Part shown: positions 1 through 64,000 of the stretch, piece by piece
How positions within the stretch are numbered: position 1 is the first letter of the stretch
Layout of the letters: each line of letters opens with the position of its first letter
DNA from: a virus
Virus record (IMG/VR): IMGVR_UViG_3300037247_001689
Coordinates: 1-64,000 of that record
Direction: 5' to 3' (one strand)
DNA: 64,000 nt
Notes under the pieces: generated by a model
Database searches by the model: none
What the model saw: only the letters and a program-made list of their open reading frames with translations
What the model was told of the DNA's origin: nothing
Position numbers and translations under genes: made by a program

Positions 1-20
1 AAAATTTAAAGGAGTTAAAT

Positions 21-281
21 ATGACATTTACAGAACTATATCAAAAGTACTTAGGACTCATCTGGAAAGCATTTGAATATGATATTAGCGTATTTTCACA
101 AGGATGGATTTATTATTGGTTATTAATACCAGCATCATTTTATTTCATGTTCTTCATAGTTAAATGGGCATTCTTAACAGCTCCATTATGGATACCAATA
201 GCAATTGTTTGGAGTTTTATATCTGAAATTTCCGGTAAGATTGTATATGCTGCAACAACTAAGAAAAAGGATAAAAGTTGA
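21..281 (+). CDS. small membrane protein
   Basis: GGAG RBS; two hydrophobic Trp/Phe-rich segments. Confidence 0.6.
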   Translation: MTFTELYQKYLGLIWKAFEYDISVFSQGWIYYWLLIPASFYFMFFIVKWAFLTAPLWIPIAIVWSFISEISGKIVYAATTKKKDKS

Positions 282-772
282 GCAACTTCAAAACACACGC
301 AATAACAGGCTTATCCTCTGCTATTGCAATAACAATATCATGTATCTATTACGGGATAATTGGCGGTTTTAGTCAGTTAAAAATAGTGGCAACAGCCATA
401 TTCTTTGGAAGCCTTTTCCCTGATGTTGATACTAAGTCAACCCCTACACGGCTATACGCTATCGGATTAATTATAGCGACTGGATATCTTTTCTACATAG
501 ACCTTGATTTTAAATTAATCCTTATTCCATTAATCCCTTTTTTATTCGCTCAAGCAGGCATTCACAGGGGGTGGACACATAAAATTAAAACAGTTTTAAT
601 TTTATTCTTTACTGATTTTATATTAAAATGTATAACTTATATTATCAAACCAGAATACAGAAATGTTATCGACATAATATCGATGTATAGTCTGCATATA
701 CAGGCATTTGCTGTGGGTATGCTTGTTCATATATTTTTGGACAAAATTAGCACATTTTTTAAATTTAGATAG
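278..772 (+). CDS. YdjM-like metal-dependent membrane hydrolase
   Basis: Motifs FKTH, GSLFPDVD, HRGWTH and VHIFLD spaced by transmembrane segments. Confidence 0.8.
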   Translation: MSNFKTHAITGLSSAIAITISCIYYGIIGGFSQLKIVATAIFFGSLFPDVDTKSTPTRLYAIGLIIATGYLFYIDLDFKLILIPLIPFLFAQAGIHRGWTHKIKTVLILFFTDFILKCITYIIKPEYRNVIDIISMYSLHIQAFAVGMLVHIFLDKISTFFKFR

Positions 773-924
773 GGATGATAAATGAAACGATTTATAGAGA
801 TTTTAAAAGAGGAAGAAGAAAAAGCCCTTTCTCTTAAAACAAGTTGGGGTAGGAATGATTTAAAATTAGTTCTTGAACAAGCCAAAAATTCAGCTTTAAT
901 TCGGTATTATGAGGAGAATAACAA

Positions 925-3900
925 ATGATAACAATAGATATGAAAAATGTGGTAATCCAAACAAAGGATGACCTTAAGGAACTTTTAGAACAAATAAATT
1001 ATATTCCATCTGTACATGATGAACAATACAAGGGAAGAACGGACAATCCAAATAAAGGTGATGCTTTACGTTGGGACTTGATTGATATTCTCATGGAAGA
1101 GTTTGATGGTTTTATTGGACTGAGACGGAATGATCCAAATCTTCAAGAAAGATTTGGATCTATAGTTGAGTTTTTTAAGAAAAAGAATGATGAATTCCAT
1201 AAAACTTATGAAGTCATTGATAAAAAGGAGAATAACCAATGAAATACAAAGACATATTAGAATATGTACTGGCAGGGAAACAGGTTAGAGTTAATTGTGG
1301 TAAATGGTTTACCATGAAAGAGGGCGGGAATCTTTATTATGAAGGTGATGATAGCCCATTTACCCTAATGAAGGATCTTTATGACAACGCCACATGGGAA
1401 GTTAAAGCAGGTAACAGCGTTATTATGTCTGAGTATGAATTTAAACTGACAGAATGGCACTGCCATGAGTGTTTTAGAAATTGCCAAATGTTTTTTTCAG
1501 GGAGCCCAAAAGAAATATTTTCTGGATGTGAATATAATGACCGTATGGTGTGGTGGACTGCCTGTGAGTCAGAAACAGAGAAAGAATTAAAAAGAAACTG
1601 TGTTAAAGAGGAAGTAAAACAAGAAGTTGAAGAGCCGTACATCTTGTTAAAAGACAACTTTAAAACAGAACCGCCAACAACCCTAATCCAAGCAATCGAA
1701 CAGAAAAAGATTGTGCCATGTGATAAAATACGTTTTACCGGGACTGGTCACCTTATTCTTTCAGAAAAGTTTAATCTCACTGATATTAATGGTGTTGTTT
1801 TTGAAATGACGGCTAAAGACTGGATGTCAAAAAACTTTGAGATTATCAAGCAGCAACCGAAAATTAAAACGGCAGAAGATTGCCATAAAATTGATTATGG
1901 TTTTCAATACAATGATTCACATTTTAATATTTATAATTCTGGGTTCAAATCGGGTGAAGAGGTCGGAAAAGTAAAAGAACAACTAAGAATTAATCCAGCT
2001 ATCCTTTTAATTGACGAAATAGATACATCATTAGCATGTGATAATCTCGATAGAGTCAAAATAAGGAGTAAACTCGTTAAAATTCTCACCATCCTACAGT
2101 CAGAAGAAGAGGGATAATGCCAACAATAAAAATAGATAAGAAACCTGAAATTTGGGACTCTGAATTTTGCAATGATGGGAAGAGCGGTTGTAAATTTGCG
2201 AGTCTTTTTAATAGAAAATGCGGGTATTTTGGTGAAAAATTAGAATTAAAAAATGGTAAAAAATATGATCTTTGGGATAGTAAGTTAATAAAATGCGATG
2301 AATGCAAGAAAGCATGGCAAAAAGTAAACGAAAAGAGAAAACAAAAAAGGGTCATTAGGTGTAATCAATGTAAGAAAGGCCCATGTTTATATGAATGGAA
2401 CTATAACGAGGGTAGCGATAAGTACGATGAATTCACAGGCGACAACGATTTAGTCAGGCATTTTGGGTGCCCTGATGAAGCAAGCCCTGTATGGTGCGAA
2501 CGAACATTAATAAACAAATCTTATTTTGATAAGGAATAACCAGTGGCAAAAATGTATTTCAAAGGCTGTTCAGAAATCAAAAAACCGGCAGATGCAAACG
2601 GCAAAGAAATCAAAGTCGGAGATGAATTAACGTGGGATTTCCACGATGATTTAGATGAAATCAAAGACTGGATGCGTAAACCGATATTTAAAGTAGAATT
2701 ACACCCCAGCGGGAAAGGTTTATGCGCTAAAGGCATTCATAAAGATCTTTACTTGCATGATTTTAGATTCAAATATTGCGAAATAGTACATAAAATCAAC
2801 GACATAACAACATGCAAAATGCCTGATTGGGCGTAAGGAGATAATCAATGTGGTATCAAAACTATTTCGTCCAGGCATCAATAATAATATTCACAATAGT
2901 TATAATTGTAAAAAGTATCACTATTGACAGGTGGGTGAGTTTCTATAAATACCTTCAAAATCTTCTTGATGAAATTGACAAGGATGATAATGAAAAATAT
3001 CAGAAAAATCTTAAAAAACGAAGAGATAAAATGGAAGGAGATAAATAACCATGGCATCTAAAAAACCATTGGAGTTAGATTTTACAAATTTAAAAAGTTA
3101 TCCAGATGCAGAAACGGAGGCCATAATAAAATTATCATTAACAAAGAAAGAGCTTTCAGACGCTATATCAAAAGGTGAAATACATATTATAACGTTCCTA
3201 TCAGATGTAAATATAATTAAGATTAAAAACCATTTACGGGGGTAACCATGGCATCAATAGGACCGTTTGAACCGGATAGTATTATAGATATTTGTAAAAA
3301 GAATATTGAAGATACTACAAAAATGCACCAAGATGAAGATAAAATAACCCAAGACAAAACATTTAACGCCGTACAGTCATGCATAAGAGGAAACGCTATT
3401 CGACACATAAATAGAATTAAAATTCACGCCGAAAAAGCAAAAGAACTAAACCTTAAAATATTCCTTAACGAAACAGAGTTCAAAAGAATTGAAAAATATT
3501 TAAAATTAGGAGAATAAAAAATGGCATCAGCACAAATTAGAGCAGATATCGTTATTACTGCTTGTGAAAAATATATCAGTGAAACAGAGCATGATATAAA
3601 AACAGACAAACAATATTGCAAGGATAATAATTTGCAAAAAAGAGAATTTATGTCTTTTTTCGGTAAAACACAACTGGACACTGTGTCAAAAATCAAAAAA
3701 CTAGCTGAGTATGTACTAAAAGGTGCGCCAGAAGCAATCATTTTTGATCCGTCTCCATATGTAATATCAATAACCCATAATGACTATGAACTGTTAGGGG
3801 AATTCTTATGAGCAGAGAAGAGTTAAGAGAAAGTTTTGAATCATGGATGATGTCTGACACAAAATTACCTGACTTATTAGAGAGAACTAGTGGCGCTCCT

Positions 3901-4474
3901 GGAATTTTAAGAGATTATGCAAATCAAGAAACAGAGATACAATGGAGAGCATGTGTTGAATTCGCAGGAAAACAGCTTCCGAATAAAAAAACGGAAGATT
4001 GGATTAAAGATCTGGAAGAAAACTGCGACACTGCAATGTTTAGAGATTTAGATATAAAACTCCACAGAGAGTCATGCCCTGAAATAATCTATCGGGAAGG
4101 TTCCCCTCATATTTATGTAAAAGGAGATTTAACACTTCAGAAAATGAAAGCCTTGGTAAATTGGATGGAGAAACACAACGATGAATAAGATAAAGAATTT
4201 ATCACCATATCTATACTTATCAGTAAGCCTATACCTTCTTTATCAAATACTTTCATTCTCAGGTGATATCGTAGACCTGATTAGTAAAATAATATGGTAT
4301 GTGATATCCTGCACGCTGCTATCTCTTTATTTTGAAAATAAAAGTCTGGATCAAAAGATATTCAATTTAAGAAATAAAGAGAGTTACCTTAAAAATGAAA
4401 TAATGAACGGGATCACTGAGCAGATAGGTATTGATTGTTTTATAACTCAGTTGATGGAGGAGGGGAAAACATAA
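925..4474 (+). CDS. run of about 11 small hypothetical phage ORFs (925, 1239, 2117, 2543, 2848, 3051, 3248, 3521, 3808, 4181), several Cys-rich
   Basis: Tightly packed or overlapping ORFs with GGAG/GGA RBSs. ORF 2543 has a YopX-like DxNGKEIxVGD motif. Confidence 0.65.
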
Positions 4475-4476
4475 TC

Positions 4477-5040
4477 ATGGAAATAAAAACAAGCGTTACA
4501 AAAAATGGTTTTGCCAAAGGCAGGACATGCAAAATATGCAGGTTACAAAGAACTAAACCAATTGCCTTTGATAAGATAACCGAAAAATTGTTGTCTGGCA
4601 GTGGAATATCAATGGCAAAGTTTGTTAAAAATATTGTAGAAGAATTTGGTATTGATATTATTCCAATGAATGTTTCAAGGCACAAAAAGCATATGTTTAA
4701 TTCAGATTTTGTCAAAGCATCTTTATTAGATAAGAACCAAAAAATATTTTTAAACAGGCATAATAGAGTTAAGGAAAATGCCAGTGGGGTAGTCTATTTT
4801 ATAAAAGTTGGTAAATATCATAAAATTGGCTCAAGCTTAGACTTCGAACAAAGAATGAAGATATATAAAACACATAACCCAGAGGATATCGTAGTTGTTT
4901 ACGTTAAGGAGTTAAAAAATTACCGGTATCATGAAAAAGTAATTCATGATAATATTTCTCACAAAAAAGTAAGAGGGGAATGGTTTAATCTTAATAATGG
5001 AGATATTGGGGATGTTATTAACTATCTAAGCAATTATTAA
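4477..5040 (+). CDS. T5orf172/MUG113-type GIY-YIG nuclease fused to a TerS-like N-terminal CxxC...HxxH domain
   Basis: C-terminal VYFIKVGKYHKIGSS...HEKVIH...RGEWF; N-terminal GRTCKIC...NVSRHKKH. Start moved to ATG 4477 after GGAGG. Confidence 0.75.
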   Translation: MEIKTSVTKNGFAKGRTCKICRLQRTKPIAFDKITEKLLSGSGISMAKFVKNIVEEFGIDIIPMNVSRHKKHMFNSDFVKASLLDKNQKIFLNRHNRVKENASGVVYFIKVGKYHKIGSSLDFEQRMKIYKTHNPEDIVVVYVKELKNYRYHEKVIHDNISHKKVRGEWFNLNNGDIGDVINYLSNY

Positions 5041-5079
5041 CAATTTCTGTTTGAATATGCATTTTGCCTCATATAAAAT

Positions 5080-5151
5080 CAATTACGTAATCAATCAACC
5101 ACAATAGGCATAAGAAAAAGCCTAAATTAAACAATAACAATTACGTAATTG
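5080..5151. promoter_or_regulatory. two copies of palindrome CAATTACGTAAT(TG) upstream of terS
   Basis: Copies at 5080-5091 and 5138-5151; the second is a perfect 14-bp palindrome. Confidence 0.55.
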
Positions 5152-5153
5152 AT

Positions 5154-6068
5154 ATGGCAGGAAGACCGTGTAAAGTATGTGAATTAAAAAAGACACATTC
5201 AGAAGCATACAAGTTAATTAGTACAGAAATAAAGAAGGAAAAAGGAAAGGCGAAGATCAAACAATTGTTGTTCATCCTTAAAGAACGATTCAATCTAAAA
5301 GTCAATGGTGTTAATATACACCGCCACAAAGAACACCTCGCTAAAAACTCAGGGAAAGTAGTAAAAACGAAGAAAAAACAACCCGCCGAAATGGAAGTAT
5401 ATTCTCCTGAAGGGGAACTGCTATACACCAACATACAAGAAATAATCGATGATTTAACAGATAGCGAAGGTGCCTTCTGTGAGTTTTTTGTTAATACTCA
5501 TAATCACAATGGAACTTCATCATATATGCAAGCATTTCAGACAGATGTGTATAGTACAGCAGCAGTGAATGCCAGTAAATTACTAAAAAAGACTAATATA
5601 CAGCTTTATATATCACACCTGATCAATGAACGATCCAGAAATTTAAAGGTATCATCCTCTTTTGTCCTCACTGGATTGATGGAAAATTATTCAAGATGCA
5701 TGCAATCTGAGCCTGTTATTGGGAAGGATGGCGAACCTATCGGGATATATAAGCACGATTCCAATGCAGCTAATAAGGCACTTGAACTAATTGGGAAAAG
5801 CATTCAAATGTGGGAAAAGAAGCCAGACCCAACCAATCAAAAGCTATTCCAAGAGATTATGGAGAAACTTCTTATCAACAAGATAAATCCAATAACAGCA
5901 GGAATTGAACTTGAGAAAAATAATATTGGACTTCCCGAAGTTGTTAAAATAGCCATGCGTAAAGTTGACCCTAGCGTTCTTGATAAACCAGATATGACAG
6001 ATTCGGATGATATGAAAGAGTATACTGATGAAGAACTCGAACAGGTTTTATCTGGAGATGTGAATTGA
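5154..6068 (+). CDS. terS: terminase small subunit
   Basis: LTDSEGAFCEFFV..NGTSSY..AF...AAVNASKLLKKTNIQ..I HTH, then ANKALELIGK; directly upstream of terL. Confidence 0.85.
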   Translation: MAGRPCKVCELKKTHSEAYKLISTEIKKEKGKAKIKQLLFILKERFNLKVNGVNIHRHKEHLAKNSGKVVKTKKKQPAEMEVYSPEGELLYTNIQEIIDDLTDSEGAFCEFFVNTHNHNGTSSYMQAFQTDVYSTAAVNASKLLKKTNIQLYISHLINERSRNLKVSSSFVLTGLMENYSRCMQSEPVIGKDGEPIGIYKHDSNAANKALELIGKSIQMWEKKPDPTNQKLFQEIMEKLLINKINPITAGIELEKNNIGLPEVVKIAMRKVDPSVLDKPDMTDSDDMKEYTDEELEQVLSGDVN

Positions 6069-7903
6069 TATCTAAATCACAGGCAAGACAAGAATTAAGA
6101 ATCAGAAAAGCCAAAAGAGAATTATCCAGGCGAAGCGTTTTCCACTTCCTAAAATATACCTTCCGGCATTACAAATATGAGAACTGGCACCATAAAGTAG
6201 TTTCCGATTTTTACAAATCACTTATTGAAAGAAAAATCACAAGAGGAATTATCGAATTACCTCCAAGACACAGCAAGACAGAGGGTTGCGAGAGGGCAAT
6301 GGCTTGGGCATATGGTAAAATGCACAAAGATAAAGACGGGAATATCATCAGAAAAGGATGTGATGAGAAAATAATCCACTGTTCTGCAACAATGCCAAGG
6401 GCAAGGAAAACGTCTGTAAATGTGAAAAGGATAGTAAAGGATAATTTGTTTACCGAGGTGTTCCCTAAATTCTTAAGAGAAGGTGTCAGCCGTACCAGGA
6501 CTTTAAAAGGTGTCAAAGATATAAAAGAAGATCAGAATACTTTCTGGGAACTGGGAAGCGGTACCCGGGGCAGTTTTTTAGCAGCAGGTGTTCAAGGTAG
6601 TATTACAGGTGAGGGGTTTACAATTGGAAATATCGATGATCCTACCGGTGGCGCTAAAGATGCAAATTCGCCCACTGTCCAAGAATCAGAAGAAGAGTGG
6701 TTTACTGGAACCTTTATGGATAGGCAGGACGATGAAGACAGCGTTATAATGCTTACAATGCAGCGTTGGGGCATTAAAGATATGATAGGCAGAAGGCTTT
6801 TGAATGAAGGGATGGCATCATACAACACACACAAGCCACAAAAAGGAGTTCCTGAATGGAATGGGATGGATGAGGGTGAATGGCATGTCCTTTGTTTGCC
6901 AAGGTTAATGGATGAAGAGGCTATGGAATGGAAGCATCCACTTGACCCACGAAAAATAGGGGAAGTGCTTTGGCCTCAAAGATACTCTTTAAAAATGGCC
7001 TTAAAGTTCAAAAAGAATTTGCCTCATTACATCTGGGAAGCCAAACACCAACAAAGACCAAAATTAAGAGGCGGTAATCTAATTAACAGAGCATGGTTTA
7101 AGGAACCTGTCTTAGACTTCCCTAGAGGTGGTAAACTAATCAGATTCTGGGATTTAGCATCAACACCAAAGGAAACCATTAAACAGAATAATCCCGATTT
7201 TACAGCAGGATCATTGCTCACTTTTGTTAATGGAATGATTTATATTATCGATATCGTAGCCACTCAAATTGCCACTAAAGCGAAGTATGATTTAATGAAA
7301 CAAACCGCTGTCCTTGATGATCAAATGTATGGATCGGTCATGCAGATTTGGGAAGAGGAAGGTGGCGCTTCCGGTAAAGATGTTACTGATACCCTGAATG
7401 ATTTACTAGTTGCCCACTTAAGAGCGCCATTGAGAGTTAGGAAGTCCAAAAACTTCTATATTGAACTCCTAGCAAACAAGGCAGAGACAGGAAACGTGAG
7501 AGTCGTCAAAGGCCCATGGCTACATGTAAAACGAGATAACGCGACATTCTTTGATTCAGCTGAAGCCTTCCCAAGCAAATTAGTCCATGACGATGATATT
7601 GATTCCACTGCAAAAGCCTGTTTTATGTTAACCGGTGGTGTAATTGATCCTGCAGATGGCAGAGACAGAGAACAAAACGAACACAAAACAACCGACCACA
7701 ACCCCGAAACCGAAAAGCAAACCCTTTTTCAAACCCTAGAAAAACAAATCCTCAAAGGAAAAGTAGACGAATCTAAAATAAAAGACATCGATTTAACCTT
7801 AAAAATCCTTGAAGAAATAAGCCGGAAATACGTTGATAAAGGGGATTCCGAGACGGCTGGATTAATATTTGATGAGATAGACCGGATAGAATTATTAAAA
7901 TAA
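6065..7903 (+). CDS. terL: terminase large subunit
   Basis: Walker A-like LPPRHSKT, ITGEGFTIGNIDDP (Walker B), LTMQRW, LWPQRY, HQQRP, nuclease motifs RFWDLAS/DFTAG and HDDDIDS. Confidence 0.95.
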   Translation: MISKSQARQELRIRKAKRELSRRSVFHFLKYTFRHYKYENWHHKVVSDFYKSLIERKITRGIIELPPRHSKTEGCERAMAWAYGKMHKDKDGNIIRKGCDEKIIHCSATMPRARKTSVNVKRIVKDNLFTEVFPKFLREGVSRTRTLKGVKDIKEDQNTFWELGSGTRGSFLAAGVQGSITGEGFTIGNIDDPTGGAKDANSPTVQESEEEWFTGTFMDRQDDEDSVIMLTMQRWGIKDMIGRRLLNEGMASYNTHKPQKGVPEWNGMDEGEWHVLCLPRLMDEEAMEWKHPLDPRKIGEVLWPQRYSLKMALKFKKNLPHYIWEAKHQQRPKLRGGNLINRAWFKEPVLDFPRGGKLIRFWDLASTPKETIKQNNPDFTAGSLLTFVNGMIYIIDIVATQIATKAKYDLMKQTAVLDDQMYGSVMQIWEEEGGASGKDVTDTLNDLLVAHLRAPLRVRKSKNFYIELLANKAETGNVRVVKGPWLHVKRDNATFFDSAEAFPSKLVHDDDIDSTAKACFMLTGGVIDPADGRDREQNEHKTTDHNPETEKQTLFQTLEKQILKGKVDESKIKDIDLTLKILEEISRKYVDKGDSETAGLIFDEIDRIELLK

Positions 7904-7944
7904 GTTATTTATTGCTTGACGGATTCCGACAAGTGGAATAATAT
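7897..7944 (+). promoter_or_regulatory. sigma70-type promoter with quasi-palindromic operator (copy 1 of 4)
   Basis: TTGACG 7916-7921, 17-bp spacer, TAATAT 7939-7944; TTGACGGATTCCGACAA core; upstream ATAAGTTAT. Confidence 0.8.
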
Positions 7945-7993
7945 TAAATCAAGAACTCAGCAACAAACCAAACACTCTTAAAAATGGAATAAA

Positions 7994-10900
7994 ATGGAAA
8001 ATTCAACTAAAAAACAAACTGAAACAGTAAATGATATAACAGCTAAAGAATTATTAGGGCTAACAAAAAAAATGAATCCTGGTAAAAAAATTAAAGTTTT
8101 AAAATATAGAGCTGAATTAAGAAGACTGAAATAACATTTTAACGGTCCCGATAGGTGGGCTTTTTTAAAACAAATAATCATGAGACAAAATGACAAACTT
8201 AGAAAAACTCACACTACAAGAATTAAAAAGAGACGGGATTACAACCGAGACTCTAAAAAACCTGTCCGACTCTGACAGGACCGTTTTAATAATAGAATAC
8301 GCTAAATCAGCATCAAAAAGATTTCAACTATTCCATGAAAAATTAAATGTCTCGAAACTTGCAAGAGAAGCATTTAACATGAAAGTTTATTCAATAATTT
8401 AATCAATATAATTACTAAGGGGTAAGAGATGGATATTATAATTTCTATTATTGAAACTGGCTTATATGGTCTTCTGGTAGGGGCAAGTGTTTCATTTGTT
8501 TTATTTCTGACTTTAACTATGCCTTTTTTAATTCCTCTTTTGATATGTGAAACGGCGGATATATTGTTAACAATTCCGACTAAAATTAAAAACAGCTTAA
8601 CCGCTAACTATTAATAAAAATGGTTTCAAAAATGACCCCTGAACAAAAATGGTTTAACCGTATGAAAAAATGTCTTGAAGATATGCCAGAAGGGATTGAA
8701 TTTGGTATCTTTGACAGGACTATACTTTATTTAAAAGAGGGTGAATATAAAAAATGCATGGATGATAAAATGTTGATGGATGCTCAAATAGATAGCCAAC
8801 TTTTTGAGCGTATTTTTGGCAATGACTCTTTTTACTAACTATTAATTAGGAGATATAATGAACATAGAAGAAGTACAAGAAATGATAGATTTAACCCCGA
8901 ATCAAGAAAAGGCTTGGAAATCATTAAAAAGGGCGTTTACCAAATGCGCTAAAGAAAATATTTATCTCTATCAGGTTCTGGACAGTTTAAGTGGGTTAAA
9001 TGGTAATAATATATCAAAAATATTAGAAAAGGCTGAGGTCGAGGATTCGAAAGGGTGGAACGACGAAAGAAATTTACAGAATTTAGCCTATGAAAGTGTA
9101 AAAACTACTGACGCGTGGGCAGATGATACCCACTTTGTTATATTAAAATAACAATCATAACTACAGGATAAGATATGGAAGGAACAACGCTTGTATTAAA
9201 TGATAAACAACTTAAACGGGTAAGAATTTTAATTGATGATTATGTAAATCTTCGCGGTAATATCAGATGCCAAGATAGGGCTGAAATAGAAGAACTAAAC
9301 GATCATATTAAGTCCGTGTATGAAATTAAAGACAATAAAAAAATTGTCGATAAGCCAGTTATCTACGTACAACATCAAATGCTTAAAGCGTATAGGGGTC
9401 TCGGTAGAATAAAAGAATATGTCAAAAAAACGAAACGATTAACTAAAAATGAAATAAATGAACATATTAAAAACATAAATGAGCCACTATTGAGAGCTTT
9501 CATGGATGTTTTTCCAGACGAAGACAACACCGATTATGGCGAACTTTAATAATGGGAAAAGACATGCCAAAATACAGCGTAACAATACCAATATACTCAT
9601 TTATGACAGTTGAGGTCGAAGCAGATAATAAAAAAGAGGCCATTAATAAAGCTTTAGACGATGCGATGCCGCCTTGTCTTTGTCATCAATGTTCGGATGA
9701 TTTGGAAGTCGGGGAAATTGCTGAAGATCTAATAAATGATAATAATGCTCATCAAATCGATTAACTAAACCTTCAATATTAAGACATATTATGATCAGTA
9801 AAAACTATAGTGAACTATTTAAACCATCTTTAGAAGTTATATCAAACGCAGGAAAACCATATTATCACTTTGTTATGTTCGGAAATGAAGGTGTAGAAGG
9901 ATACAAAGTTGTCCGAGACGAATCTGAAATTAAGCCAGAAACAATCAGCAAGATGAAATTAAGAGCAAGGATTAACGCACATAGGAACGTCAGTGTTTTC
10001 GCATTTAAATCTGATTCAAAAGTTGATATGAATGATATTACCAAAAAGATGTTAAAAGGCGACCACGTTATAAAATTAAATTAACAAACGACTTTTGCAC
10101 CTATCAAAATAGGTATTTTTACATTCACTGCAGCGTACATTTTAAAATTTATGGGGATTATGAAAACAGCAGAAGAAAGAGCAATTAAATTTGCAAAAAG
10201 AATAATTAAAATTGATTGCCAGGATAATAAGGCCGTTCAAAAATCTGACAGGTTGAATCAAAAATCATTAGCTGGTAAAATATTAATATTGCTAAAAGAA
10301 CAAGATAAAATAACCAAAGGAAGTATAATCATTGATCTCAATAAAAAAATCGCAGCTGGTGAAATGATACTATGTGCATACGCAATGGATATAGTCAGTG
10401 AATCCAAAACACTTTAAAAACCTTATTAACTAATACATTGGAGATTGATATGAAACAATATACAGAAATCGGGACGTGTCATAGTTGCCCATTGAATCAT
10501 AAAACCATGGTTAAAATAAAATGCCCATGGGTTGATAATTTAGGTGAGTTGGATAATTTTGAACCATTTAATAAAATACATCCCGATTGCACTCTTGATG
10601 ATATACCGGTCAAGAAGTAATTTCTTAACCACCTTATATAATATAACCTTTAACAAAAATTTAAAATGAGCGATACAACAGAACTAGAATTAAAAGACGC
10701 ACCAGAATATGACGAACTAGCAAGATTATTAATAAAAAATTATCTTAAAGATGCTAACATCTACAAAGAAATGGGCGCTTGTATGACTGGCAAGATACAA
10801 GAATTAAAGGAACAAACAAAGACCTCTATATTAACCAAAACTAGAGGAAATTTAATTTTTCACGGTGGGTGCCTTAGTTGCTCAGAACAAAGTTTAAATA

Positions 10901-11373
10901 CATGCATAGGGTGCCAATTTTTAGATTTTGGTAGGAACTTCGGACCGGGTGGAATGTTACCGGATCTTTCAAATAAAAATTAACCACCCATTAGGGTATT
11001 TAAGGATAATAATATGTATAAAGATATAAATAAAATGATAGACCGTGTTAAGGAAGTATTCCCAAAATCGTTTATTTATAAAGATAATGAATTGATAATT
11101 GAGAAAAAGAACAATATCTATTTTAGGATTGATAATATTGAAAATGATCTGGAATTTAATTGTAAAATGATCGAATTTCTTTCCAGACCATCGCATAAAG
11201 GGCTTACTAAAAAATGGCAAAAACATATTAGAGACGGGCTGAATAAATTTTTAGGAACGAAATTTACAGTCGAGGATTTGTCAACAATTTACACAAATTT
11301 AGGCGGTGGCTGTAGCAGAACAAAAACGAAAATGTTTATCAGACATGGGTATGATTTTAAAATGCTTATCTAA
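7994..11373 (+). CDS. block of about 13 small hypothetical ORFs (includes unlisted 46-aa ORF 7994-8134)
   Basis: Co-oriented short ORFs with AT-rich spacers downstream of the 7916 promoter; typical early/accessory genes. Confidence 0.6.
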
Positions 11374-11421
11374 ATATTTTAATTAACCAAATACCCTCAC
11401 AGGGTATTTATAGAAGATGTT

Positions 11422-11919
11422 ATGAAGAAATTAAGACTACTATTATTTGAAGATTGTGATCGTAATTGTAAAGGCTGTTGTAATAAGCAATGGGATTTAA
11501 AAAGGCTTCCAGTATGCACAACCTACAAAGGATATGATCAGATTATTCTAACAGGCGGGGAGCCAATGCTTAACCCGAATTTAATTAATAAAGTTATCGA
11601 TCAAATTAGATCAGCCAATAAATCTTGCAAAATTATTCTTTACACGGCTAAGGTTGATAATTATGAGGTGATGTACCAGTTAATCGAAAAGTTAGACGGG
11701 ATAACTGTCACACTCCATGAAGCCATGGATATAGCAAGCTTTAACAGATTTAATGATTATATCTACTGCAAAAATGTAAACGGTAAAAGTTTAAGACTAA
11801 ATGTGTTTAGAGAAGTAGGACCGATTCAAATTTATATGCTGTGGGAAACCAAGAAAAATATAGAATGGATTGAAGATTGCCCATTACCCAAAGATGAAAT
11901 ATTTATGAGATTTAACTAA
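11422..11919 (+). CDS. short radical SAM protein
   Basis: CDRNCKGCC (CxxxCxxC) and LTGGEPML. Confidence 0.85.
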   Translation: MKKLRLLLFEDCDRNCKGCCNKQWDLKRLPVCTTYKGYDQIILTGGEPMLNPNLINKVIDQIRSANKSCKIILYTAKVDNYEVMYQLIEKLDGITVTLHEAMDIASFNRFNDYIYCKNVNGKSLRLNVFREVGPIQIYMLWETKKNIEWIEDCPLPKDEIFMRFN

Positions 11920-12112
11920 CCAAACATAGTATTAAACAGGAGGACAAAGTGAGCAAATCAATCATACTCCAAAATAAAATAACAGAGTTTAAAACTATCC
12001 TGATTGATTTAGATGAAACCGGATATTTTACAGGTAAAAGAAAGCTCATGAAACGGCACAATATCAAACTAAAAAATCTAATCAAGAAAAAATATTATTT
12101 CGAGAAAACTTA

Positions 12113-12349
12113 ATGACACCAGATAAAGTAAGAGCGTTCAGAGAGTCCCATTTCAAAAGCCGTCTACAAATGGCCGTTGAATTTAAAACCACTGAGAGAA
12201 CGATCAGAGCTTATGAATCAGGAGAGAATAAATCAATTCCTGGTATTTTTGTTAAGGCGGTTGAGTTGTGGTTGAAAGTTAATGAAGCGATCAGAGTTGC
12301 TGAGTATTCACCGAAAAATAGGGCTATTTTGAAGGTTTTAAAGAAGTAA
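12113..12349 (+). CDS. XRE/Cro-like HTH regulator
   Basis: MTPDKVRAFR...SRLQMA.EF.TTERTIRAYESG..IP. Confidence 0.8.
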   Translation: MTPDKVRAFRESHFKSRLQMAVEFKTTERTIRAYESGENKSIPGIFVKAVELWLKVNEAIRVAEYSPKNRAILKVLKK

Positions 12350-12410
12350 ATGCTAAAGGCGTGATTTATAAGATTTTCCATTAAACTGTAATAATTAAAC
12401 AAAAGGAGAC

Positions 12411-13188
12411 GTGATGAGTAAATACATATTAAAAATTCCAAAAGATATAGAAGAAGATTTATTTACACTAGCACTCAGAAGTTATGAAGAAAGTGGTGAG
12501 ATTTTAACCGAAAACTGGGCATCATCAGGATATACTGTTACTGTAAGAGGTGTTGATTTTAAAGTACCTTCGATACAATTTAAGGATATTCCTAAAGAGT
12601 TTTTGGGAGAAATAAAGGACTCTGAGTTTGATAAATATTGTGATCTTATTCCGTTTGACAACAGGGTATTAGAAAAGATTAAACCTGATTTTTTAAATTG
12701 CTGGCAAGCCTCAGAGAAAAACACTCATTTATTGTATGCTAACTTATTCAACTTTGTAGCCTTAATTGGACAATACAAAAATAAAGAAACTGATCTGTTT
12801 GATAGTATCGACAAAGAATGGAAAAAGATATTAAAAATAAAGAAACAACAAAAGGAGAAAGATGACTAAAACAATCAAACTAAAAATAAACCCCTGCAAA
12901 GAGAGGGAAGAACTCCTAAAGAATCTTGCCTTATCAGGATATAAAACTTGGCAGGAAGAAGTTATCAGAGATAAGTGCATTCCAAGCAAAGGTCATGATT
13001 ATTATGTCTGCTTTGAAGTGGATGAATCGGAGATATCCCATAGTGATATTGATCAGCACGTTGATTTAATTACAGCAGTATCAGGGATAATGCAAACGTT
13101 GAGAGATGAAAACAACACTTACGAAACTGATACAACTATAATGATAGAAGAACTTGGTAAACTTGGGTATACGTTTCAAAAACACTAA
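12411..13188 (+). CDS. two hypothetical proteins
   Basis: ORFs 12411-12869 and 12862-13188 with AGGAG RBSs. Confidence 0.6.
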
Positions 13189-13205
13189 TTAATATTAAAG
13201 GAATT

Positions 13206-13361
13206 ATGAGAATATTTCATATGGTATTTCTTCAGTTAACGGTATTAATGGGTGCCTTTAGACCCCTCGAATTAAAACAGTATGATTATTATATCGGTAT
13301 TTGCATTGGAATAATGATATCGGTTAATGTCTTCATGATATTCAAACTAACCAAAAAATAG
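13206..13361 (+). CDS. 51-aa two-TM protein, paralogue of 53694-53867 (not in ORF track)
   Basis: MRIFHMVFLQLTVLMGAFRPLELKQYDYYIGICIGIMISVNVFMIFKLTKK; AAGG RBS. Confidence 0.7.
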   Translation: MRIFHMVFLQLTVLMGAFRPLELKQYDYYIGICIGIMISVNVFMIFKLTKK

Positions 13362-13369
13362 GAGCAAAA

Positions 13370-14236
13370 ATGTCAAAACTAAAAACAGCAATTGAAGAAA
13401 AAGACTGGCTAACAGCAAAGCGATTAATCTTAGATAACCCTGAGTATCTGGAAGAGAATGTTGATTTGGTATTGGGGATGATTGAGCGCCTTGATAAATT
13501 GAAGACTGAATATCAAATGGTGGGAAGAGGTATTCGAAGTGAGAAGATTAATATTATACCTACTCCGTGGCAAAAAAGTAAAAGAGGGGATTCGCCTTTT
13601 ATGAACTGGAAACACGACCCTGCAAGATTATTTAAACCGGAAGATTTGGATTACTTAAAACAAATGGTTAAAAATCCACGAGAATTTAAACAGCGATACT
13701 TAGGTGAATGGGAACCTATTGAAGAAACTGAAGAAGAACGTAATGAAAGAATATGGAGCCAATACCAATATAAGCGGACAGAGAATAGGCAAGAAAGATT
13801 TTGGATGACATCACCACTACCATCAATGAATATAAAATGGAAACGTGAAGACAATAAAGAGCTAGCCCATGAACAGGCATTAAGTGTTAATGAGTTTAAG
13901 GATGGGATGAAAAAATCTTGCCGTAAAATTATGACGGATTCTATTAGAATAGGTGACAGGTTAAAGGGTTTTGGTTTTGACCAGATTATCATAGACGACA
14001 CAATCCCCAAAGGCGAACTACAACTCATCGGTGAAAAGAATGCTGTTAAGATTATCGGAATTGATAAAGGTTCTCCCGAAGGTGACAAACATTGTGAATC
14101 TGTATGGGAGTGGGCAGGTGTAAAGCCGGTTATAACCAGTTTATCCTTTACGGTAGACAAAAGCGGCGGTAAAATTTCTGAGCCAAAATCAGCACCTAAA
14201 TTTAAAATAACCAACCCTTGGGAAGATTCAGAATAA
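13370..14236 (+). CDS. hypothetical protein carrying terminase-like motif fragments
   Basis: NPREFKQRYLGEW, RLKGFGFDQIIIDD, IIGIDKG...GD. Confidence 0.5.
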   Translation: MSKLKTAIEEKDWLTAKRLILDNPEYLEENVDLVLGMIERLDKLKTEYQMVGRGIRSEKINIIPTPWQKSKRGDSPFMNWKHDPARLFKPEDLDYLKQMVKNPREFKQRYLGEWEPIEETEEERNERIWSQYQYKRTENRQERFWMTSPLPSMNIKWKREDNKELAHEQALSVNEFKDGMKKSCRKIMTDSIRIGDRLKGFGFDQIIIDDTIPKGELQLIGEKNAVKIIGIDKGSPEGDKHCESVWEWAGVKPVITSLSFTVDKSGGKISEPKSAPKFKITNPWEDSE

Positions 14237-14943
14237 TGAACCCCAAACAACTAAGAAAGGAACACCCAGAACTATTCCGGCTTTGGGTGGAAAGTAAAAA
14301 AGCCTTAAGATTTGGTGATTCAGATCCAGGTCCGATACCGCAAAAGGATAAAAACTATATTATCTCAATCGTCAATGACCAGCGGAAGTGCTTCTCAGTA
14401 ATTGAATACAACGATGGCTGGGCAACCGACGATCAAAAAGGAAAGGTTCAAGATGTCAACGTACCATCGCGGGAAGTAATCAGCTTTCAAAGCCAGGATA
14501 TTTCAGAGAATGAATTCATTGCTTTGCTAATCGATATCATGCGGGTCTATTCCTCATTTGAACTTGATAATGATTTAATTGCTTGCTTCAGGACAAACGG
14601 AGCGGGGAAGATCGTTTTTGATGCAGTTAAAAGTTATATACAATCAGACATGACCTTTGAAGATATCAAATATTTCCCGACAGCCAGGCGAACTAAAAGC
14701 GGTAAAGAATTATTCACAAGAACCGGACGAGGCTGGGAAATGACTGCAGCGCATGAAAAAGATTGTCTGGATTCCATGAAAACAGCCGAGGAACAACGGT
14801 ATTTTGTACTGGCCACGGACAATTCAAAAAACATGTTCCAGATGACCAGCGTAGATTATAGTGAACAGAAAGAGATCGATTCCTTTATGTATGTGTGGAT
14901 GATGATTAGTTTTATCCGGTTGAATATGGTGAATCTTTTTTAG
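14236..14943 (+). CDS. degenerate terminase RNase H-like nuclease domain protein
   Basis: LFRLW...P..DKNYIISI...EVISF.SQDISENEFIALL...TNGAG..VF...GWEMT resembles the TerL C-terminal pattern; TAATG coupling to the upstream ORF. Confidence 0.5.
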   Translation: MNPKQLRKEHPELFRLWVESKKALRFGDSDPGPIPQKDKNYIISIVNDQRKCFSVIEYNDGWATDDQKGKVQDVNVPSREVISFQSQDISENEFIALLIDIMRVYSSFELDNDLIACFRTNGAGKIVFDAVKSYIQSDMTFEDIKYFPTARRTKSGKELFTRTGRGWEMTAAHEKDCLDSMKTAEEQRYFVLATDNSKNMFQMTSVDYSEQKEIDSFMYVWMMISFIRLNMVNLF

Positions 14944-14952
14944 GGAATAATT

Positions 14953-15252
14953 ATGTCAGTTGGTGGTATGGGGGAATTACTTTTTAATATTAAACATCGT
15001 AATACTGAGTGGGATAATTTTTATGAGATTGACACGACTGTCTATGAGAAATATGCTATCGTTTCAATTGTGAAACGTTCAAAAGTATGCTACACGATAA
15101 TGTCATGGCCAGTTAAGAGCGAGTTTGTTTACAGGCTAGGTGGATTCAAGTTTATCAATCGCATAGAAAAAGCGAAACTTAAAATGCAGAAAATTGCTGA
15201 CCGTAAAAACGAATCCATTATATATTTGAAGATGGTTAATGAGATTGTTTAA
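14953..15252 (+). CDS. hypothetical protein
   Basis: ORF with RBS. Confidence 0.55.
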   Translation: MSVGGMGELLFNIKHRNTEWDNFYEIDTTVYEKYAIVSIVKRSKVCYTIMSWPVKSEFVYRLGGFKFINRIEKAKLKMQKIADRKNESIIYLKMVNEIV

Positions 15253-16170
15253 TCGTTAAGGTGTAGCGATACTTTTAGAATTCTAACGGGAATATTAGAA
15301 TCTTCTGTATACCATCCAGTGTTTTCGTTGAAAGAAAAATAACTTGAGTCACCACTGTAGTTGTCATCTTTTTTTGTTTTCAGACAAACACCATGATTCT
15401 CTTTATCTTTTATAAATTCAAAGAATTGTCCAATTTCAACCTTGGATATTGTTGTTTTATTAAACTCTCTTTTATCTACTATTTTTGTCATATTTCGTCT
15501 CCTTAAATTAATTTTTATCTTTAATTTGTTTAAGAATTATTCAGTGCATCACCAATAGAACATTGACCATCGGTTATGTAATCCTTATTAATTAATTCTT
15601 CTTTAGAAAAAAGTGCCCATAAATCACTCTCATTGATTTCACTTTTAGGTATTTCAAACCCCGCAATTTGCCCGCCAGGATTAATGTTTAATCTATGCGA
15701 TTTCTTAACAGCTTCTACAAAATCTAATTCGTCTGATATTATAACCCCAAGAAATACATCGTCATCACCTGCAAAAGACATCCATAAATAATTATCATTC
15801 ATAACTCTCCTTGTAATTAATATTAGTTTAATTACGGTTTAACATAACGTGATAATTTTACATCCCATACAGCTTCAATAGCTAATCTGTTTAAATCTTC
15901 GGTAGCCTTGGGGTCTTCTTTGGGGCATTTAACCCAACCTTTGCCCTCAACAAACTTTGAATACCATCCAAATTCCCTGCATTCTTTTTTACCAGGCCAT
16001 TCTCCATTCCATTTGATCCGTTTTTCAGGTGATTCATTGCAGTCATAATCGCAATCACAACTTATATATTGCCCACCACAAACAGGACATCTTTCAACGT
16101 CACAACCATCCTGATGATATTCATCGACTGCAACACCACAATCGTTACATGATTCCATATCTTTCTCCAA
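15249..16170 (-). CDS. three small minus-strand ORFs; the first (15832-16161) is a Cys-rich zinc-finger protein
   Basis: CNDC...H..GCD.ERCPVCGGQ.ISCDC; AGGAG-type RBSs. Confidence 0.65.
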
Positions 16171-16187
16171 TTAATATTAGTTAATAC

Positions 16188-16238
16188 TTGATTTAAATAT
16201 CATAGGTGTATAATATACACCTAAACACTAAATTACAA
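16188..16238. promoter_or_regulatory. divergent promoters overlapped by a perfect 21-bp palindrome
   Basis: TAGGTGTATA-A-TATACACCTA at 16203-16223; TTGATT-17-TAATAT on + and TTGTAA-17-TATTAT on -. Confidence 0.7.
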
Positions 16239-16245
16239 GGAGTTA

Positions 16246-16383
16246 ATGAAAAGAACTAATATTTATCTTACTGAGCAGCTTATTAAACTTTTAAAAGAAG
16301 AGTCTAAAAAAACGGGTGAATCTATAGCCTCTATTATTAGACTTGCTGTGGGTACTTTTTTTAATGAGAAGAAAGGAGGGTAA
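16246..16383 (+). CDS. CopG-like ribbon-helix-helix repressor (45 aa, not in ORF track)
   Basis: MKRTNIYLTEQLIKLLKEESKKTGESIASIIRLAV; AAGGAG RBS. Confidence 0.8.
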   Translation: MKRTNIYLTEQLIKLLKEESKKTGESIASIIRLAVGTFFNEKKGG

Positions 16384-17831
16384 ATGATCTATATAGTTAT
16401 TGTTATATACTTTATTTCAATAACCCTTATTGCCAAAAAATATCATAACCATAGAATAATGGAAGAAATATTTCAGAGGTGCAATAAGGATATAAAAACT
16501 AATCTACACCACCACCAAAAGAAATATTCAGAATGGCACAACTGGTATGTTATTTTTTCGAAAGAAAAGCCTGTATGTGCAAAGTGTAAAAAAGAAGTTG
16601 ATTTTTTTGGTCCTATATATTTTATCGGCAGAGGGAATGACCACTTTATACACTCTATATGCCATGGTGAAGTTGAAATAAGAAGAATGGTTCCAGAGTA
16701 TAGGCGATATAGTGGAGAATATTATGAAACACATCCCACTAAGGAGCAATTTGATAGAATGGGGACGTCTTTTTTTGGGGAATTTTTTGTTGAAAATATA
16801 AGTATGTGGCGAGGTATCCCCCATCCGCATATCTGGAGATATAACAACGATGACAGAGAGACGAGGACATGCGCAATATGCCAAGTAAAACACGAAAAAA
16901 AGCATATTGGGGGAAGATGGAGGATAGGGTACGATAGCTTTTATAGATGTAAAATTAAAATAAAAGGAAACTCTTATAGAATGTATTAATCAACTAACAC
17001 AGGAGAAGAAATGAAGCTGTTAACCAAAGCAAAACAGAAAATTAAAAGCGCCATCCTTGAAAAAATTGGGGGTGTATATATTAAAAATCTGGTAGGATTT
17101 ATTAGGTCTGATAATCAAAAAATATCATTTTCAGGATCAGAAGACCTTTTTAAATGGCAGATAGCTGAAAAATTTAGGGCGTTTTAAACATGGAAACAGA
17201 AATAACAAACCTAATAATAGAATTCTCTGATGATTTCGGAACTCTGAATGATTCTATTATGATTATTATGTATTTAATTGAGAATGGGATTGATGGCGAA
17301 AGTATTCGGATTTAAGGGAATAATATTTAATAGAATCCCTGTTTATTTCTTTAATGGTGAATGGCGGCTGGCTATACACTGCAAAAATCAAGAGTTTGCT
17401 AAATACTGGCAAGACATTGCATGGTTGTCATTGATAACGACAAATACCTGTAAAAATGTAAAGGTTTTTAATAGTGAGTTTGGAAGCGAAGTTACTGAAC
17501 GTGTTATAGAATACCTTAAAGCTAATAATGATAGATTAAATAAAAAGGGGACGACTTGACCATATATAAAAACTACGATGAGCTTTGCCGTAAAACAGAG
17601 CAGATGCCACCTGATACAGATCTGTTAGCTTTTACTAATCTTTACAAGAGGTTTGGAATTGAGTGTAGGATATCAGATTGTGATGAAGGTTTTAAGGTAG
17701 TTCTACTTACTTCTGGCTCTTATCCAGTAGCAATTTACACGATGGATGAAAGAATACACGGGTTTAAAGGATGCACCAGTGGTATTGTTTTTGATAAAGA
17801 AGGTAATTTTTTAAAACAAGGTATTTGGTAA
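16384..17831 (+). CDS. small hypothetical ORFs (16384, 17278, 17556 and shorter ones)
   Basis: Co-oriented ORFs; 16384 has an N-terminal TM segment and CxxC pairs. Confidence 0.55.
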
Positions 17832-17842
17832 TCAGGAGACGA

Positions 17843-18205
17843 ATGGATTTTAAAGTAAGAATTCAAAAAACATTAGTAGAAAAAAAGAATCGCTTAATTG
17901 TCGTGGCAATTGAAAAAAATGAGATAGTTGGATCGTGTATTGTTGATTACTTTTCTGCAACGCCGCTTCTTTATAATCTGTATGTGGATGAAGACGCAAG
18001 ATTATTCGGTGTTGCTACAGGAATAATTAACAAAGTGATTGAGTATTGTAAAATTGGTGATAAGATAAGTTTATGTCTAAATGTTTCTGGAGACAATTCT
18101 GCAAAAGAGATGTATAAAAAGATCGGGTTCAAAACTATTTACGACTATCCAGATGATGATGAAGTGATGATGTGTATTTTAATGAAAAAGGAGACGAATG
18201 GATAA
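17843..18205 (+). CDS. GNAT acetyltransferase
   Basis: LYNLYVDEDARLFGVA..II...LNV..DN.A..MYKKIGF; start at ATG after AGGAGACGA. Confidence 0.85.
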   Translation: MDFKVRIQKTLVEKKNRLIVVAIEKNEIVGSCIVDYFSATPLLYNLYVDEDARLFGVATGIINKVIEYCKIGDKISLCLNVSGDNSAKEMYKKIGFKTIYDYPDDDEVMMCILMKKETNG

Positions 18206-18452
18206 GCCAATTGATCACGATACAATAAGTATCATCAAAGGAGCGCACTGCAAAGATTGTGGATGGCCTATAATAGATGCTTGCTGTAATGGAAGTTTTA
18301 CAGATCACAAAGATGCAAAAGAATGGGACTGGTGGAATTATTGTTCTAATAAAGGATGTAATAACCATGAAGGCGAAGGGATTTTTCAAGATCGTCTTGA
18401 TTGGATTGTTTACGATGATGAAAATATAAAGCAGGAGACGAATGGATCATAA
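18198..18452 (+). CDS. Cys-rich zinc-binding protein
   Basis: CKDCG...CC...YCSNKGCNNH. Confidence 0.55.
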   Translation: MDKPIDHDTISIIKGAHCKDCGWPIIDACCNGSFTDHKDAKEWDWWNYCSNKGCNNHEGEGIFQDRLDWIVYDDENIKQETNGS

Positions 18453-18894
18453 ACTATGTAAAGACTGCAAAGGATATTGTTGTGATGATATTGGCTTTAC
18501 ATTATCACCTGAAGATTTAAAGGAAAGGTTTAATAATAGATATTCAATTTTTATTTTCACCCATAAAGATAATATTCATCCAGATGGGGAAGTTAAAGAA
18601 TATAAAAGACAGGTGTATCATTACCGCTGTACTGAGCATAATAAGGAAACAGGGAAATGCAACATATATGGCGGGAGACCTGAATTATGTAGAACGTACC
18701 CTGATAACGGGTTTTGTGGGTATGAATCTGTCAAAATAAAAGCCGTTATCGAGGATAGACCAAAATGGTTTGGTTTTGGAATGAAAGCAGAAGACTGGAG
18801 AAGTGGCATGGGTGGTAGTGAAAGATTTACAAAAGGAATAAAGCGTAAAAACCCGTATAATGATATTGACAAGAAATTAAACGAAGCAATTTAA
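18442..18894 (+). CDS. YkgJ family CxxCxxCC cysteine-cluster protein
   Basis: CKDCKGYCC...C...GKCNIY..RP..CRTYP. Confidence 0.85.
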   Translation: MDHKLCKDCKGYCCDDIGFTLSPEDLKERFNNRYSIFIFTHKDNIHPDGEVKEYKRQVYHYRCTEHNKETGKCNIYGGRPELCRTYPDNGFCGYESVKIKAVIEDRPKWFGFGMKAEDWRSGMGGSERFTKGIKRKNPYNDIDKKLNEAI

Positions 18895-18914
18895 TAAAAA
18901 AGAATAAACACCCC

Positions 18915-18944
18915 TTGACAGAATAAAATTGTATAAGTTATATT
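18915..18944 (+). promoter_or_regulatory. sigma70-type promoter with TATAAGTTATA box
   Basis: TTGACA 18915-18920, TATATT 18939-18944, box at 18932-18942. Confidence 0.65.
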
Positions 18945-19012
18945 AAAATCTAATTCAACAAATACAAAAAAGAAGATTTTCTAAACTAAAAACAGGAGAC
19001 GAGGATGAAAAA

Positions 19013-19300
19013 ATGGTAAAAACTTTTAAACCTTTAAATGGGAAAGTGACCGTCAGAGAATTTGATCCAAAAGCAGTAATAACTGCTGCGGGGATTGAAC
19101 TGTCAAAAGAAGAACATGCGCCTGCTGTCTTATATGGTGAAATTGTTCATGTTTGTTCATTCAAAGAAGATGATAAGAATGCCGTTAAGGTAGGTGATAA
19201 AATTGCATATCCGGTAACAGATGGCAGGCACATCTACATTAACAATGAAGAATTTAAACTTCTAAGTTCTGACCAGATCATTGGTGTTTACACAGATTAA
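19013..19300 (+). CDS. groES: co-chaperonin GroES-like
   Basis: FKPLNGKVTV...TAAGIEL...GEIVHV...VKVGDKI.Y...G..I.IN.EEF.LL...IIGV. Confidence 0.9.
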   Translation: MVKTFKPLNGKVTVREFDPKAVITAAGIELSKEEHAPAVLYGEIVHVCSFKEDDKNAVKVGDKIAYPVTDGRHIYINNEEFKLLSSDQIIGVYTD

Positions 19301-19763
19301 ATCGGGATGAGGGCAGCATTCAACTTGGATTTTCCAGACTGCTCTTTTTCCTGTAAATATTATCAGGAGGTGAAAGTTGGAAAAGGGATTAGAGGAAAAA
19401 CTTGATAATGAAAAGTCAATAAGCGTAGAATCATACGCTGGAGGTTTTATTCTTGCTGATTATTCGGGGAAAAGAGGTGAAGCTTCATATTGCGGAATAT
19501 CAATGTCTTGGTCCACACAGCCAGTAGTTAAAGACCCATTTAGTACGAAAAGCGAAGCTATTAAAGCAGGTTTTGAATCGTAATAAAAACAATTATTCGG
19601 GAAAAACAATGGATCCGCCACCAATCAATTAAAACCCTGATTACATGGTATAAAACTAATCACAGGAAGGTAGGAACTGCCGATACTGTAAAACAACATC
19701 GAAACGGGTTAAACATTCAGACCTAAGATAAATGAATGTAACAGAATAACCATAGAGGCAAAT

Positions 19764-20084
19764 TTGAAAATATCCATAATCTTGTTACTTGCTAGTATTT
19801 TTATGGCAGTATCAACGTTTGCGGCAACAGAAACGATTCAGGAGGCATTGAACCCGCCTGATAACTTTGTTGCGATTTCTACACCGGCTGTAATGGCTGA
19901 ATTTATATACGCGATAGACCGATCAACGGCTCTTTCAAATAACGTATTGAGTCAATTTAATATTATTAAGAATTTACACGAGACAGGTTTAAATACCACT
20001 TATGAAATTGCCGGTTTTTGGGACAAATCCTTGGAGGTTGAAACTGTCCTTAAGTTTCCCTGCTTGATACAAATCATAAGTTAA
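19764..20084 (+). CDS. secreted hypothetical protein
   Basis: Signal peptide MKISIILLLASIFMAVSTFA; GAGG RBS; TTG start. Confidence 0.55.
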   Translation: MKISIILLLASIFMAVSTFAATETIQEALNPPDNFVAISTPAVMAEFIYAIDRSTALSNNVLSQFNIIKNLHETGLNTTYEIAGFWDKSLEVETVLKFPCLIQIIS

Positions 20085-20113
20085 AAACACCTGGCAGAAA
20101 GAAATCAAATATA

Positions 20114-20147
20114 AAAAGCTCATAATTGTTACTAATTATGAGCTTTT
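20114..20147. terminator. perfect 14-bp hairpin, intrinsic terminator-like
   Basis: AAAAGCTCATAATT-gttact-AATTATGAGCTTTT. Confidence 0.7.
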
Positions 20148-20219
20148 GGCAGTATCAGAGCGAGAACTCGTTAAACTAATTGAAGTACATTGACGGCTAA
20201 TCGGTGCCATTTCTGCAAA

Positions 20220-21180
20220 TTCCGATTTGGTATAACGATAAGCAATATAAAAGAAAGATCAAAATAGAAAGATTTAAATCACAGTAACTAATAAGGAGAA
20301 AAATGATAAAGCTAAGTCTATAACCACCGCCAAGTGTAAAATAGATTAGGCTAAAAATAAAAAATGATTTCCGATTGCCTATCGTTCGGAGTCGCCCTAA
20401 TTGGGTTATCAAATGTAGGCTTCATGGAGTAAACCACAAAGAAAGAAATCAAACAGAGGTTGCCGTTAGGGTATCGCCAGTGAGATAGAAATATGGTGCA
20501 AATACAGGCGTTTAAGTTGCCAGTTCGAAATATGAGGCTATAAATTCCAATTTGGTGCCCACAGAGTACGTGACCGTAACGTTTTTCCGGCTAGTCAATA
20601 AACTAAGAAGCCATCTGTACACAGTTTAAGTCTGTGCCTCTGTTTTTGAAAAATGAATAATAACACCATACAGACCTATACGGGAACCATAAGCGGTTAA
20701 TCGGAAATAGAAAGCTCTCCGATCCTTAAAATTAAAAAACGTATAGAGATGGTATGGTATTAAGCAGGGATTAAATTGGTTGCTGAATATTAGGTAAGGT
20801 ATGACCGGATACAGCTTTACCGGGTAACTATTGCTAAAAGGAATAGATAATGCAAGTTTATTTACTGGCATAAATTATAGTCTGAAAAGATGAGTCCCTG
20901 CTTTTCAATAATAGTAAGTTGCAGTTAAATTTATTGCATGATAATTGATCATTTGATTGCAGGTTTTTACCCAAAAAAGTGTATTGTAAAATGTAGAAAT
21001 ACCCTTGGTAAATTTAACTGTTTCAATAATAGTAATAAATGTACATTAAATGTTTATTTAGTGTACATTGTTTAGTGTTATTGAAACCTCGTTTATGATC
21101 ACCTGAAAAGGTTAGATCAAGGCATGGGTCAATCATAACATTAAGGCGGTGGGTTTATTGATGCTATATATGACCACCGC
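20220..21180 (+). ncRNA. array of structured non-coding RNA domains
   Basis: No credible ORF. Successive closing stems at 20234/20386, 20451/20645, 20661/20762, 20762/20903, 20921/21021, 21021/21086 and 21146/21180, with G-U pairs favouring the + strand. Confidence 0.65.
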
Positions 21181-21232
21181 TAAACATTTTATTAATAATA
21201 TTTTTCTTTTAAAAAATTTAATAGAGTCCATT

Positions 21233-21373
21233 ATGAAATCAAAAATTGAAGAAGCCATTAAAACGCTTCTGGAAAAGATCAAAGAAGATACTAAACCAAA
21301 TGATGCGGTTAGTATCTCGATAGCTGTTTTAAATTTAGCTAATGCTAGAGCAGTACCGGTGCCAGAAAAATGA
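21233..21373 (+). CDS. 46-aa helical protein inside the RNA cluster
   Basis: MKSKIEEAIKTLLEKIKEDTKPNDAVSISIAVLNLANARAVPVPEK. Confidence 0.5.
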   Translation: MKSKIEEAIKTLLEKIKEDTKPNDAVSISIAVLNLANARAVPVPEK

Positions 21374-21543
21374 TACCGAACAGCGGTTGAAAACGTACTA
21401 TTCCATGTTAACCCTCCCTGTAATTGCACAACGTAAACCCCTAATACGGTGGTTGGTGAAAACAACTTACATAGGAAGTCATAACAATATAACTAAAATA
21501 TGAGCGTGACTGTCGTGAGAGAGCGGCGTTTTAATAAATATAT

Positions 21544-21618
21544 TCTGTCGTACTCAATAGGTGAGTTGCTTCCGTTGGCCAACGGAGTATCTAAGTTCAA
21601 TTCTTAGCGACAGAGCCA
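21544..21618 (+). tRNA. atypical tRNA-like element (anticodon undetermined)
   Basis: Perfect acceptor TCTGTCG/CGACAGA + GCCA, D-arm with GG, T-arm CTAAG-TTCAATT-CTTAG; anticodon arm is the palindrome TCCGTTGGCCAACGGA. Confidence 0.7.
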
Positions 21619-21625
21619 AACAAAT

Positions 21626-21914
21626 GATACCAGTAACGGTGGTTCAATTCCACCTCGTTTGCCGAGACTTGGTAGGAGCAAGATGGTTCGATTCCATCCT
21701 TGACTTGTTGGTACAAGGGGCATGACTGGCGTGAAAGAGCGCCACCCAAATGATAAGAATGTGTCTAAACGTACACCGACCATGGCAAGGCTAAATGGGT
21801 GCGTGGCGGAGGTGAGAGGACTTCGTAAAATCATGTAAAGTGCCATTGATCGTCCTGTTTTTATCTTAACAGTAATAAGTGGCCTTATTGTCAATGGTAC
21901 TTTAGATGGTTTTA
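21626..21914 (+). ncRNA. structured RNA segment between the two tRNAs
   Basis: Two T-arm-like hairpins GGTGG-TTCAATT-CCACC and GATGG-TTCGATT-CCATC; long stem 21826/21914. Confidence 0.55.
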
Positions 21915-21920
21915 AAATGT

Positions 21921-21995
21921 GGGGGCGTAGCTCAGAGGTAGAGTACCTGTTTTGCAAGCAGGGTGTCGGGATTTCGAAATTCCCCGCTTCCACCA
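21921..21995 (+). tRNA. tRNA-Ala(TGC)
   Basis: Cloverleaf GGGGGCG...CCTGT-TTTGCAA-GCAGG...TTCGAAA...CGCTTCC-A-CCA, with the G3:U70 alanine determinant. Confidence 0.9.
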
Positions 21996-22135
21996 CAAAT
22001 CCACCCGATTAATTAACGGGTTAACAACAGGCTGGATAGGCTTTTTTAGCGGATAGTCCAGCCTCTCATGCAGAAAGATTGGCAGTTGTTCTAGATTGTT
22101 GCCATTCAACACTATATGATGAAATCTTGCGAACA

Positions 22136-22524
22136 ATGGAAATAAGCTTAGGATTCTGGTCAATATTAGGATTGATAGTTATTGCTGCAAAGCTTTTTAA
22201 GTTCATTAATTGGCCGTGGAAATGGATATTATTACCATTGTGGGGACCATTTGTCTTAGGCTTTATCGGTTGGATTATAATAATCGCTGGTGCTGTAATG
22301 ATGAGCAGTGTATGAGCTATTTCATTAAAAAACAGACAGGATATAAAGGTCAAGGCACTCGAAAATACCCATGTAAATATGGTCACTTAACAATGATCGA
22401 ATTGAAGGAGAAAACAGGGCTTAGTGAATCTCAGATGCAATACAGAATGAAGTTTAAAACAGTTGATCAGATTCTTGAATCATTAGAAAAACAGGAAAAC
22501 CCTCTTGCACAAGGAAGTGCTTAA
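22136..22524 (+). CDS. small two-TM protein (22136-22315) and small HTH-like protein (22312-22524)
   Basis: INWPWKWILLPLWG membrane motif; LTMIELKEKTGLSESQMQYRM. Confidence 0.55.
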
Positions 22525-22543
22525 ACTTTAAATGAGAAGATAA

Positions 22544-23323
22544 ATGGAAGAACAAGGCAAAATAAAAGTTAAAATAACACAGTTCCCAGGTAGAAATTAT
22601 TGGTATAGCGAAAAGCTAGGGGAAGAATTTGTAGTGTATGGTCATGATGGAGAAAATTATACACTCGCTGATGACCACACAAAAATTATATCAATTAAGG
22701 ATTGTGTGGAGATTCTTTATATTGAAAGTAAAGAAGAGTTAGATCCCGATAATAACAAGTATCCAAAAGGTAAGGTAAGATATTTTAAAGAAAAACCAAC
22801 AACCGAGATAGACCCAGAAGATATTTGGTTAGAAAAAAGACGGGCCGAGTTATCAAAAACGATTGTAAAATATGTCAATTCTGGATTAACAATACCGATT
22901 GAGTGGGTAAACGAGTTCAATGAGTTCGTTAAAGGTGATGAGAATATTGAAAAATGGAAGGAATTTGTGGATGAAAATTCACCAGATACCACAATTAAAA
23001 AGATAAGGTGTTTTTATTATAAAGGTGGTATTATATCAACCGCCCTATATAATGTTGACAATGAAAATAAAAAATTTAACGAATTGAACAGTTTTGAGCG
23101 TAAAGTTTTACCATTGAACGCTTATTCGGAAATTGTAGATGTACTTAAAGGTGAAAATAGACACGTTGAACAATGGTTTTGCAGGGAGTTCAATAAAATA
23201 GGGAAAGATTCTTTACAAGATTTTGTCACAAATTTGATGCTACATTTCAAATGTTTTATATTTGATAATGACATAGAAAAAGATTATTTCTCAGGAAATT
23301 ACATAAAAGGAGATGAAATTTGA
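22544..23323 (+). CDS. hypothetical protein
   Basis: 259-aa ORF. Confidence 0.65.
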   Translation: MEEQGKIKVKITQFPGRNYWYSEKLGEEFVVYGHDGENYTLADDHTKIISIKDCVEILYIESKEELDPDNNKYPKGKVRYFKEKPTTEIDPEDIWLEKRRAELSKTIVKYVNSGLTIPIEWVNEFNEFVKGDENIEKWKEFVDENSPDTTIKKIRCFYYKGGIISTALYNVDNENKKFNELNSFERKVLPLNAYSEIVDVLKGENRHVEQWFCREFNKIGKDSLQDFVTNLMLHFKCFIFDNDIEKDYFSGNYIKGDEI

Positions 23324-23970
23324 AAACAGACTCAATAACAATAGCCACAACAAACTCAGATAAGCACCTCAATAAACTATCAAAAGAACTTCTCTTTGAT
23401 ATCTGCCGACAAATCAACAATGATCCTAAGCCAATTTATATCAATAATACGAAAATCGGTGAAACAGCTCATGCAAAAGTGAAAGTTGGCAACAGGTTGT
23501 CAGTCCAAATGGATTTAACAGAACCAATGGCAATCAAAGGTAAAAAATGTTTTTTCATCCCTGCTTTTGATGGTGCGATTTCCGAAAACAAAAACGGATT
23601 TGAAATTGTTCAAGAAGCAAAACTTATCGGGATATGCATGGTCAAAGAACACCACGACAAATCAATAAAACCAACGATATTCGAATACACGATAGGCACT
23701 GATTACTTCGTGTTCGACGCCGAATTTATAGGAAAAGATATCATTGAGACATTTAAAGAAGTGAATAAACCGGTTTATATATTTTATCCTGGCGCTAAAT
23801 GGTCAGAAGAAGCATGTAAAAATAATGCCAGAGAAAAAGGCATGATGCATGAAAAGCTTGACCAGTCAATTCAACCGTTTTCAATTTGTCACGATCCCCC
23901 TGAGAAAACCCTCACTGAATTTAAAAACAAAATTGAAACAGATATAAAACATGGACAAATCGATCTTTGA
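23320..23970 (+). CDS. hypothetical protein, possibly a degenerate prohead-protease fold
   Basis: IATTNSDKH..LSKE.L, IYIN..KIG and EIVQEAKLIGICMV echo HK97-type protease strands, without the catalytic His/Ser. Confidence 0.4.
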   Translation: MKTDSITIATTNSDKHLNKLSKELLFDICRQINNDPKPIYINNTKIGETAHAKVKVGNRLSVQMDLTEPMAIKGKKCFFIPAFDGAISENKNGFEIVQEAKLIGICMVKEHHDKSIKPTIFEYTIGTDYFVFDAEFIGKDIIETFKEVNKPVYIFYPGAKWSEEACKNNAREKGMMHEKLDQSIQPFSICHDPPEKTLTEFKNKIETDIKHGQIDL

Positions 23971-24944
23971 GACAATCAGTAAACTCGGAAAGCCGAAACC
24001 AGAAACTGAGCGACAAAAAATAACAAGGCTAACTGAAGATGTTATGTTCCAAGCCAAAAAGAAACATAAGAATCAGTACGTATTAGACGAAATAGAAAAA
24101 GCGGCAAGGGAGATAACGGATAGAGATGGTCATTTTATTTGTTCCAGAGAAGGTATTGGCAATAAAATGTTTGGATTTGAAGACCATGAAAACCCAATTA
24201 TCGGGTTGCATATCGGGGTAATGCCAAGCGTTAATTCAAGTTGCCTCAATATCTTCACCAGTAAGATATCAAATATCATTCATGAAAATGGTGACAAGGA
24301 TTTGATTGTTGATATCATCGTTTCTATCATTGTGACAGAGCTAAAAGAAAGATTTGGTAAATCTAAAGAGTATATTTTTACCGGAAGCGTCGACAACAAA
24401 AACGAAGGGATTGTAAAGAAAAGGTGATATGTCTAAAAAAAACGTTGATTCAGGATATTGGAAAGTCACGATATTTAACACTGATGTTCCCCATAATTTG
24501 TCTTACGACCCGGGGCATATTGAATTCACACATGATCAATTTCCGCATGTAGTGAGGAAACAGAACACATGGCTAAAAGGGGAAGGCGCTTATGCAAGGG
24601 ATGACTTTGTGGCTCCGAAAGTACTGGACGTGTGGAATATGATGTACGGAAAATTCCCTTGTAAAAGCTTTATTTTTGAGCGGTGGGTAATCCAAAAGGA
24701 ATATGAGTGCTTTAAATACAAACTAATGGGTTACGATAACGAAGAAATAAAAGTCATCCATGAAAATATGATTGGCGATGACTTGGCTTTGAAAACTCAT
24801 TTTATTGAATTCCTTTACATGCTCAGGAAGATTAAATCAGACTTAACAGAAGATAAAACAATTAAACTGATTGATTATAAACGAGGAAAAGAAGAACAGA
24901 TAAAAAGAATGATGGATAATCTTGATTCAGTGTTAGGTAGTTAA
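23951..24944 (+). CDS. two hypothetical proteins
   Basis: ORFs 23951-24427 and 24429-24944. Confidence 0.6.
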
Positions 24945-24963
24945 TACGTATTAAGGAGAATTA

Positions 24964-25194
24964 ATGACTAAAAAGATAAAAGTCACAATGGAATTATCGC
25001 TAAAAGATATTAAAATTGCAGATGAACTTAAATTACGGCTTGATGCCCGTAGCCGTACTGCAGCAATTTCCTTATCCTTGCGTGTTACAGGCTTTTTATC
25101 TGAGCTAATCATCTCAGGCAAAGAGATTTTTGTTAAAGACAAGAACGGGAACGTCAGTCAGTTTTATATTGTTGGTCTGAATGATGATTCTTAG
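24964..25194 (+). CDS. ribbon-helix-helix-like regulator
   Basis: KIKVTMELS..D...DELK..L...SRTAAI..SL; flanked by TTAATACGTATT palindromes. Confidence 0.6.
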   Translation: MTKKIKVTMELSLKDIKIADELKLRLDARSRTAAISLSLRVTGFLSELIISGKEIFVKDKNGNVSQFYIVGLNDDS

Positions 25195-25260
25195 ATGTAG
25201 GCATTTTCTAAACAATTTTAAACACAAACATAATGGATAGGTATTTAATACGTATTCAAA

Positions 25261-25442
25261 CAGTTGGCTATATGCCTTTTTATGTCTATCTGTTTTCGAA
25301 GAACAGGACAATTGTTCATAAACCTAATCATGGGGTATCCGGCAATTGAGACATAAGATTAGAATAATGGAAGCGGATAGATTGAAATTAAACGCCAATA
25401 AAAGTAAATCTGGTTTAATGCGTGGACATGTATAGCCAACTG
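25261..25442 (+). ncRNA. 182-nt structured intergenic element
   Basis: 12-bp terminal stem CAGTTGGCTATA/TATAGCCAACTG; inner TTATGTCT/AGACATAA stem and hairpins. Confidence 0.55.
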
Positions 25443-25473
25443 GCAAATTTAAAAACATTTAGAAGGAGACAGG

Positions 25474-26591
25474 ATGAAATTAGATTCAAATCACGAAAAT
25501 GCAGCGTTTATAGTTGTCTATGACACCGATTATGATTGCAAAATTGAAAATGTGATACGCGCTGACGATGAAAAAAATGAATATACATGCTATGACCATG
25601 ATCCAAAAACTGGTGAATTCATCAGAGACAAAGATGGACTTGTTATTCAAAAAACAGCAACAGCGAACATAAGATTTCTGGATAGAAGGCTTCCAAAAAA
25701 CAAAGATATCTTAGATAGAATTGGTGAAAAAACAATTATTCCTAATTGCAAAGTTTTGGGTAATAATATTGTTGAAATGTTTGGGATACAATTCAAACAA
25801 TACAGTGGACCTTCTGAAGAATTTTATACTATTGATGATATAGCGGCCAGAAATGATTTAAAAAAACAATCAATTGAGGCTTGTCTTATTAAATATGGGA
25901 TTATGACAAAAACCCTTGAATGGTCAGAGTACGAGCATGAAGTTGGTGGCGTAGAAGAATGGAATGGAAAGTGTGTTGCTATATCTGGCTTTGTTATCCG
26001 TAATATCATGACAGAACCAGATAAATATGAATCGCATATACATGAGGAATTTATATTAGAGTTAATGGAAAAACCCTAATAACACCCACGTTTGCAAAGA
26101 GTTCACTGGTAAAGTAAAAAACAATTAATAATGATTGATATCTTCCGATATGTATTTAATATGTATCTTTTAATCGTTATTTTATAACTAATAATGGAGT
26201 AAAAATGAATGTAGCATGGCTTTCTATTAAGCATAATTCAACATCACCGATTCCAGTTGACTTTAATTTTAATGAGAAGGAAAAAGTTTTTTCAATGTAC
26301 GGGATAAAGATCCGATATGATGATTTGCGTTTTAGCCAATTAACCCATATATCAGAATCTATTGGAGTTAGCGTGTCAGACATAAGGGAAAAGTTAGTCA
26401 AGTATGATTTAATGACAGATGATTTTACCTTTACATGGCATATGAAATACAAAGTCACTATAGACGGTAATGATACGGAAATAAACCCTGCAAGTTTAGT
26501 ATTACCAAGATTTTTTATCAGCGACAACCCGCCTTGGAACGGGATATATTCAGATGAAAAATTCATCCTTGAATTGATGAAACTGCCATAA
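25474..26591 (+). CDS. two partially paralogous hypothetical proteins (25474-26079, 26205-26591)
   Basis: Shared MFGIQ/MYGIK, LIKYGIMT/LVKYDLMT and C-terminal EEFILELMEKP/EKFILELMKLP. Confidence 0.7.
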
Positions 26592-26671
26592 ACAACCCAC
26601 GTTTGAACTTACCTCACCGATAGTGCAATATACGAGGAAAACAAGTCACAAACCTCAAATATTGCACAGTC

Positions 26672-28102
26672 ATGAAAAAAATCATATCCGAACGAGAGCA
26701 TACCATCCCTATAAACAGGGTGATTAAGCTTGAAGAAGAAAAGACAAAGATCAACGGTAACTATAAAATAATATTAAAAATCACACACCCAAAAGGATTT
26801 AATCAGGATCTTCAAGCACTGGTCAGGGGCGGTATGCCAATGGTCACCATCCCCAGATTTATTGGTGACAAAAGACTCCAGACAAACAGAATTACCCTCA
26901 AAATTTGGCAGGATGTACCCGATGAAATCCCAGTCAAAAAAGAAACACCTATAGAAATTCCAAAGGCAAAAAATCCAGTCCCTCTTAAAAAGAAGAAAAC
27001 AAAATTTCTCTCTAATATCATTGATTACCATGAAATAGCATTAAAGAGAAGTATTGAGAGGGACGAAATCATTGCATCAAAAAGACATCACGTCAAAGAA
27101 TCGGTTGCGTTAAAACCTGTTGGATTAGATGGATTACGGATATTAACCGCTGATGACTGTGATTATTCAAGAGGCGTGACGATCATTCAGAACTTAATCA
27201 CGGCACTGAAAAAGCACAATAAGGCTGATGGGATTACAGTGATCGCTCAAAGAAAATTGCTTTGTGAATATTACGATGTTTTATCATTTTCAGGAGCTTC
27301 CACAATTATCGGGTTATATATCGCACTTGGTGAAAAAGCCTATGAAAAAGGAAATCTGGAAGCGTTTCTAAAATGGTATCAAACAGAACTATCAAAAGTT
27401 TATTCTCCAACTAGTAAAGGTGAACTATTCGAAAAAGGGAAAAGATTTTTACAAGGAATGAAGCCATTTAAGAAAATGCGTAAAAATCCGAATACTGGTT
27501 TTTCTCTGAAAAATGTAGAGAAAATAATTGGGGCGTTTTTCACTAATGAAAACACAGGCGAACCGTTCAGGATGGAAGATTTGCATTGTGAAGTCTACCA
27601 GCCTCTATTTCTTGATGATGAGCGAACTTTCGTTTACTCAAAAGCGGAAACTCCAAAACTAAAACTAGTTGATTTAGTCATCAATACTGCTTTGGATCCT
27701 AATTATTTCCAGACCAGAAAGATTGAAGACATGGGCATATCTCTTGGGCCTCTCAGAAGATCTTTTGATTTACCATTGGCACAAAACAACAATAATATAG
27801 AATTGGTTTCATTCGGTGCAGATTTAACGTATCAGGAATCAGAAGGAGAATTCGAGGGCATAACACCTGCTCAAAATTCATTCTTGCAGAAGCGAAAAGC
27901 ATACCGGATCGATCATGAAGACACACAGACCTATATGAATAACAATTCACATAAAGTAAAATATATGAGAATTGAGTCGCCACAAATTCCAGAGGTTTCT
28001 GAAAATTCAGTACTAGAAGGAGATCTTATCAGATGCAGAATGAGCGCAAAAGATACAGTTGTTATAACAAATGGTCAAAAAACATTATTAACGTGGAGTT
28101 AG
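26672..28102 (+). CDS. patatin-like protein lacking catalytic motifs
   Basis: GLRILTADD...RG, LCEYYDVLSFSGASTIIGL.IALG, TALDPNYF, IELVSFGA align with the patatin pattern, but GGGxRG, GxSxG and DGG are replaced. Confidence 0.65.
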   Translation: MKKIISEREHTIPINRVIKLEEEKTKINGNYKIILKITHPKGFNQDLQALVRGGMPMVTIPRFIGDKRLQTNRITLKIWQDVPDEIPVKKETPIEIPKAKNPVPLKKKKTKFLSNIIDYHEIALKRSIERDEIIASKRHHVKESVALKPVGLDGLRILTADDCDYSRGVTIIQNLITALKKHNKADGITVIAQRKLLCEYYDVLSFSGASTIIGLYIALGEKAYEKGNLEAFLKWYQTELSKVYSPTSKGELFEKGKRFLQGMKPFKKMRKNPNTGFSLKNVEKIIGAFFTNENTGEPFRMEDLHCEVYQPLFLDDERTFVYSKAETPKLKLVDLVINTALDPNYFQTRKIEDMGISLGPLRRSFDLPLAQNNNNIELVSFGADLTYQESEGEFEGITPAQNSFLQKRKAYRIDHEDTQTYMNNNSHKVKYMRIESPQIPEVSENSVLEGDLIRCRMSAKDTVVITNGQKTLLTWS

Positions 28103-28103
28103 C

Positions 28104-28994
28104 ATGGAAACATTTTTAATTCTTATCGCGATTGCATCATTGTGTGCGATTGCATACTTTGCTTTTTTTAGGAAAATGAAGGATGAGCAAGAGCCTATAT
28201 TAACGGATGAATCATACAAAGATGTAGAATTACCGTCAAAAGAACCGGCAATGCGACCACATATGGACTATCAAAAAAGGATTGATAGTCTTTGGTTTCT
28301 GATCGTTAGAAGTGGACCTAAGATGATATTTAAAGCATTGATTAGTTTTGCTATCGTATCAGTTCTTACAGGTTATATATCAATTAAAAACGCAGAAAGA
28401 TTTGCAAAAATCGGTTCAGATATAGCGAGTGGTAATATAGTCGGGGCGATCAGTTCAACTTTCGCATTTGGCAGAGAACCGACACTGGAATTTATAAATG
28501 TATCTACTGGCAAGAATTCATACTTATCAGATAACGGGTTGAATGAATTTGCTTATATCGGTCAGAAAGATGGTACCGGATATGCGGTTATGAAAACTGT
28601 TTATTTAATGCAACATCATGATCCAGAACTATCTGTTGACAGTAATATATATAATAAGCCGATGACAGATATGACGGTTAGCGAATCAAGAAATCTTTGC
28701 CAGGAAAAATACAAGAAACATAATGGTGATTTAGTATCAATTGAAGAATGGGAATGGAGCCAATCGAATTATTTAGGCAGTAACCATTTTGACATCCCTA
28801 AAAGCCCTGAATGGACACGAACAGCAAATGAAAAAGATGATGATGATTTTAAAGTAATCCCCCATGAATTTAACGTCAAAAAGTATGTTAAGGACAACAA
28901 AATAGACAACGAAGAAAACGGTCAATGGGTTGATGGTGATGATTCGGATATATTTCTTCTAAGGTGCTCAATTAACTGGAAAATTAAAGAATAA
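28104..28994 (+). CDS. membrane protein with FGE-sulfatase/C-type-lectin-like C-terminal domain
   Basis: Two TM segments; KPMTDMTVSESRNLC...LVSIEEWEW...PEWT...LRC. Confidence 0.5.
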   Translation: METFLILIAIASLCAIAYFAFFRKMKDEQEPILTDESYKDVELPSKEPAMRPHMDYQKRIDSLWFLIVRSGPKMIFKALISFAIVSVLTGYISIKNAERFAKIGSDIASGNIVGAISSTFAFGREPTLEFINVSTGKNSYLSDNGLNEFAYIGQKDGTGYAVMKTVYLMQHHDPELSVDSNIYNKPMTDMTVSESRNLCQEKYKKHNGDLVSIEEWEWSQSNYLGSNHFDIPKSPEWTRTANEKDDDDFKVIPHEFNVKKYVKDNKIDNEENGQWVDGDDSDIFLLRCSINWKIKE

Positions 28995-28999
28995 ACAAT

Positions 29000-30868
29000 A
29001 TGCCACAAGACAATGAAGAAAAGGCTTTAGTCTATGGCCCACCAGCTATCAGGCAGGGAAGGAAAAAGAAACTTGAGAAACTAGAGGTTGATTTTTCGGA
29101 TTATAAAAATCAAATAAATTCATTAGTTGATCAGATATCCAAGAAATCATCTGACAATTATCAATACTCTGCAGCGTTCGATTATTACAGACAAACCAGT
29201 ACGACCGGGCCAAATTCAAATGTTTTAGAACAGCTTTACGGTAGAAATCTATCATTTTTAAGACAATATTATCACGTCAACTCACCGATCGATAAAATAA
29301 TATTTGGGAAACGTAACGAGCAAATGCGTATTTTATCGGATTGTGTGGCCGATGTTCCTGGGAAAATTGGCTGGCGTGTCGTTCATAAAGATAGTGATTC
29401 TCCTAAATTCAAAACAACACCTGAAATTGAAAAACAATGTCGATGGTATGAAGAACTAATCAAAAGTCCAAACCGAACCAGGCACCCGGGAAGACATCAA
29501 GATGCATTTATTTCAATGTTAGAATCAAAAATGTTATTTGACCGGATCCCAATTGAAAAATTAGAACATTTAGATTATCGAGGCAGTGGAGCTCCTGCAA
29601 GTTGGTTAGTCCCTGACGCTGCGACAATCAAGCCGACAACATGGGTATTACAAGCAATGGGTGGCGCTCCAGGCTATACGGGTAAAAACCAGCGTGACCA
29701 GGTTCAAAGATCAGTACACAATAGCCAAACAACAGCCAAGCAATTATTAGCGTACAACACAGAAGTGTACGCTAAAAATATGGCCAAAAAGAATGGCACC
29801 TCAGAGGCACATGAACTGTATAGACTTAATTCAGGACTCATAAAATGGGTTCAGGAGATGCCGGACCATCAAATTTCGGCAGGTTACACTGACAATGATA
29901 TCTCTGTTTTTATCGGGAATCCGAGTCCTCAAGTCAATGCGTGGGGATGGTCATCTGGATCCGCTTTCGAAAGATCGTTCGCTTTCGGTGAAGTGATATT
30001 TAAAATGACCGGTTATAATGCTGAGATATTCGACTCTAAAATGCCAGAGGGGATTATATCAATTAATGATTCAGGCCGGGATAAAAGAGGAAAGCAACAA
30101 TTCCACCAAAGAATGCTGGAAGAAGGTTCGGATAGATACAATAACATCATGGTTCAATTTGTCGGGGATCCTGAAAAAGATGTTAAATATCTAAAGATCA
30201 AAGATAAACCGACTGACATGCAATTCCAGCAATTGTTTATACTCTATGTAAAAATTAAATGCGCGGCATATGGTTTCGATTATCGCTTATTAAACCTTGA
30301 AGACGGAAAATCAGGTGGAATGGGTGGGTCAGGTGCCGCTGAAAAGCAAATGGATTTACAGAATGAAATGGGCATCGTTAGTGACACGAAATATATTGCC
30401 CATTGTTTAACACTTGCTTTAATTGATCCGTGGTCTCCTGATTTCAGAATGGAATTTGTGTATGATGTTTCGGATTCTGAAGAAAAGCTTAAAATATTAA
30501 AGAGCAAACTTGAGGTATCCAGTTCTGTATCTGAAATCAGAAAATCAGAAAATCTTGAAGCTGATTTTTGGAAAGCGGCACCGAAAGAACATCAGGAAAA
30601 GCTTAAGAAATTTTCATGGCCTCTATACTTCCCAACCATGACAAATGCACAGGTGGTCCAAATCGTACTGAAAGAAATGGATATCGAGCAGCAAGACAAA
30701 GCCATGGAACAAGAGCAAAAAATGGCAGATCAAGAACAGCCTGAAGGAGAAGAACCAGTTAAAGAAGACAAGGAAATAGCCGATTTACGTTCAGCAATCG
30801 GCAATCAGGAAGAAGAAAACGAGAAAATGGGAAAGAGTTGGAGTATTGATGTTAACCATCATTATTGA
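29000..30868 (+). CDS. portal protein
   Basis: LFDRIPIEK...VPDAATIK...WVQ...YNAEIF....PEGII...DMQFQQL...IKCAAYGFD...; resembles Herelleviridae-type portals. Confidence 0.9.
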   Translation: MPQDNEEKALVYGPPAIRQGRKKKLEKLEVDFSDYKNQINSLVDQISKKSSDNYQYSAAFDYYRQTSTTGPNSNVLEQLYGRNLSFLRQYYHVNSPIDKIIFGKRNEQMRILSDCVADVPGKIGWRVVHKDSDSPKFKTTPEIEKQCRWYEELIKSPNRTRHPGRHQDAFISMLESKMLFDRIPIEKLEHLDYRGSGAPASWLVPDAATIKPTTWVLQAMGGAPGYTGKNQRDQVQRSVHNSQTTAKQLLAYNTEVYAKNMAKKNGTSEAHELYRLNSGLIKWVQEMPDHQISAGYTDNDISVFIGNPSPQVNAWGWSSGSAFERSFAFGEVIFKMTGYNAEIFDSKMPEGIISINDSGRDKRGKQQFHQRMLEEGSDRYNNIMVQFVGDPEKDVKYLKIKDKPTDMQFQQLFILYVKIKCAAYGFDYRLLNLEDGKSGGMGGSGAAEKQMDLQNEMGIVSDTKYIAHCLTLALIDPWSPDFRMEFVYDVSDSEEKLKILKSKLEVSSSVSEIRKSENLEADFWKAAPKEHQEKLKKFSWPLYFPTMTNAQVVQIVLKEMDIEQQDKAMEQEQKMADQEQPEGEEPVKEDKEIADLRSAIGNQEEENEKMGKSWSIDVNHHY

Positions 30869-31205
30869 TTATCGGGAAATCAAACCTTTTCATTATATCA
30901 GGGAAAGCTGTTTTATTAATTTGTATCATTTGTTCAAATGTTCGGACACCTTCAGAAAAAAATATGCTATTACTCCCAGGGCGATGATCAATTGAGTAGT
31001 CCCAAAAAGACAAGGCGGTCCAATTATCTTTATGATGTAATTTAGCAATTCCAGCTTTGTTTGTTCTTTTAGGTGCAAGTTTCCCGTCAAAATTTTTCCA
31101 AGGAAGTTCATTGTTGTAAAATGAAATCCCAACTCTGTTTTCATTTTTTAGATAGTGTCCTTTAATTCCATCACAACAACCAAAATAATATGTTTTCAAA
31201 ATCAC
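30852..31205 (-). CDS. hypothetical phage protein
   Basis: YFGC..GHYL...WTALSFWDYSIDHRPGSNS. Confidence 0.65.
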   Translation of the reverse strand: MILKTYYFGCCDGIKGHYLKNENRVGISFYNNELPWKNFDGKLAPKRTNKAGIAKLHHKDNWTALSFWDYSIDHRPGSNSIFFSEGVRTFEQMIQINKTAFPDIMKRFDFPIINNDG

Positions 31206-32830
31206 ATCTCCATTAGTTCAGATTCATTATTATTAGTAATCAATTCAAGTTTAGGTTTATTATTAAATAAATCAGGACAATAATCAGAAATATCGTTTAA
31301 CTCAGCTATCATTTTTTTATCATTCCGCTTATTCCATTTTAGATATATTTTAGACATTTTCCTGTAAATATCTTCGTGTCCTCTGTAAGGTAGATTCAAT
31401 ACTTTATTTAGCATTCCTTTGTATATTTTTTCGAATTTATAAGATTTCTTTTTCTTTTTTGGGAATAGTTGAGCTTTGGCTTTTGAAATTGTAAGTTTCC
31501 CCGATATTATTTTTTGGAGTGTTTCAGGTGATTTTTCTTTGATGGATTTGCAATCAAAAATATAAGCATGGTTTACATTTCTATCCCTTGATAGTAATTC
31601 GCAAGCTCTCCCTTTTTTTGCGTAGTCAACTTTTTGACTATGCATAGAATTCATGTTTTTAGATTTAGAATTTACGCCATTCATGTTAGTTTTTAATCTC
31701 TCTTGTGCTAATGCTTCGTATTCCTCAAGAAATTGGTCAACTGCGATAGCTGCTCTTTGTGATTTAGATAAATGCCTTCTATTGTCACCCATTGCATGGA
31801 CAAATGATCTCGCAGATCCAGGGCCTTTAAACGCCCTAAATTCTGGCTTTTTGTCATATTTTAAAGCAGACTTAAAACGATGTCTCCCATCTAATATTTT
31901 TCCTTCATATAACCACAACGGCTCATAGACTCCATTCTTTTCAACACTCTTATCAATTGCTTCTTGCTCTTCAATTGTCGCCTCTGGTATTAAATGAGCG
32001 AGTGGATGAATCTCTAATTTCTTCCAATTGAATTCTGTTGTTTTAGGTTTCTCATGTGTTTGGTAAAATTCAGCTTTGGCTTTGGCTATTTGTAGAAGTT
32101 CAGTATTTTCTTTTTTCTTCTCAGTTGCAGGTTCAACTCTGTGATTTTCTCTCTTTGAAATTTTACTGCTTGGTTCCCATTTTCCTTTTTTAGACCATTC
32201 TCCTTTTACCCATGCGTTTTTTACATAGTCGTATACTTCATTTAAAATTATCCAATTTCGTCTCGGCTTGTTCGGATTTTTAAGGTGGAATATGATACTA
32301 ATCTTTCCTTCATCTTCTTTTGGGCAACAAACAAAATAATGAGCGTCCTTATCAAGTTCAGCAATAATTCCAGTTTCTGATTCAGCTTGTTTCCTATTTT
32401 TGTCCAATGAAAAACCAACTCTATCAAAATATTCTTCAGTGAGTACTTTTGAATAACATCTGAGTTTGTAAATGATTTCATTCCATGGCGGGTTTTCTTG
32501 CGGCAGTATTGTGTAAGTATTTATATATTCAAGGATATCGTCACTCGACATTATCTTTTCAGGGACATTCACAATTTGCTGTCTAATTTCACCAATCCTA
32601 TTGTAAATTGGGTAAACACCATCTTCAATAAATAGAGGTTTTAAATAATCCAATAATGTACTTTGAAGTCTCATATCTCGTTCTATCACTTCCAGTTTTT
32701 TATACTTTTCATCCTCAACCGAAGTTGCATAAAAAACCATACTCACACTTTCAGGGGGTATCGAGTCACAATTTAGAGACGATATTGCATATGATCCTTT
32801 GTTACTTTTCCAGATTTGGTGCTTTTTCAA
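31202..32830 (-). CDS. ParB/Srx-like domain protein
   Basis: IHPLAHLIP...SVEKNGVYEPLWLYEGKILDGRHR...NRRHLSKSQRA. Confidence 0.8.
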   Translation of the reverse strand: MKKHQIWKSNKGSYAISSLNCDSIPPESVSMVFYATSVEDEKYKKLEVIERDMRLQSTLLDYLKPLFIEDGVYPIYNRIGEIRQQIVNVPEKIMSSDDILEYINTYTILPQENPPWNEIIYKLRCYSKVLTEEYFDRVGFSLDKNRKQAESETGIIAELDKDAHYFVCCPKEDEGKISIIFHLKNPNKPRRNWIILNEVYDYVKNAWVKGEWSKKGKWEPSSKISKRENHRVEPATEKKKENTELLQIAKAKAEFYQTHEKPKTTEFNWKKLEIHPLAHLIPEATIEEQEAIDKSVEKNGVYEPLWLYEGKILDGRHRFKSALKYDKKPEFRAFKGPGSARSFVHAMGDNRRHLSKSQRAAIAVDQFLEEYEALAQERLKTNMNGVNSKSKNMNSMHSQKVDYAKKGRACELLSRDRNVNHAYIFDCKSIKEKSPETLQKIISGKLTISKAKAQLFPKKKKKSYKFEKIYKGMLNKVLNLPYRGHEDIYRKMSKIYLKWNKRNDKKMIAELNDISDYCPDLFNNKPKLELITNNNESELMEM

Positions 32831-33493
32831 ATTGTCTCCTTTAAAATCATCTCAGATATGTCATCATAAACTTCTTGGCTCATTTCTGCATAATATCCTG
32901 TTTTACCGCCAGGGATCATTCCATTTTTAACTAAGTTTTCAGCTACTTCCCTGAAAACATCTATGGGCATAAACTCAGAATCACACATTGTAATTGCATT
33001 AGGCACACAACTATCAAGATTAACCATTGCTATCCCGTCAATTTTATTTATCACAGGAGCAGTGCAAACGAAAGCTATTGCTTGTATGAATTTTCTTCTG
33101 GTGAATTTCAATTTAGCCTCTTGATTTATAAAATACTACAGTTGTGTAAAAACCACTTCTAAAACCTTTGTCTAAAACGTAGCAATGTTTAAATTCTTCA
33201 CTTATGATAACATGTTTTTTAATTTCTTCAGATGTATCTGTTTCAGAAAAGAAACTAACCGTGTCACACCCATCTTCAGGCCCGAAAGAAAAGTCAATCA
33301 TTGTCACATGATCTGTTAGATAATTTAGTAGAAAACCGACACTTACACATCTTTCTTTTGAGGGTAGAACGCAACCAAACCCTCCTGGAATAACTTTTTC
33401 AATTTTGCTGGGTTGAAGATTTATTTTGCAGAGTTCTTTAAGTGCATTTTTCTTTTCATTCGCAGGTGCCATTTCAGCTTTGAAGTTTTTCAT
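32827..33493 (-). CDS. two hypothetical proteins; 32827-33111 has a twin-arginine-like leader
   Basis: MKFTRRKFIQAIAF. Confidence 0.55.
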
Positions 33494-33533
33494 GGTCTCC
33501 TAATCAATATATTCAATTGGTGTTAATGGTTGG

Positions 33534-33812
33534 TTAAGTCTTTTTATAATTTAAAAGAGATTTATGTATTGCTTGGCGTGAAACACCATATATATTCGCT
33601 ATGTAAGAAAAAGTTTTGCCTTGTTTCCTGAGAGTGTATATTGCTTTTATGTTCTTACCTTTTTTACTGCCACGCCTTCGTAAAATAATCTTTTCCTTTA
33701 GTAGCCTGTTACGTATTGGGGATATTGAACAGTTAAATATTTTTGCTATTTTAAATATCCCTGTGCCAGATTCGTACATCTTTTTAATCAGTTTTGAATC
33801 AAGATTTAGCAT
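33534..33812 (-). CDS. tandem HTH DNA-binding protein
   Basis: IKKMYESG.GI.KIAKIFNCS...I and IYTLRKQGKTF..IA.IYGVSRQAI. Confidence 0.8.
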   Translation of the reverse strand: MLNLDSKLIKKMYESGTGIFKIAKIFNCSISPIRNRLLKEKIILRRRGSKKGKNIKAIYTLRKQGKTFSYIANIYGVSRQAIHKSLLNYKKT

Positions 33813-33864
33813 TTTATATTCTTTATAATTAAACAGCCAACAACATGTTAACTGTTTTTATGGT

Positions 33865-34179
33865 TTATTTATCGGCAATTGTTCCCGCAACTTTTTCTGC
33901 CTGTTCAAAAGTCATCGTCATCAATGCAAAAGCTTGCGGTTTGGTGAATCCTTTTTTAACTAAATCTTCATACATCCGCCAGTATAGATCGGTTAAAACA
34001 TCACTAATCTTGTTGGTAATCTTTGATTCTTTCACGACATCCAGAACAATATTACCTATGTCAATAACAGTTTTAATTTCCAGTCTTTGTCGTTCTACCT
34101 GTTGAGTAGAATAGTCTTCTTGTGCAAAACAAAAAGTTGATGCGAGAAGTAATATTAACAGTAAAATTAACTTTTTCAA
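33865..34179 (-). CDS. secreted hypothetical protein
   Basis: Signal peptide; YEDLVKKGFT..QA..L. Confidence 0.65.
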   Translation of the reverse strand: MKKLILLLILLLASTFCFAQEDYSTQQVERQRLEIKTVIDIGNIVLDVVKESKITNKISDVLTDLYWRMYEDLVKKGFTKPQAFALMTMTFEQAEKVAGTIADK

Positions 34180-34343
34180 TTCGTCTCCTGATTAAATTTA
34201 ATAAAAAAATAACATCCAGACTTTAAAATAATAAATAACTTATAACCTGTCAAGATAATAAATTACATCTTTGCTAAGTCCTCCTATATATGCAACTATA
34301 AACGCAAAACAGACTATTATCTACATATTCCCACGGAAAAGCT

Positions 34344-37300
34344 ATGCCAAAAGCAATCACAGTAAGCAGCCTATCGAATTACACCCCCATGTTTAAAGCG
34401 ATCAAAACCAAGATAAAAGAACCCACATTTAAGTTACAAGGCAGTTATATCTTCCAAGGATTACCTATTTCAGTTGAAAATAAAGCCGGTTCAATGCGTC
34501 GAAGTATGCCAGGAGAAAAACCGGTCTGGTCGACTAAAATGGGTTATGATTATGGTTATATCCGCAATACTGAAGCAAAAGACAAAGAAGCGGTTGATGT
34601 TTATGTGAGACGGAAGTCAAAAGGTAAAAAACCTCCTTATCATGACATTTCGGGCGGGGAACTCGTTGACCAAGCGGTTTACGTCATCCATCAAAAACAA
34701 ATCTGGAAAACCTCAAAATGGCATAATGGTATCTGTCCTGATTGTCATAAGCACCATACAGAATGTAAACACGCTTACGATGAAGATAAAGTGATGTTGG
34801 GTTTCGATTCTAAAGAAGATGCTATTAAAGCATATCTTGGTCAATACGATTCATCACGCTTTTTAGGTCCAGTGTCCACTTACACACTATCTGAATTCAA
34901 AGCTTCTCTAAAAAATTCATGGGGTAAGAAATTACCCTATAAAAATAGTAAACATGAACATTGGGTGGGCGTTGATTTAGACGGGACATCAGCAATTGAC
35001 GATGGATGGAAAGGGAAAGAACACATTGGCGAACCGATTGAGAAAATATGGAAAAGAATAGATAAGATACTTAGTCAAGGCGGGAAAGTTAAAATTCTTA
35101 CTGCCAGGGCATGGGATAAAAAAGCAATCAAACCGATTCAAGATTGGATGAAGTTGAACAACAAACCCATATTAGAAATCACCAACAAAAAAGATCCCGG
35201 CATGGTTGAAATTTGGGATGATCGAGCGAGAAGAATTGGGAAGAATACCGGAAATTTAGTGAAAAGCTTTTACGTTGATTTAGACAAATCATATCTTGGA
35301 CAATCAGGAGATAAATTCGGGAGTACAGCAATGTTACAGGAAAACCTAAGCAAGAAAAATTCAAAGGCTGTTATTGTTTCAATGGGTGATAATAAAAAAG
35401 ATAGAATGGAATGGATACGGCAACATAATGCAAGAATGTTAGGTGTTAAACTTGATAAAGGTTGCATGAAGAAAATGTTTGTTAGTAATCAAATGAAAGA
35501 TGAAGACCAGTATGATTACGATGTTTGTTCAAAATATGCAGCTTTTCAAGCCGAAATTGAGGATAAATACCACAAAAATAAATTCCCCAACGAAACCAAA
35601 CACGAATACATTGAGCGCACTAAAAAAGAAACCATCGCCAAACAAAACCAAATGATAACCGGTTATATGCAGAAAGCCGTTATCATCAAACGTGAGGACA
35701 TGGAAAAAGGATTTGTTAAGCAGCATACCCGGAAAGGAAAAGTTGTCGCTTCCTATTTCACTAAAACAAAAAAGAAAATTGCCGGTGTAAAACACAAAAG
35801 ATTGCACCGCTTGGACATGAGCGAAAAGCAAGCTCAGGAGAAAATAAAACTAATCGAGAAAGCCAAAACATTACACGATGATCATATCAGACTTGCAAAG
35901 GACCATAAAAAGGAAGCTGAAGCGGCCAAATCTGACGGTAAAGAACACTATGAAAAGCATGGCAGGAAGTATCTGATTGATCCAGCAATCAGTCACCTAA
36001 ACGACCACATCAAACATCATGAGAATAAACTTGAATCCCATAACAATCATATCAAAAAGATTGAACAACGCCACGAAACAGATGCAGCGTATTTTGATAA
36101 AAAACGGGAAAAGTCCAAGGCCAAAAAGCAAGAGAAAGCCCCTAAAAAGGATGGATTAACTTTCTCTGATCAAAAAGAATACATGTCATGGTACCGTAAG
36201 CAATCAAAACACGATCAAGAAAATCATAAGTTAGATAGGAAGGACGGTAAGCTGGTTGTTACAATGACAGGTAAAGAACCGGTTAAGAAAGAGGAACCAG
36301 TTAAGAAAGTTGTGGTTGCCAAAAAAGAAGAAAAGCGCCTTCCCAAAAAAGCAGTTATTGTTAAACGGGAAATCATCGACGTTCCAACGAAGTATACTGA
36401 TAATAGTAACAGGAATAATTCAGATGTAAATAGATCTAAAGAATCAATAAATGAAGGCTTAATGATATTGAAAGCTGGAAAATTGCCGCCAGGAAAACAG
36501 GAATCTATTGAACGGGCCATTAAAAATTCAATGGATAGGATTGATGGTATTCTTGAACCTAAAAAAGATAGCATTGGAGAATTGGAGAACCGCAATAAAA
36601 CCCTGATTGAAACAATGAAAAATTTGTCTTCTGAAAGTGCGTTCAGAGGCGGGAAAGTAACTGAAGAAGGTGAAAAGTTAAAGGATGAATGGCGAGCAGC
36701 ACAACAGGAAAGTGCTGGGATAGTAAAAAAGATTAATGAGTTGAAAGATAAAAAAATAAAAACCGAAAAGGATAGCAAGGGTAGTTTGATATCAAGATCG
36801 GCACTAAAAACGCTAAGTACCGCAGAGGAAGATTTAAAAGAACACAGTTATAAACTTGGAACAATTCATTTAGATAGGATATCAAGCCATCTTAAGTTTG
36901 CAAAAGAGAAAAAATTACTTCCTGAATCCAAATTGGAAAATATAGAAAATGCATTAAATGATGCTAAAAGAAGCCGTTCCGAAGCCCTAAAAGGAAACAA
37001 GAACGCTTACAAGGGCGGTCCAAAAGAAGAGGCTAAAAAAGTAATTGTCAAAAAAGAAGAAGATAAGAAGCCGATTTCTAAAAAAGCGGTGATTGTTCCT
37101 CGTGAGAAGATCACTGATTTTGGAGAGAAAATTGGTGGTGCGAGAAAGGATGAGTGGAAGAATAAATACCTAAAAGGGAAAGACATTTTTGAGTTAAATG
37201 ATCGTGAAATTGTAAAACATGTTAAGAAGGATAAAATTTGGCCAAAACCCGATTACGAGAAAATGATAAAAGAAGGAAAAGATCCAGTTGTAGCACATCT

Positions 37301-39266
37301 GATTAAAAAAGTCAGAGATGGATTACCCGCAAAATTAAATCTTCCTTCTTATAAAGAATCTCAATTAAAAGAATATGCCCAAAAATATGTTCAATTTATA
37401 CAGGATGCCAGAGAAACATTGTTGAAAGTAAAAACTGTTGATGATTTCAAAGATGTCATATCTAAAATATTTCATGATGAATATGAAAAAGGAAAAGGCT
37501 GGACTGTGACGGGTGCAGATCCAAGCAAGGCGTATTTCTATAATAGTAGAGTTAGAAAAGCTATGAGTATTTCAACTTGGGATATAAGTAGGTCTAAAAA
37601 AGAAGTTGATAAAGGGTGGGGTCTGTCCGAACCATGGATGAAAGACCTTACTATAAAAGAATATCCAATTAATCTTGCCACAATGAAACGTGATGATCCA
37701 CACACATTCATGGTAAAAGGCGAAGGCGTGACCAGCCCTTATTTTGAGTCAGAAAAAGAAGCAACAGATTGGGCAAAAACAAGACACGAGGCATTAAAGG
37801 ATCACAAAGTAACGCATGGTGAAGTCTCCAAGAAAAATAAGGAAACAGGCGAATGGGAAAAGAAAAGCGGGTGGTTTGCTACAAAAGGTAGCACAATCAT
37901 GTCAGAAGTAATGGGAACCAAAAAAGCAGTTGAAGATTATTTAATGCTCCAGCATACACTAAAACCAGAAGCAGGAAAGAAAAAGCAAAAACCTAAATTT
38001 ATCAGACCCCAATTAAGAACCATTGAAAGAACTGGCAAGGAACACCGGAAAGGTGAAAGTACAACCACTAAAGATTTTCATGAAACGTTCGGATTTAAAG
38101 GTGGTGAATTTGGAAATTGGAATACTCAGTCCGATAGACAGCAAACGATGGACCATGCCAGTGATGCAATGAATGATTTAGCTGATGCTATCGGCATTGA
38201 TCCAAAAGAGATATCATTCAACGGCGACCTGTCAATTGCCTTTGGCGCAAGAGGTCAGGGTTTTAGTGGTGCTTCTGCTCATTATGAACCGGATAGAAAA
38301 GTAATTAATCTTACTAAAATGAAAGGGGCAGGTTCACTCGCGCATGAGTGGGGGCATGGTTTAGATGATTATATTAGAAAAGTATCCGGCACCCAAACTG
38401 TAAAAAGTAAAATGGCGACTGATGCATTACACCCTAAAGAGGGGGGATTGTCGGCGGAGCAGGTAAAAGCCTTTAATAATATAGTTGAAACTATGACGAG
38501 AAAAAAACTTCCATTATCAGAGCATCAAGAAAACCTTAAAAAAGAGATTGAGAAGCATACTAAAGGATTAAAAAGCACTCTTGCGGGGATAAGAGAAGAT
38601 TTAGTAAAAAGTAAAGAGTCTGGTAACAAGTTAATCACTGATGCAGGTTTAAAAGAATTTGATAAAGAAATCGTCCCAAATATTCTAAAAGGGCCATCTA
38701 AAGGTGACAAACAAATTCAAGATGGTAAGAAAAAATATGATTTTATCCATGAAAAATTGCATTATTTAACAAATGAATTCTACAAAGATAGAATAGGCAG
38801 GAACGAAAGCCGGTATAAAAATAACCTTCAATATTATTACAACAATATAGGCTATTCAAAAGAAAGCCTGGCTAAAGGTAGTGATGTCACACTTCCAAAA
38901 AGAGATAGCAATTTCAAGAAAGGCGCAAGGAAAATGGGTGACCTTTTCGGGAAATCTTCATACTGGCCAAGCAATGTTGAAATGTTCGGGAGAGCATTTG
39001 AATCATATGTTCATGACAAGGTGAAAGCTAAAGGTAATAAATCAGATTATCTTGTTCACAGTACCAGTAATGATAATTATCAAGTGTATACTGATCCAAA
39101 AACAGGTGAATATCCACAACCATATCCTGAAGGGAAAGAAAGAGTAGAAATAAACAAAGCATTTGATAATTTTTTCAAACATTTCAAGAAAGGAAGCCAG
39201 TTTCAGAAACCTTCTAAGAATATGAAGAAGGCTTTTAAGGGGGTTATCATTAAACGAGTTAGTTAA
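34344..39266 (+). CDS. large polyvalent (probable internal virion) protein: InPase, HAD phosphatase, Lys-rich linker, LPD5-like and LPD1-like (HExxH) domains
   Basis: GLPISVEN..GS.R...DYGYI..T...D.EAVDVY...DEDKVMLGF; WVGVDLDGT...TAR...WDDRA; ITDFGEKIGGARKD; GGEFGNW...AFGARG...AHYEP...GSLAHEWGH...EMFGRAFE...YPEG.ER. Confidence 0.85.
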   Translation: MPKAITVSSLSNYTPMFKAIKTKIKEPTFKLQGSYIFQGLPISVENKAGSMRRSMPGEKPVWSTKMGYDYGYIRNTEAKDKEAVDVYVRRKSKGKKPPYHDISGGELVDQAVYVIHQKQIWKTSKWHNGICPDCHKHHTECKHAYDEDKVMLGFDSKEDAIKAYLGQYDSSRFLGPVSTYTLSEFKASLKNSWGKKLPYKNSKHEHWVGVDLDGTSAIDDGWKGKEHIGEPIEKIWKRIDKILSQGGKVKILTARAWDKKAIKPIQDWMKLNNKPILEITNKKDPGMVEIWDDRARRIGKNTGNLVKSFYVDLDKSYLGQSGDKFGSTAMLQENLSKKNSKAVIVSMGDNKKDRMEWIRQHNARMLGVKLDKGCMKKMFVSNQMKDEDQYDYDVCSKYAAFQAEIEDKYHKNKFPNETKHEYIERTKKETIAKQNQMITGYMQKAVIIKREDMEKGFVKQHTRKGKVVASYFTKTKKKIAGVKHKRLHRLDMSEKQAQEKIKLIEKAKTLHDDHIRLAKDHKKEAEAAKSDGKEHYEKHGRKYLIDPAISHLNDHIKHHENKLESHNNHIKKIEQRHETDAAYFDKKREKSKAKKQEKAPKKDGLTFSDQKEYMSWYRKQSKHDQENHKLDRKDGKLVVTMTGKEPVKKEEPVKKVVVAKKEEKRLPKKAVIVKREIIDVPTKYTDNSNRNNSDVNRSKESINEGLMILKAGKLPPGKQESIERAIKNSMDRIDGILEPKKDSIGELENRNKTLIETMKNLSSESAFRGGKVTEEGEKLKDEWRAAQQESAGIVKKINELKDKKIKTEKDSKGSLISRSALKTLSTAEEDLKEHSYKLGTIHLDRISSHLKFAKEKKLLPESKLENIENALNDAKRSRSEALKGNKNAYKGGPKEEAKKVIVKKEEDKKPISKKAVIVPREKITDFGEKIGGARKDEWKNKYLKGKDIFELNDREIVKHVKKDKIWPKPDYEKMIKEGKDPVVAHLIKKVRDGLPAKLNLPSYKESQLKEYAQKYVQFIQDARETLLKVKTVDDFKDVISKIFHDEYEKGKGWTVTGADPSKAYFYNSRVRKAMSISTWDISRSKKEVDKGWGLSEPWMKDLTIKEYPINLATMKRDDPHTFMVKGEGVTSPYFESEKEATDWAKTRHEALKDHKVTHGEVSKKNKETGEWEKKSGWFATKGSTIMSEVMGTKKAVEDYLMLQHTLKPEAGKKKQKPKFIRPQLRTIERTGKEHRKGESTTTKDFHETFGFKGGEFGNWNTQSDRQQTMDHASDAMNDLADAIGIDPKEISFNGDLSIAFGARGQGFSGASAHYEPDRKVINLTKMKGAGSLAHEWGHGLDDYIRKVSGTQTVKSKMATDALHPKEGGLSAEQVKAFNNIVETMTRKKLPLSEHQENLKKEIEKHTKGLKSTLAGIREDLVKSKESGNKLITDAGLKEFDKEIVPNILKGPSKGDKQIQDGKKKYDFIHEKLHYLTNEFYKDRIGRNESRYKNNLQYYYNNIGYSKESLAKGSDVTLPKRDSNFKKGARKMGDLFGKSSYWPSNVEMFGRAFESYVHDKVKAKGNKSDYLVHSTSNDNYQVYTDPKTGEYPQPYPEGKERVEINKAFDNFFKHFKKGSQFQKPSKNMKKAFKGVIIKRVS

Positions 39267-39269
39267 TAA

Positions 39270-39580
39270 TTAAATATCATTTTGGCAGGAATGATCTCCA
39301 CATTTACACTTTTCAAAAGGGAAAAGAATTGGTTGTAAAAACGAAATACTCATCCCATTATCGAAGAACATAAGATGGTTAGTTTCTAAAACTTCTCTGC
39401 CAGTATTAACTTTACTGACATCAACTTCTGGTTTCCAATCTAAACCGGTTAAAGAAGCAATCTGGACCTTATCAGAATCAATATTGTACTCACCATATGA
39501 GATATTAATGTTCCAAAATGTTCTTCATAATCGCCATTAAATTGTGTTCCTTCATAATAAAATTTATAAGTTGCATCCAT
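39270..39580 (-). pseudogene. ~103-codon gene interrupted by a single frameshift
   Basis: ATG 39580 after GGGGAATTAAG; the reading continues in the -1 frame from about 39515 to TAA 39270. Confidence 0.5.
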
Positions 39581-39630
39581 CTTAATTCCCCAATTTTGAT
39601 GTTATGGTTTAATTCCGATTTCTTGATCCA

Positions 39631-39680
39631 AATATATTTTATCTGTCGGAATCCGTCAAGTAAATAATAACTTATTTTAT
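39631..39680 (-). promoter_or_regulatory. promoter/operator cassette (copy 2)
   Basis: TTGACG-17-TATATT; TTGACGGATTCCGACAG. Confidence 0.8.
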
Positions 39681-39752
39681 TAAACACCCAAACGTTTGCC
39701 ATTCCCCTACATAAATAGTACCTTTCAATAAACCACTATCAAAAGGAACCAA

Positions 39753-39992
39753 ATGAAAAACTACACAATCACAATCTTAGGCAAAGAAACAATTGTCATT
39801 TCAAAGACTAAAAAACTGGAAATCGTCAACGGCGAAATCGGTCATGCCATTAAAATCATCGAATCACCGATTTTAACAAGATACATCCCCCTTATAAACA
39901 TTACCTCAATGGTCATTGAAGACTTAGATAAAAAGTCAGATATGGCGAAGAAGCAACAAAAACACATTGATAAATTGAAAGGGAAAAAATAA
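39753..39992 (+). CDS. hypothetical protein
   Basis: AAGGA RBS; coupled to the next gene. Confidence 0.65.
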   Translation: MKNYTITILGKETIVISKTKKLEIVNGEIGHAIKIIESPILTRYIPLINITSMVIEDLDKKSDMAKKQQKHIDKLKGKK

Positions 39993-41005
39993 TGTGCGAA
40001 GCTTGCGGAGATTCAGAACACCAAAAAGTTGAGATAATGAAAGCCGGAATACAAACCGGAATTTATCACATGGATTCATATTCAGATTACTACCCGGGAT
40101 TAAATATCTACGACATAGAATATGACAGCATGGCTAAGGCAATCAACATCTCAACTCAAATCACGCAACACGGTGAAGCCTCATTCGATGACTATATGCA
40201 GGAACTACTGCTGGATTTAAGCACAGAAATGCGCACGAATCCAAAAGAGCATATAAGCATGATATTAAGGCGTTTTAGCGAGAGGAAATTTAAAGACAAG
40301 GATTGGTGGGGCAATCTCACTAAAGATGAAATAAACGAGCTTTTGAGTGGAATCAGGGAATATTATGCGACTCACACGCTACTTTTAGAAAGCGGGTTAG
40401 CTGAAGCCTATAAATTCGGAAAGTTTCACACGCTTTTAACAGAATCAATGACCTTAAAGCAAGCAAAGAATAAGGTTAAAACCCTTAAATTAAACCCTTA
40501 TGATAAAGCGAGATTAGACACAATTCAACAAACATCCGGTCTATTTATGGATCGGGTTATCCAGAGACAAGTCGATACTGCAGCGATAAAAATTCTGGAA
40601 CGTAACAGAGATTTTATCACAAAAGTACTTGTAAATAATGATGAAAAATCATGGCGCTCACTGGCAAGTGATATCTACCATGGAATGGAAAGAGACGCTA
40701 AAGTCGTAGTGAGGGATATTGACCGGATTACCAGGACAGAGATTGCTCATTCTCAGAATTATGCTATCTTAATGGATGGCAAAGATCGAGGGAAGAAATA
40801 CGCAATTGTCAGAGTGAGAGATACGGCCTGTCCACTTTGTAAAGGGATGTATTTGAATAAGGATGGAACCCCAAAGAAGTTTTTGCTGGATGATTTAATT
40901 GGCGTTCCGAGGGATGTTAATTGGGGTAAGAAGCCTAAAGATTTCAAGCTACAAGCACCGGTTTTGCATCCATATTGCTTCTGTGTTCTTTTAGTTTTAG
41001 CTTAA
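39992..41005 (+). CDS. head morphogenesis protein (SPP1 gp7/Mu gpF-like)
   Basis: RDIDRITRTEIAH...ACPLC...LHPYCFC. Confidence 0.85.
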   Translation: MCEACGDSEHQKVEIMKAGIQTGIYHMDSYSDYYPGLNIYDIEYDSMAKAINISTQITQHGEASFDDYMQELLLDLSTEMRTNPKEHISMILRRFSERKFKDKDWWGNLTKDEINELLSGIREYYATHTLLLESGLAEAYKFGKFHTLLTESMTLKQAKNKVKTLKLNPYDKARLDTIQQTSGLFMDRVIQRQVDTAAIKILERNRDFITKVLVNNDEKSWRSLASDIYHGMERDAKVVVRDIDRITRTEIAHSQNYAILMDGKDRGKKYAIVRVRDTACPLCKGMYLNKDGTPKKFLLDDLIGVPRDVNWGKKPKDFKLQAPVLHPYCFCVLLVLA

Positions 41006-41460
41006 TGATATCAAGTACTTGCAACATTTGATTGATTAGTTCACGAAATCACTACATTATTGTTTATTGAATACCCTCTTTACATTCCCACTTGAATCTG
41101 TTTCAAATTTGTACCAAATATTCGATTATATACAAATAACATCATTAATTTTGTTAAATGCTTCTATCATTAAACCCTCTAAAACTCCAGTTGTTCTCAA
41201 TACTGATTGTTTGTGCTGCAATTTCCAGTCTTTGATAATTGCTTCAATCAACTTAACCTTTTCTTTATCTTCCATATTATTCCTTTACGAAATCACTAAT
41301 CTACAAATTCCCTTGAACAAATCCCAACCGGATAGATTGACCTGCGATAAATTCGAGTGATTGTTCCTTGATCTTTCTCTTATCAATTGGAATTGTACTT
41401 GCAACCCCATTTTCGATTAGAACCGTACTCCAAAATATTCCAGGTACGGTTGCAATGTTT

Positions 41461-41814
41461 TTAGTTTTTGTCATAGAATTTCTCCGCCATTTCAGGGTTT
41501 TCGTATTTATTACCTATTTCAGTCCAATTTTCAACACCTTTATCAAGAGCGATAGAAACACCACCCGTAAAAATTCGCCAATCTGGACCATGTTTTGTGA
41601 TTATTCCGTTAATAGCTCCATTAGTTATGATATCACCTTGGTAAAGTTCTGTTTTGTCCTTGTCGTGCCTTTCTGAGGATAGGATTAGGATTAAATGTTT
41701 ATCAGCTTTTTCAATCCACCCCCTTAAGTCAAAATGCATTAATTCGCCGATTTCATTAATATAAAAATCAAGATTACTTAATCTATTCTTTTTATCATCC
41801 CAAACCTTAAACAT
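41461..41814 (-). CDS. YopX family protein
   Basis: FKVWD...DKDKTELYQGDII...EIGNKYENPE. Confidence 0.8.
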   Translation of the reverse strand: MFKVWDDKKNRLSNLDFYINEIGELMHFDLRGWIEKADKHLILILSSERHDKDKTELYQGDIITNGAINGIITKHGPDWRIFTGGVSIALDKGVENWTEIGNKYENPEMAEKFYDKN

Positions 41815-41824
41815 CTTTTCTCCT

Positions 41825-42298
41825 TTATTGACTGAGACTCCTATAGCATGTCTCAATATATTTACTTCCTATGTTTACCCTAACAACCATATTATTAAAC
41901 ACATAATTGACAAATTCAGCGCCCATAATTAGAACGAGCTTCCCGTTCAATATTGTTTTTTCAATATCTTTGACGGTTATTTCTCTTTGACACATTCTTA
42001 ATACGCAGTGCCTATGTAATTTATATTGAGAATGTTCTTTTCTGTCAGGCGAAGATTTTCTTAGTACCAAATCATGTCCAGTGTTGATATGCTCTGTTGG
42101 TATTTTAATTTTAACAGACCTCAATGGTACTACATGATTGCATTTTATACACCATTTGAACCCTTTATTAATTATTTCATATTCATGTTCACATGCGTCA
42201 CTTAATGATATCGCGTGGTCACATTTTAGGCATCTATAATAAAAATTACCTTTCTTTTTTCTTGATGGTGTTAATTTGTAATCATGCTCGCATTCCAT
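41825..42298 (-). CDS. tandem zinc ribbons plus DUF4258 (RelE-like) domain
   Basis: CEHDY...CLKC and CEHEY...CIKC; HRHCVLRM.QREIT..DI...I.NG...V.V....IETCY. Confidence 0.65.
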   Translation of the reverse strand: MECEHDYKLTPSRKKKGNFYYRCLKCDHAISLSDACEHEYEIINKGFKWCIKCNHVVPLRSVKIKIPTEHINTGHDLVLRKSSPDRKEHSQYKLHRHCVLRMCQREITVKDIEKTILNGKLVLIMGAEFVNYVFNNMVVRVNIGSKYIETCYRSLSQ

Positions 42299-42306
42299 AA
42301 TCCCTC

Positions 42307-43603
42307 TTATCCTTTTGCCACAATTTCGGTTTTATTAACCTCAACCATGCAATCGTTGACGAATTCCATATCAGAAGCCAATTGTTCCTGATTATCTGGC
42401 TCTTCATCCCATCGTTGGTCAAATCTCTCACGGGCATGAGTCAGCATATTTTTAAACGCCATGAACTCAGATACTGTGTCACATTGAATTTTCATAATTT
42501 CTTTTATTCTTTTAGTGAATCATTAACACTTTTTATTTCATCGAATACATTGGAATTAACATCTTTTTTACACAACTTGTAATCTTCAAGCGGACAATCA
42601 GGATGTATTTTATCAATGTTAAATTTTGGATCTGCTGGGATTGGACAGCCTTCTATTTTTAAATACAGCTCAATATAAATACACTCCCTGCAAAATTCTA
42701 TTTTTAATGCTCTAGCCATAATAAACCAAATATAAAGTATGTTATCCACCCCTATCTTTTTAATTACAGAGGTAGTGGATGGGGTTATTAATAGTCTGGG
42801 TGCATTACTATAAAAATATGAGGGCAATAGTCACATTCGACTGTTTGAACTTGTTTTTTATCTTTGTTGAACTCAAAATTATCCACATCAATGTCAAAAT
42901 AATCATGACATTTTGGACATTCAACCTCAAATGTTTCTACTTTTTCGCATTTCACTGTTTCCATAACACCCCTCTCAAATAATATATATAGTATATTCAG
43001 CAATGAATTTTAATTAAAACCTTCGATAAAATTACGCATTTTATCCTGAGTATCCAAATTGTTTGTTATCAATAATTGCATACCCATTTGAATCGCAATA
43101 TGCCCTGCTGTTTCGGGATGATTGCCTAAGTCAGAAGCCATTGAAGTGTACGCTCCTGTCGTATCTCCTGTGTCTAAAATCTCAATAGCTCTTTTCTTGC
43201 TCCAATCTAAATGCTCTTGCCTTGTCATTATTTCGTCTCCTGAAGTTAAAATACTATATTCACCCACGACTCCGATTTTTTGAAAGCCGTGGGAGCGATG
43301 TTTTTAGATATTTCTTGTCTTAACCGAGTTAGCAATATAGCAAAACCGGATTGCTTTTTTAACGCTTGTATATTTTCTTAAAATAAAACCAACCTGACCG
43401 GCTCTATTAGCCCCGATTAAAACAACATTTGTCTTTAGTCCCATGGATGGTACAATTCTGCACTTGTTAATTTTACCAGTTACCGTTCTCTTTTTCCTGT
43501 TAACCGGCTTTTGATGATCAGTTGGATTTGTTTGTCCGATCATGTTATTTTTGTGTTTTTTTGATTGCAAAGTAAACATTTTCCCTCTCAAAATAAGTTT
43601 CAA
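42307..43603 (-). CDS. block of small hypothetical ORFs, several with zinc ribbons
   Basis: Co-oriented ORFs 42307, 42504, 42788, 43010 (start 43228) and 43304. Confidence 0.55.
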
Positions 43604-43737
43604 ATTCCTACGATATCCAACCTCTAACAGTGACCTTTTGACCCATGCGGGTAGGTATGTTTTAGTTGTTGATTGAATATATAACTTATATTAATTAAAT
43701 GTCAAGTATTTATTTTCCCTGATAAATTTTGGACAAA

Positions 43738-43771
43738 AAAAATGCGTACCGTTTTACCGATACGCATTTTT
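43738..43771. terminator. intrinsic terminator
   Basis: AAAAATGCGTA...TACGCATTTTT. Confidence 0.7.
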
Positions 43772-43833
43772 AAATCTTAATGCCGATTCAATTGCAAAAA
43801 CTATATACTTAACTAAGTTGGATAATTTGTCAA

Positions 43834-44580
43834 CTAATAATCTGATTGGCTAAATGGAATTCTAATACCGATTGAAATCATATTGGCACTCATATTCCCG
43901 TGAGTGTATTCAATCCCCTTTCTTTTATTAGGAGCATTAATATTTTTATATTCAAGCGAAATCATCATTCCTTCAGGATGACTTTGATCCCAAGATATAT
44001 CTATTTTAGCCCCTTTAATAGTGGCTTGATCAATCTTAGCCTTGTTACCGTTTTTATCCTCAGCCTCTACCATTCCAAATCCCCCAAATATAGCAAAATT
44101 CCAATCTGATCTTGTTGTCAGATACAGCCCTGCTAAAAGAGAGTACATTTGGACCTCCCATTCATGGTGAAAAGCCGACCCTTCGAGTTTTCTTTTCTGT
44201 ATTTTTGTAAAATTAGAATATTGGAATTGCAAATAAACCCATTTATTAAAGTTTGTTCTGATTCCAAGCTCATAGTTTGTCATCTCAAACTGTTCTTCAC
44301 CGTTAGAAGGTGTCATGATCATAGGAAACATAATTTCGCCTTCCCAATTAGATCTCTCATAATCAATATTAGATTGAGTACCTGCTTCACATGTAAAATC
44401 ACATGTTTTACATACAGGACATGCCTTTTGTGTATCTTCACAAACAAATGATTCAGATTCAACAGGCGCAGGGCAAAACTTTTCCTGAACAAAATTAAGT
44501 TTTTTTGGTGCTGGCGGTTCTGCAAGACAAATCCCCGAAACAAAAAACATCATCGTAAATAAAATCAATAACTTTTTCAT
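43834..44580 (-). CDS. outer-membrane beta-barrel-like protein with Cys-rich N-terminal linker
   Basis: Signal peptide; alternating aromatic/Gly strands; terminal ISIGIRIPF. Confidence 0.6.
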   Translation of the reverse strand: MKKLLILFTMMFFVSGICLAEPPAPKKLNFVQEKFCPAPVESESFVCEDTQKACPVCKTCDFTCEAGTQSNIDYERSNWEGEIMFPMIMTPSNGEEQFEMTNYELGIRTNFNKWVYLQFQYSNFTKIQKRKLEGSAFHHEWEVQMYSLLAGLYLTTRSDWNFAIFGGFGMVEAEDKNGNKAKIDQATIKGAKIDISWDQSHPEGMMISLEYKNINAPNKRKGIEYTHGNMSANMISIGIRIPFSQSDY

Positions 44581-44712
44581 ACTTTCTCCAAATGGAATTT
44601 AAAATTAACTAGTTGAAATATTATTAAAAATGACAGGTATTAAGTCAAATAGCCCTGTTTGACCATAAAACAGCTTTCAATTAGGATAAAATTAAATTTA
44701 AACGAGGTTATT

Positions 44713-46547
44713 ATGTTCGAGAAAGGCATTTACGCCCTTTTCTTCCTGATCGGTCTATATTATATGATTGGTGTGACATGCTTTAGTACAGATGAGAATA
44801 TCGTATGGCTTAGAGATTTTGTCGGAGTAGAAGAAAAGTGCTCAATTGTGCTTAAAAATAAATTATAAAGGTTAAAATGGCAAATAACGATCAAAAATTG
44901 AAGAAAGATTTTGAAGAACTGAAGATAACAAATACCGATCTTGGCAAAAAATTGGGTGTTGTTTCAGGTGAGTTGACAAAGGCGAATAAGAAAATTGAAG
45001 AAGATTCAAAACTGTCAGATCAGCTAAAAACAGCAAATGAAAAAATCCAGGCTTTGGAATCTGAAAAATCAAAACTTGAAAAAGTAGTTGGTAAAGTTTC
45101 TGGTACATTTCCAAAATTACCACTTATAAAAGACCAAATCACAGAAAATATCAAAATTTGTGAAGCCGGTTTCGGGCAAAATGATGACATGAGAAAAGTA
45201 GTCTTTCTTTTGACTACTAAAAAAGAAGGGAAAATAATGATGACAGCAACATACAAAGACGGAAAATGTGTTGATGTTAATTTCCAACCGATACTAAAAT
45301 AATGGAAGCAGAAGAAATTTTTGAACGGGAACATGGGCCAAAAAAACCTGTAAAAGAAGAACATAAATCGCCAATTGTGGATGGACGGATATTGGCTGTT
45401 GATGAGAAACTTACAAAGATTCAGGTTTTTGCAACAAAGTGGCAACGTCAGTTAGTTAAAAATGAAACATTGCTATCCTTTGTCTGTTTTTTTTTAGGTG
45501 TCATATACTCCTACGCCATAAATAAATGCACAGGGGATTTTAATGTTGCTTGGTATACATATGTTTTAGCTATTGGATGGGGGATATCGTTTTCTCTTTT
45601 ACTTATCAGAGAGGGCAGTCTCCCACTTTCAATTATTGCTAAATTTATATTAATATTCCTTGTTGGACATGTATCGTTAATGTTTTTTGTTGCGGCTGAT
45701 TCCCAAACATTTCATTTATTCACTGTTAATGTTTGTCGCATCCCTTTCGGGTGGAATGAATTAACATGGTGGACTTTGGGATTATTAAGCGGGTACTTAA
45801 TAATTAATTTATACAGAATTAAAAGATGAAGTATATTTTTATATTATTGATATTATCAGCATGTAGTGGGGAACTTAAAAACCCTGAAAAAGTTGAAAAG
45901 TTCGAATTCCCAGAAAAGCCAGTGATAGAAATAATTCCAGCTTTAGTTCTAAGTGATGTCATTGGTGATGATGTCGAAATGATCACAGAGCCGAAAGGTG
46001 ATAATGATGAATTGTTAAAAAAGATTGATCAACTGGTTTTAGATATGAAAGATATCCAAGAAAAATCAGTTTCCAAAATTGAACACAAGAAGCAGATACC
46101 AATTTCAGAAGTATTAAAAGACAAAAGCATCAAGCATACTGGACATTACGGCGGTGGAACGAATTGCAGGGGTAAGATATATCGAAAAGAATATTATGAA
46201 TCGTGGTTGTATTTTCATGTTGATTGCAACGGAAATTATACAGAACAACAAGTAAGGAGAAGATAATGTTTTTTGGATGGGAGGAGGTAGTTGCATTTTG
46301 GTTGGCTTTCGGAGGAATATGGTCAGTAGCTTTAATTGCGTTATTGATGGTGGTAGGCCAATTGTCTTTAAACAAATTAAAAACACCTACTGATATTGTT
46401 CAGAGAAGGAATTATAAAGACAGCATTTCCAACGCAAATTTGGGGAAAACGAATCTAAGAAGGTTTGCTGAAGCATCAAGGATGTTAGTTATAAATTTTA
46501 TTATTGTCGTCTCATTTTTAGTAATTCTGTATAAGATTTTTTCATGA
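44713..46547 (+). CDS. membrane cluster: TM protein, coiled-coil protein (44877), 4-TM protein (45302), lipoprotein (45826), 2-TM protein (46266)
   Basis: Hydrophobic segments; lipobox LSAC at residues 10-13 of ORF 45826. Confidence 0.6.
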
Positions 46548-47467
46548 ATCAAATAATTATCCCTCGCAGCGAATTCTTCCAGAAAGGATTCGTGAAAGCG
46601 CACACGAGAAAGGGCAAGCAAGTCGCCTCGTACTTCACTAAAACCAAGAAAAACGTAGCCATTGTTCGCCACAAAACCAAGACCAGAATGGATTTAAGCG
46701 GTGACCAAGCGAAGGCGAAAATCAAAGCTTTGGAATCGAAAAAACAGCGCCATTCAGAGCATATCGACCACGCCACGATTTTAAAAGCAGAGGTTGAAAA
46801 GCACAAAGCACAAGGAAATACCCATTTTAAAGTAGGGAAAACAGAGCATCATGTGGATAAAGTCTTGAAAGATTTAAAAGACCATATCGACCATCATTCC
46901 AATGAAAAAAAGTCCCATGATAATCATATAAATAAAATCAAAGATCGGCACGAAACGGAGGCGAAACACTGGGAGAAGAAAGCGGTGGTAATTGAGTCTA
47001 AGAAAAAGCTTCCTAAGAAGGCAGTGACGATCTCTGGTAAAAAAATTAAGGGTAACAGCGGGAAAACAAAAACATATGAAATAAGTACAAGAGAAAAGGT
47101 GAGTCAAACAACTGGGAATTTAGATTATACTCTTGAAAAACTAAAAGGTAATGAAATAATTGATATCAAAGATGTTAAGGAATATGGTGAGACTTTAAAA
47201 CTTGTAAAATACTGGAAAACAAGATCAGCCATAGTTGAATCAAAAACCAAAGAAGATGCAATCAGTAAGATAGAATCAAATAGGTTCGGACTCGGAGCAT
47301 CTACTATTGAAATTGTAAGCGTAAAAGAGATTGATAGCAAAAGAAGTAAACAGAGTAAACAACCTATTATTGAAGCTGAGGAAATACTTTATGAAATGGA
47401 TGCAAAAGGGGTAGATAGATATTTGGGGTACACAAGAAAAGAGCTTATGGACAGCCTTGGTTTGTAA
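46544..47467 (+). CDS. Lys/His-rich probable internal head protein
   Basis: N-terminal FQKGFVKAHTRKGKQVASYFTK; paralogous to the middle of ORF 34344. Confidence 0.7.
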   Translation: MNQIIIPRSEFFQKGFVKAHTRKGKQVASYFTKTKKNVAIVRHKTKTRMDLSGDQAKAKIKALESKKQRHSEHIDHATILKAEVEKHKAQGNTHFKVGKTEHHVDKVLKDLKDHIDHHSNEKKSHDNHINKIKDRHETEAKHWEKKAVVIESKKKLPKKAVTISGKKIKGNSGKTKTYEISTREKVSQTTGNLDYTLEKLKGNEIIDIKDVKEYGETLKLVKYWKTRSAIVESKTKEDAISKIESNRFGLGASTIEIVSVKEIDSKRSKQSKQPIIEAEEILYEMDAKGVDRYLGYTRKELMDSLGL

Positions 47468-47492
47468 AGCCTGTAAGGAAAACAGGCTTTAC
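47464..47492. terminator. hairpin between convergent genes
   Basis: GTAAAGCCTGT-aaggaaa-ACAGGCTTTAC. Confidence 0.7.
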
Positions 47493-47498
47493 TTACTA

Positions 47499-47801
47499 CT
47501 ATTCCCAATCATTGAGAGCGCTTTTAAGATAATTTATCTCAGATTCAAAAAATGCCTTTGCAGTTTTATTTTCCACGAAAGTTTCTTGATCAGCGTCAAC
47601 TTTGTCTAACAGAATATAATGCAAATATCTATCAGCACAAGCGTCTGACATATTTGAATAAGCTTTTTGGATTTCGACCAACTCAACGTCCCATTGCCCA
47701 TCTTTAAAAAGATATTCGCTATCGGACGGGATAAAGTTTTCAATAAGCTCATATCTTTCTTCATCTGATAAATTCACTTCCATGTTTGTTGTTGTTTCCA
47801 T
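47499..47801 (-). CDS. acidic hypothetical protein
   Basis: AGGAGACGA RBS; D/E-rich; has its own promoter cassette. Confidence 0.7.
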   Translation of the reverse strand: METTTNMEVNLSDEERYELIENFIPSDSEYLFKDGQWDVELVEIQKAYSNMSDACADRYLHYILLDKVDADQETFVENKTAKAFFESEINYLKSALNDWE

Positions 47802-47849
47802 TTCGTCTCCTTAAAGTTTCAATTAAAAATACCCTCACTCGTTAAATTT

Positions 47850-47900
47850 AGAATCACAAACTTGTCGGAATCCGTCAAGTAAATAATAACTTATTTTAAA
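47850..47900 (-). promoter_or_regulatory. promoter/operator cassette (copy 3)
   Basis: TTGACGGATTCCGACAA at 47862-47878; upstream ATAAGTTATTATTTAC. Confidence 0.75.
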
Positions 47901-47980
47901 ATAAAAACAAATCACCCCCTGTTTGCCTTTCTACTACCTTTAATAGTATAGATAAACAAACCCATATACTATAGATAAAA

Positions 47981-50881
47981 ATGCAAATAGTCATTCCAAG
48001 ATCAGAATTTTTCCAAAAAGGTTTTGTCCATCAGCATACACGTAAAGGCAAAACTGTTGGTCCTTATTTCACTAAAAGATTACCCGGCAAGGTTAAGGAA
48101 AAACATACCCGTGAACGATTCCATGATCATGATAAAGCGAGCGCAAAAAAAGCCCATGACGAACTTGAATCTAAAAAAGAAAAATCTAAACTAATCCTTC
48201 AAGCCCTGAAAACGGAGCATAAAAAGCTTACTAAAGAAGGACCAATCAAAGATGAAAAAATTCCCCATGGTGATAAATTATCGCATTTAAAACAGCATAT
48301 CAAAAACGAAGAACAACACATAGATAACCATTCTCGCAAGCAAGGACATATTAAAAACCGCTATGTAATCGCAGGAAAACAGCACGAAGCCAAACGGGCT
48401 AAATCCGAACTTGAAAAGAAGATAGAACCACATTCTGAGGCTCAAAAAGAAACGATTCGAAAAATCCATGAACATGGGAAAGATACCCACGAAACCGGCA
48501 GAGTCTTATCAGGAAAAGATAAAGATCATGTCTACCTTGAACGAAAAAACAAAGAGACCGGTGAAACCAAACATATTGCCATTCATAAAGATGGTGAGAT
48601 TAAAGACCCTAATATTTTACATGAAGGGAAGTTTGATTCTAAAACGTTGACCGATAAACAAGCACAGGCAGAAAAGAAACAAGTAGTCGTCAAAATGCCT
48701 GAGAAAAAAGAAGCTAAAACATCAAAAGATCATAAAGTATTCCCTAAAAAAATGACATTCCCCGCAATCCAAAAATACTTTCATGAAAACGATGTCAAAA
48801 AAGGAATGACATTTCAATTAGGCGATGCAAAGGGAACTAAAATAAACAAGGTGGTATCCGTTGACGATAATAAAGTCGTTATTCAGATGGAAAACGGGAT
48901 TAAGCACGAAATCAAAGTTGACCCGAAAGTAAAGAAGGAAATTAAATCCACCAGTGAAAAAGTAGCTCAGATTAAAAAAGAAATTGAGACGGTTAAGAAA
49001 ACTGAAGCCGAGGAAAAAGAAAATCGGTCTCAGGCGATGAAAGGCAATAAGAACGCTTACAAAGGAGGACCGGAAGATAGGGAAATTACAAAAGCTATCA
49101 AGAAAGAGTTAAAGATTAAGCCCGTCTTAAAAGGAATGGCAATAAGCACTGATTTACTGGATAATGGTCGGGCTGAATTAATGGGTAGAAGTATTAAGGA
49201 TTCAAGAGAAATGGCTGCTATCGCCCAAGTGTTCCGTGATCCAAGATATGAAACAATACGGTATGTTTTAACAAAAAAAGATAAAGTAGTTGCTCATTTA
49301 GCCGTTACCAGTAAAATGCCAGCTTTAGCGTTAGTGTCTCCCAAAAAACCTGGCGAAAAACAAACAAGCGCAGTAGATTTTTTAAGTGGAAAGATGAAAG
49401 AGCATTCAGCTGATGGATATTATCTAATACACAATCATCCATCAGGGGATCCGAATGCATCAGATGCGGATATAAACATAACAGGAGTTTTAGCTTCAGC
49501 CGTTCTGGGGTTCAAAGATCATATAATTATAAATTCTAACAAATATGCCAGTATTAAAAGAGGAAAAGGTGGTAGATTTATGCAAGAAATCAATGATCTA
49601 AATGGAGGCAAAGATGAGATATTAAAACCATCGTTAGATCATCCATTATTAGGACAATTAGTAAATAGCCAACAATCTCTTGCAGAAATTTCAAAAGATT
49701 TTCAAAATAGTGATAAATATTTTACCTTAGTCGGCGCTGATAATAAGTTAAAAACACGAACAATTCTTGAAATGCCAATGGATATGACTAAAAATAACCC
49801 AGCATCCAGAAAAGCATTTGAAAGTTTTTTAAGAACACACACAAGGGAAACTGGATCAAATCATTTCTTTATTGCAGGACTTGATAATAACGCGAGTAAT
49901 AGAAAGTTTTTAGCTAATGCAGAACATCATGGGTTGATATTGGATGCACATTTTAATGACAATAAAATTCTTTCTGAAATGGGTCAGGAGAAACATACGC
50001 TTATTGATGGGGATAAAACATTTTCCGATTTACCAGAAAAAGAAGTAACTGGTTATTTAACTGAAGAAAAACCGAAAGAACCTAAAAAAGTAACAGTGCA
50101 GAAACAAGTTAAGAGTGAGAAAAAGTCAGGAAACATATTTGATAAGGAATTTTCTGAAATTAAAGAGTTAGCCGAATCAAAAAAAATCACTCCAGAGCAA
50201 ATAGCGGAGGATCAAAAAAAATCGTCATATGACCATAAGGGATATAAAATATATCCATCTTTGTACCGTGACGGTATAAAATGGGTCGCTCAATCAACTG
50301 ATCATAAAGAAAAAAATACCCCTGTTGGCGAAGGGATGGGGGACTCTGTTCATAAATCAAAAAAAGAAGCAGAGGAACAAATCGATTGGAATATAAAAAG
50401 CTCAAAATCTAAGAAAAAAGCAGAGGAATCATTAAATGATCAAGAAAAAAAACAGATCGAAAGGGAAAAAGAATATAAAAACATTGATGGATTTGCCGAT
50501 AAGGAAGAAAAATTAAAAAAAGGTAGAATTTTAAAATACTTAAATGAAAGTATGAATTATCAAGGAAAGCCGTATATCAGGAAAGAGCTTATCAGGGAAA
50601 AGATAAAAAAAGGATGGAAAATAGGCAAGTCACAAAGGCATGGAAAAATATTAGAGGATGAAGAAGGAAGCTCATTTTTGACAAAAAAAGATATTACAAA
50701 AACGGCTATTGATTATGCTGAATATCTAATTAGTAGAAAAGACTTGGAAAAATCTATAAAACAAAAATCACCCCAACTAAAATCCCTAGAACAAAAAGAA
50801 GAACTATCAAAATCACTAGAAAAACAAAAAGCGTTAAAGGAAAAACGAAAACGTAGGAAAAAACGTAAAGGTAAAAAATAA
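47981..50881 (+). CDS. polyvalent protein with JAB/RadC domain, probable internal virion protein
   Basis: AQVFRDPRYETIR...YYLIHNHPSGDPNASDAD...DHIII; shared N-terminal HTRKGK motif. Confidence 0.8.
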   Translation: MQIVIPRSEFFQKGFVHQHTRKGKTVGPYFTKRLPGKVKEKHTRERFHDHDKASAKKAHDELESKKEKSKLILQALKTEHKKLTKEGPIKDEKIPHGDKLSHLKQHIKNEEQHIDNHSRKQGHIKNRYVIAGKQHEAKRAKSELEKKIEPHSEAQKETIRKIHEHGKDTHETGRVLSGKDKDHVYLERKNKETGETKHIAIHKDGEIKDPNILHEGKFDSKTLTDKQAQAEKKQVVVKMPEKKEAKTSKDHKVFPKKMTFPAIQKYFHENDVKKGMTFQLGDAKGTKINKVVSVDDNKVVIQMENGIKHEIKVDPKVKKEIKSTSEKVAQIKKEIETVKKTEAEEKENRSQAMKGNKNAYKGGPEDREITKAIKKELKIKPVLKGMAISTDLLDNGRAELMGRSIKDSREMAAIAQVFRDPRYETIRYVLTKKDKVVAHLAVTSKMPALALVSPKKPGEKQTSAVDFLSGKMKEHSADGYYLIHNHPSGDPNASDADINITGVLASAVLGFKDHIIINSNKYASIKRGKGGRFMQEINDLNGGKDEILKPSLDHPLLGQLVNSQQSLAEISKDFQNSDKYFTLVGADNKLKTRTILEMPMDMTKNNPASRKAFESFLRTHTRETGSNHFFIAGLDNNASNRKFLANAEHHGLILDAHFNDNKILSEMGQEKHTLIDGDKTFSDLPEKEVTGYLTEEKPKEPKKVTVQKQVKSEKKSGNIFDKEFSEIKELAESKKITPEQIAEDQKKSSYDHKGYKIYPSLYRDGIKWVAQSTDHKEKNTPVGEGMGDSVHKSKKEAEEQIDWNIKSSKSKKKAEESLNDQEKKQIEREKEYKNIDGFADKEEKLKKGRILKYLNESMNYQGKPYIRKELIREKIKKGWKIGKSQRHGKILEDEEGSSFLTKKDITKTAIDYAEYLISRKDLEKSIKQKSPQLKSLEQKEELSKSLEKQKALKEKRKRRKKRKGKK

Positions 50882-52383
50882 TGGCTGAAATAACAATCAA
50901 ATTTCTAAAATCAGAGTTCTGCAGATTCGAACCAGGATTTAAAGATCTAAAAGTAAGAATCAAAATAACTGACGTCTGGGATATCGGGGAAGATAATATT
51001 TTTACTGCCAAAATAACAGATATTCACGGCATGGAATACCCGATAACTGACTGGACTGAAACAATCGTAGAATCCACAACAAAACTAACAAAAGAGTACG
51101 ATCTAAATCTGGTAGGGTTTACAGAAAATGATATCCAAGAAAACTCAGGTAAGACAGGCAGCTATGATAATGAAAGATTTTGTATCCCCTTAAATATCGG
51201 AAAAAACACACTCACGGTCCAAATAAACGATACCATAGCCAGCGCAGAATTTGATTTAGTCCCGATTACCGTGGCATCAATTAAAAATCAATACCTTTTA
51301 GGGGTCGATTTACAGTCCAGAACGCAGCTTACTATCCAGCAGGAATTAAGAGAGATAACAGGTGTTGAATTCACTGAAATTTCAAATGATACGACTGTAG
51401 GTGCTAAAGATCTTGTCTGGGATGCAACGGCTAAAACTTTGCAGTGGGATAACGGAAAACCAATTAAAATTGTAGATGCTGAAATTGAGTACCTTTTACC
51501 ATCATACCTTATGATAGCGGGACTTGGAGGTGGCGATTACGTAAGAATCATAGTGGAAGATGTTGACGATTTGCCGAGTTTGAACGTTACGGAAGAATTG
51601 ATTGTGGACGTTAAGCAATTCGGAAACTCTGATTTTCAATATTGGATCAACAATGGATATCAAGTAGCACTTCAGACAATCGCTATGGTCGATTTGGAAC
51701 CAACTCTTTATACATCTGATAAACTACTGGTTGAGAATAACAATTATAAATACCTTGATCCAATTCAACTAGTCACAAAAAGGCAGACCAGAACTCAAAA
51801 CTTTTCCTTTGAGACCCCTATTAATATGCTTCAAAAGGTTATAGAACTTTGGGGGCACTATTCAGGAGAAAACAGGGTTGTTATTGATAATGAAAGGATA
51901 GAAATTGGAACGGACGGAAACATTGTAATTCGCGGTTTTCCTTTGGGTTTTGGTAGCCGTGGTGGTTTTTCTGCTATCGGATTTGCGGGATTAATCGATA
52001 GAACAATTAACGCTGAAACTTACCCGGGATCGAGAAATCCGACTAATAATTTTTGGCAAATGACCGGTACTTTTGGGGTAATCGACAAAGGAATCCGAGA
52101 TTTATTTATCTCAGTAGCAGGAAAAATTGCATCTATCGATCTACTTCTAATAGCAGGAGTCTCTAAAGGACAAGGAATCGCAAGCCAGTCATTCAGTGTT
52201 GACGGGGTGTCCAGCGCATACACAACAACCGAGTCAGCCGAGAACTCGCTGTACAGTGGGGTCTTGACCGATTTACAAAGAGGACTTGGTGTTGGAAAAG
52301 CAACCAAAGAGGAACGAGAAACCGGTTTAGTTAATAAATTAAGAAAAAAGATTGAGGGTGGGTCTCTCGTATTTAAGTTTTAA
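50881..52383 (+). CDS. neck / head-tail adaptor-like virion protein
   Basis: C-terminal GIASQSFSVDGVSS..TTT.SA...YSG, reminiscent of Herelleviridae-like neck proteins. Confidence 0.6.
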   Translation: MAEITIKFLKSEFCRFEPGFKDLKVRIKITDVWDIGEDNIFTAKITDIHGMEYPITDWTETIVESTTKLTKEYDLNLVGFTENDIQENSGKTGSYDNERFCIPLNIGKNTLTVQINDTIASAEFDLVPITVASIKNQYLLGVDLQSRTQLTIQQELREITGVEFTEISNDTTVGAKDLVWDATAKTLQWDNGKPIKIVDAEIEYLLPSYLMIAGLGGGDYVRIIVEDVDDLPSLNVTEELIVDVKQFGNSDFQYWINNGYQVALQTIAMVDLEPTLYTSDKLLVENNNYKYLDPIQLVTKRQTRTQNFSFETPINMLQKVIELWGHYSGENRVVIDNERIEIGTDGNIVIRGFPLGFGSRGGFSAIGFAGLIDRTINAETYPGSRNPTNNFWQMTGTFGVIDKGIRDLFISVAGKIASIDLLLIAGVSKGQGIASQSFSVDGVSSAYTTTESAENSLYSGVLTDLQRGLGVGKATKEERETGLVNKLRKKIEGGSLVFKF

Positions 52384-52664
52384 TCCAATGCCATGTATTC
52401 TTTCCATGGCATATTTGTAAAAAAATCTATACTCCCAACGGGGACACTAACTCCGTCATTTGAATGGCCGTAAAATGTTTCTTCTATCTCATACCCATAA
52501 AGTTTTAATATCTCTCTTAGTAAAATTTTCTCAATGTTGGCCGTTTTTAAATCACAAACAAAACAAGCCTTATCACCATCACCAAAGATCATATCTCTTC
52601 CATATACTGTATGCCCGATATTCTTAATATCTGATTTATAAACAGATATATATTTCGATTCCAT
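52380..52664 (-). CDS. hypothetical protein
   Basis: AGGAG RBS; divergent promoter. Confidence 0.6.
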   Translation of the reverse strand: MESKYISVYKSDIKNIGHTVYGRDMIFGDGDKACFVCDLKTANIEKILLREILKLYGYEIEETFYGHSNDGVSVPVGSIDFFTNMPWKEYMALD

Positions 52665-52686
52665 TCTTAATCTCCTTTTTTAATAG

Positions 52687-52735
52687 TTGACTTTATAATT
52701 TAATATAAGTTATAAATAATTAAAGATATAGTCAA
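52687..52735. promoter_or_regulatory. divergent sigma70-type promoters with TATAAGTTATA box
   Basis: TTGACT at 52687 (+) and 52735 (-); box at 52704-52714. Confidence 0.6.
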
Positions 52736-52759
52736 TGTTTAATTTATAGAGAGGGTTAT

Positions 52760-54735
52760 ATGTCTGAATTAGAAGTAGGGTGTAAGGCTATTGTGATTGG
52801 TGGTATGCCTGATAATGTTGGTAAAATAGTAACCATTTTATTGTTTATTGGGACTGACGACAAAGAAGATGGGATCAAAGGCAACGATATCTGGGAAACG
52901 GACACCAAACTAACGGTTGGTCATTTTGATAATATAAATATACCTGATGGTAAATCAGTTTTGGAAAATGCCGTAAATATGCGTCGAATCGACGACCACA
53001 ACACAGACGAATATTTCCAAAAAGAATTAAGTCTAACAACACATTAAGGATATTATGAACAAATACGCAATTGCTTTTTATGTGATTATAATTGGCGTGA
53101 TGTTGTATTTCCTGCCTGATTTGATAAGATTAAGAATAAAATTTGACACATGGATTTTAGGATTTTTTAGCTAACAATACATTAAAAAACAAATGGCACT
53201 TATCGAAATTGGAAAATACAATAAACTGCCCCATTACGAATTAATCGGGAAAGGAACGGATTTTTATGTATGGATTAATGAAGACGGTAGAGGTGAATCT
53301 TCAAAGTGGATTAAGGGGAGAACAGCGTCAAAAGAATACTATAAAATAAAGAATGAAAAAGATAAAAATAAACAGATTCAAATGATAAAAGAACTTTACG
53401 CTCGGTATGAAAAAATAACACACTAATAAAGGATGATATATGAGAACAGTATGGAAATGTGACTTCTGTCATAAAACAAATGATGATTCAAATTATATGG
53501 CTGATCATGAGGAAGAATGTAGTTACAACCCTAAAAATAAACTATGTTGGACGTGTTATCACGCGAAAGATAATCCAAATCAATACCCTTTCGGTGGCAC
53601 ACTGTTTCTATGCCTGAATAAAAAAGTCGAGTCCGATTATATGCACGATGTTATTGAAGAAAATAAACCATGTAATTATTGGGAGACTAAGCAATGAAAA
53701 GTCAGACAATAACACTTATTATATTACAACTAGTTTTAATCTTTATCGGGGCTTGTAGACCAGATGAGCTAAAAATATATGATTATTACATAGGTTCTTT
53801 GCTTGGGGCAGTGCTATCCTTCTCAAATATGGCTATTTATAAAATTCAAAACAGGGCGGGTAAATGAAAAAACTCTTAATTTTAATTATTATATTAATGG
53901 TTCCTTTGGTTGGATTTGGAAATTGCGGGACAATAGAACATAATTACAAAAAGTATACTAGCGTCATTTCAGTCTATTGGGTTAGGGCAATCAATATGGA
54001 GAAAGGTAAGAAAACCATTAATGTGTTTACTACGGACACGATGTCTAGTTGGGTAAGGCTCGATTTCAAAACAAAAAAAGAGACAGTGGCGTATTTTGAT
54101 AATTTGGTGATAAAAATGAATCAGTGCAAATTCAAATAAAAGGATAACTATGAGAATGTGTATAATAATATCATGTATTTTATATTGGTTTATTGGTGGG
54201 TTTGACAGCCAGATTTACAATAATGATTTTTATAACGCTTTTAAGCCCGCTACGTTGATATATTGCTTTGTCTGTTTCATTCAAGCTATTGAAAAAGATT
54301 TCTCACAAATAAAAGGATAACTATGTCACAAAGTAAATTAGTAAAAGCGATTGATATTCTAGCGTGTAAATGGATGGCGTTTGGATTTATGACAGGTATG
54401 TCCTGTGGTGGCATGTTGGTATTTATTGCTATCCATTATTTAGGAAAAGGATAAATATGGATAAATCAAAAATAGGTGTTAACGAAAGGCCAATGCCGAC
54501 AACAAAATGTCCAACGTCAAGACCAAATAAAACTATGGATAAATGGATTAAAGAATCAGAAAACAATGCAAGGGTATACGGCCCGATATATGATGAAGGT
54601 GATTTAATAAGCAGAAAACCTTCCGTTGTTTACGCAGTGAGTGATAGTACAAACGAAATAGACTTAAAGGGAGAATTTACAATTGAACATCTAGAGGCTT
54701 TAGTTTCACACATGAAAAAATATAATAAGGAGTGA
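52760..54735 (+). CDS. block of small ORFs, including unlisted membrane peptides 53694-53867, 54150-54320 and 54323-54454
   Basis: AAGGAT-type RBSs; hydrophobic segments; last ORF starts at 54457. Confidence 0.65.
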
Positions 54736-54884
54736 GTATATTTTTAAAACGAAAATTATAATCACGGTGCAGTAAGCGAGACTTATTTTACGGCGCTACC
54801 CAATTGAACTAGTCGAGCCTATGTTGGTATAAAAAATTGCTTTGGGGACTGCACTTAATTATTAAATGTAAACAGTGGATATTT

Positions 54885-55679
54885 ATGAAAACAATCCTAA
54901 CAATAATCATAATACTAATTTCAAGTAGTTCATCAGCCTTTGAAATCCCCAAAAATAAAAGAATTGATCATTGGGTTAATTATTTCCAAGGCAGACATTT
55001 CTTCCAAAAAGCATTGAATAAATCAGCACTATACCGTCCTAAAATCGTCTCTATTTTCGAGAAAAAAGGATTACCTAGCGAATTATCGTGGTTACCACTT
55101 ATCGAATCAGTTTATGATTGTTCGGCACTTAGTGAAGCGAAAGCGGCGGGATGTTGGCAAATTATGGATAAAACAGGCAAGTCGCTTGGTTTAAAAAATG
55201 GTCCGTGGGAAGACCAGAGATACAACTTTGAAAAGTCCACCAACGCAGCGGCAGTCTATTTAAAAAAATTACACAGACGATTCGGAAGGTGGGAATTAGC
55301 AATTGCAGCTTACAACTATGGGCCGACAGCATTACATAAGAAAGTAAAAAAGATTGGCAACGATTTCTGGGAATTGAAATTACCACAAGAGACAATGGAT
55401 TATGTACCGAAATTTTACGCAGTGATCGTGATTGTTTCGGATTTACAAAAATACGGATTTACAAAACCAAAGAACCGGTTCGTCACGGTAAAATTAAAGA
55501 AAGGCTCTCATAATTTACGGTATATTGCAAAACTTTTGAGGGTTAAATATAGAGATTTTGAGAACTTAAATCCAGGTTTTAAGGTCGGGTATACTTCACC
55601 AGATAGGCAGATAACTCTGTTTTTACGGAAGGATTGGAATTATAAGGTGCTTAATAATTTCGGGTTTTTGGAGAATTAA
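54885..55679 (+). CDS. MltD-like lytic transglycosylase (SLT) with signal peptide
   Basis: LPLIES...AAGCWQIM..TG..LGL...AIAAYN.GP...LP.ET..YVPK. Confidence 0.9.
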   Translation: MKTILTIIIILISSSSSAFEIPKNKRIDHWVNYFQGRHFFQKALNKSALYRPKIVSIFEKKGLPSELSWLPLIESVYDCSALSEAKAAGCWQIMDKTGKSLGLKNGPWEDQRYNFEKSTNAAAVYLKKLHRRFGRWELAIAAYNYGPTALHKKVKKIGNDFWELKLPQETMDYVPKFYAVIVIVSDLQKYGFTKPKNRFVTVKLKKGSHNLRYIAKLLRVKYRDFENLNPGFKVGYTSPDRQITLFLRKDWNYKVLNNFGFLEN

Positions 55680-55685
55680 AATTAA

Positions 55686-55730
55686 ATAACTTATTATTTA
55701 CTTGACGGATTCCGACAAATTAAATAATAT
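55686..55730 (+). promoter_or_regulatory. promoter/operator cassette (copy 4)
   Basis: TTGACG 55702, 17-bp spacer, TAATAT 55725-55730. Confidence 0.8.
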
Positions 55731-55782
55731 TGAGACAAGTTAAACGAATTAAACCAAAAACACTTAATTGGGGAATTAAGAA

Positions 55783-56867
55783 ATGACTAAAAAAATAAGA
55801 ATTTATGTAAGCCAGTATGGAAGTATTTACTCTCTAAAAATAAATGAATGGGTTAGTATTGTAAAAGAAGCTGTTAAGACTGGAAGTTATGAATTAACAA
55901 GTAAAAGATTAAAGTCAAAGCCAGCTTGTTTAAGAATTGATGGATATGGTCATTATTATTCTATACAATCGGATAAAGAATTAATTGAACCGCTTGACTG
56001 GGATTGTGAAGATTTTAAAAACTGGGCGGAGTCACACTATGAAGAAATGGCTGCTTAGCTTAACCGGCAACGAAAAACCGCTGAAAATAGTAGGCGGTTT
56101 AACTTTTAAAATTGAGAATAAAATGATTAAAGATGATAAAAACGAAAAGACAACACCAAAGAAAAAAGCTCAGGATATTTTAATGGACAAGGTTTCTGTG
56201 GCACTTGGATATTGGACAGAAGGCGATTATGATTCAGAAGTCATGACAGTAAAAGAAAGGGTTGAGGTACAAAGGCAAATGAAAATTCAGGCTGACAGAA
56301 TAGCTAAAATGTTTGGTTTTGACGAAGCGTGGGAAAGCTAATGATAAAATTAAAAAAATATAAAACATGTAAATTTACATCTGGGTCTTATCATTGTTGG
56401 GAATATAAAGTATGTTCTGGTGAAGATGAAAAAGAAGAAAAAAGGGCATGCATATTGATGAAATTAATTAAAAAAAATAAAATTATTGGGCTAAGTCTCC
56501 GTGAATGGAAATATTTTAAACATCAAAATTTCATGTATCATATTTCAGGAATGGAAATGAGGGAATTGTCAAAATGGTAGAATGGATTAATGAAATTATA
56601 AACAACAACCAACCGCTGAATATAGTTGGCGGCTTAACTTTTAAAACTGGGTGTAAAATGGCTATAGTATTTAAGAAAACATCAAAAGGATATGAATACA
56701 GAACAAGCTACAAAAAGCATATTACGTCAGAGTGGAAACTTGATATTTATAAATCGAGTGATTTAAAAGGGTGGATAGTTTATTTTTACAAGTATGGAGA
56801 ATTTTTTAAAAAACAGCCATTAAATAAACTGACAGCAGTAAAAGAATTTATAAAAAATAATATCTAA
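55783..56867 (+). CDS. four small hypothetical ORFs (55783, 56123, 56341, 56658)
   Basis: Downstream of the promoter cassette; starts adjusted to ATGs after the repeated hairpin. Confidence 0.6.
56076..56648 (+). repeat. ~38-bp imperfect direct repeat containing a hairpin
   Basis: AACCGCTGAAwATAGTwGGCGGyTTAACTTTTAAAA at 56076 and 56611. Confidence 0.8.
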
Positions 56868-56873
56868 CAATTC

Positions 56874-56905
56874 CCCTACGGTAACGGATAAAGCCGACCG
56901 TAGGG
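56874..56905. terminator. hairpin between convergent genes
   Basis: CCCTACGGT...ACCGTAGGG. Confidence 0.6.
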
Positions 56906-56916
56906 TTCTAATCTAA

Positions 56917-57597
56917 TTAAGGACCAATCTTAATCGCCGACTGCTCAGTAAAACCAATTTTCTTCCTAACAGTTGGCGTTTGAACAATATCATTTGAAGT
57001 CTTAACCGATATCTTTAAATCCATAAATCTAGATCCAAAGCTTTCCGTTTCGGTTCCAGATACAAGCAACCTAAAATATTGAAAAGTATCCATCTCAGCC
57101 AGTAACAATATTTGATCATCCCCGCCAGCTTCTCCATCGCCTCTGTCAGTCACATTTGAAGTTGCTTTATAGATCGTGGTCGTTCCATCTGTTAATTCAA
57201 TGGAAACTTTTAAGCCGGACGAGTTAGAATCAATTCTGAATTCTGGTTGCCAGTCATCTGCTTTATTTACTGTTTGCTCCCAGATATTAATATCGAAAGG
57301 AATTTGTAGGAATGTGCTTGGTATACTTGCGAAGGAATCAATATCAATTTGTTTTGCATTCAACTGATTTGTCATTGTCCAAGTATACTCTTCATATCCT
57401 ACTGGAAATGAATCAAGGTTAGCATAGGGCCATTGAAAAATACCCGTTGTTCCAAATTGTACGCATACCGTGTCTGCTAATAATGCTGGGGTAACATCAT
57501 TCCTTTCTTTATCAAATAATTGAATAGTCACGGTGTCCCCATTTGCGAACAAAGCTTGAGCATGTGCATCTTGAATGTCTTTTAGATTGAGTTCCAT
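56917..57597 (-). CDS. probable virion structural protein
   Basis: Acidic and beta-rich; follows the fibre gene. Confidence 0.5.
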   Translation of the reverse strand: MELNLKDIQDAHAQALFANGDTVTIQLFDKERNDVTPALLADTVCVQFGTTGIFQWPYANLDSFPVGYEEYTWTMTNQLNAKQIDIDSFASIPSTFLQIPFDINIWEQTVNKADDWQPEFRIDSNSSGLKVSIELTDGTTTIYKATSNVTDRGDGEAGGDDQILLLAEMDTFQYFRLLVSGTETESFGSRFMDLKISVKTSNDIVQTPTVRKKIGFTEQSAIKIGP

Positions 57598-57606
57598 TGT
57601 TTCCTT

Positions 57607-60600
57607 TTAGGTTGTCACTTTACTGGTTCTTATGATTGGGTGATCAGCGCTATCAGTGATATCTTCCCAATCTTCCCCGACGAATAAACCGCTTGGTGGT
57701 GTAATCAAAGTTCCTGTTTTTCTAGATACAAATTCCATGGCTGTTTCAGATTCGTTAACATATAAAACCTTCCCTTTTTGCCCTGTATAACTTGATGGCG
57801 TATCGGTTAACCCTGGTAATGTTAAAACTCCTGTTCCTCCAGCACCGCCTCCTGCTGTCGTATTCGGTATTTTCCCCCTGAGATCTTCAGTGTCATATAA
57901 TGACCATGATGTCCCGCCTGGCTGTAATACAAATGTAAACCTTGCGATTAAAAACCCGACACCTCTAAAACCGATAGGGATATCATAAACGGAAAAATTA
58001 GAAGCGTCTGATACTGCATTTGCAGGTATATTTTTTGAATAAGACCCAACGGGCAAATTTAACATTAAATGGGATGTTTGTCCTGTTCTGTTTTGGACTC
58101 CCCACACCACAAAACTAAAACTTGAATTTGATAATGTTGCGCCTAACGCATCTAAAATTTCACTGTTAAGATTATTTATGGTTAAATAAGGTGTCACAGA
58201 ATGATTAATAACATGCATGTCGTCACCTGTCTGCATGTCAAAAGATGGAAAATCTTGTTTATGAATTTGGTATGCCTTCCCAGATGTGGTCGAAACCCAA
58301 ACGTCATCTGGAGTAGAACCTTCGTCAATCGTAACTGATCCTTCTACACCGCTATGGTAAACAGATTGCATTTGGCGCATTCTTTCTGTGATATGTGAAA
58401 GATGGCCTTGAAAAGAAGTAGTGCTTTCTATGTGATCATTCCAATTGTGATTTTTCAGAGCATCATCAGTTTGAGTTGTCGCGGCAGTTCTTAAGATAAC
58501 AGAAGCTACTTTTATGTGTTCTGCTGTCGGCCAGTCAGATGTGCTGGTCGTTAAAACCTTTGTGCTTTTAGGAATGTATATAAAATTCTCTTGTGGTATG
58601 TCATCTGTACCAGGAGTTAAAACTATTGTTGCAGAAGGGGTCGCGGTAAACATCGTAAACCCGTCACTAAATATCATAGTTATATCAGGGTGCCCGTTTT
58701 CAGGGGAAAGACTACCCGTGATGACTGCACCATTGCTTGAGACTGTAAAATTAATTGCCTCTCTGAATGTTCCGTTCCAAAAATTTACTACTGTATCCTC
58801 TGGCTCTCCGTTGGCATTAATAAAGAAAGATCCAGTCACAGCGTCAGTCTTAGTTACTCCCCCCATCATGATTGAATAATCTGGGAATTCTGGCTTTGTG
58901 TCCGTTAAGTCACCCGCGACTGTAGAGCTTACCCAAATTGGCGAACCCTCAGTTAGCGATGATGTATCAACGCCACGAACTCTCCCAAAACGTGTTGCTA
59001 ATCCGAAAGATTCATCTGGAATATCCATGGTTGTAACATATTTTGAAACAGATATGGTTTCGTGAGTGTCTGATATCATTTTTTCAATCGAAGGGCGTTC
59101 CATAAAAGTAGTAACTGGATATACAGCCTTCCCATTTTCAATCAAACTTCCAGAATCGTTATAGACAATAGTGTATAATTCTTGACCGACTTGAAGAACC
59201 GGACCTAACCCTGTTATTATATCAATCGTGAAATCGTCAGAATTCCATGATAATACGTCATCAGGAGCACCTGTTAATTTTACAGAATCAAAAACATGTG
59301 CTTCAACTTTTTCTTCTGTATAATACTTATTTATTCCTTCCGTTATATCGTCAGTATCGAGGGTTATGATACCTGTTTTGCCGGATACGCTTTGAACCAG
59401 ATCTTCACTTGGTATTTTTTCCCAAATTAACCCTGAGTAAATCAAGGCATCGCCAGGTGCGACTTTAATATTTCCAGACCCGAAATCATGCGTACCGGAA
59501 ACTGAGTTTTTATAAAAATCTCCTAAATCGCCTGTTCCATCAATTAAAGTTGGCGTATTTGTAATGATATTATAGGCACCTTTATAATCCATTACTGAAG
59601 CTGGTAATTGTGCAGCTGGGATTTTACTTCCAGAATCTAAAGTTGCCACACCATTTGCGGATCCTTTTTGTGAAAGTGGTATTTGCTGAACGTTGTCAAC
59701 ATTCCCAAGGTCGACTTGTGTTTTCGTAACATTGTGGGGATCGTCGGTCGCGATTCTATGTGCGTTATTTAACACCACGTCAGAGTGGTTTTTACCATCA
59801 GAAGTACGATGCGTATCATTTAGAGCGACATTAGTATGGTCAGACCCATTCCCTGCTCTATGAGAATTATTTAGAACAACATCAGAGTGATCTTTACCAT
59901 CACTTCCTGTGTGGGTCGTGTTTAATGCGACATTAGTATGGTCAGACCCATTCCCATTGCGGTGAGTATTGTTTAACACAACATCACCATGACTTTTTCC
60001 GTCTGCGTCTCTGTGAAGGGTATTTGAGTTAACATTCGTATTGCTGTTAACCCGTGATTCTGTATAATAAAGATTAACATTTTCATCGATATCATTTGTG
60101 TCGAGGACAACCGCCCCTGTTTGTTCATTAACTGATTGAACAGATGCAGGAGAAGGGATGTCTTCCCAAATCAAACCATTGTATATTAATGAATCACCTT
60201 CTGATACTGCAACATTACCTGACCCAAAGTCTCTTGTACCTGCGACACTACAGATAAAATAGTCCCCGTTAGTTCCTGTTCCATCTATAACAGTAGGTGT
60301 GTTCGTGACAATATTATATGTACCTAAATAAGTCTGTGGGGATGTCGGTAGTAATGCGATTGGAACCTTGCCGTCTCCACCAAGAGGTGTATATCCGTTT
60401 GCTTGACCTTTTTCAGCTAGATTCTCAGCAGTATATCCAAGTGCATCTTGTTTACCATTCCAAGTTGATTTCTCAGAATCTGAGACGAACCGGTTATTTA
60501 AATCTTGAGTGATAATTGCAGGGGGATGGTTAACGGGGTGAGAATAATTATTAGCATTTTCATCAATATCTGCCAGTTTAGTTTCTTCTTCAGTCGTATA

Positions 60601-60759
60601 ACTTGCAGTGTCGCCGTCCAATATCGCTTTATTTGTGTGTGAATGCCCTAATGCTTCCTCCCATGCAACATCGCCGGGATTTGATGATTGTTTGACCAAA
60701 TGCTCACCAGTATTCCCGTCTTGGGGTAGTTCTTTTGATCCTAACGTCGGTCTACTCAT
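57607..60759 (-). CDS. fibre protein (tail or head fibre) with duplicated modules and His-rich repeats
   Basis: DPHNVTKTQVDLGNVDN, KG.ANG...L...KIP.A.LP, VQSV...TG...LDT.DI.E..N.YYTE twice. Confidence 0.8.
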   Translation of the reverse strand: MSRPTLGSKELPQDGNTGEHLVKQSSNPGDVAWEEALGHSHTNKAILDGDTASYTTEEETKLADIDENANNYSHPVNHPPAIITQDLNNRFVSDSEKSTWNGKQDALGYTAENLAEKGQANGYTPLGGDGKVPIALLPTSPQTYLGTYNIVTNTPTVIDGTGTNGDYFICSVAGTRDFGSGNVAVSEGDSLIYNGLIWEDIPSPASVQSVNEQTGAVVLDTNDIDENVNLYYTESRVNSNTNVNSNTLHRDADGKSHGDVVLNNTHRNGNGSDHTNVALNTTHTGSDGKDHSDVVLNNSHRAGNGSDHTNVALNDTHRTSDGKNHSDVVLNNAHRIATDDPHNVTKTQVDLGNVDNVQQIPLSQKGSANGVATLDSGSKIPAAQLPASVMDYKGAYNIITNTPTLIDGTGDLGDFYKNSVSGTHDFGSGNIKVAPGDALIYSGLIWEKIPSEDLVQSVSGKTGIITLDTDDITEGINKYYTEEKVEAHVFDSVKLTGAPDDVLSWNSDDFTIDIITGLGPVLQVGQELYTIVYNDSGSLIENGKAVYPVTTFMERPSIEKMISDTHETISVSKYVTTMDIPDESFGLATRFGRVRGVDTSSLTEGSPIWVSSTVAGDLTDTKPEFPDYSIMMGGVTKTDAVTGSFFINANGEPEDTVVNFWNGTFREAINFTVSSNGAVITGSLSPENGHPDITMIFSDGFTMFTATPSATIVLTPGTDDIPQENFIYIPKSTKVLTTSTSDWPTAEHIKVASVILRTAATTQTDDALKNHNWNDHIESTTSFQGHLSHITERMRQMQSVYHSGVEGSVTIDEGSTPDDVWVSTTSGKAYQIHKQDFPSFDMQTGDDMHVINHSVTPYLTINNLNSEILDALGATLSNSSFSFVVWGVQNRTGQTSHLMLNLPVGSYSKNIPANAVSDASNFSVYDIPIGFRGVGFLIARFTFVLQPGGTSWSLYDTEDLRGKIPNTTAGGGAGGTGVLTLPGLTDTPSSYTGQKGKVLYVNESETAMEFVSRKTGTLITPPSGLFVGEDWEDITDSADHPIIRTSKVTT

Positions 60760-60831
60760 GTCGTATATATATAGAAGGTTAACGATTTAGTTTTCTTCTA
60801 ATATTTCACTACATATATATAGAATCAAACG

Positions 60832-61032
60832 CTATATCGATTCTAATTTAGATAAAACCCTCTGATCACTACTTTTTAACCTCGTTTTTACCCACGAAAG
60901 GGAACGTGGTTCCTTTGTTTCCGAATTTATAAAAACATTGTCGTTTAAAGCTTTCCTGATCAATTTCTCTAAAGACATATCCTTTTTGACTGCTAATATT
61001 TTTGCTTTTTGATGTACGCTTAATTCATCCAT
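60832..61032 (-). CDS. ribbon-helix-helix-like protein
   Basis: SVHQKAKILAVKKDMSLEKLIRKAL. Confidence 0.55.
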   Translation of the reverse strand: MDELSVHQKAKILAVKKDMSLEKLIRKALNDNVFINSETKEPRSLSWVKTRLKSSDQRVLSKLESI

Positions 61033-61155
61033 AAATATCTGTGTTTGCGGTTAGTGTTACGTTTACGTTTTAAATAATCCAAATTTACCGCTTATCCGTT
61101 TGCATTTCAAACAGCATTTATAGATATAATACAGAAAAACTTAACAGATAGGACT

Positions 61156-61875
61156 ATGAACAAATTAAACATCATACCGAGAAGAGACCAGCAACGGTTT
61201 ATAAAGGATACAAAGGGAATCGTTTTGCATTATGCGATTCGGTCCTGTCCTTGTGACGGTGTTAATTGTTCTGTTTGTGGCGGTAAAATGAAATATTATG
61301 ATGACCCTGTTCCGATTAATGCCGCAATTTTAGCTGGTAACAATTCTAGCAAAAAAGAAGCGAGAATGGCAAATATTGATATGGGGAATTATCAGTTAAT
61401 TGTAGAAGGTAGATTTGCACTTGCGAAACATGATCGTGTTAAACCATTTGGAACCAGAGAATTTGAACAATTGGATGAGATATTATTGGTCGAACAATCC
61501 ATTTTAACATTCACCCCAATTCATCCACGATTAGTAACAATTAGTTTTGTAAATCAGAGTAGCGGTGTTTTAAGCTATGAAGGTGATAAAGATTTTACAT
61601 TTGATCTTGAGTCAAAAAATGGTGGACCACCTGTCTATTCGAAAGAAATTAAATGGTTAACGGATCCGGCAATTGGTCAGAAAAAATTCTCAGTTAGATA
61701 TCAACATTATCCTGAATATGAAATTCAAGAGATTCCTTCAGCGAGATTTAGCGAAGGCCAAAAATTAATGCAAAAAATACCACTGTCAAAAATAACGCTG
61801 ACGGGGAATATAAAAACAAAATCAAATGAGAAGTCAGTAGATGCAGTTATCGGCGGGGGTATGAAATATGTTTGA
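61156..61875 (+). CDS. neck / head-closure-like virion protein
   Basis: CPC...CSVCGG motif; located at the head operon. Confidence 0.55.
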   Translation: MNKLNIIPRRDQQRFIKDTKGIVLHYAIRSCPCDGVNCSVCGGKMKYYDDPVPINAAILAGNNSSKKEARMANIDMGNYQLIVEGRFALAKHDRVKPFGTREFEQLDEILLVEQSILTFTPIHPRLVTISFVNQSSGVLSYEGDKDFTFDLESKNGGPPVYSKEIKWLTDPAIGQKKFSVRYQHYPEYEIQEIPSARFSEGQKLMQKIPLSKITLTGNIKTKSNEKSVDAVIGGGMKYV

Positions 61876-62572
61876 TGATAGCAATGTTATGCTTAATTTC
61901 TGGATTACAGATATCGGGGATTTAGAACTTGAAAAAAGTCTTGGAAGCGGTGCAAGGATACTTGGTGGTTACGCAGCTGGAACCACGAAAGATTTTCAAG
62001 ATGAACAAATGATAATGAAAGGGATGGATTTTAATTATTTGAAATCTAATCAGGGCGTTATTAACTGGGATCATCAAAAACGAATGATCATTGGAAAGCC
62101 AATACCTTCGTTCGTCGGGATGGTAGCAGGAAAAGGACTGTATGTAAAAGGTATTTTATCTCAAAAATCTGATTATCCAAATCCAAACCATCCAGATACA
62201 CAAAAAGCATTAGAGCAAGCTGAGTGGGCATGGGATCATGCAATGAGATATAAAAGCAATCCTAATTCAGTACCACCCTTGGCATGGTCAATCGAAGGTC
62301 AGATGGTTAAAAAAGGTAACATGATTTATAAGTCAATGGCAACAGCAGTCGCTTTGACCGATAAAGCGATTAACCCTCATGATTGTACAGTAACAGCACT
62401 TGCGAAATCATTTGCTGAACAGGAAAAAGAGGACACGACGAACATTTTAGTTTCAAAAGGTTTTGATCCTTCGGATATTACAAACCATAGAAAATATCAA
62501 TTATTTTGTAAAAGCATCGGCTTGTCAGTCGATCAATCAGAAATCCTTTTATTTAAAATAAGGAGTTTATAA
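61868..62572 (+). CDS. prohead protease
   Basis: ILGGYA....D.QDE.....G.D..Y....G.INWDH...IIG.P...GLYVKG.L...WSIEG...VALT..AINP. Confidence 0.9.
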   Translation: MFDDSNVMLNFWITDIGDLELEKSLGSGARILGGYAAGTTKDFQDEQMIMKGMDFNYLKSNQGVINWDHQKRMIIGKPIPSFVGMVAGKGLYVKGILSQKSDYPNPNHPDTQKALEQAEWAWDHAMRYKSNPNSVPPLAWSIEGQMVKKGNMIYKSMATAVALTDKAINPHDCTVTALAKSFAEQEKEDTTNILVSKGFDPSDITNHRKYQLFCKSIGLSVDQSEILLFKIRSL

Positions 62573-63393
62573 TGGCTGATAAGTTAACAGCAGAAGAAGA
62601 AGCAAAGGCTAGAGAGCTTAAGCAAAAAACGAGTACGGAAAAGTCAAAACTGGATCAAATCGTTGATGGTGTTTCTGAAATGACAGACCTGTTAAAATCA
62701 CAGGCCGGTGAAAAAAAGCCTGACGAAGATCCAAAAAAAGATGATTTGGACATGGATTTAAGTGTTGAGGATATGGCTAAAGCGATTATGGCTTCTGAAG
62801 ATCCTAACAAAATGTTCAAAAGTTTGCTGGAGCATTGTGATGTTGGTCTTGAAAACATTTTGGATGAGAATCAAGAACGATATTACAGTGATGAAATGCT
62901 GAAATCGCTGGAAGATTCTACTGAAAAAACCGACTTAGTGTTAAATGGCGTTATTCAGGCTGGCAAGGCTGCAAATGAAAGATACGCGAAAGCGTATTCT
63001 GTGAACGCAAAGATAATGCTGAGTATGATGAAGTCTTTTGGCGGCATGGTCTCAGAAATGTCCGAAATGAAAAAATCAATGACCCCTCCCGTAGCAGCAG
63101 ATCCGGTCATTGAAAAAGAAATTGACACACCGTTAGGTGATGGAGCGGCAGTGCCTCCAAAATCACTTGATACTGATCTAAATGCAACAGGGGCGAAGTA
63201 CACAACGGATCAGATGACATCTGCATTGAAAAAATCTTTCCAAGATACGGATCCTGTAAAGTATCACACGTATACCAAGCAGCTGCGTAAACTTGGCGGT
63301 GATGCAGATTTATTTTATTCACATCTGGATGGATCTAACAGTCCATCAATCAGAGACGATGCATCAACGATGTTCATACATCTAATTAATTAA
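62572..63393 (+). CDS. scaffolding protein
   Basis: Acidic helical protein between protease and capsid, with repeated LLKS/MAKA/MFKS/MLKS/MMKS/MKKS/LKKS. Confidence 0.75.
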   Translation: MADKLTAEEEAKARELKQKTSTEKSKLDQIVDGVSEMTDLLKSQAGEKKPDEDPKKDDLDMDLSVEDMAKAIMASEDPNKMFKSLLEHCDVGLENILDENQERYYSDEMLKSLEDSTEKTDLVLNGVIQAGKAANERYAKAYSVNAKIMLSMMKSFGGMVSEMSEMKKSMTPPVAADPVIEKEIDTPLGDGAAVPPKSLDTDLNATGAKYTTDQMTSALKKSFQDTDPVKYHTYTKQLRKLGGDADLFYSHLDGSNSPSIRDDASTMFIHLIN

Positions 63394-63405
63394 AAAGAGG
63401 AAGAT

Positions 63406-64000
63406 ATGGCACCAACTCCACAAGTGCAAAAAACCCCTGATGTTGTTACCAGAGAAGAGTTTGAATTTCAAGCAAATCAGCTTAGTAGCTTAATGAAGGC
63501 TAATAAGCTACAGGGTAGTCAGATTGAGTTCATGAAACATTCTCATGAAATGCAAAAAGGGATGAAACCATCATTTATAATGCCAGAAACATCAAAAACA
63601 TTTGATGATATGTTGGCAGAGAGTGGCTTCACCAGTGAAGAATGGTTTAACGAAGTTTCAGAAAACCTTGCTCGTGAAAAAGGCGTTCAGGGTCCGGCAT
63701 TACATTCGATGCAAAAGTCCTTATCTGAATCAGCACGTTTAAAAACAGCTGAAAAGGACATGATGACTAATCATCCTGAGATATCAGCACAGCTTGCGAA
63801 ATCATGGGGAACACCTGAATATGAAAATGTGTTAAGCATGAACAAAGCAATTTTGGGTGATCCAGCAGATCCAAGCGCACCTGGTTCATGGTTTACATTT
63901 TTAGAAGAAAACCTTTCTCCTGACATTCAGCGTATTATCTTTGAGAGACAAGATGCAACCGCGATGATGAGCGTCCCGACTGCCATTACTACTTCAGTTA
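63406..64000 (+). CDS. major capsid protein, 5' part (truncated by window end)
   Basis: GAGG RBS; open to the end. MAPTPQ... leader with LMKA/MQKG/MQKS/LAKS/MNKA, then FLEENLSPDIQRIIF; follows protease and scaffold. Confidence 0.8.
   Translation, partial: MAPTPQVQKTPDVVTREEFEFQANQLSSLMKANKLQGSQIEFMKHSHEMQKGMKPSFIMPETSKTFDDMLAESGFTSEEWFNEVSENLAREKGVQGPALHSMQKSLSESARLKTAEKDMMTNHPEISAQLAKSWGTPEYENVLSMNKAILGDPADPSAPGSWFTFLEENLSPDIQRIIFERQDATAMMSVPTAITTSV

What the first reader, a model, noticed from the sequence alone, without database searches (positions are those of the whole stretch)
20148..22080. ~2 kb tRNA-linked array of back-to-back structured non-coding RNA domains
Seen: in an otherwise gene-dense genome, ~2 kb holds only one plausible 46-aa ORF and is tiled by self-contained domains, each closed by a long-range stem and nearly abutting the next. 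Stems: AACGATAAGCAAT/ATTGCCTATCGTT (20234/20386), AAACAGAGG/CCTCTGTTT (20451/20645), ACCATAC/GTATGGT with inner CTATACG/CGTATAG (20661-20762), AAGCAGGGA/TCCCTGCTT (20762/20903), CAGTTAAATTTA/TAAATTTAACTG (20922/21020), a long rod 21021-21086, GCGGTGG/CCACCGC (21146-21180), a multi-hairpin unit ~21388-21532, a ~24-bp stem 21826/21914 and AGGCTGGA/TCCAGCCT after tRNA-Ala. Many mismatches are G-U on the + strand, which suggests selection at the RNA level. Known: large ornate RNAs such as GOLLD and ROOL occur beside phage tRNAs. Inference: a polycistronic cassette of novel phage ncRNAs or one large ornate RNA. I do not recognise it as a known family.
Basis: partly seen in the sequence, partly recalled or inferred. 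Interest (0 to 1): 0.85.

Follow-up and report, generated by a model that had tools for sequence, protein, structure and literature searches.

The report
Orphan phage non-coding island beside tRNA-Ala
A marine-sediment phage has about 1.9 kb of DNA with almost no protein-coding content next to its only tRNA gene; it holds a tRNA-shaped RNA that probably cannot decode, tRNA fragments and a few exceptionally stable hairpins, but no relatives or RNA data exist to show what it does.

Summary
The gap is real. Between 20148 and 22078, only a conserved 46-aa ORF (21233-21373) and tRNA-Ala (21921-21995) are recognisable genes. Rfam finds nothing else.

The structure claim is only partly confirmed. Every listed stem is present. 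Clearly beyond chance are two hairpins, 21020-21087 and 21826-21914, which are the most stable 100-nt plus-strand windows of the 116-kb genome. So are domains 20762-20903 and 20655-20765, and a tRNA-shaped unit with encoded CCA at 21544-21618. Units 20451-20645, 21388-21532 and 21745-21825 fold no better than shuffles.

The stem-closed tiling is unusual only in 20148-21090: 82% covered, against 53% in shuffles. The G-U polarity points to the minus strand left of about 20762 and to the plus strand to its right.

My best reading, at about 0.4, is a cassette of several small stable RNAs around tRNA-Ala, not one giant RNA. Decay debris is the main rival.

There are no homologues, so no covariation test was possible, and no RNA run was found. 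The scan's unchecked notes describe anticodon-less tRNA mimics in other phages, but nothing resembling this array.

The parts
20114..20147 (.). Perfect 14-bp hairpin with an A-run before it and a T-run after it. It looks like a bidirectional intrinsic terminator that closes the upstream plus-strand genes and possibly a minus-strand unit coming from the right.
   Evidence: inverted repeat I6, 100% complementary. Window 20040-20150 folds with z -4.4. The scan flagged it on the minus strand.
20234..20386 (.). Domain closed by a 13-position stem: 12 Watson-Crick pairs plus one A.C on the plus strand, which is G.U on the minus strand. It holds a 6-codon mini-ORF with a strong ribosome-binding site (ATG at 20303).
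   Evidence: z -3.1 (+) and -2.1 (-). for the stem census. for the sequence.
20451..20645 (.). Span closed by a perfect 9-bp stem and followed by a T5/A5 tract. The interior is not more stable than chance. The best sigma-70-like site of the region lies inside it (20517-20546, plus strand).
   Evidence: z -0.66 (+) and -1.65 (-).. for the promoter-like and terminator-like sites.
20655..20765 (-). Y-shaped domain of three helices that folds markedly better as minus-strand RNA.
   Evidence: minus strand -33.6 kcal/mol, z -5.6, 0/200 shuffles as stable. Plus strand -25.5, z -3.6. It is the second most stable minus-strand window of the genome.
20762..20903 (+). 142-nt multi-branch domain closed by an 11-bp stem and followed by a T-run. 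It is more stable on the plus strand.
   Evidence: -40.3 kcal/mol, z -3.8, 0/300 on the plus strand; -28.5 on the minus strand; z -3.3; 5 G-U pairs and no A.C mismatch.
20903..20917 (+). First copy of an exact 15-nt direct repeat. The second copy is at 21021-21035 and an inverted partner is at 21072-21086.
   Evidence: families D9 and I10. One search shows no other exact copy in the genome, and one copy with 1 mismatch at 8442 on the minus strand.
20922..21020 (.). 99-nt unit bounded by perfect 12-bp inverted repeats and flanked by the 15-nt direct repeat. It has the shape of an inserted element, but is only weakly structured.
   Evidence: I14; z -2.0 on both strands. No other copy in the genome. 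4 matches in 185,579 species genomes, with unrelated interiors.
21020..21087 (+). 68-nt A+U-rich rod of 29 pairs. It is the most stable local structure of the genome.
   Evidence: -30.2 kcal/mol, z -9.2 on the plus strand; -17.6, z -6.9 on the minus strand; top-ranked window; 23 A-U, 4 G-C, 2 G-U pairs and 1 G.G mismatch.
21233..21373 (+). Real 46-aa protein gene of unknown function. It splits the non-coding stretch into two blocks.
   Evidence: Codon score 0.219. A 47-aa homologue is 69% identical by BLASTP, 67% in the two-sequence alignment. A second homologue, 48% identical, lies in a dense coding context in an unrelated IMG/VR contig with no tRNA.
21361..21377 (+). First of three copies of the motif GCCA-N3-AAATGATA. 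The others are at 21615-21631 and 21741-21755. In the second copy, GCCA is the discriminator plus CCA of the tRNA-shaped unit.
   Evidence: families D1, D5, D8..
21544..21618 (+). tRNA-shaped RNA gene. It has a perfect 7-bp acceptor, U8/A14, a GG in the D loop, a canonical T arm (loop UUCAAUU), discriminator G and an encoded CCA. The anticodon loop is the 8-nt palindrome UUGGCCAA, which can instead close into a 9-bp arm with a GGCC loop.
   Evidence: cloverleaf as the minimum-energy fold, z -3.3; found by ARAGORN only at a relaxed threshold; the only strict tRNA frame in the genome, 0 in 100 shuffled genomes; not matched by the Rfam tRNA model at E<=10.
21628..21713 (+). Cloverleaf-like four-way junction holding two tRNA T-arm hairpins (GGTTCAATTCC and GGTTCGATTCC cores) and a closed middle arm. 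It is probably a degenerate or rearranged tRNA-derived unit.
   Evidence: z -1.8 (12/200); z -1.3. Neither is significant; these are the only two exact GGTTCNATTCC matches in the genome; no tRNA model match.
21826..21914 (+). 89-nt hairpin with a stem of about 24 bp and a forked tip. It ends 6 nt before tRNA-Ala.
   Evidence: z -5.5.: -33.6 kcal/mol, z -7.7 on the plus strand; -22.6 on the minus strand; third-ranked window; 3 G-U pairs and no A.C mismatch.
21921..21995 (+). tRNA-Ala(UGC) with G3:U70 and an encoded CCA. It is the only canonical tRNA of the genome.
   Evidence: (53.1 bits).
22029..22063 (+). G+C-rich 8-bp hairpin after the tRNA, with no U-tract behind it.
   Evidence: z -2.6, 0/200; z -3.2.

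Best explanation
The stretch is a non-coding RNA island made of several separate small units. It is not one giant RNA.

The G+C-rich right block (21374-22078) is a tRNA-type transcription unit on the plus strand. It carries tRNA-Ala, a tRNA-shaped RNA with CCA whose anticodon loop is an 8-nt palindrome (so it very probably does not decode), and a rearranged tRNA-derived unit with two T arms. A dsRNA hairpin of about 24 bp abuts the 5' end of tRNA-Ala.

Inferred mechanism for this block: host RNA polymerase makes a precursor. RNase P and 3'-end enzymes release the tRNA-framed pieces. The long hairpins act as double-strand-specific (RNase III-type) processing sites or as protective ends.

The left block (20148-21090) is a string of five or six stem-closed modules of 70-190 nt. 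I read these as small stable RNAs. By wobble polarity, the part left of about 20762 would be read from the minus strand and end at the bidirectional terminator 20114-20147. The part from 20762 on would be read from the plus strand.

Shown: the lack of coding, the structures and their statistics, the tRNA frame, and the absence from known families. Inferred: transcription, processing, strand assignment and any function.
For: - Non-coding status.
- The two strongest plus-strand structures of the whole genome lie here and are 11-13 kcal/mol better on the plus strand.
- Domains 20762-20903 and 20655-20765 beat 300 and 200 shuffles respectively.
- Block 20148-20902 has z -2.3/-3.3, against controls of +0.19 +/- 0.60.
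- Tiling of 20148-21090 covers 82% against 53% in shuffles: 0/200 shuffles and 1/161 other segments reach it.
- The right block has 44.4% G+C. Other intergenic DNA has 29.8% (47 regions, 6,777 nt) and the genome 35%. This is as expected for structured RNA genes in an A+T-rich genome.
- The tRNA frame at 21544-21618 is unique in the genome and absent from 100 shuffled genomes. Its acceptor, T and anticodon stems are unbroken and all its tertiary-core nucleotides are present. This argues against an old pseudogene.
- Three GCCA-N3-AAATGATA copies suggest repeated tRNA-type 3' ends with a shared trailer.
- Precedents: T4 makes two small RNAs of unknown role from its tRNA region (PMC3014915, passage read). 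GOLLD and ROOL lie near tRNAs and in prophages (PMC5737381, passages read). Lak phages have large, highly expressed intergenic regions (PMC6784885, abstract and passages read).
Against: - There is no evidence of transcription. No RNA run holds the sequence.
- No convincing promoter lies inside the region. The best is 20517-20546 with score 11.1. Sites scoring at least 6.5 occur about 6 per kb per strand genome-wide.
- No homologue was found, so no covariation test was possible.
- Several named units are no better than shuffles.
- Local 100-nt stability of 20148-20920 is ordinary: mean z -0.25, and 23% of null blocks are lower.
- Left-block z-scores are as strong on the minus strand as on the plus strand. 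This also fits symmetrical DNA-level inverted repeats.
- G+C and A+T skews of the left block look like those of plus-strand coding DNA. This sits badly with a minus-strand unit and fits decayed genes.
- The helices in the wobble census overlap and many are chance matches, so p 0.0011 is optimistic.
- The phage encodes no RNase III, so processing would depend on an unknown host.
Confidence: 0.4

Rival explanations
1. Mostly debris. The stretch would be a decaying tRNA cluster plus remnants of lost genes and insertion or duplication scars. Only tRNA-Ala, the 46-aa gene and ordinary terminator or processing hairpins would be functional. Many 'domains' would be chance stems in A+T-rich DNA.
For: - Orphan T arms and a cloverleaf that fails the tRNA model look like tRNA relics.
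- Chance alone tiles about 50% of any segment of this genome with such stems and gives 8-10 stems of at least 8 bp per 1.9 kb.
- A third of the named units are not significant.
- The left block has coding-like G+C (33.9%) and coding-like skews.
- A strong ribosome-binding site followed by a 6-codon ORF at 20290-20323 looks like a dead gene start.
- Short direct repeats at domain borders (15-nt and 14-nt exact copies) look like duplication or insertion scars.
- In another phage, the 46-aa gene's homologue sits in dense coding DNA without any of this.
Against: - No trace of any protein family in six frames.
- The left block folds about 4 control-SD better than other genome segments, and its tiling exceeds 200/200 shuffles.
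- The acceptor, T and anticodon stems of the tRNA-shaped unit are unbroken.
- The G+C of both blocks is above the intergenic level of 29.8%, so they are not at mutational equilibrium.
- The two giant hairpins are far outside the genome's distribution.
Confidence: 0.3
2. A DNA-level element. The A+T-rich core (20904-21087, 23.9% G+C), with its 68-bp near-palindrome and three copies of a 15-bp site, would be a replication origin or a protein-binding control region. The other inverted repeats would act as DNA hairpins or cruciforms.
For: - This is the lowest G+C of the region.
- The 15-mer occurs twice directly and once inverted within 184 bp, with a one-mismatch copy at 8442.
- Left-block z-scores are equally strong on both strands.
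- G.T is also the least harmful mismatch in DNA hairpins (established knowledge, not tested here).
Against: - The cumulative G+C skew shows no turning point here. It follows gene orientation.
- The rod is complementary along its whole length, not only at the repeated sites.
- The plus-strand fold is 12.6 kcal/mol better than the minus-strand fold, while shuffles differ by 3.7.
- No replication gene was identified nearby.
Confidence: 0.12
3. One large ornate RNA of at least 0.9 kb, of the GOLLD/ROOL kind, covering the left block or the whole stretch.
For: - It lies next to a phage tRNA, as GOLLD and ROOL often do (PMC5737381, passages read).
- Adjoining stem-closed domains without spacers cover 82% of 20148-21090.
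- Block z is -3.9 for 20148-21232.
Against: - No Rfam match even at E<=10.
- The wobble polarity changes strand inside the block.
- Domain 20655-20765 prefers the minus strand.
- Terminator-like T-runs follow two of the domains.
- A real protein gene splits the 2 kb.
- There are no homologues, whereas known large ornate RNAs are families spread over many genomes.
Confidence: 0.08

Closest known systems
Phage T4 tRNA region with the small RNAs RNAC and RNAD
   Same: Small non-tRNA RNAs of unknown role are encoded in a phage tRNA region and made with the tRNAs (PMC3014915, passage read). Here too, tRNA-framed non-tRNA units sit next to a real tRNA on the same strand, with encoded CCA ends.
   Different: There is no sequence similarity to any GenBank phage beyond tRNA-Ala. 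This phage has one tRNA, not eight (the T4 count is recalled). An extra block of about 1 kb of non-tRNA-like modules and a protein gene lie in between. Expression is not shown here.
GOLLD and ROOL large ornate RNAs
   Same: They are large non-coding stretches near tRNAs in phages or prophages, with multi-stem architecture (PMC5737381, passages read).
   Different: No match to any Rfam model. That GOLLD and ROOL are among the 4,227 models is recalled, not checked. This stretch is not one RNA by strand polarity and by the embedded gene. It is an orphan, with no conserved family behind it.
Lak megaphage large expressed intergenic regions and odd tRNAs
   Same: A phage genome with large intergenic regions and tRNA genes that depart from the canonical form (PMC6784885, abstract and passages read).
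   Different: Lak regions are shown to be expressed and are conserved across many genomes. The Lak oddity is inserts ('introns') in otherwise decoding tRNAs. Here the anticodon loop itself is an 8-nt palindrome and nothing is known about expression.
RNase III processing hairpins of phage T7 transcripts (recalled textbook knowledge, no paper read here)
   Same: Long, imperfect double-stranded hairpins of at least 20 bp lie between functional units of a phage transcript, with G-U pairs on the transcribed strand.
   Different: Cleavage is untested. The host is unknown. The phage has no RNase III of its own. These hairpins are longer and more A+U-rich than typical sites.
Anticodon-less tRNA mimics noted by this scan in other phages (unchecked AI notes)
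   Same: A tRNA body with CCA, and a palindrome-capped closed arm or aberrant loop in place of a decoding anticodon loop, next to real phage tRNAs.
   Different: No sequence relative. Here the loop could also be read as a four-base anticodon.

Membership tests
GOLLD / ROOL (Rfam large ornate RNAs) | Match to the family covariance model | tested here: not met
   cmscan of the window at gathering scores and of 19900-22300 at E<=10 lists only tRNA-Ala and chance-level hits. That both families are in Rfam 15 is recalled.
GOLLD / ROOL (Rfam large ornate RNAs) | A single RNA of about 580-800 nt with conserved multistem junctions and pseudoknots | tested here: inconclusive
   Stem-closed domains tile 20148-21090, but strand polarity switches near 20762. 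With no homologues, conservation cannot be tested.
GOLLD / ROOL (Rfam large ornate RNAs) | Location near tRNA genes, in phages or prophages | tested here: met
   It lies in a virus record with direct terminal repeats, with tRNA-Ala inside the stretch.
Canonical tRNA (Rfam RF00005), for 21544-21618 | Score at or above the model's gathering threshold | tested here: not met
   Not listed at gathering scores or at E<=10 in stretches of 2.4 kb and 191 nt. ARAGORN misses it at default settings and finds it only with relaxed settings that also give five doubtful calls: four overlapping or poorly paired ones and one low-G+C one.
Canonical tRNA (Rfam RF00005), for 21544-21618 | 7-bp acceptor, D arm with GG, T arm with a TTCRA loop, and an NCCA end | tested here: met
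   Cloverleaf as the minimum-energy fold. A strict frame scan finds it as the only hit in the genome and 0 hits in 100 shuffled genomes.
Canonical tRNA (Rfam RF00005), for 21544-21618 | 7-nt anticodon loop with a three-base anticodon | tested here: not met
   The loop is the 8-nt palindrome UUGGCCAA. In the minimum-energy fold it closes to a GGCC tetraloop.
Quadruplet-decoding (+1 frameshift suppressor) tRNA | 8-nt anticodon loop with U33 and a purine after the anticodon | tested here: met
   ARAGORN's reading is U-U-GGCC-A-A on a 5-bp stem.
Quadruplet-decoding (+1 frameshift suppressor) tRNA | Genes that need a +1 shift at the cognate four-base codon, or avoidance of that codon in frame | tested here: not met
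   Of 81 GGCC sites, only one (95711) joins two open frames of at least 40 codons, which is chance level. 25 in-frame GGC-C sites occur in genes, including the large ORFs 6065-7903 and 29000-30868. GGCC is depleted in all frames alike.
Two-piece (permuted) tmRNA | tRNA-like domain plus a tag reading frame recognised by ARAGORN or the Rfam tmRNA models | tested here: not met
   None at default settings. The relaxed hit at 21297-21663 has an unidentified tag ending in ...NITKI and overlaps the 46-aa gene. There is no full tmRNA model match: the only listing is a 17-nt piece over one T arm (cyano_tmRNA, 6.7 bits against a gathering score of 70, E 7.3), and none appears.
MITE-type mobile element, for 20922-21020 | Terminal inverted repeats and flanking direct repeats | tested here: inconclusive
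   There are perfect 12-bp inverted ends and an exact 15-nt direct repeat, but 4 extra nt lie on the left side.
MITE-type mobile element, for 20922-21020 | Further copies in the same or other genomes | tested here: not met
   No other copy in the 116-kb genome. An end-pattern scan of 185,579 species genomes gave 4 loci with unrelated interiors.
Intrinsic terminator, for 20114-20147 | Stable hairpin followed by a U-tract | tested here: met
   A 14-bp perfect stem with A- and T-runs on either side, flagged by the scan.
RNase III-type processing hairpin, for 21020-21087 and 21826-21914 | At least 20 bp of near-continuous double-stranded RNA on the transcribed strand | tested here: met
   29 and 35 pairs, with G-U pairs only on the plus strand.
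RNase III-type processing hairpin, for 21020-21087 and 21826-21914 | Cleavage by RNase III | not testable with these tools
   This needs an enzyme assay or RNA-end mapping. The phage has no RNase III domain of its own.

The most novel reading that the evidence does not exclude
The phage keeps a dedicated RNA island that works as a set:
- a string of about 0.95 kb of stem-closed modules of a class not yet described, read from both strands;
- tRNA-shaped, CCA-ending RNAs that do not decode;
- giant hairpins.

GGCC occurs only twice in the 1.9 kb. Both copies lie in hairpin loops: the 8-nt palindrome of the tRNA-shaped unit, and the tip of the 21826-21914 hairpin. Because GGCC is self-complementary, the two loops could pair with each other or between molecules. 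The pieces might then assemble into a higher-order RNA particle, or act as decoys for host tRNA-directed or dsRNA-directed defences.
Probability: 0.15. Interest if true: 0.75.

Novelty: new variant of a known kind. Interest (0 to 1): 0.4.

Why it matters
Non-coding RNAs of phages are poorly charted. The known cases beside phage tRNAs (T4 RNAC and RNAD, GOLLD, ROOL) still have no assigned function.

If this island makes stable RNAs, it would add three things. The first is a compact, cloneable example that combines a non-decoding tRNA look-alike, tRNA-derived fragments and giant hairpins. The second is a possible case of RNAs read from both strands. The third is a test bed for whether such RNAs serve processing, decoy or assembly roles.

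If it is debris, it documents how a phage tRNA cluster decays. It also shows how readily chance stems 'tile' A+T-rich DNA: about 50% cover in the controls here.

Tried and rejected
Known RNA families: Rfam at gathering scores and at E<=10 on three stretches gave only tRNA-Ala.

Hidden or broken protein genes: codon scoring, a sliding scan, and six-frame read-through with X at stops against Pfam and PHROGs found nothing. Stop-codon counts show no frame opened by reassigning one stop.

Relatives.
- The search for related loci with five queries: four single neighbouring or core proteins and one alignment.
- The search for homologous proteins with the 259-aa neighbour returned only itself.
- blastn against 50,697 phage records gave only tRNA hits or noise at E>=0.6.
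- A degenerate pattern for the 46-aa gene core gave 0 hits in metagenome and viral contigs.
- The scan's own index holds no look-alike.

Other readings tested.
- MITE reading of 20922-21020: no further copies.
- Arms of the 68-nt rod in metagenomes: at least 116 hits, none similar beyond the arms. These are chance A+T-rich palindromes.
- Quadruplet decoding: no support.
- Two-piece tmRNA: rejected.
- The three GCCA-N3-AAATGATA copies as C-termini of paralogous peptides: rejected, because the upstream frames close within a few codons (read).
- Homology among the units upstream of these motifs: not seen.
- Synteny between our flanks and locus L004: none.

Transcription signals and enzymes.
- Promoters: nothing convincing. 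The sigma-70 weights were approximate values recalled from memory.
- Phage RNase III: absent. For T7-type RNA polymerase the control genomes did not ring either, so that blank says nothing.

Expression and read data.
- Expression: no RNA holder is listed.
- Reads: only Logan contigs of the probable source run exist. One identical contig was found, with no variants or joints in the stretch.

Lists of candidate phage RNAs in supplements may bear on the claim that this is undescribed. That claim rests only on Rfam, blastn and paper searches.

Full report
WHERE IT IS. The window is the first 64 kb of a 116,332-bp IMG/VR virus record with direct terminal repeats, rated complete. Its G+C is 35%. Only one public run holds the stretch. 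It is a marine sediment metagenome and may be the source. Genes here use Shine-Dalgarno sites, and several of the best sigma-70-like sites fall in intergenic gaps. Upstream neighbours are a GNAT acetyltransferase, a phage zinc-binding domain protein, a CxxCxxCC protein and a Cpn10/GroES-like protein. The ten ORFs tested downstream have no Pfam match.

IS IT NON-CODING? Yes.
- A codon-usage log-odds model was trained on 52 long ORFs. True coding chunks score 0.232 +/- 0.069. 244 shadow ORFs have a mean of -0.090 and a 95th percentile of 0.096.
- Between 20148 and 22078, only ORF 21149/21233-21373 looks coding, at 0.219. All others score -0.149 to 0.066. A sliding scan agrees.
- Six-frame read-through of 20148-21232, with X at stops, matches no Pfam or PHROG family at E<=1.
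- No single stop reassignment opens a frame.
- The small ORF is real. A 47-aa protein, 69% identical, exists in ENA data. A 48%-identical homologue lies in dense coding DNA of an unrelated, higher-G+C IMG/VR contig that has no tRNA. Both begin at the position of our ATG at 21233, so the gene encodes 46 aa.
- The '2 kb' is therefore two non-coding blocks: 20148-21232 (1,085 nt, 33.9% G+C) and 21374-22078 (705 nt, 44.4% G+C). Other intergenic DNA of this genome has 29.8%.

ARE THE STRUCTURES REAL? Their weight differs greatly.
- Far beyond chance: the 68-nt rod 21020-21087 (z -9.2) and the forked hairpin 21826-21914 (z -7.7). Each was matched by 0 of 300 shuffles.
- In a GC-corrected scan of every 100-nt window of the genome, the three most stable plus-strand windows are these two structures.
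- Clearly significant: 20762-20903 (z -3.8, 0/300), 20655-20765 (z -5.6 on the minus strand, 0/200), 20234-20386 (z -3.1) and the hairpin after the tRNA (z -3.2).
- Not significant: 20451-20653 (z -0.7), 21388-21532 (z 0.0), 21745-21830 (z -0.2) and the second cloverleaf 21628-21713 (z -1.3 to -1.8).
I therefore added unbiased tests.
- Block test: 20148-20902, folded with a 250-nt span limit, gives z -2.3 (+) and -3.3 (-). Eleven other 755-nt segments gave +0.19 +/- 0.60, minimum -1.01. The right block without the big hairpin gives z -0.6.
- Stem count: perfect stems of at least 9 bp within 260 nt number 7, against 2.2 in shuffles (P 0.01) and 3.05 in other segments. Stems of at least 8 bp are not enriched.
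- Tiling test: the best non-overlapping cover by stem-closed domains is 82% for 20148-21090. Shuffles give 53 +/- 13% (0/200 reach it), and 1 of 161 other segments reaches it. For the whole 1,933 nt the cover is 60% against 52%, P 0.25.
- Chance alone therefore 'tiles' half of any such DNA. The excess is real only in the left 0.95 kb. There, local 100-nt stability is ordinary, so the signal comes from the long-range closing stems.

WHICH STRAND?
- I ran a strand-neutral census of 32 helices, each at least 9 positions long with G.T or A.C allowed.
- The 7 helices wholly left of 20762 carry 0 plus-type and 7 minus-type wobbles. The 23 wholly to the right carry 21 and 9. Two helices span 20762 and carry 2 and 2.
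- Fisher p for left against right is 0.0011. Base composition predicts only 45% and 55% plus-type.
- Domain 20655-20765 is 8 kcal/mol better on the minus strand.
- The rod, the forked hairpin and 20762-20903 are 11-13 kcal/mol better on the plus strand.
- The perfect hairpin 20114-20147 has an A-run before it and a T-run after it, and was flagged as a minus-strand terminator.
- Against a minus-strand unit: the left block has the positive G+C and A+T skews of plus-strand genes. Many helices of the census are mutually exclusive or chance matches.

THE tRNA-DERIVED BLOCK.
- 21544-21618 has a perfect 7-bp acceptor, U8 and A14, GG in the D loop, a 5-bp T stem with loop UUCAAUU, discriminator G and an encoded CCA. 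It folds as a cloverleaf.
- A strict tRNA-frame scan finds it as the only hit in the genome, and finds none in 100 shuffled genomes.
- It fails the Rfam tRNA model even at E<=10, and it fails ARAGORN at default settings.
- Its anticodon loop is the 8-nt palindrome UUGGCCAA. This reads either as a four-base anticodon or, in the minimum-energy fold, as a closed 9-bp arm with a GGCC loop.
- Quadruplet decoding finds no support. Among 81 GGCC sites there are no +1-split genes beyond one chance-level case. 25 in-frame GGC-C sites occur in genes, including the large ORFs 6065-7903 and 29000-30868. GGCC is depleted in all frames alike.
- Downstream lie the only two exact GGTTCNATTCC T-arm cores of the genome, inside a weak cloverleaf-like junction.
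- The motif GCCA-N3-AAATGATA occurs three times within 400 nt. In one copy GCCA is the tRNA-like 3' end. The segments upstream of the copies are not alignable.
- The relaxed ARAGORN 'permuted tmRNA' has an unidentified tag and overlaps the protein gene. The only tmRNA model listing is a 17-nt piece over one T arm, at 6.7 bits. I reject it.

OTHER FEATURES.
- An exact 15-mer flanks the 99-nt unit 20922-21020, which has perfect 12-bp inverted ends. The same 15-mer forms the base of the rod. This looks like an insertion, but no other copy exists in the genome. Four matches among 185,579 species genomes have unrelated interiors.
- A second exact repeat, of 14 nt, links 20096 and 20440.
- No strong promoter lies in the region.
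- The phage has no RNase III domain.

RELATIVES AND EXPRESSION.
- No search found a homologue of any non-coding part.
- No RNA run holds the sequence (reported only as tried). Contigs of the probable source run add nothing.

READING.
- The evidence fits a cassette of several small structured RNAs around the phage's only tRNA better than one giant RNA. The reasons are the embedded real gene, the two blocks of different composition, the strand switch, and T-runs after two domains.
- The nearest documented analogue is the T4 tRNA region, which yields two small RNAs of unknown role (PMC3014915).
- GOLLD and ROOL share only the neighbourhood of tRNAs (PMC5737381), and membership was tested and not met.
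- Lak phages show that large expressed intergenic regions and odd tRNAs occur in phages (PMC6784885).
- This scan's own unchecked notes describe anticodon-less tRNA mimics in other phages. I used them as leads only.
- The main rival is decay debris of a former tRNA cluster and lost genes. It explains the non-significant units, the orphan T arms, the dead-looking gene start at 20290-20323 and the coding-like composition. It does not explain the fold excess of the left block, the intact stems of the tRNA-shaped unit, or the two extreme hairpins.
- I put the cassette at 0.40, debris at 0.30, a DNA-level origin or control element at 0.12 and a single ornate RNA at 0.08.

VERDICT. The stretch is not a member of any known RNA family and it is an orphan. 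Interest is moderate at 0.4. The island is genuinely odd for a dense phage genome, but nothing about its transcription, conservation or function can be shown with present data.

Noticed in passing
window 20290-20323: A strong ribosome-binding site (AAGGAG) lies 5 nt before an ATG that opens only a 6-codon ORF (MIKLSL, then a stop) inside the non-coding block. It could be a dead gene start or a leader peptide.
   Followed up: partly
window 21233-21373; L004 5001-5144: The 46-aa ORF belongs to a small, unnamed phage protein family. One homologue is a 47-aa ENA protein, 69% identical. Another, 48% identical, sits among small ORFs in an unrelated IMG/VR contig. The family has no PHROG or Pfam match.
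   Followed up: partly
window 8442-8456 (minus strand): A one-mismatch copy of the 15-mer that is repeated at 20903, 21021 and (inverted) 21072. It could be a shared protein-binding site or chance.
   Followed up: no
whole genome (G000): GGCC is under-represented: 81 sites against 148 expected from trinucleotide counts. CGCG is too: 40 against 80. This looks like restriction-site avoidance. Two of the GGCC sites lie in hairpin loops of the studied region (21577 and 21881).
   Followed up: partly
G000 contig position 95711 (outside the window): The only GGCC site where an open frame of 40 codons continues for 50 codons in the +1 frame. It is probably chance and its coding potential was not examined.
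   Followed up: no
window 18915-18944: One of the best sigma-70-like sites of the genome (TTGACA, 18 nt, TATATT) lies in the gap before the GroES-like gene at 19013. It is a likely promoter for the operon that runs up to the terminator at 20114-20147.
   Followed up: no
window 20948-20959: A 12-nt stretch inside the 99-nt unit is complementary (10-11 of 11-12 positions) to the CAAATGAT trailer motif that follows the CCA ends at 21294, 21617 and 21744. It could be antisense pairing or chance.
   Followed up: no
window 21146-21180: A 7-bp G+C-rich hairpin lies in the 145-nt spacer before the 46-aa gene. It overlaps the alternative in-frame start codons at 21149, 21161 and 21170 that gene callers may pick; a 67-aa form is on record.
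   Followed up: partly
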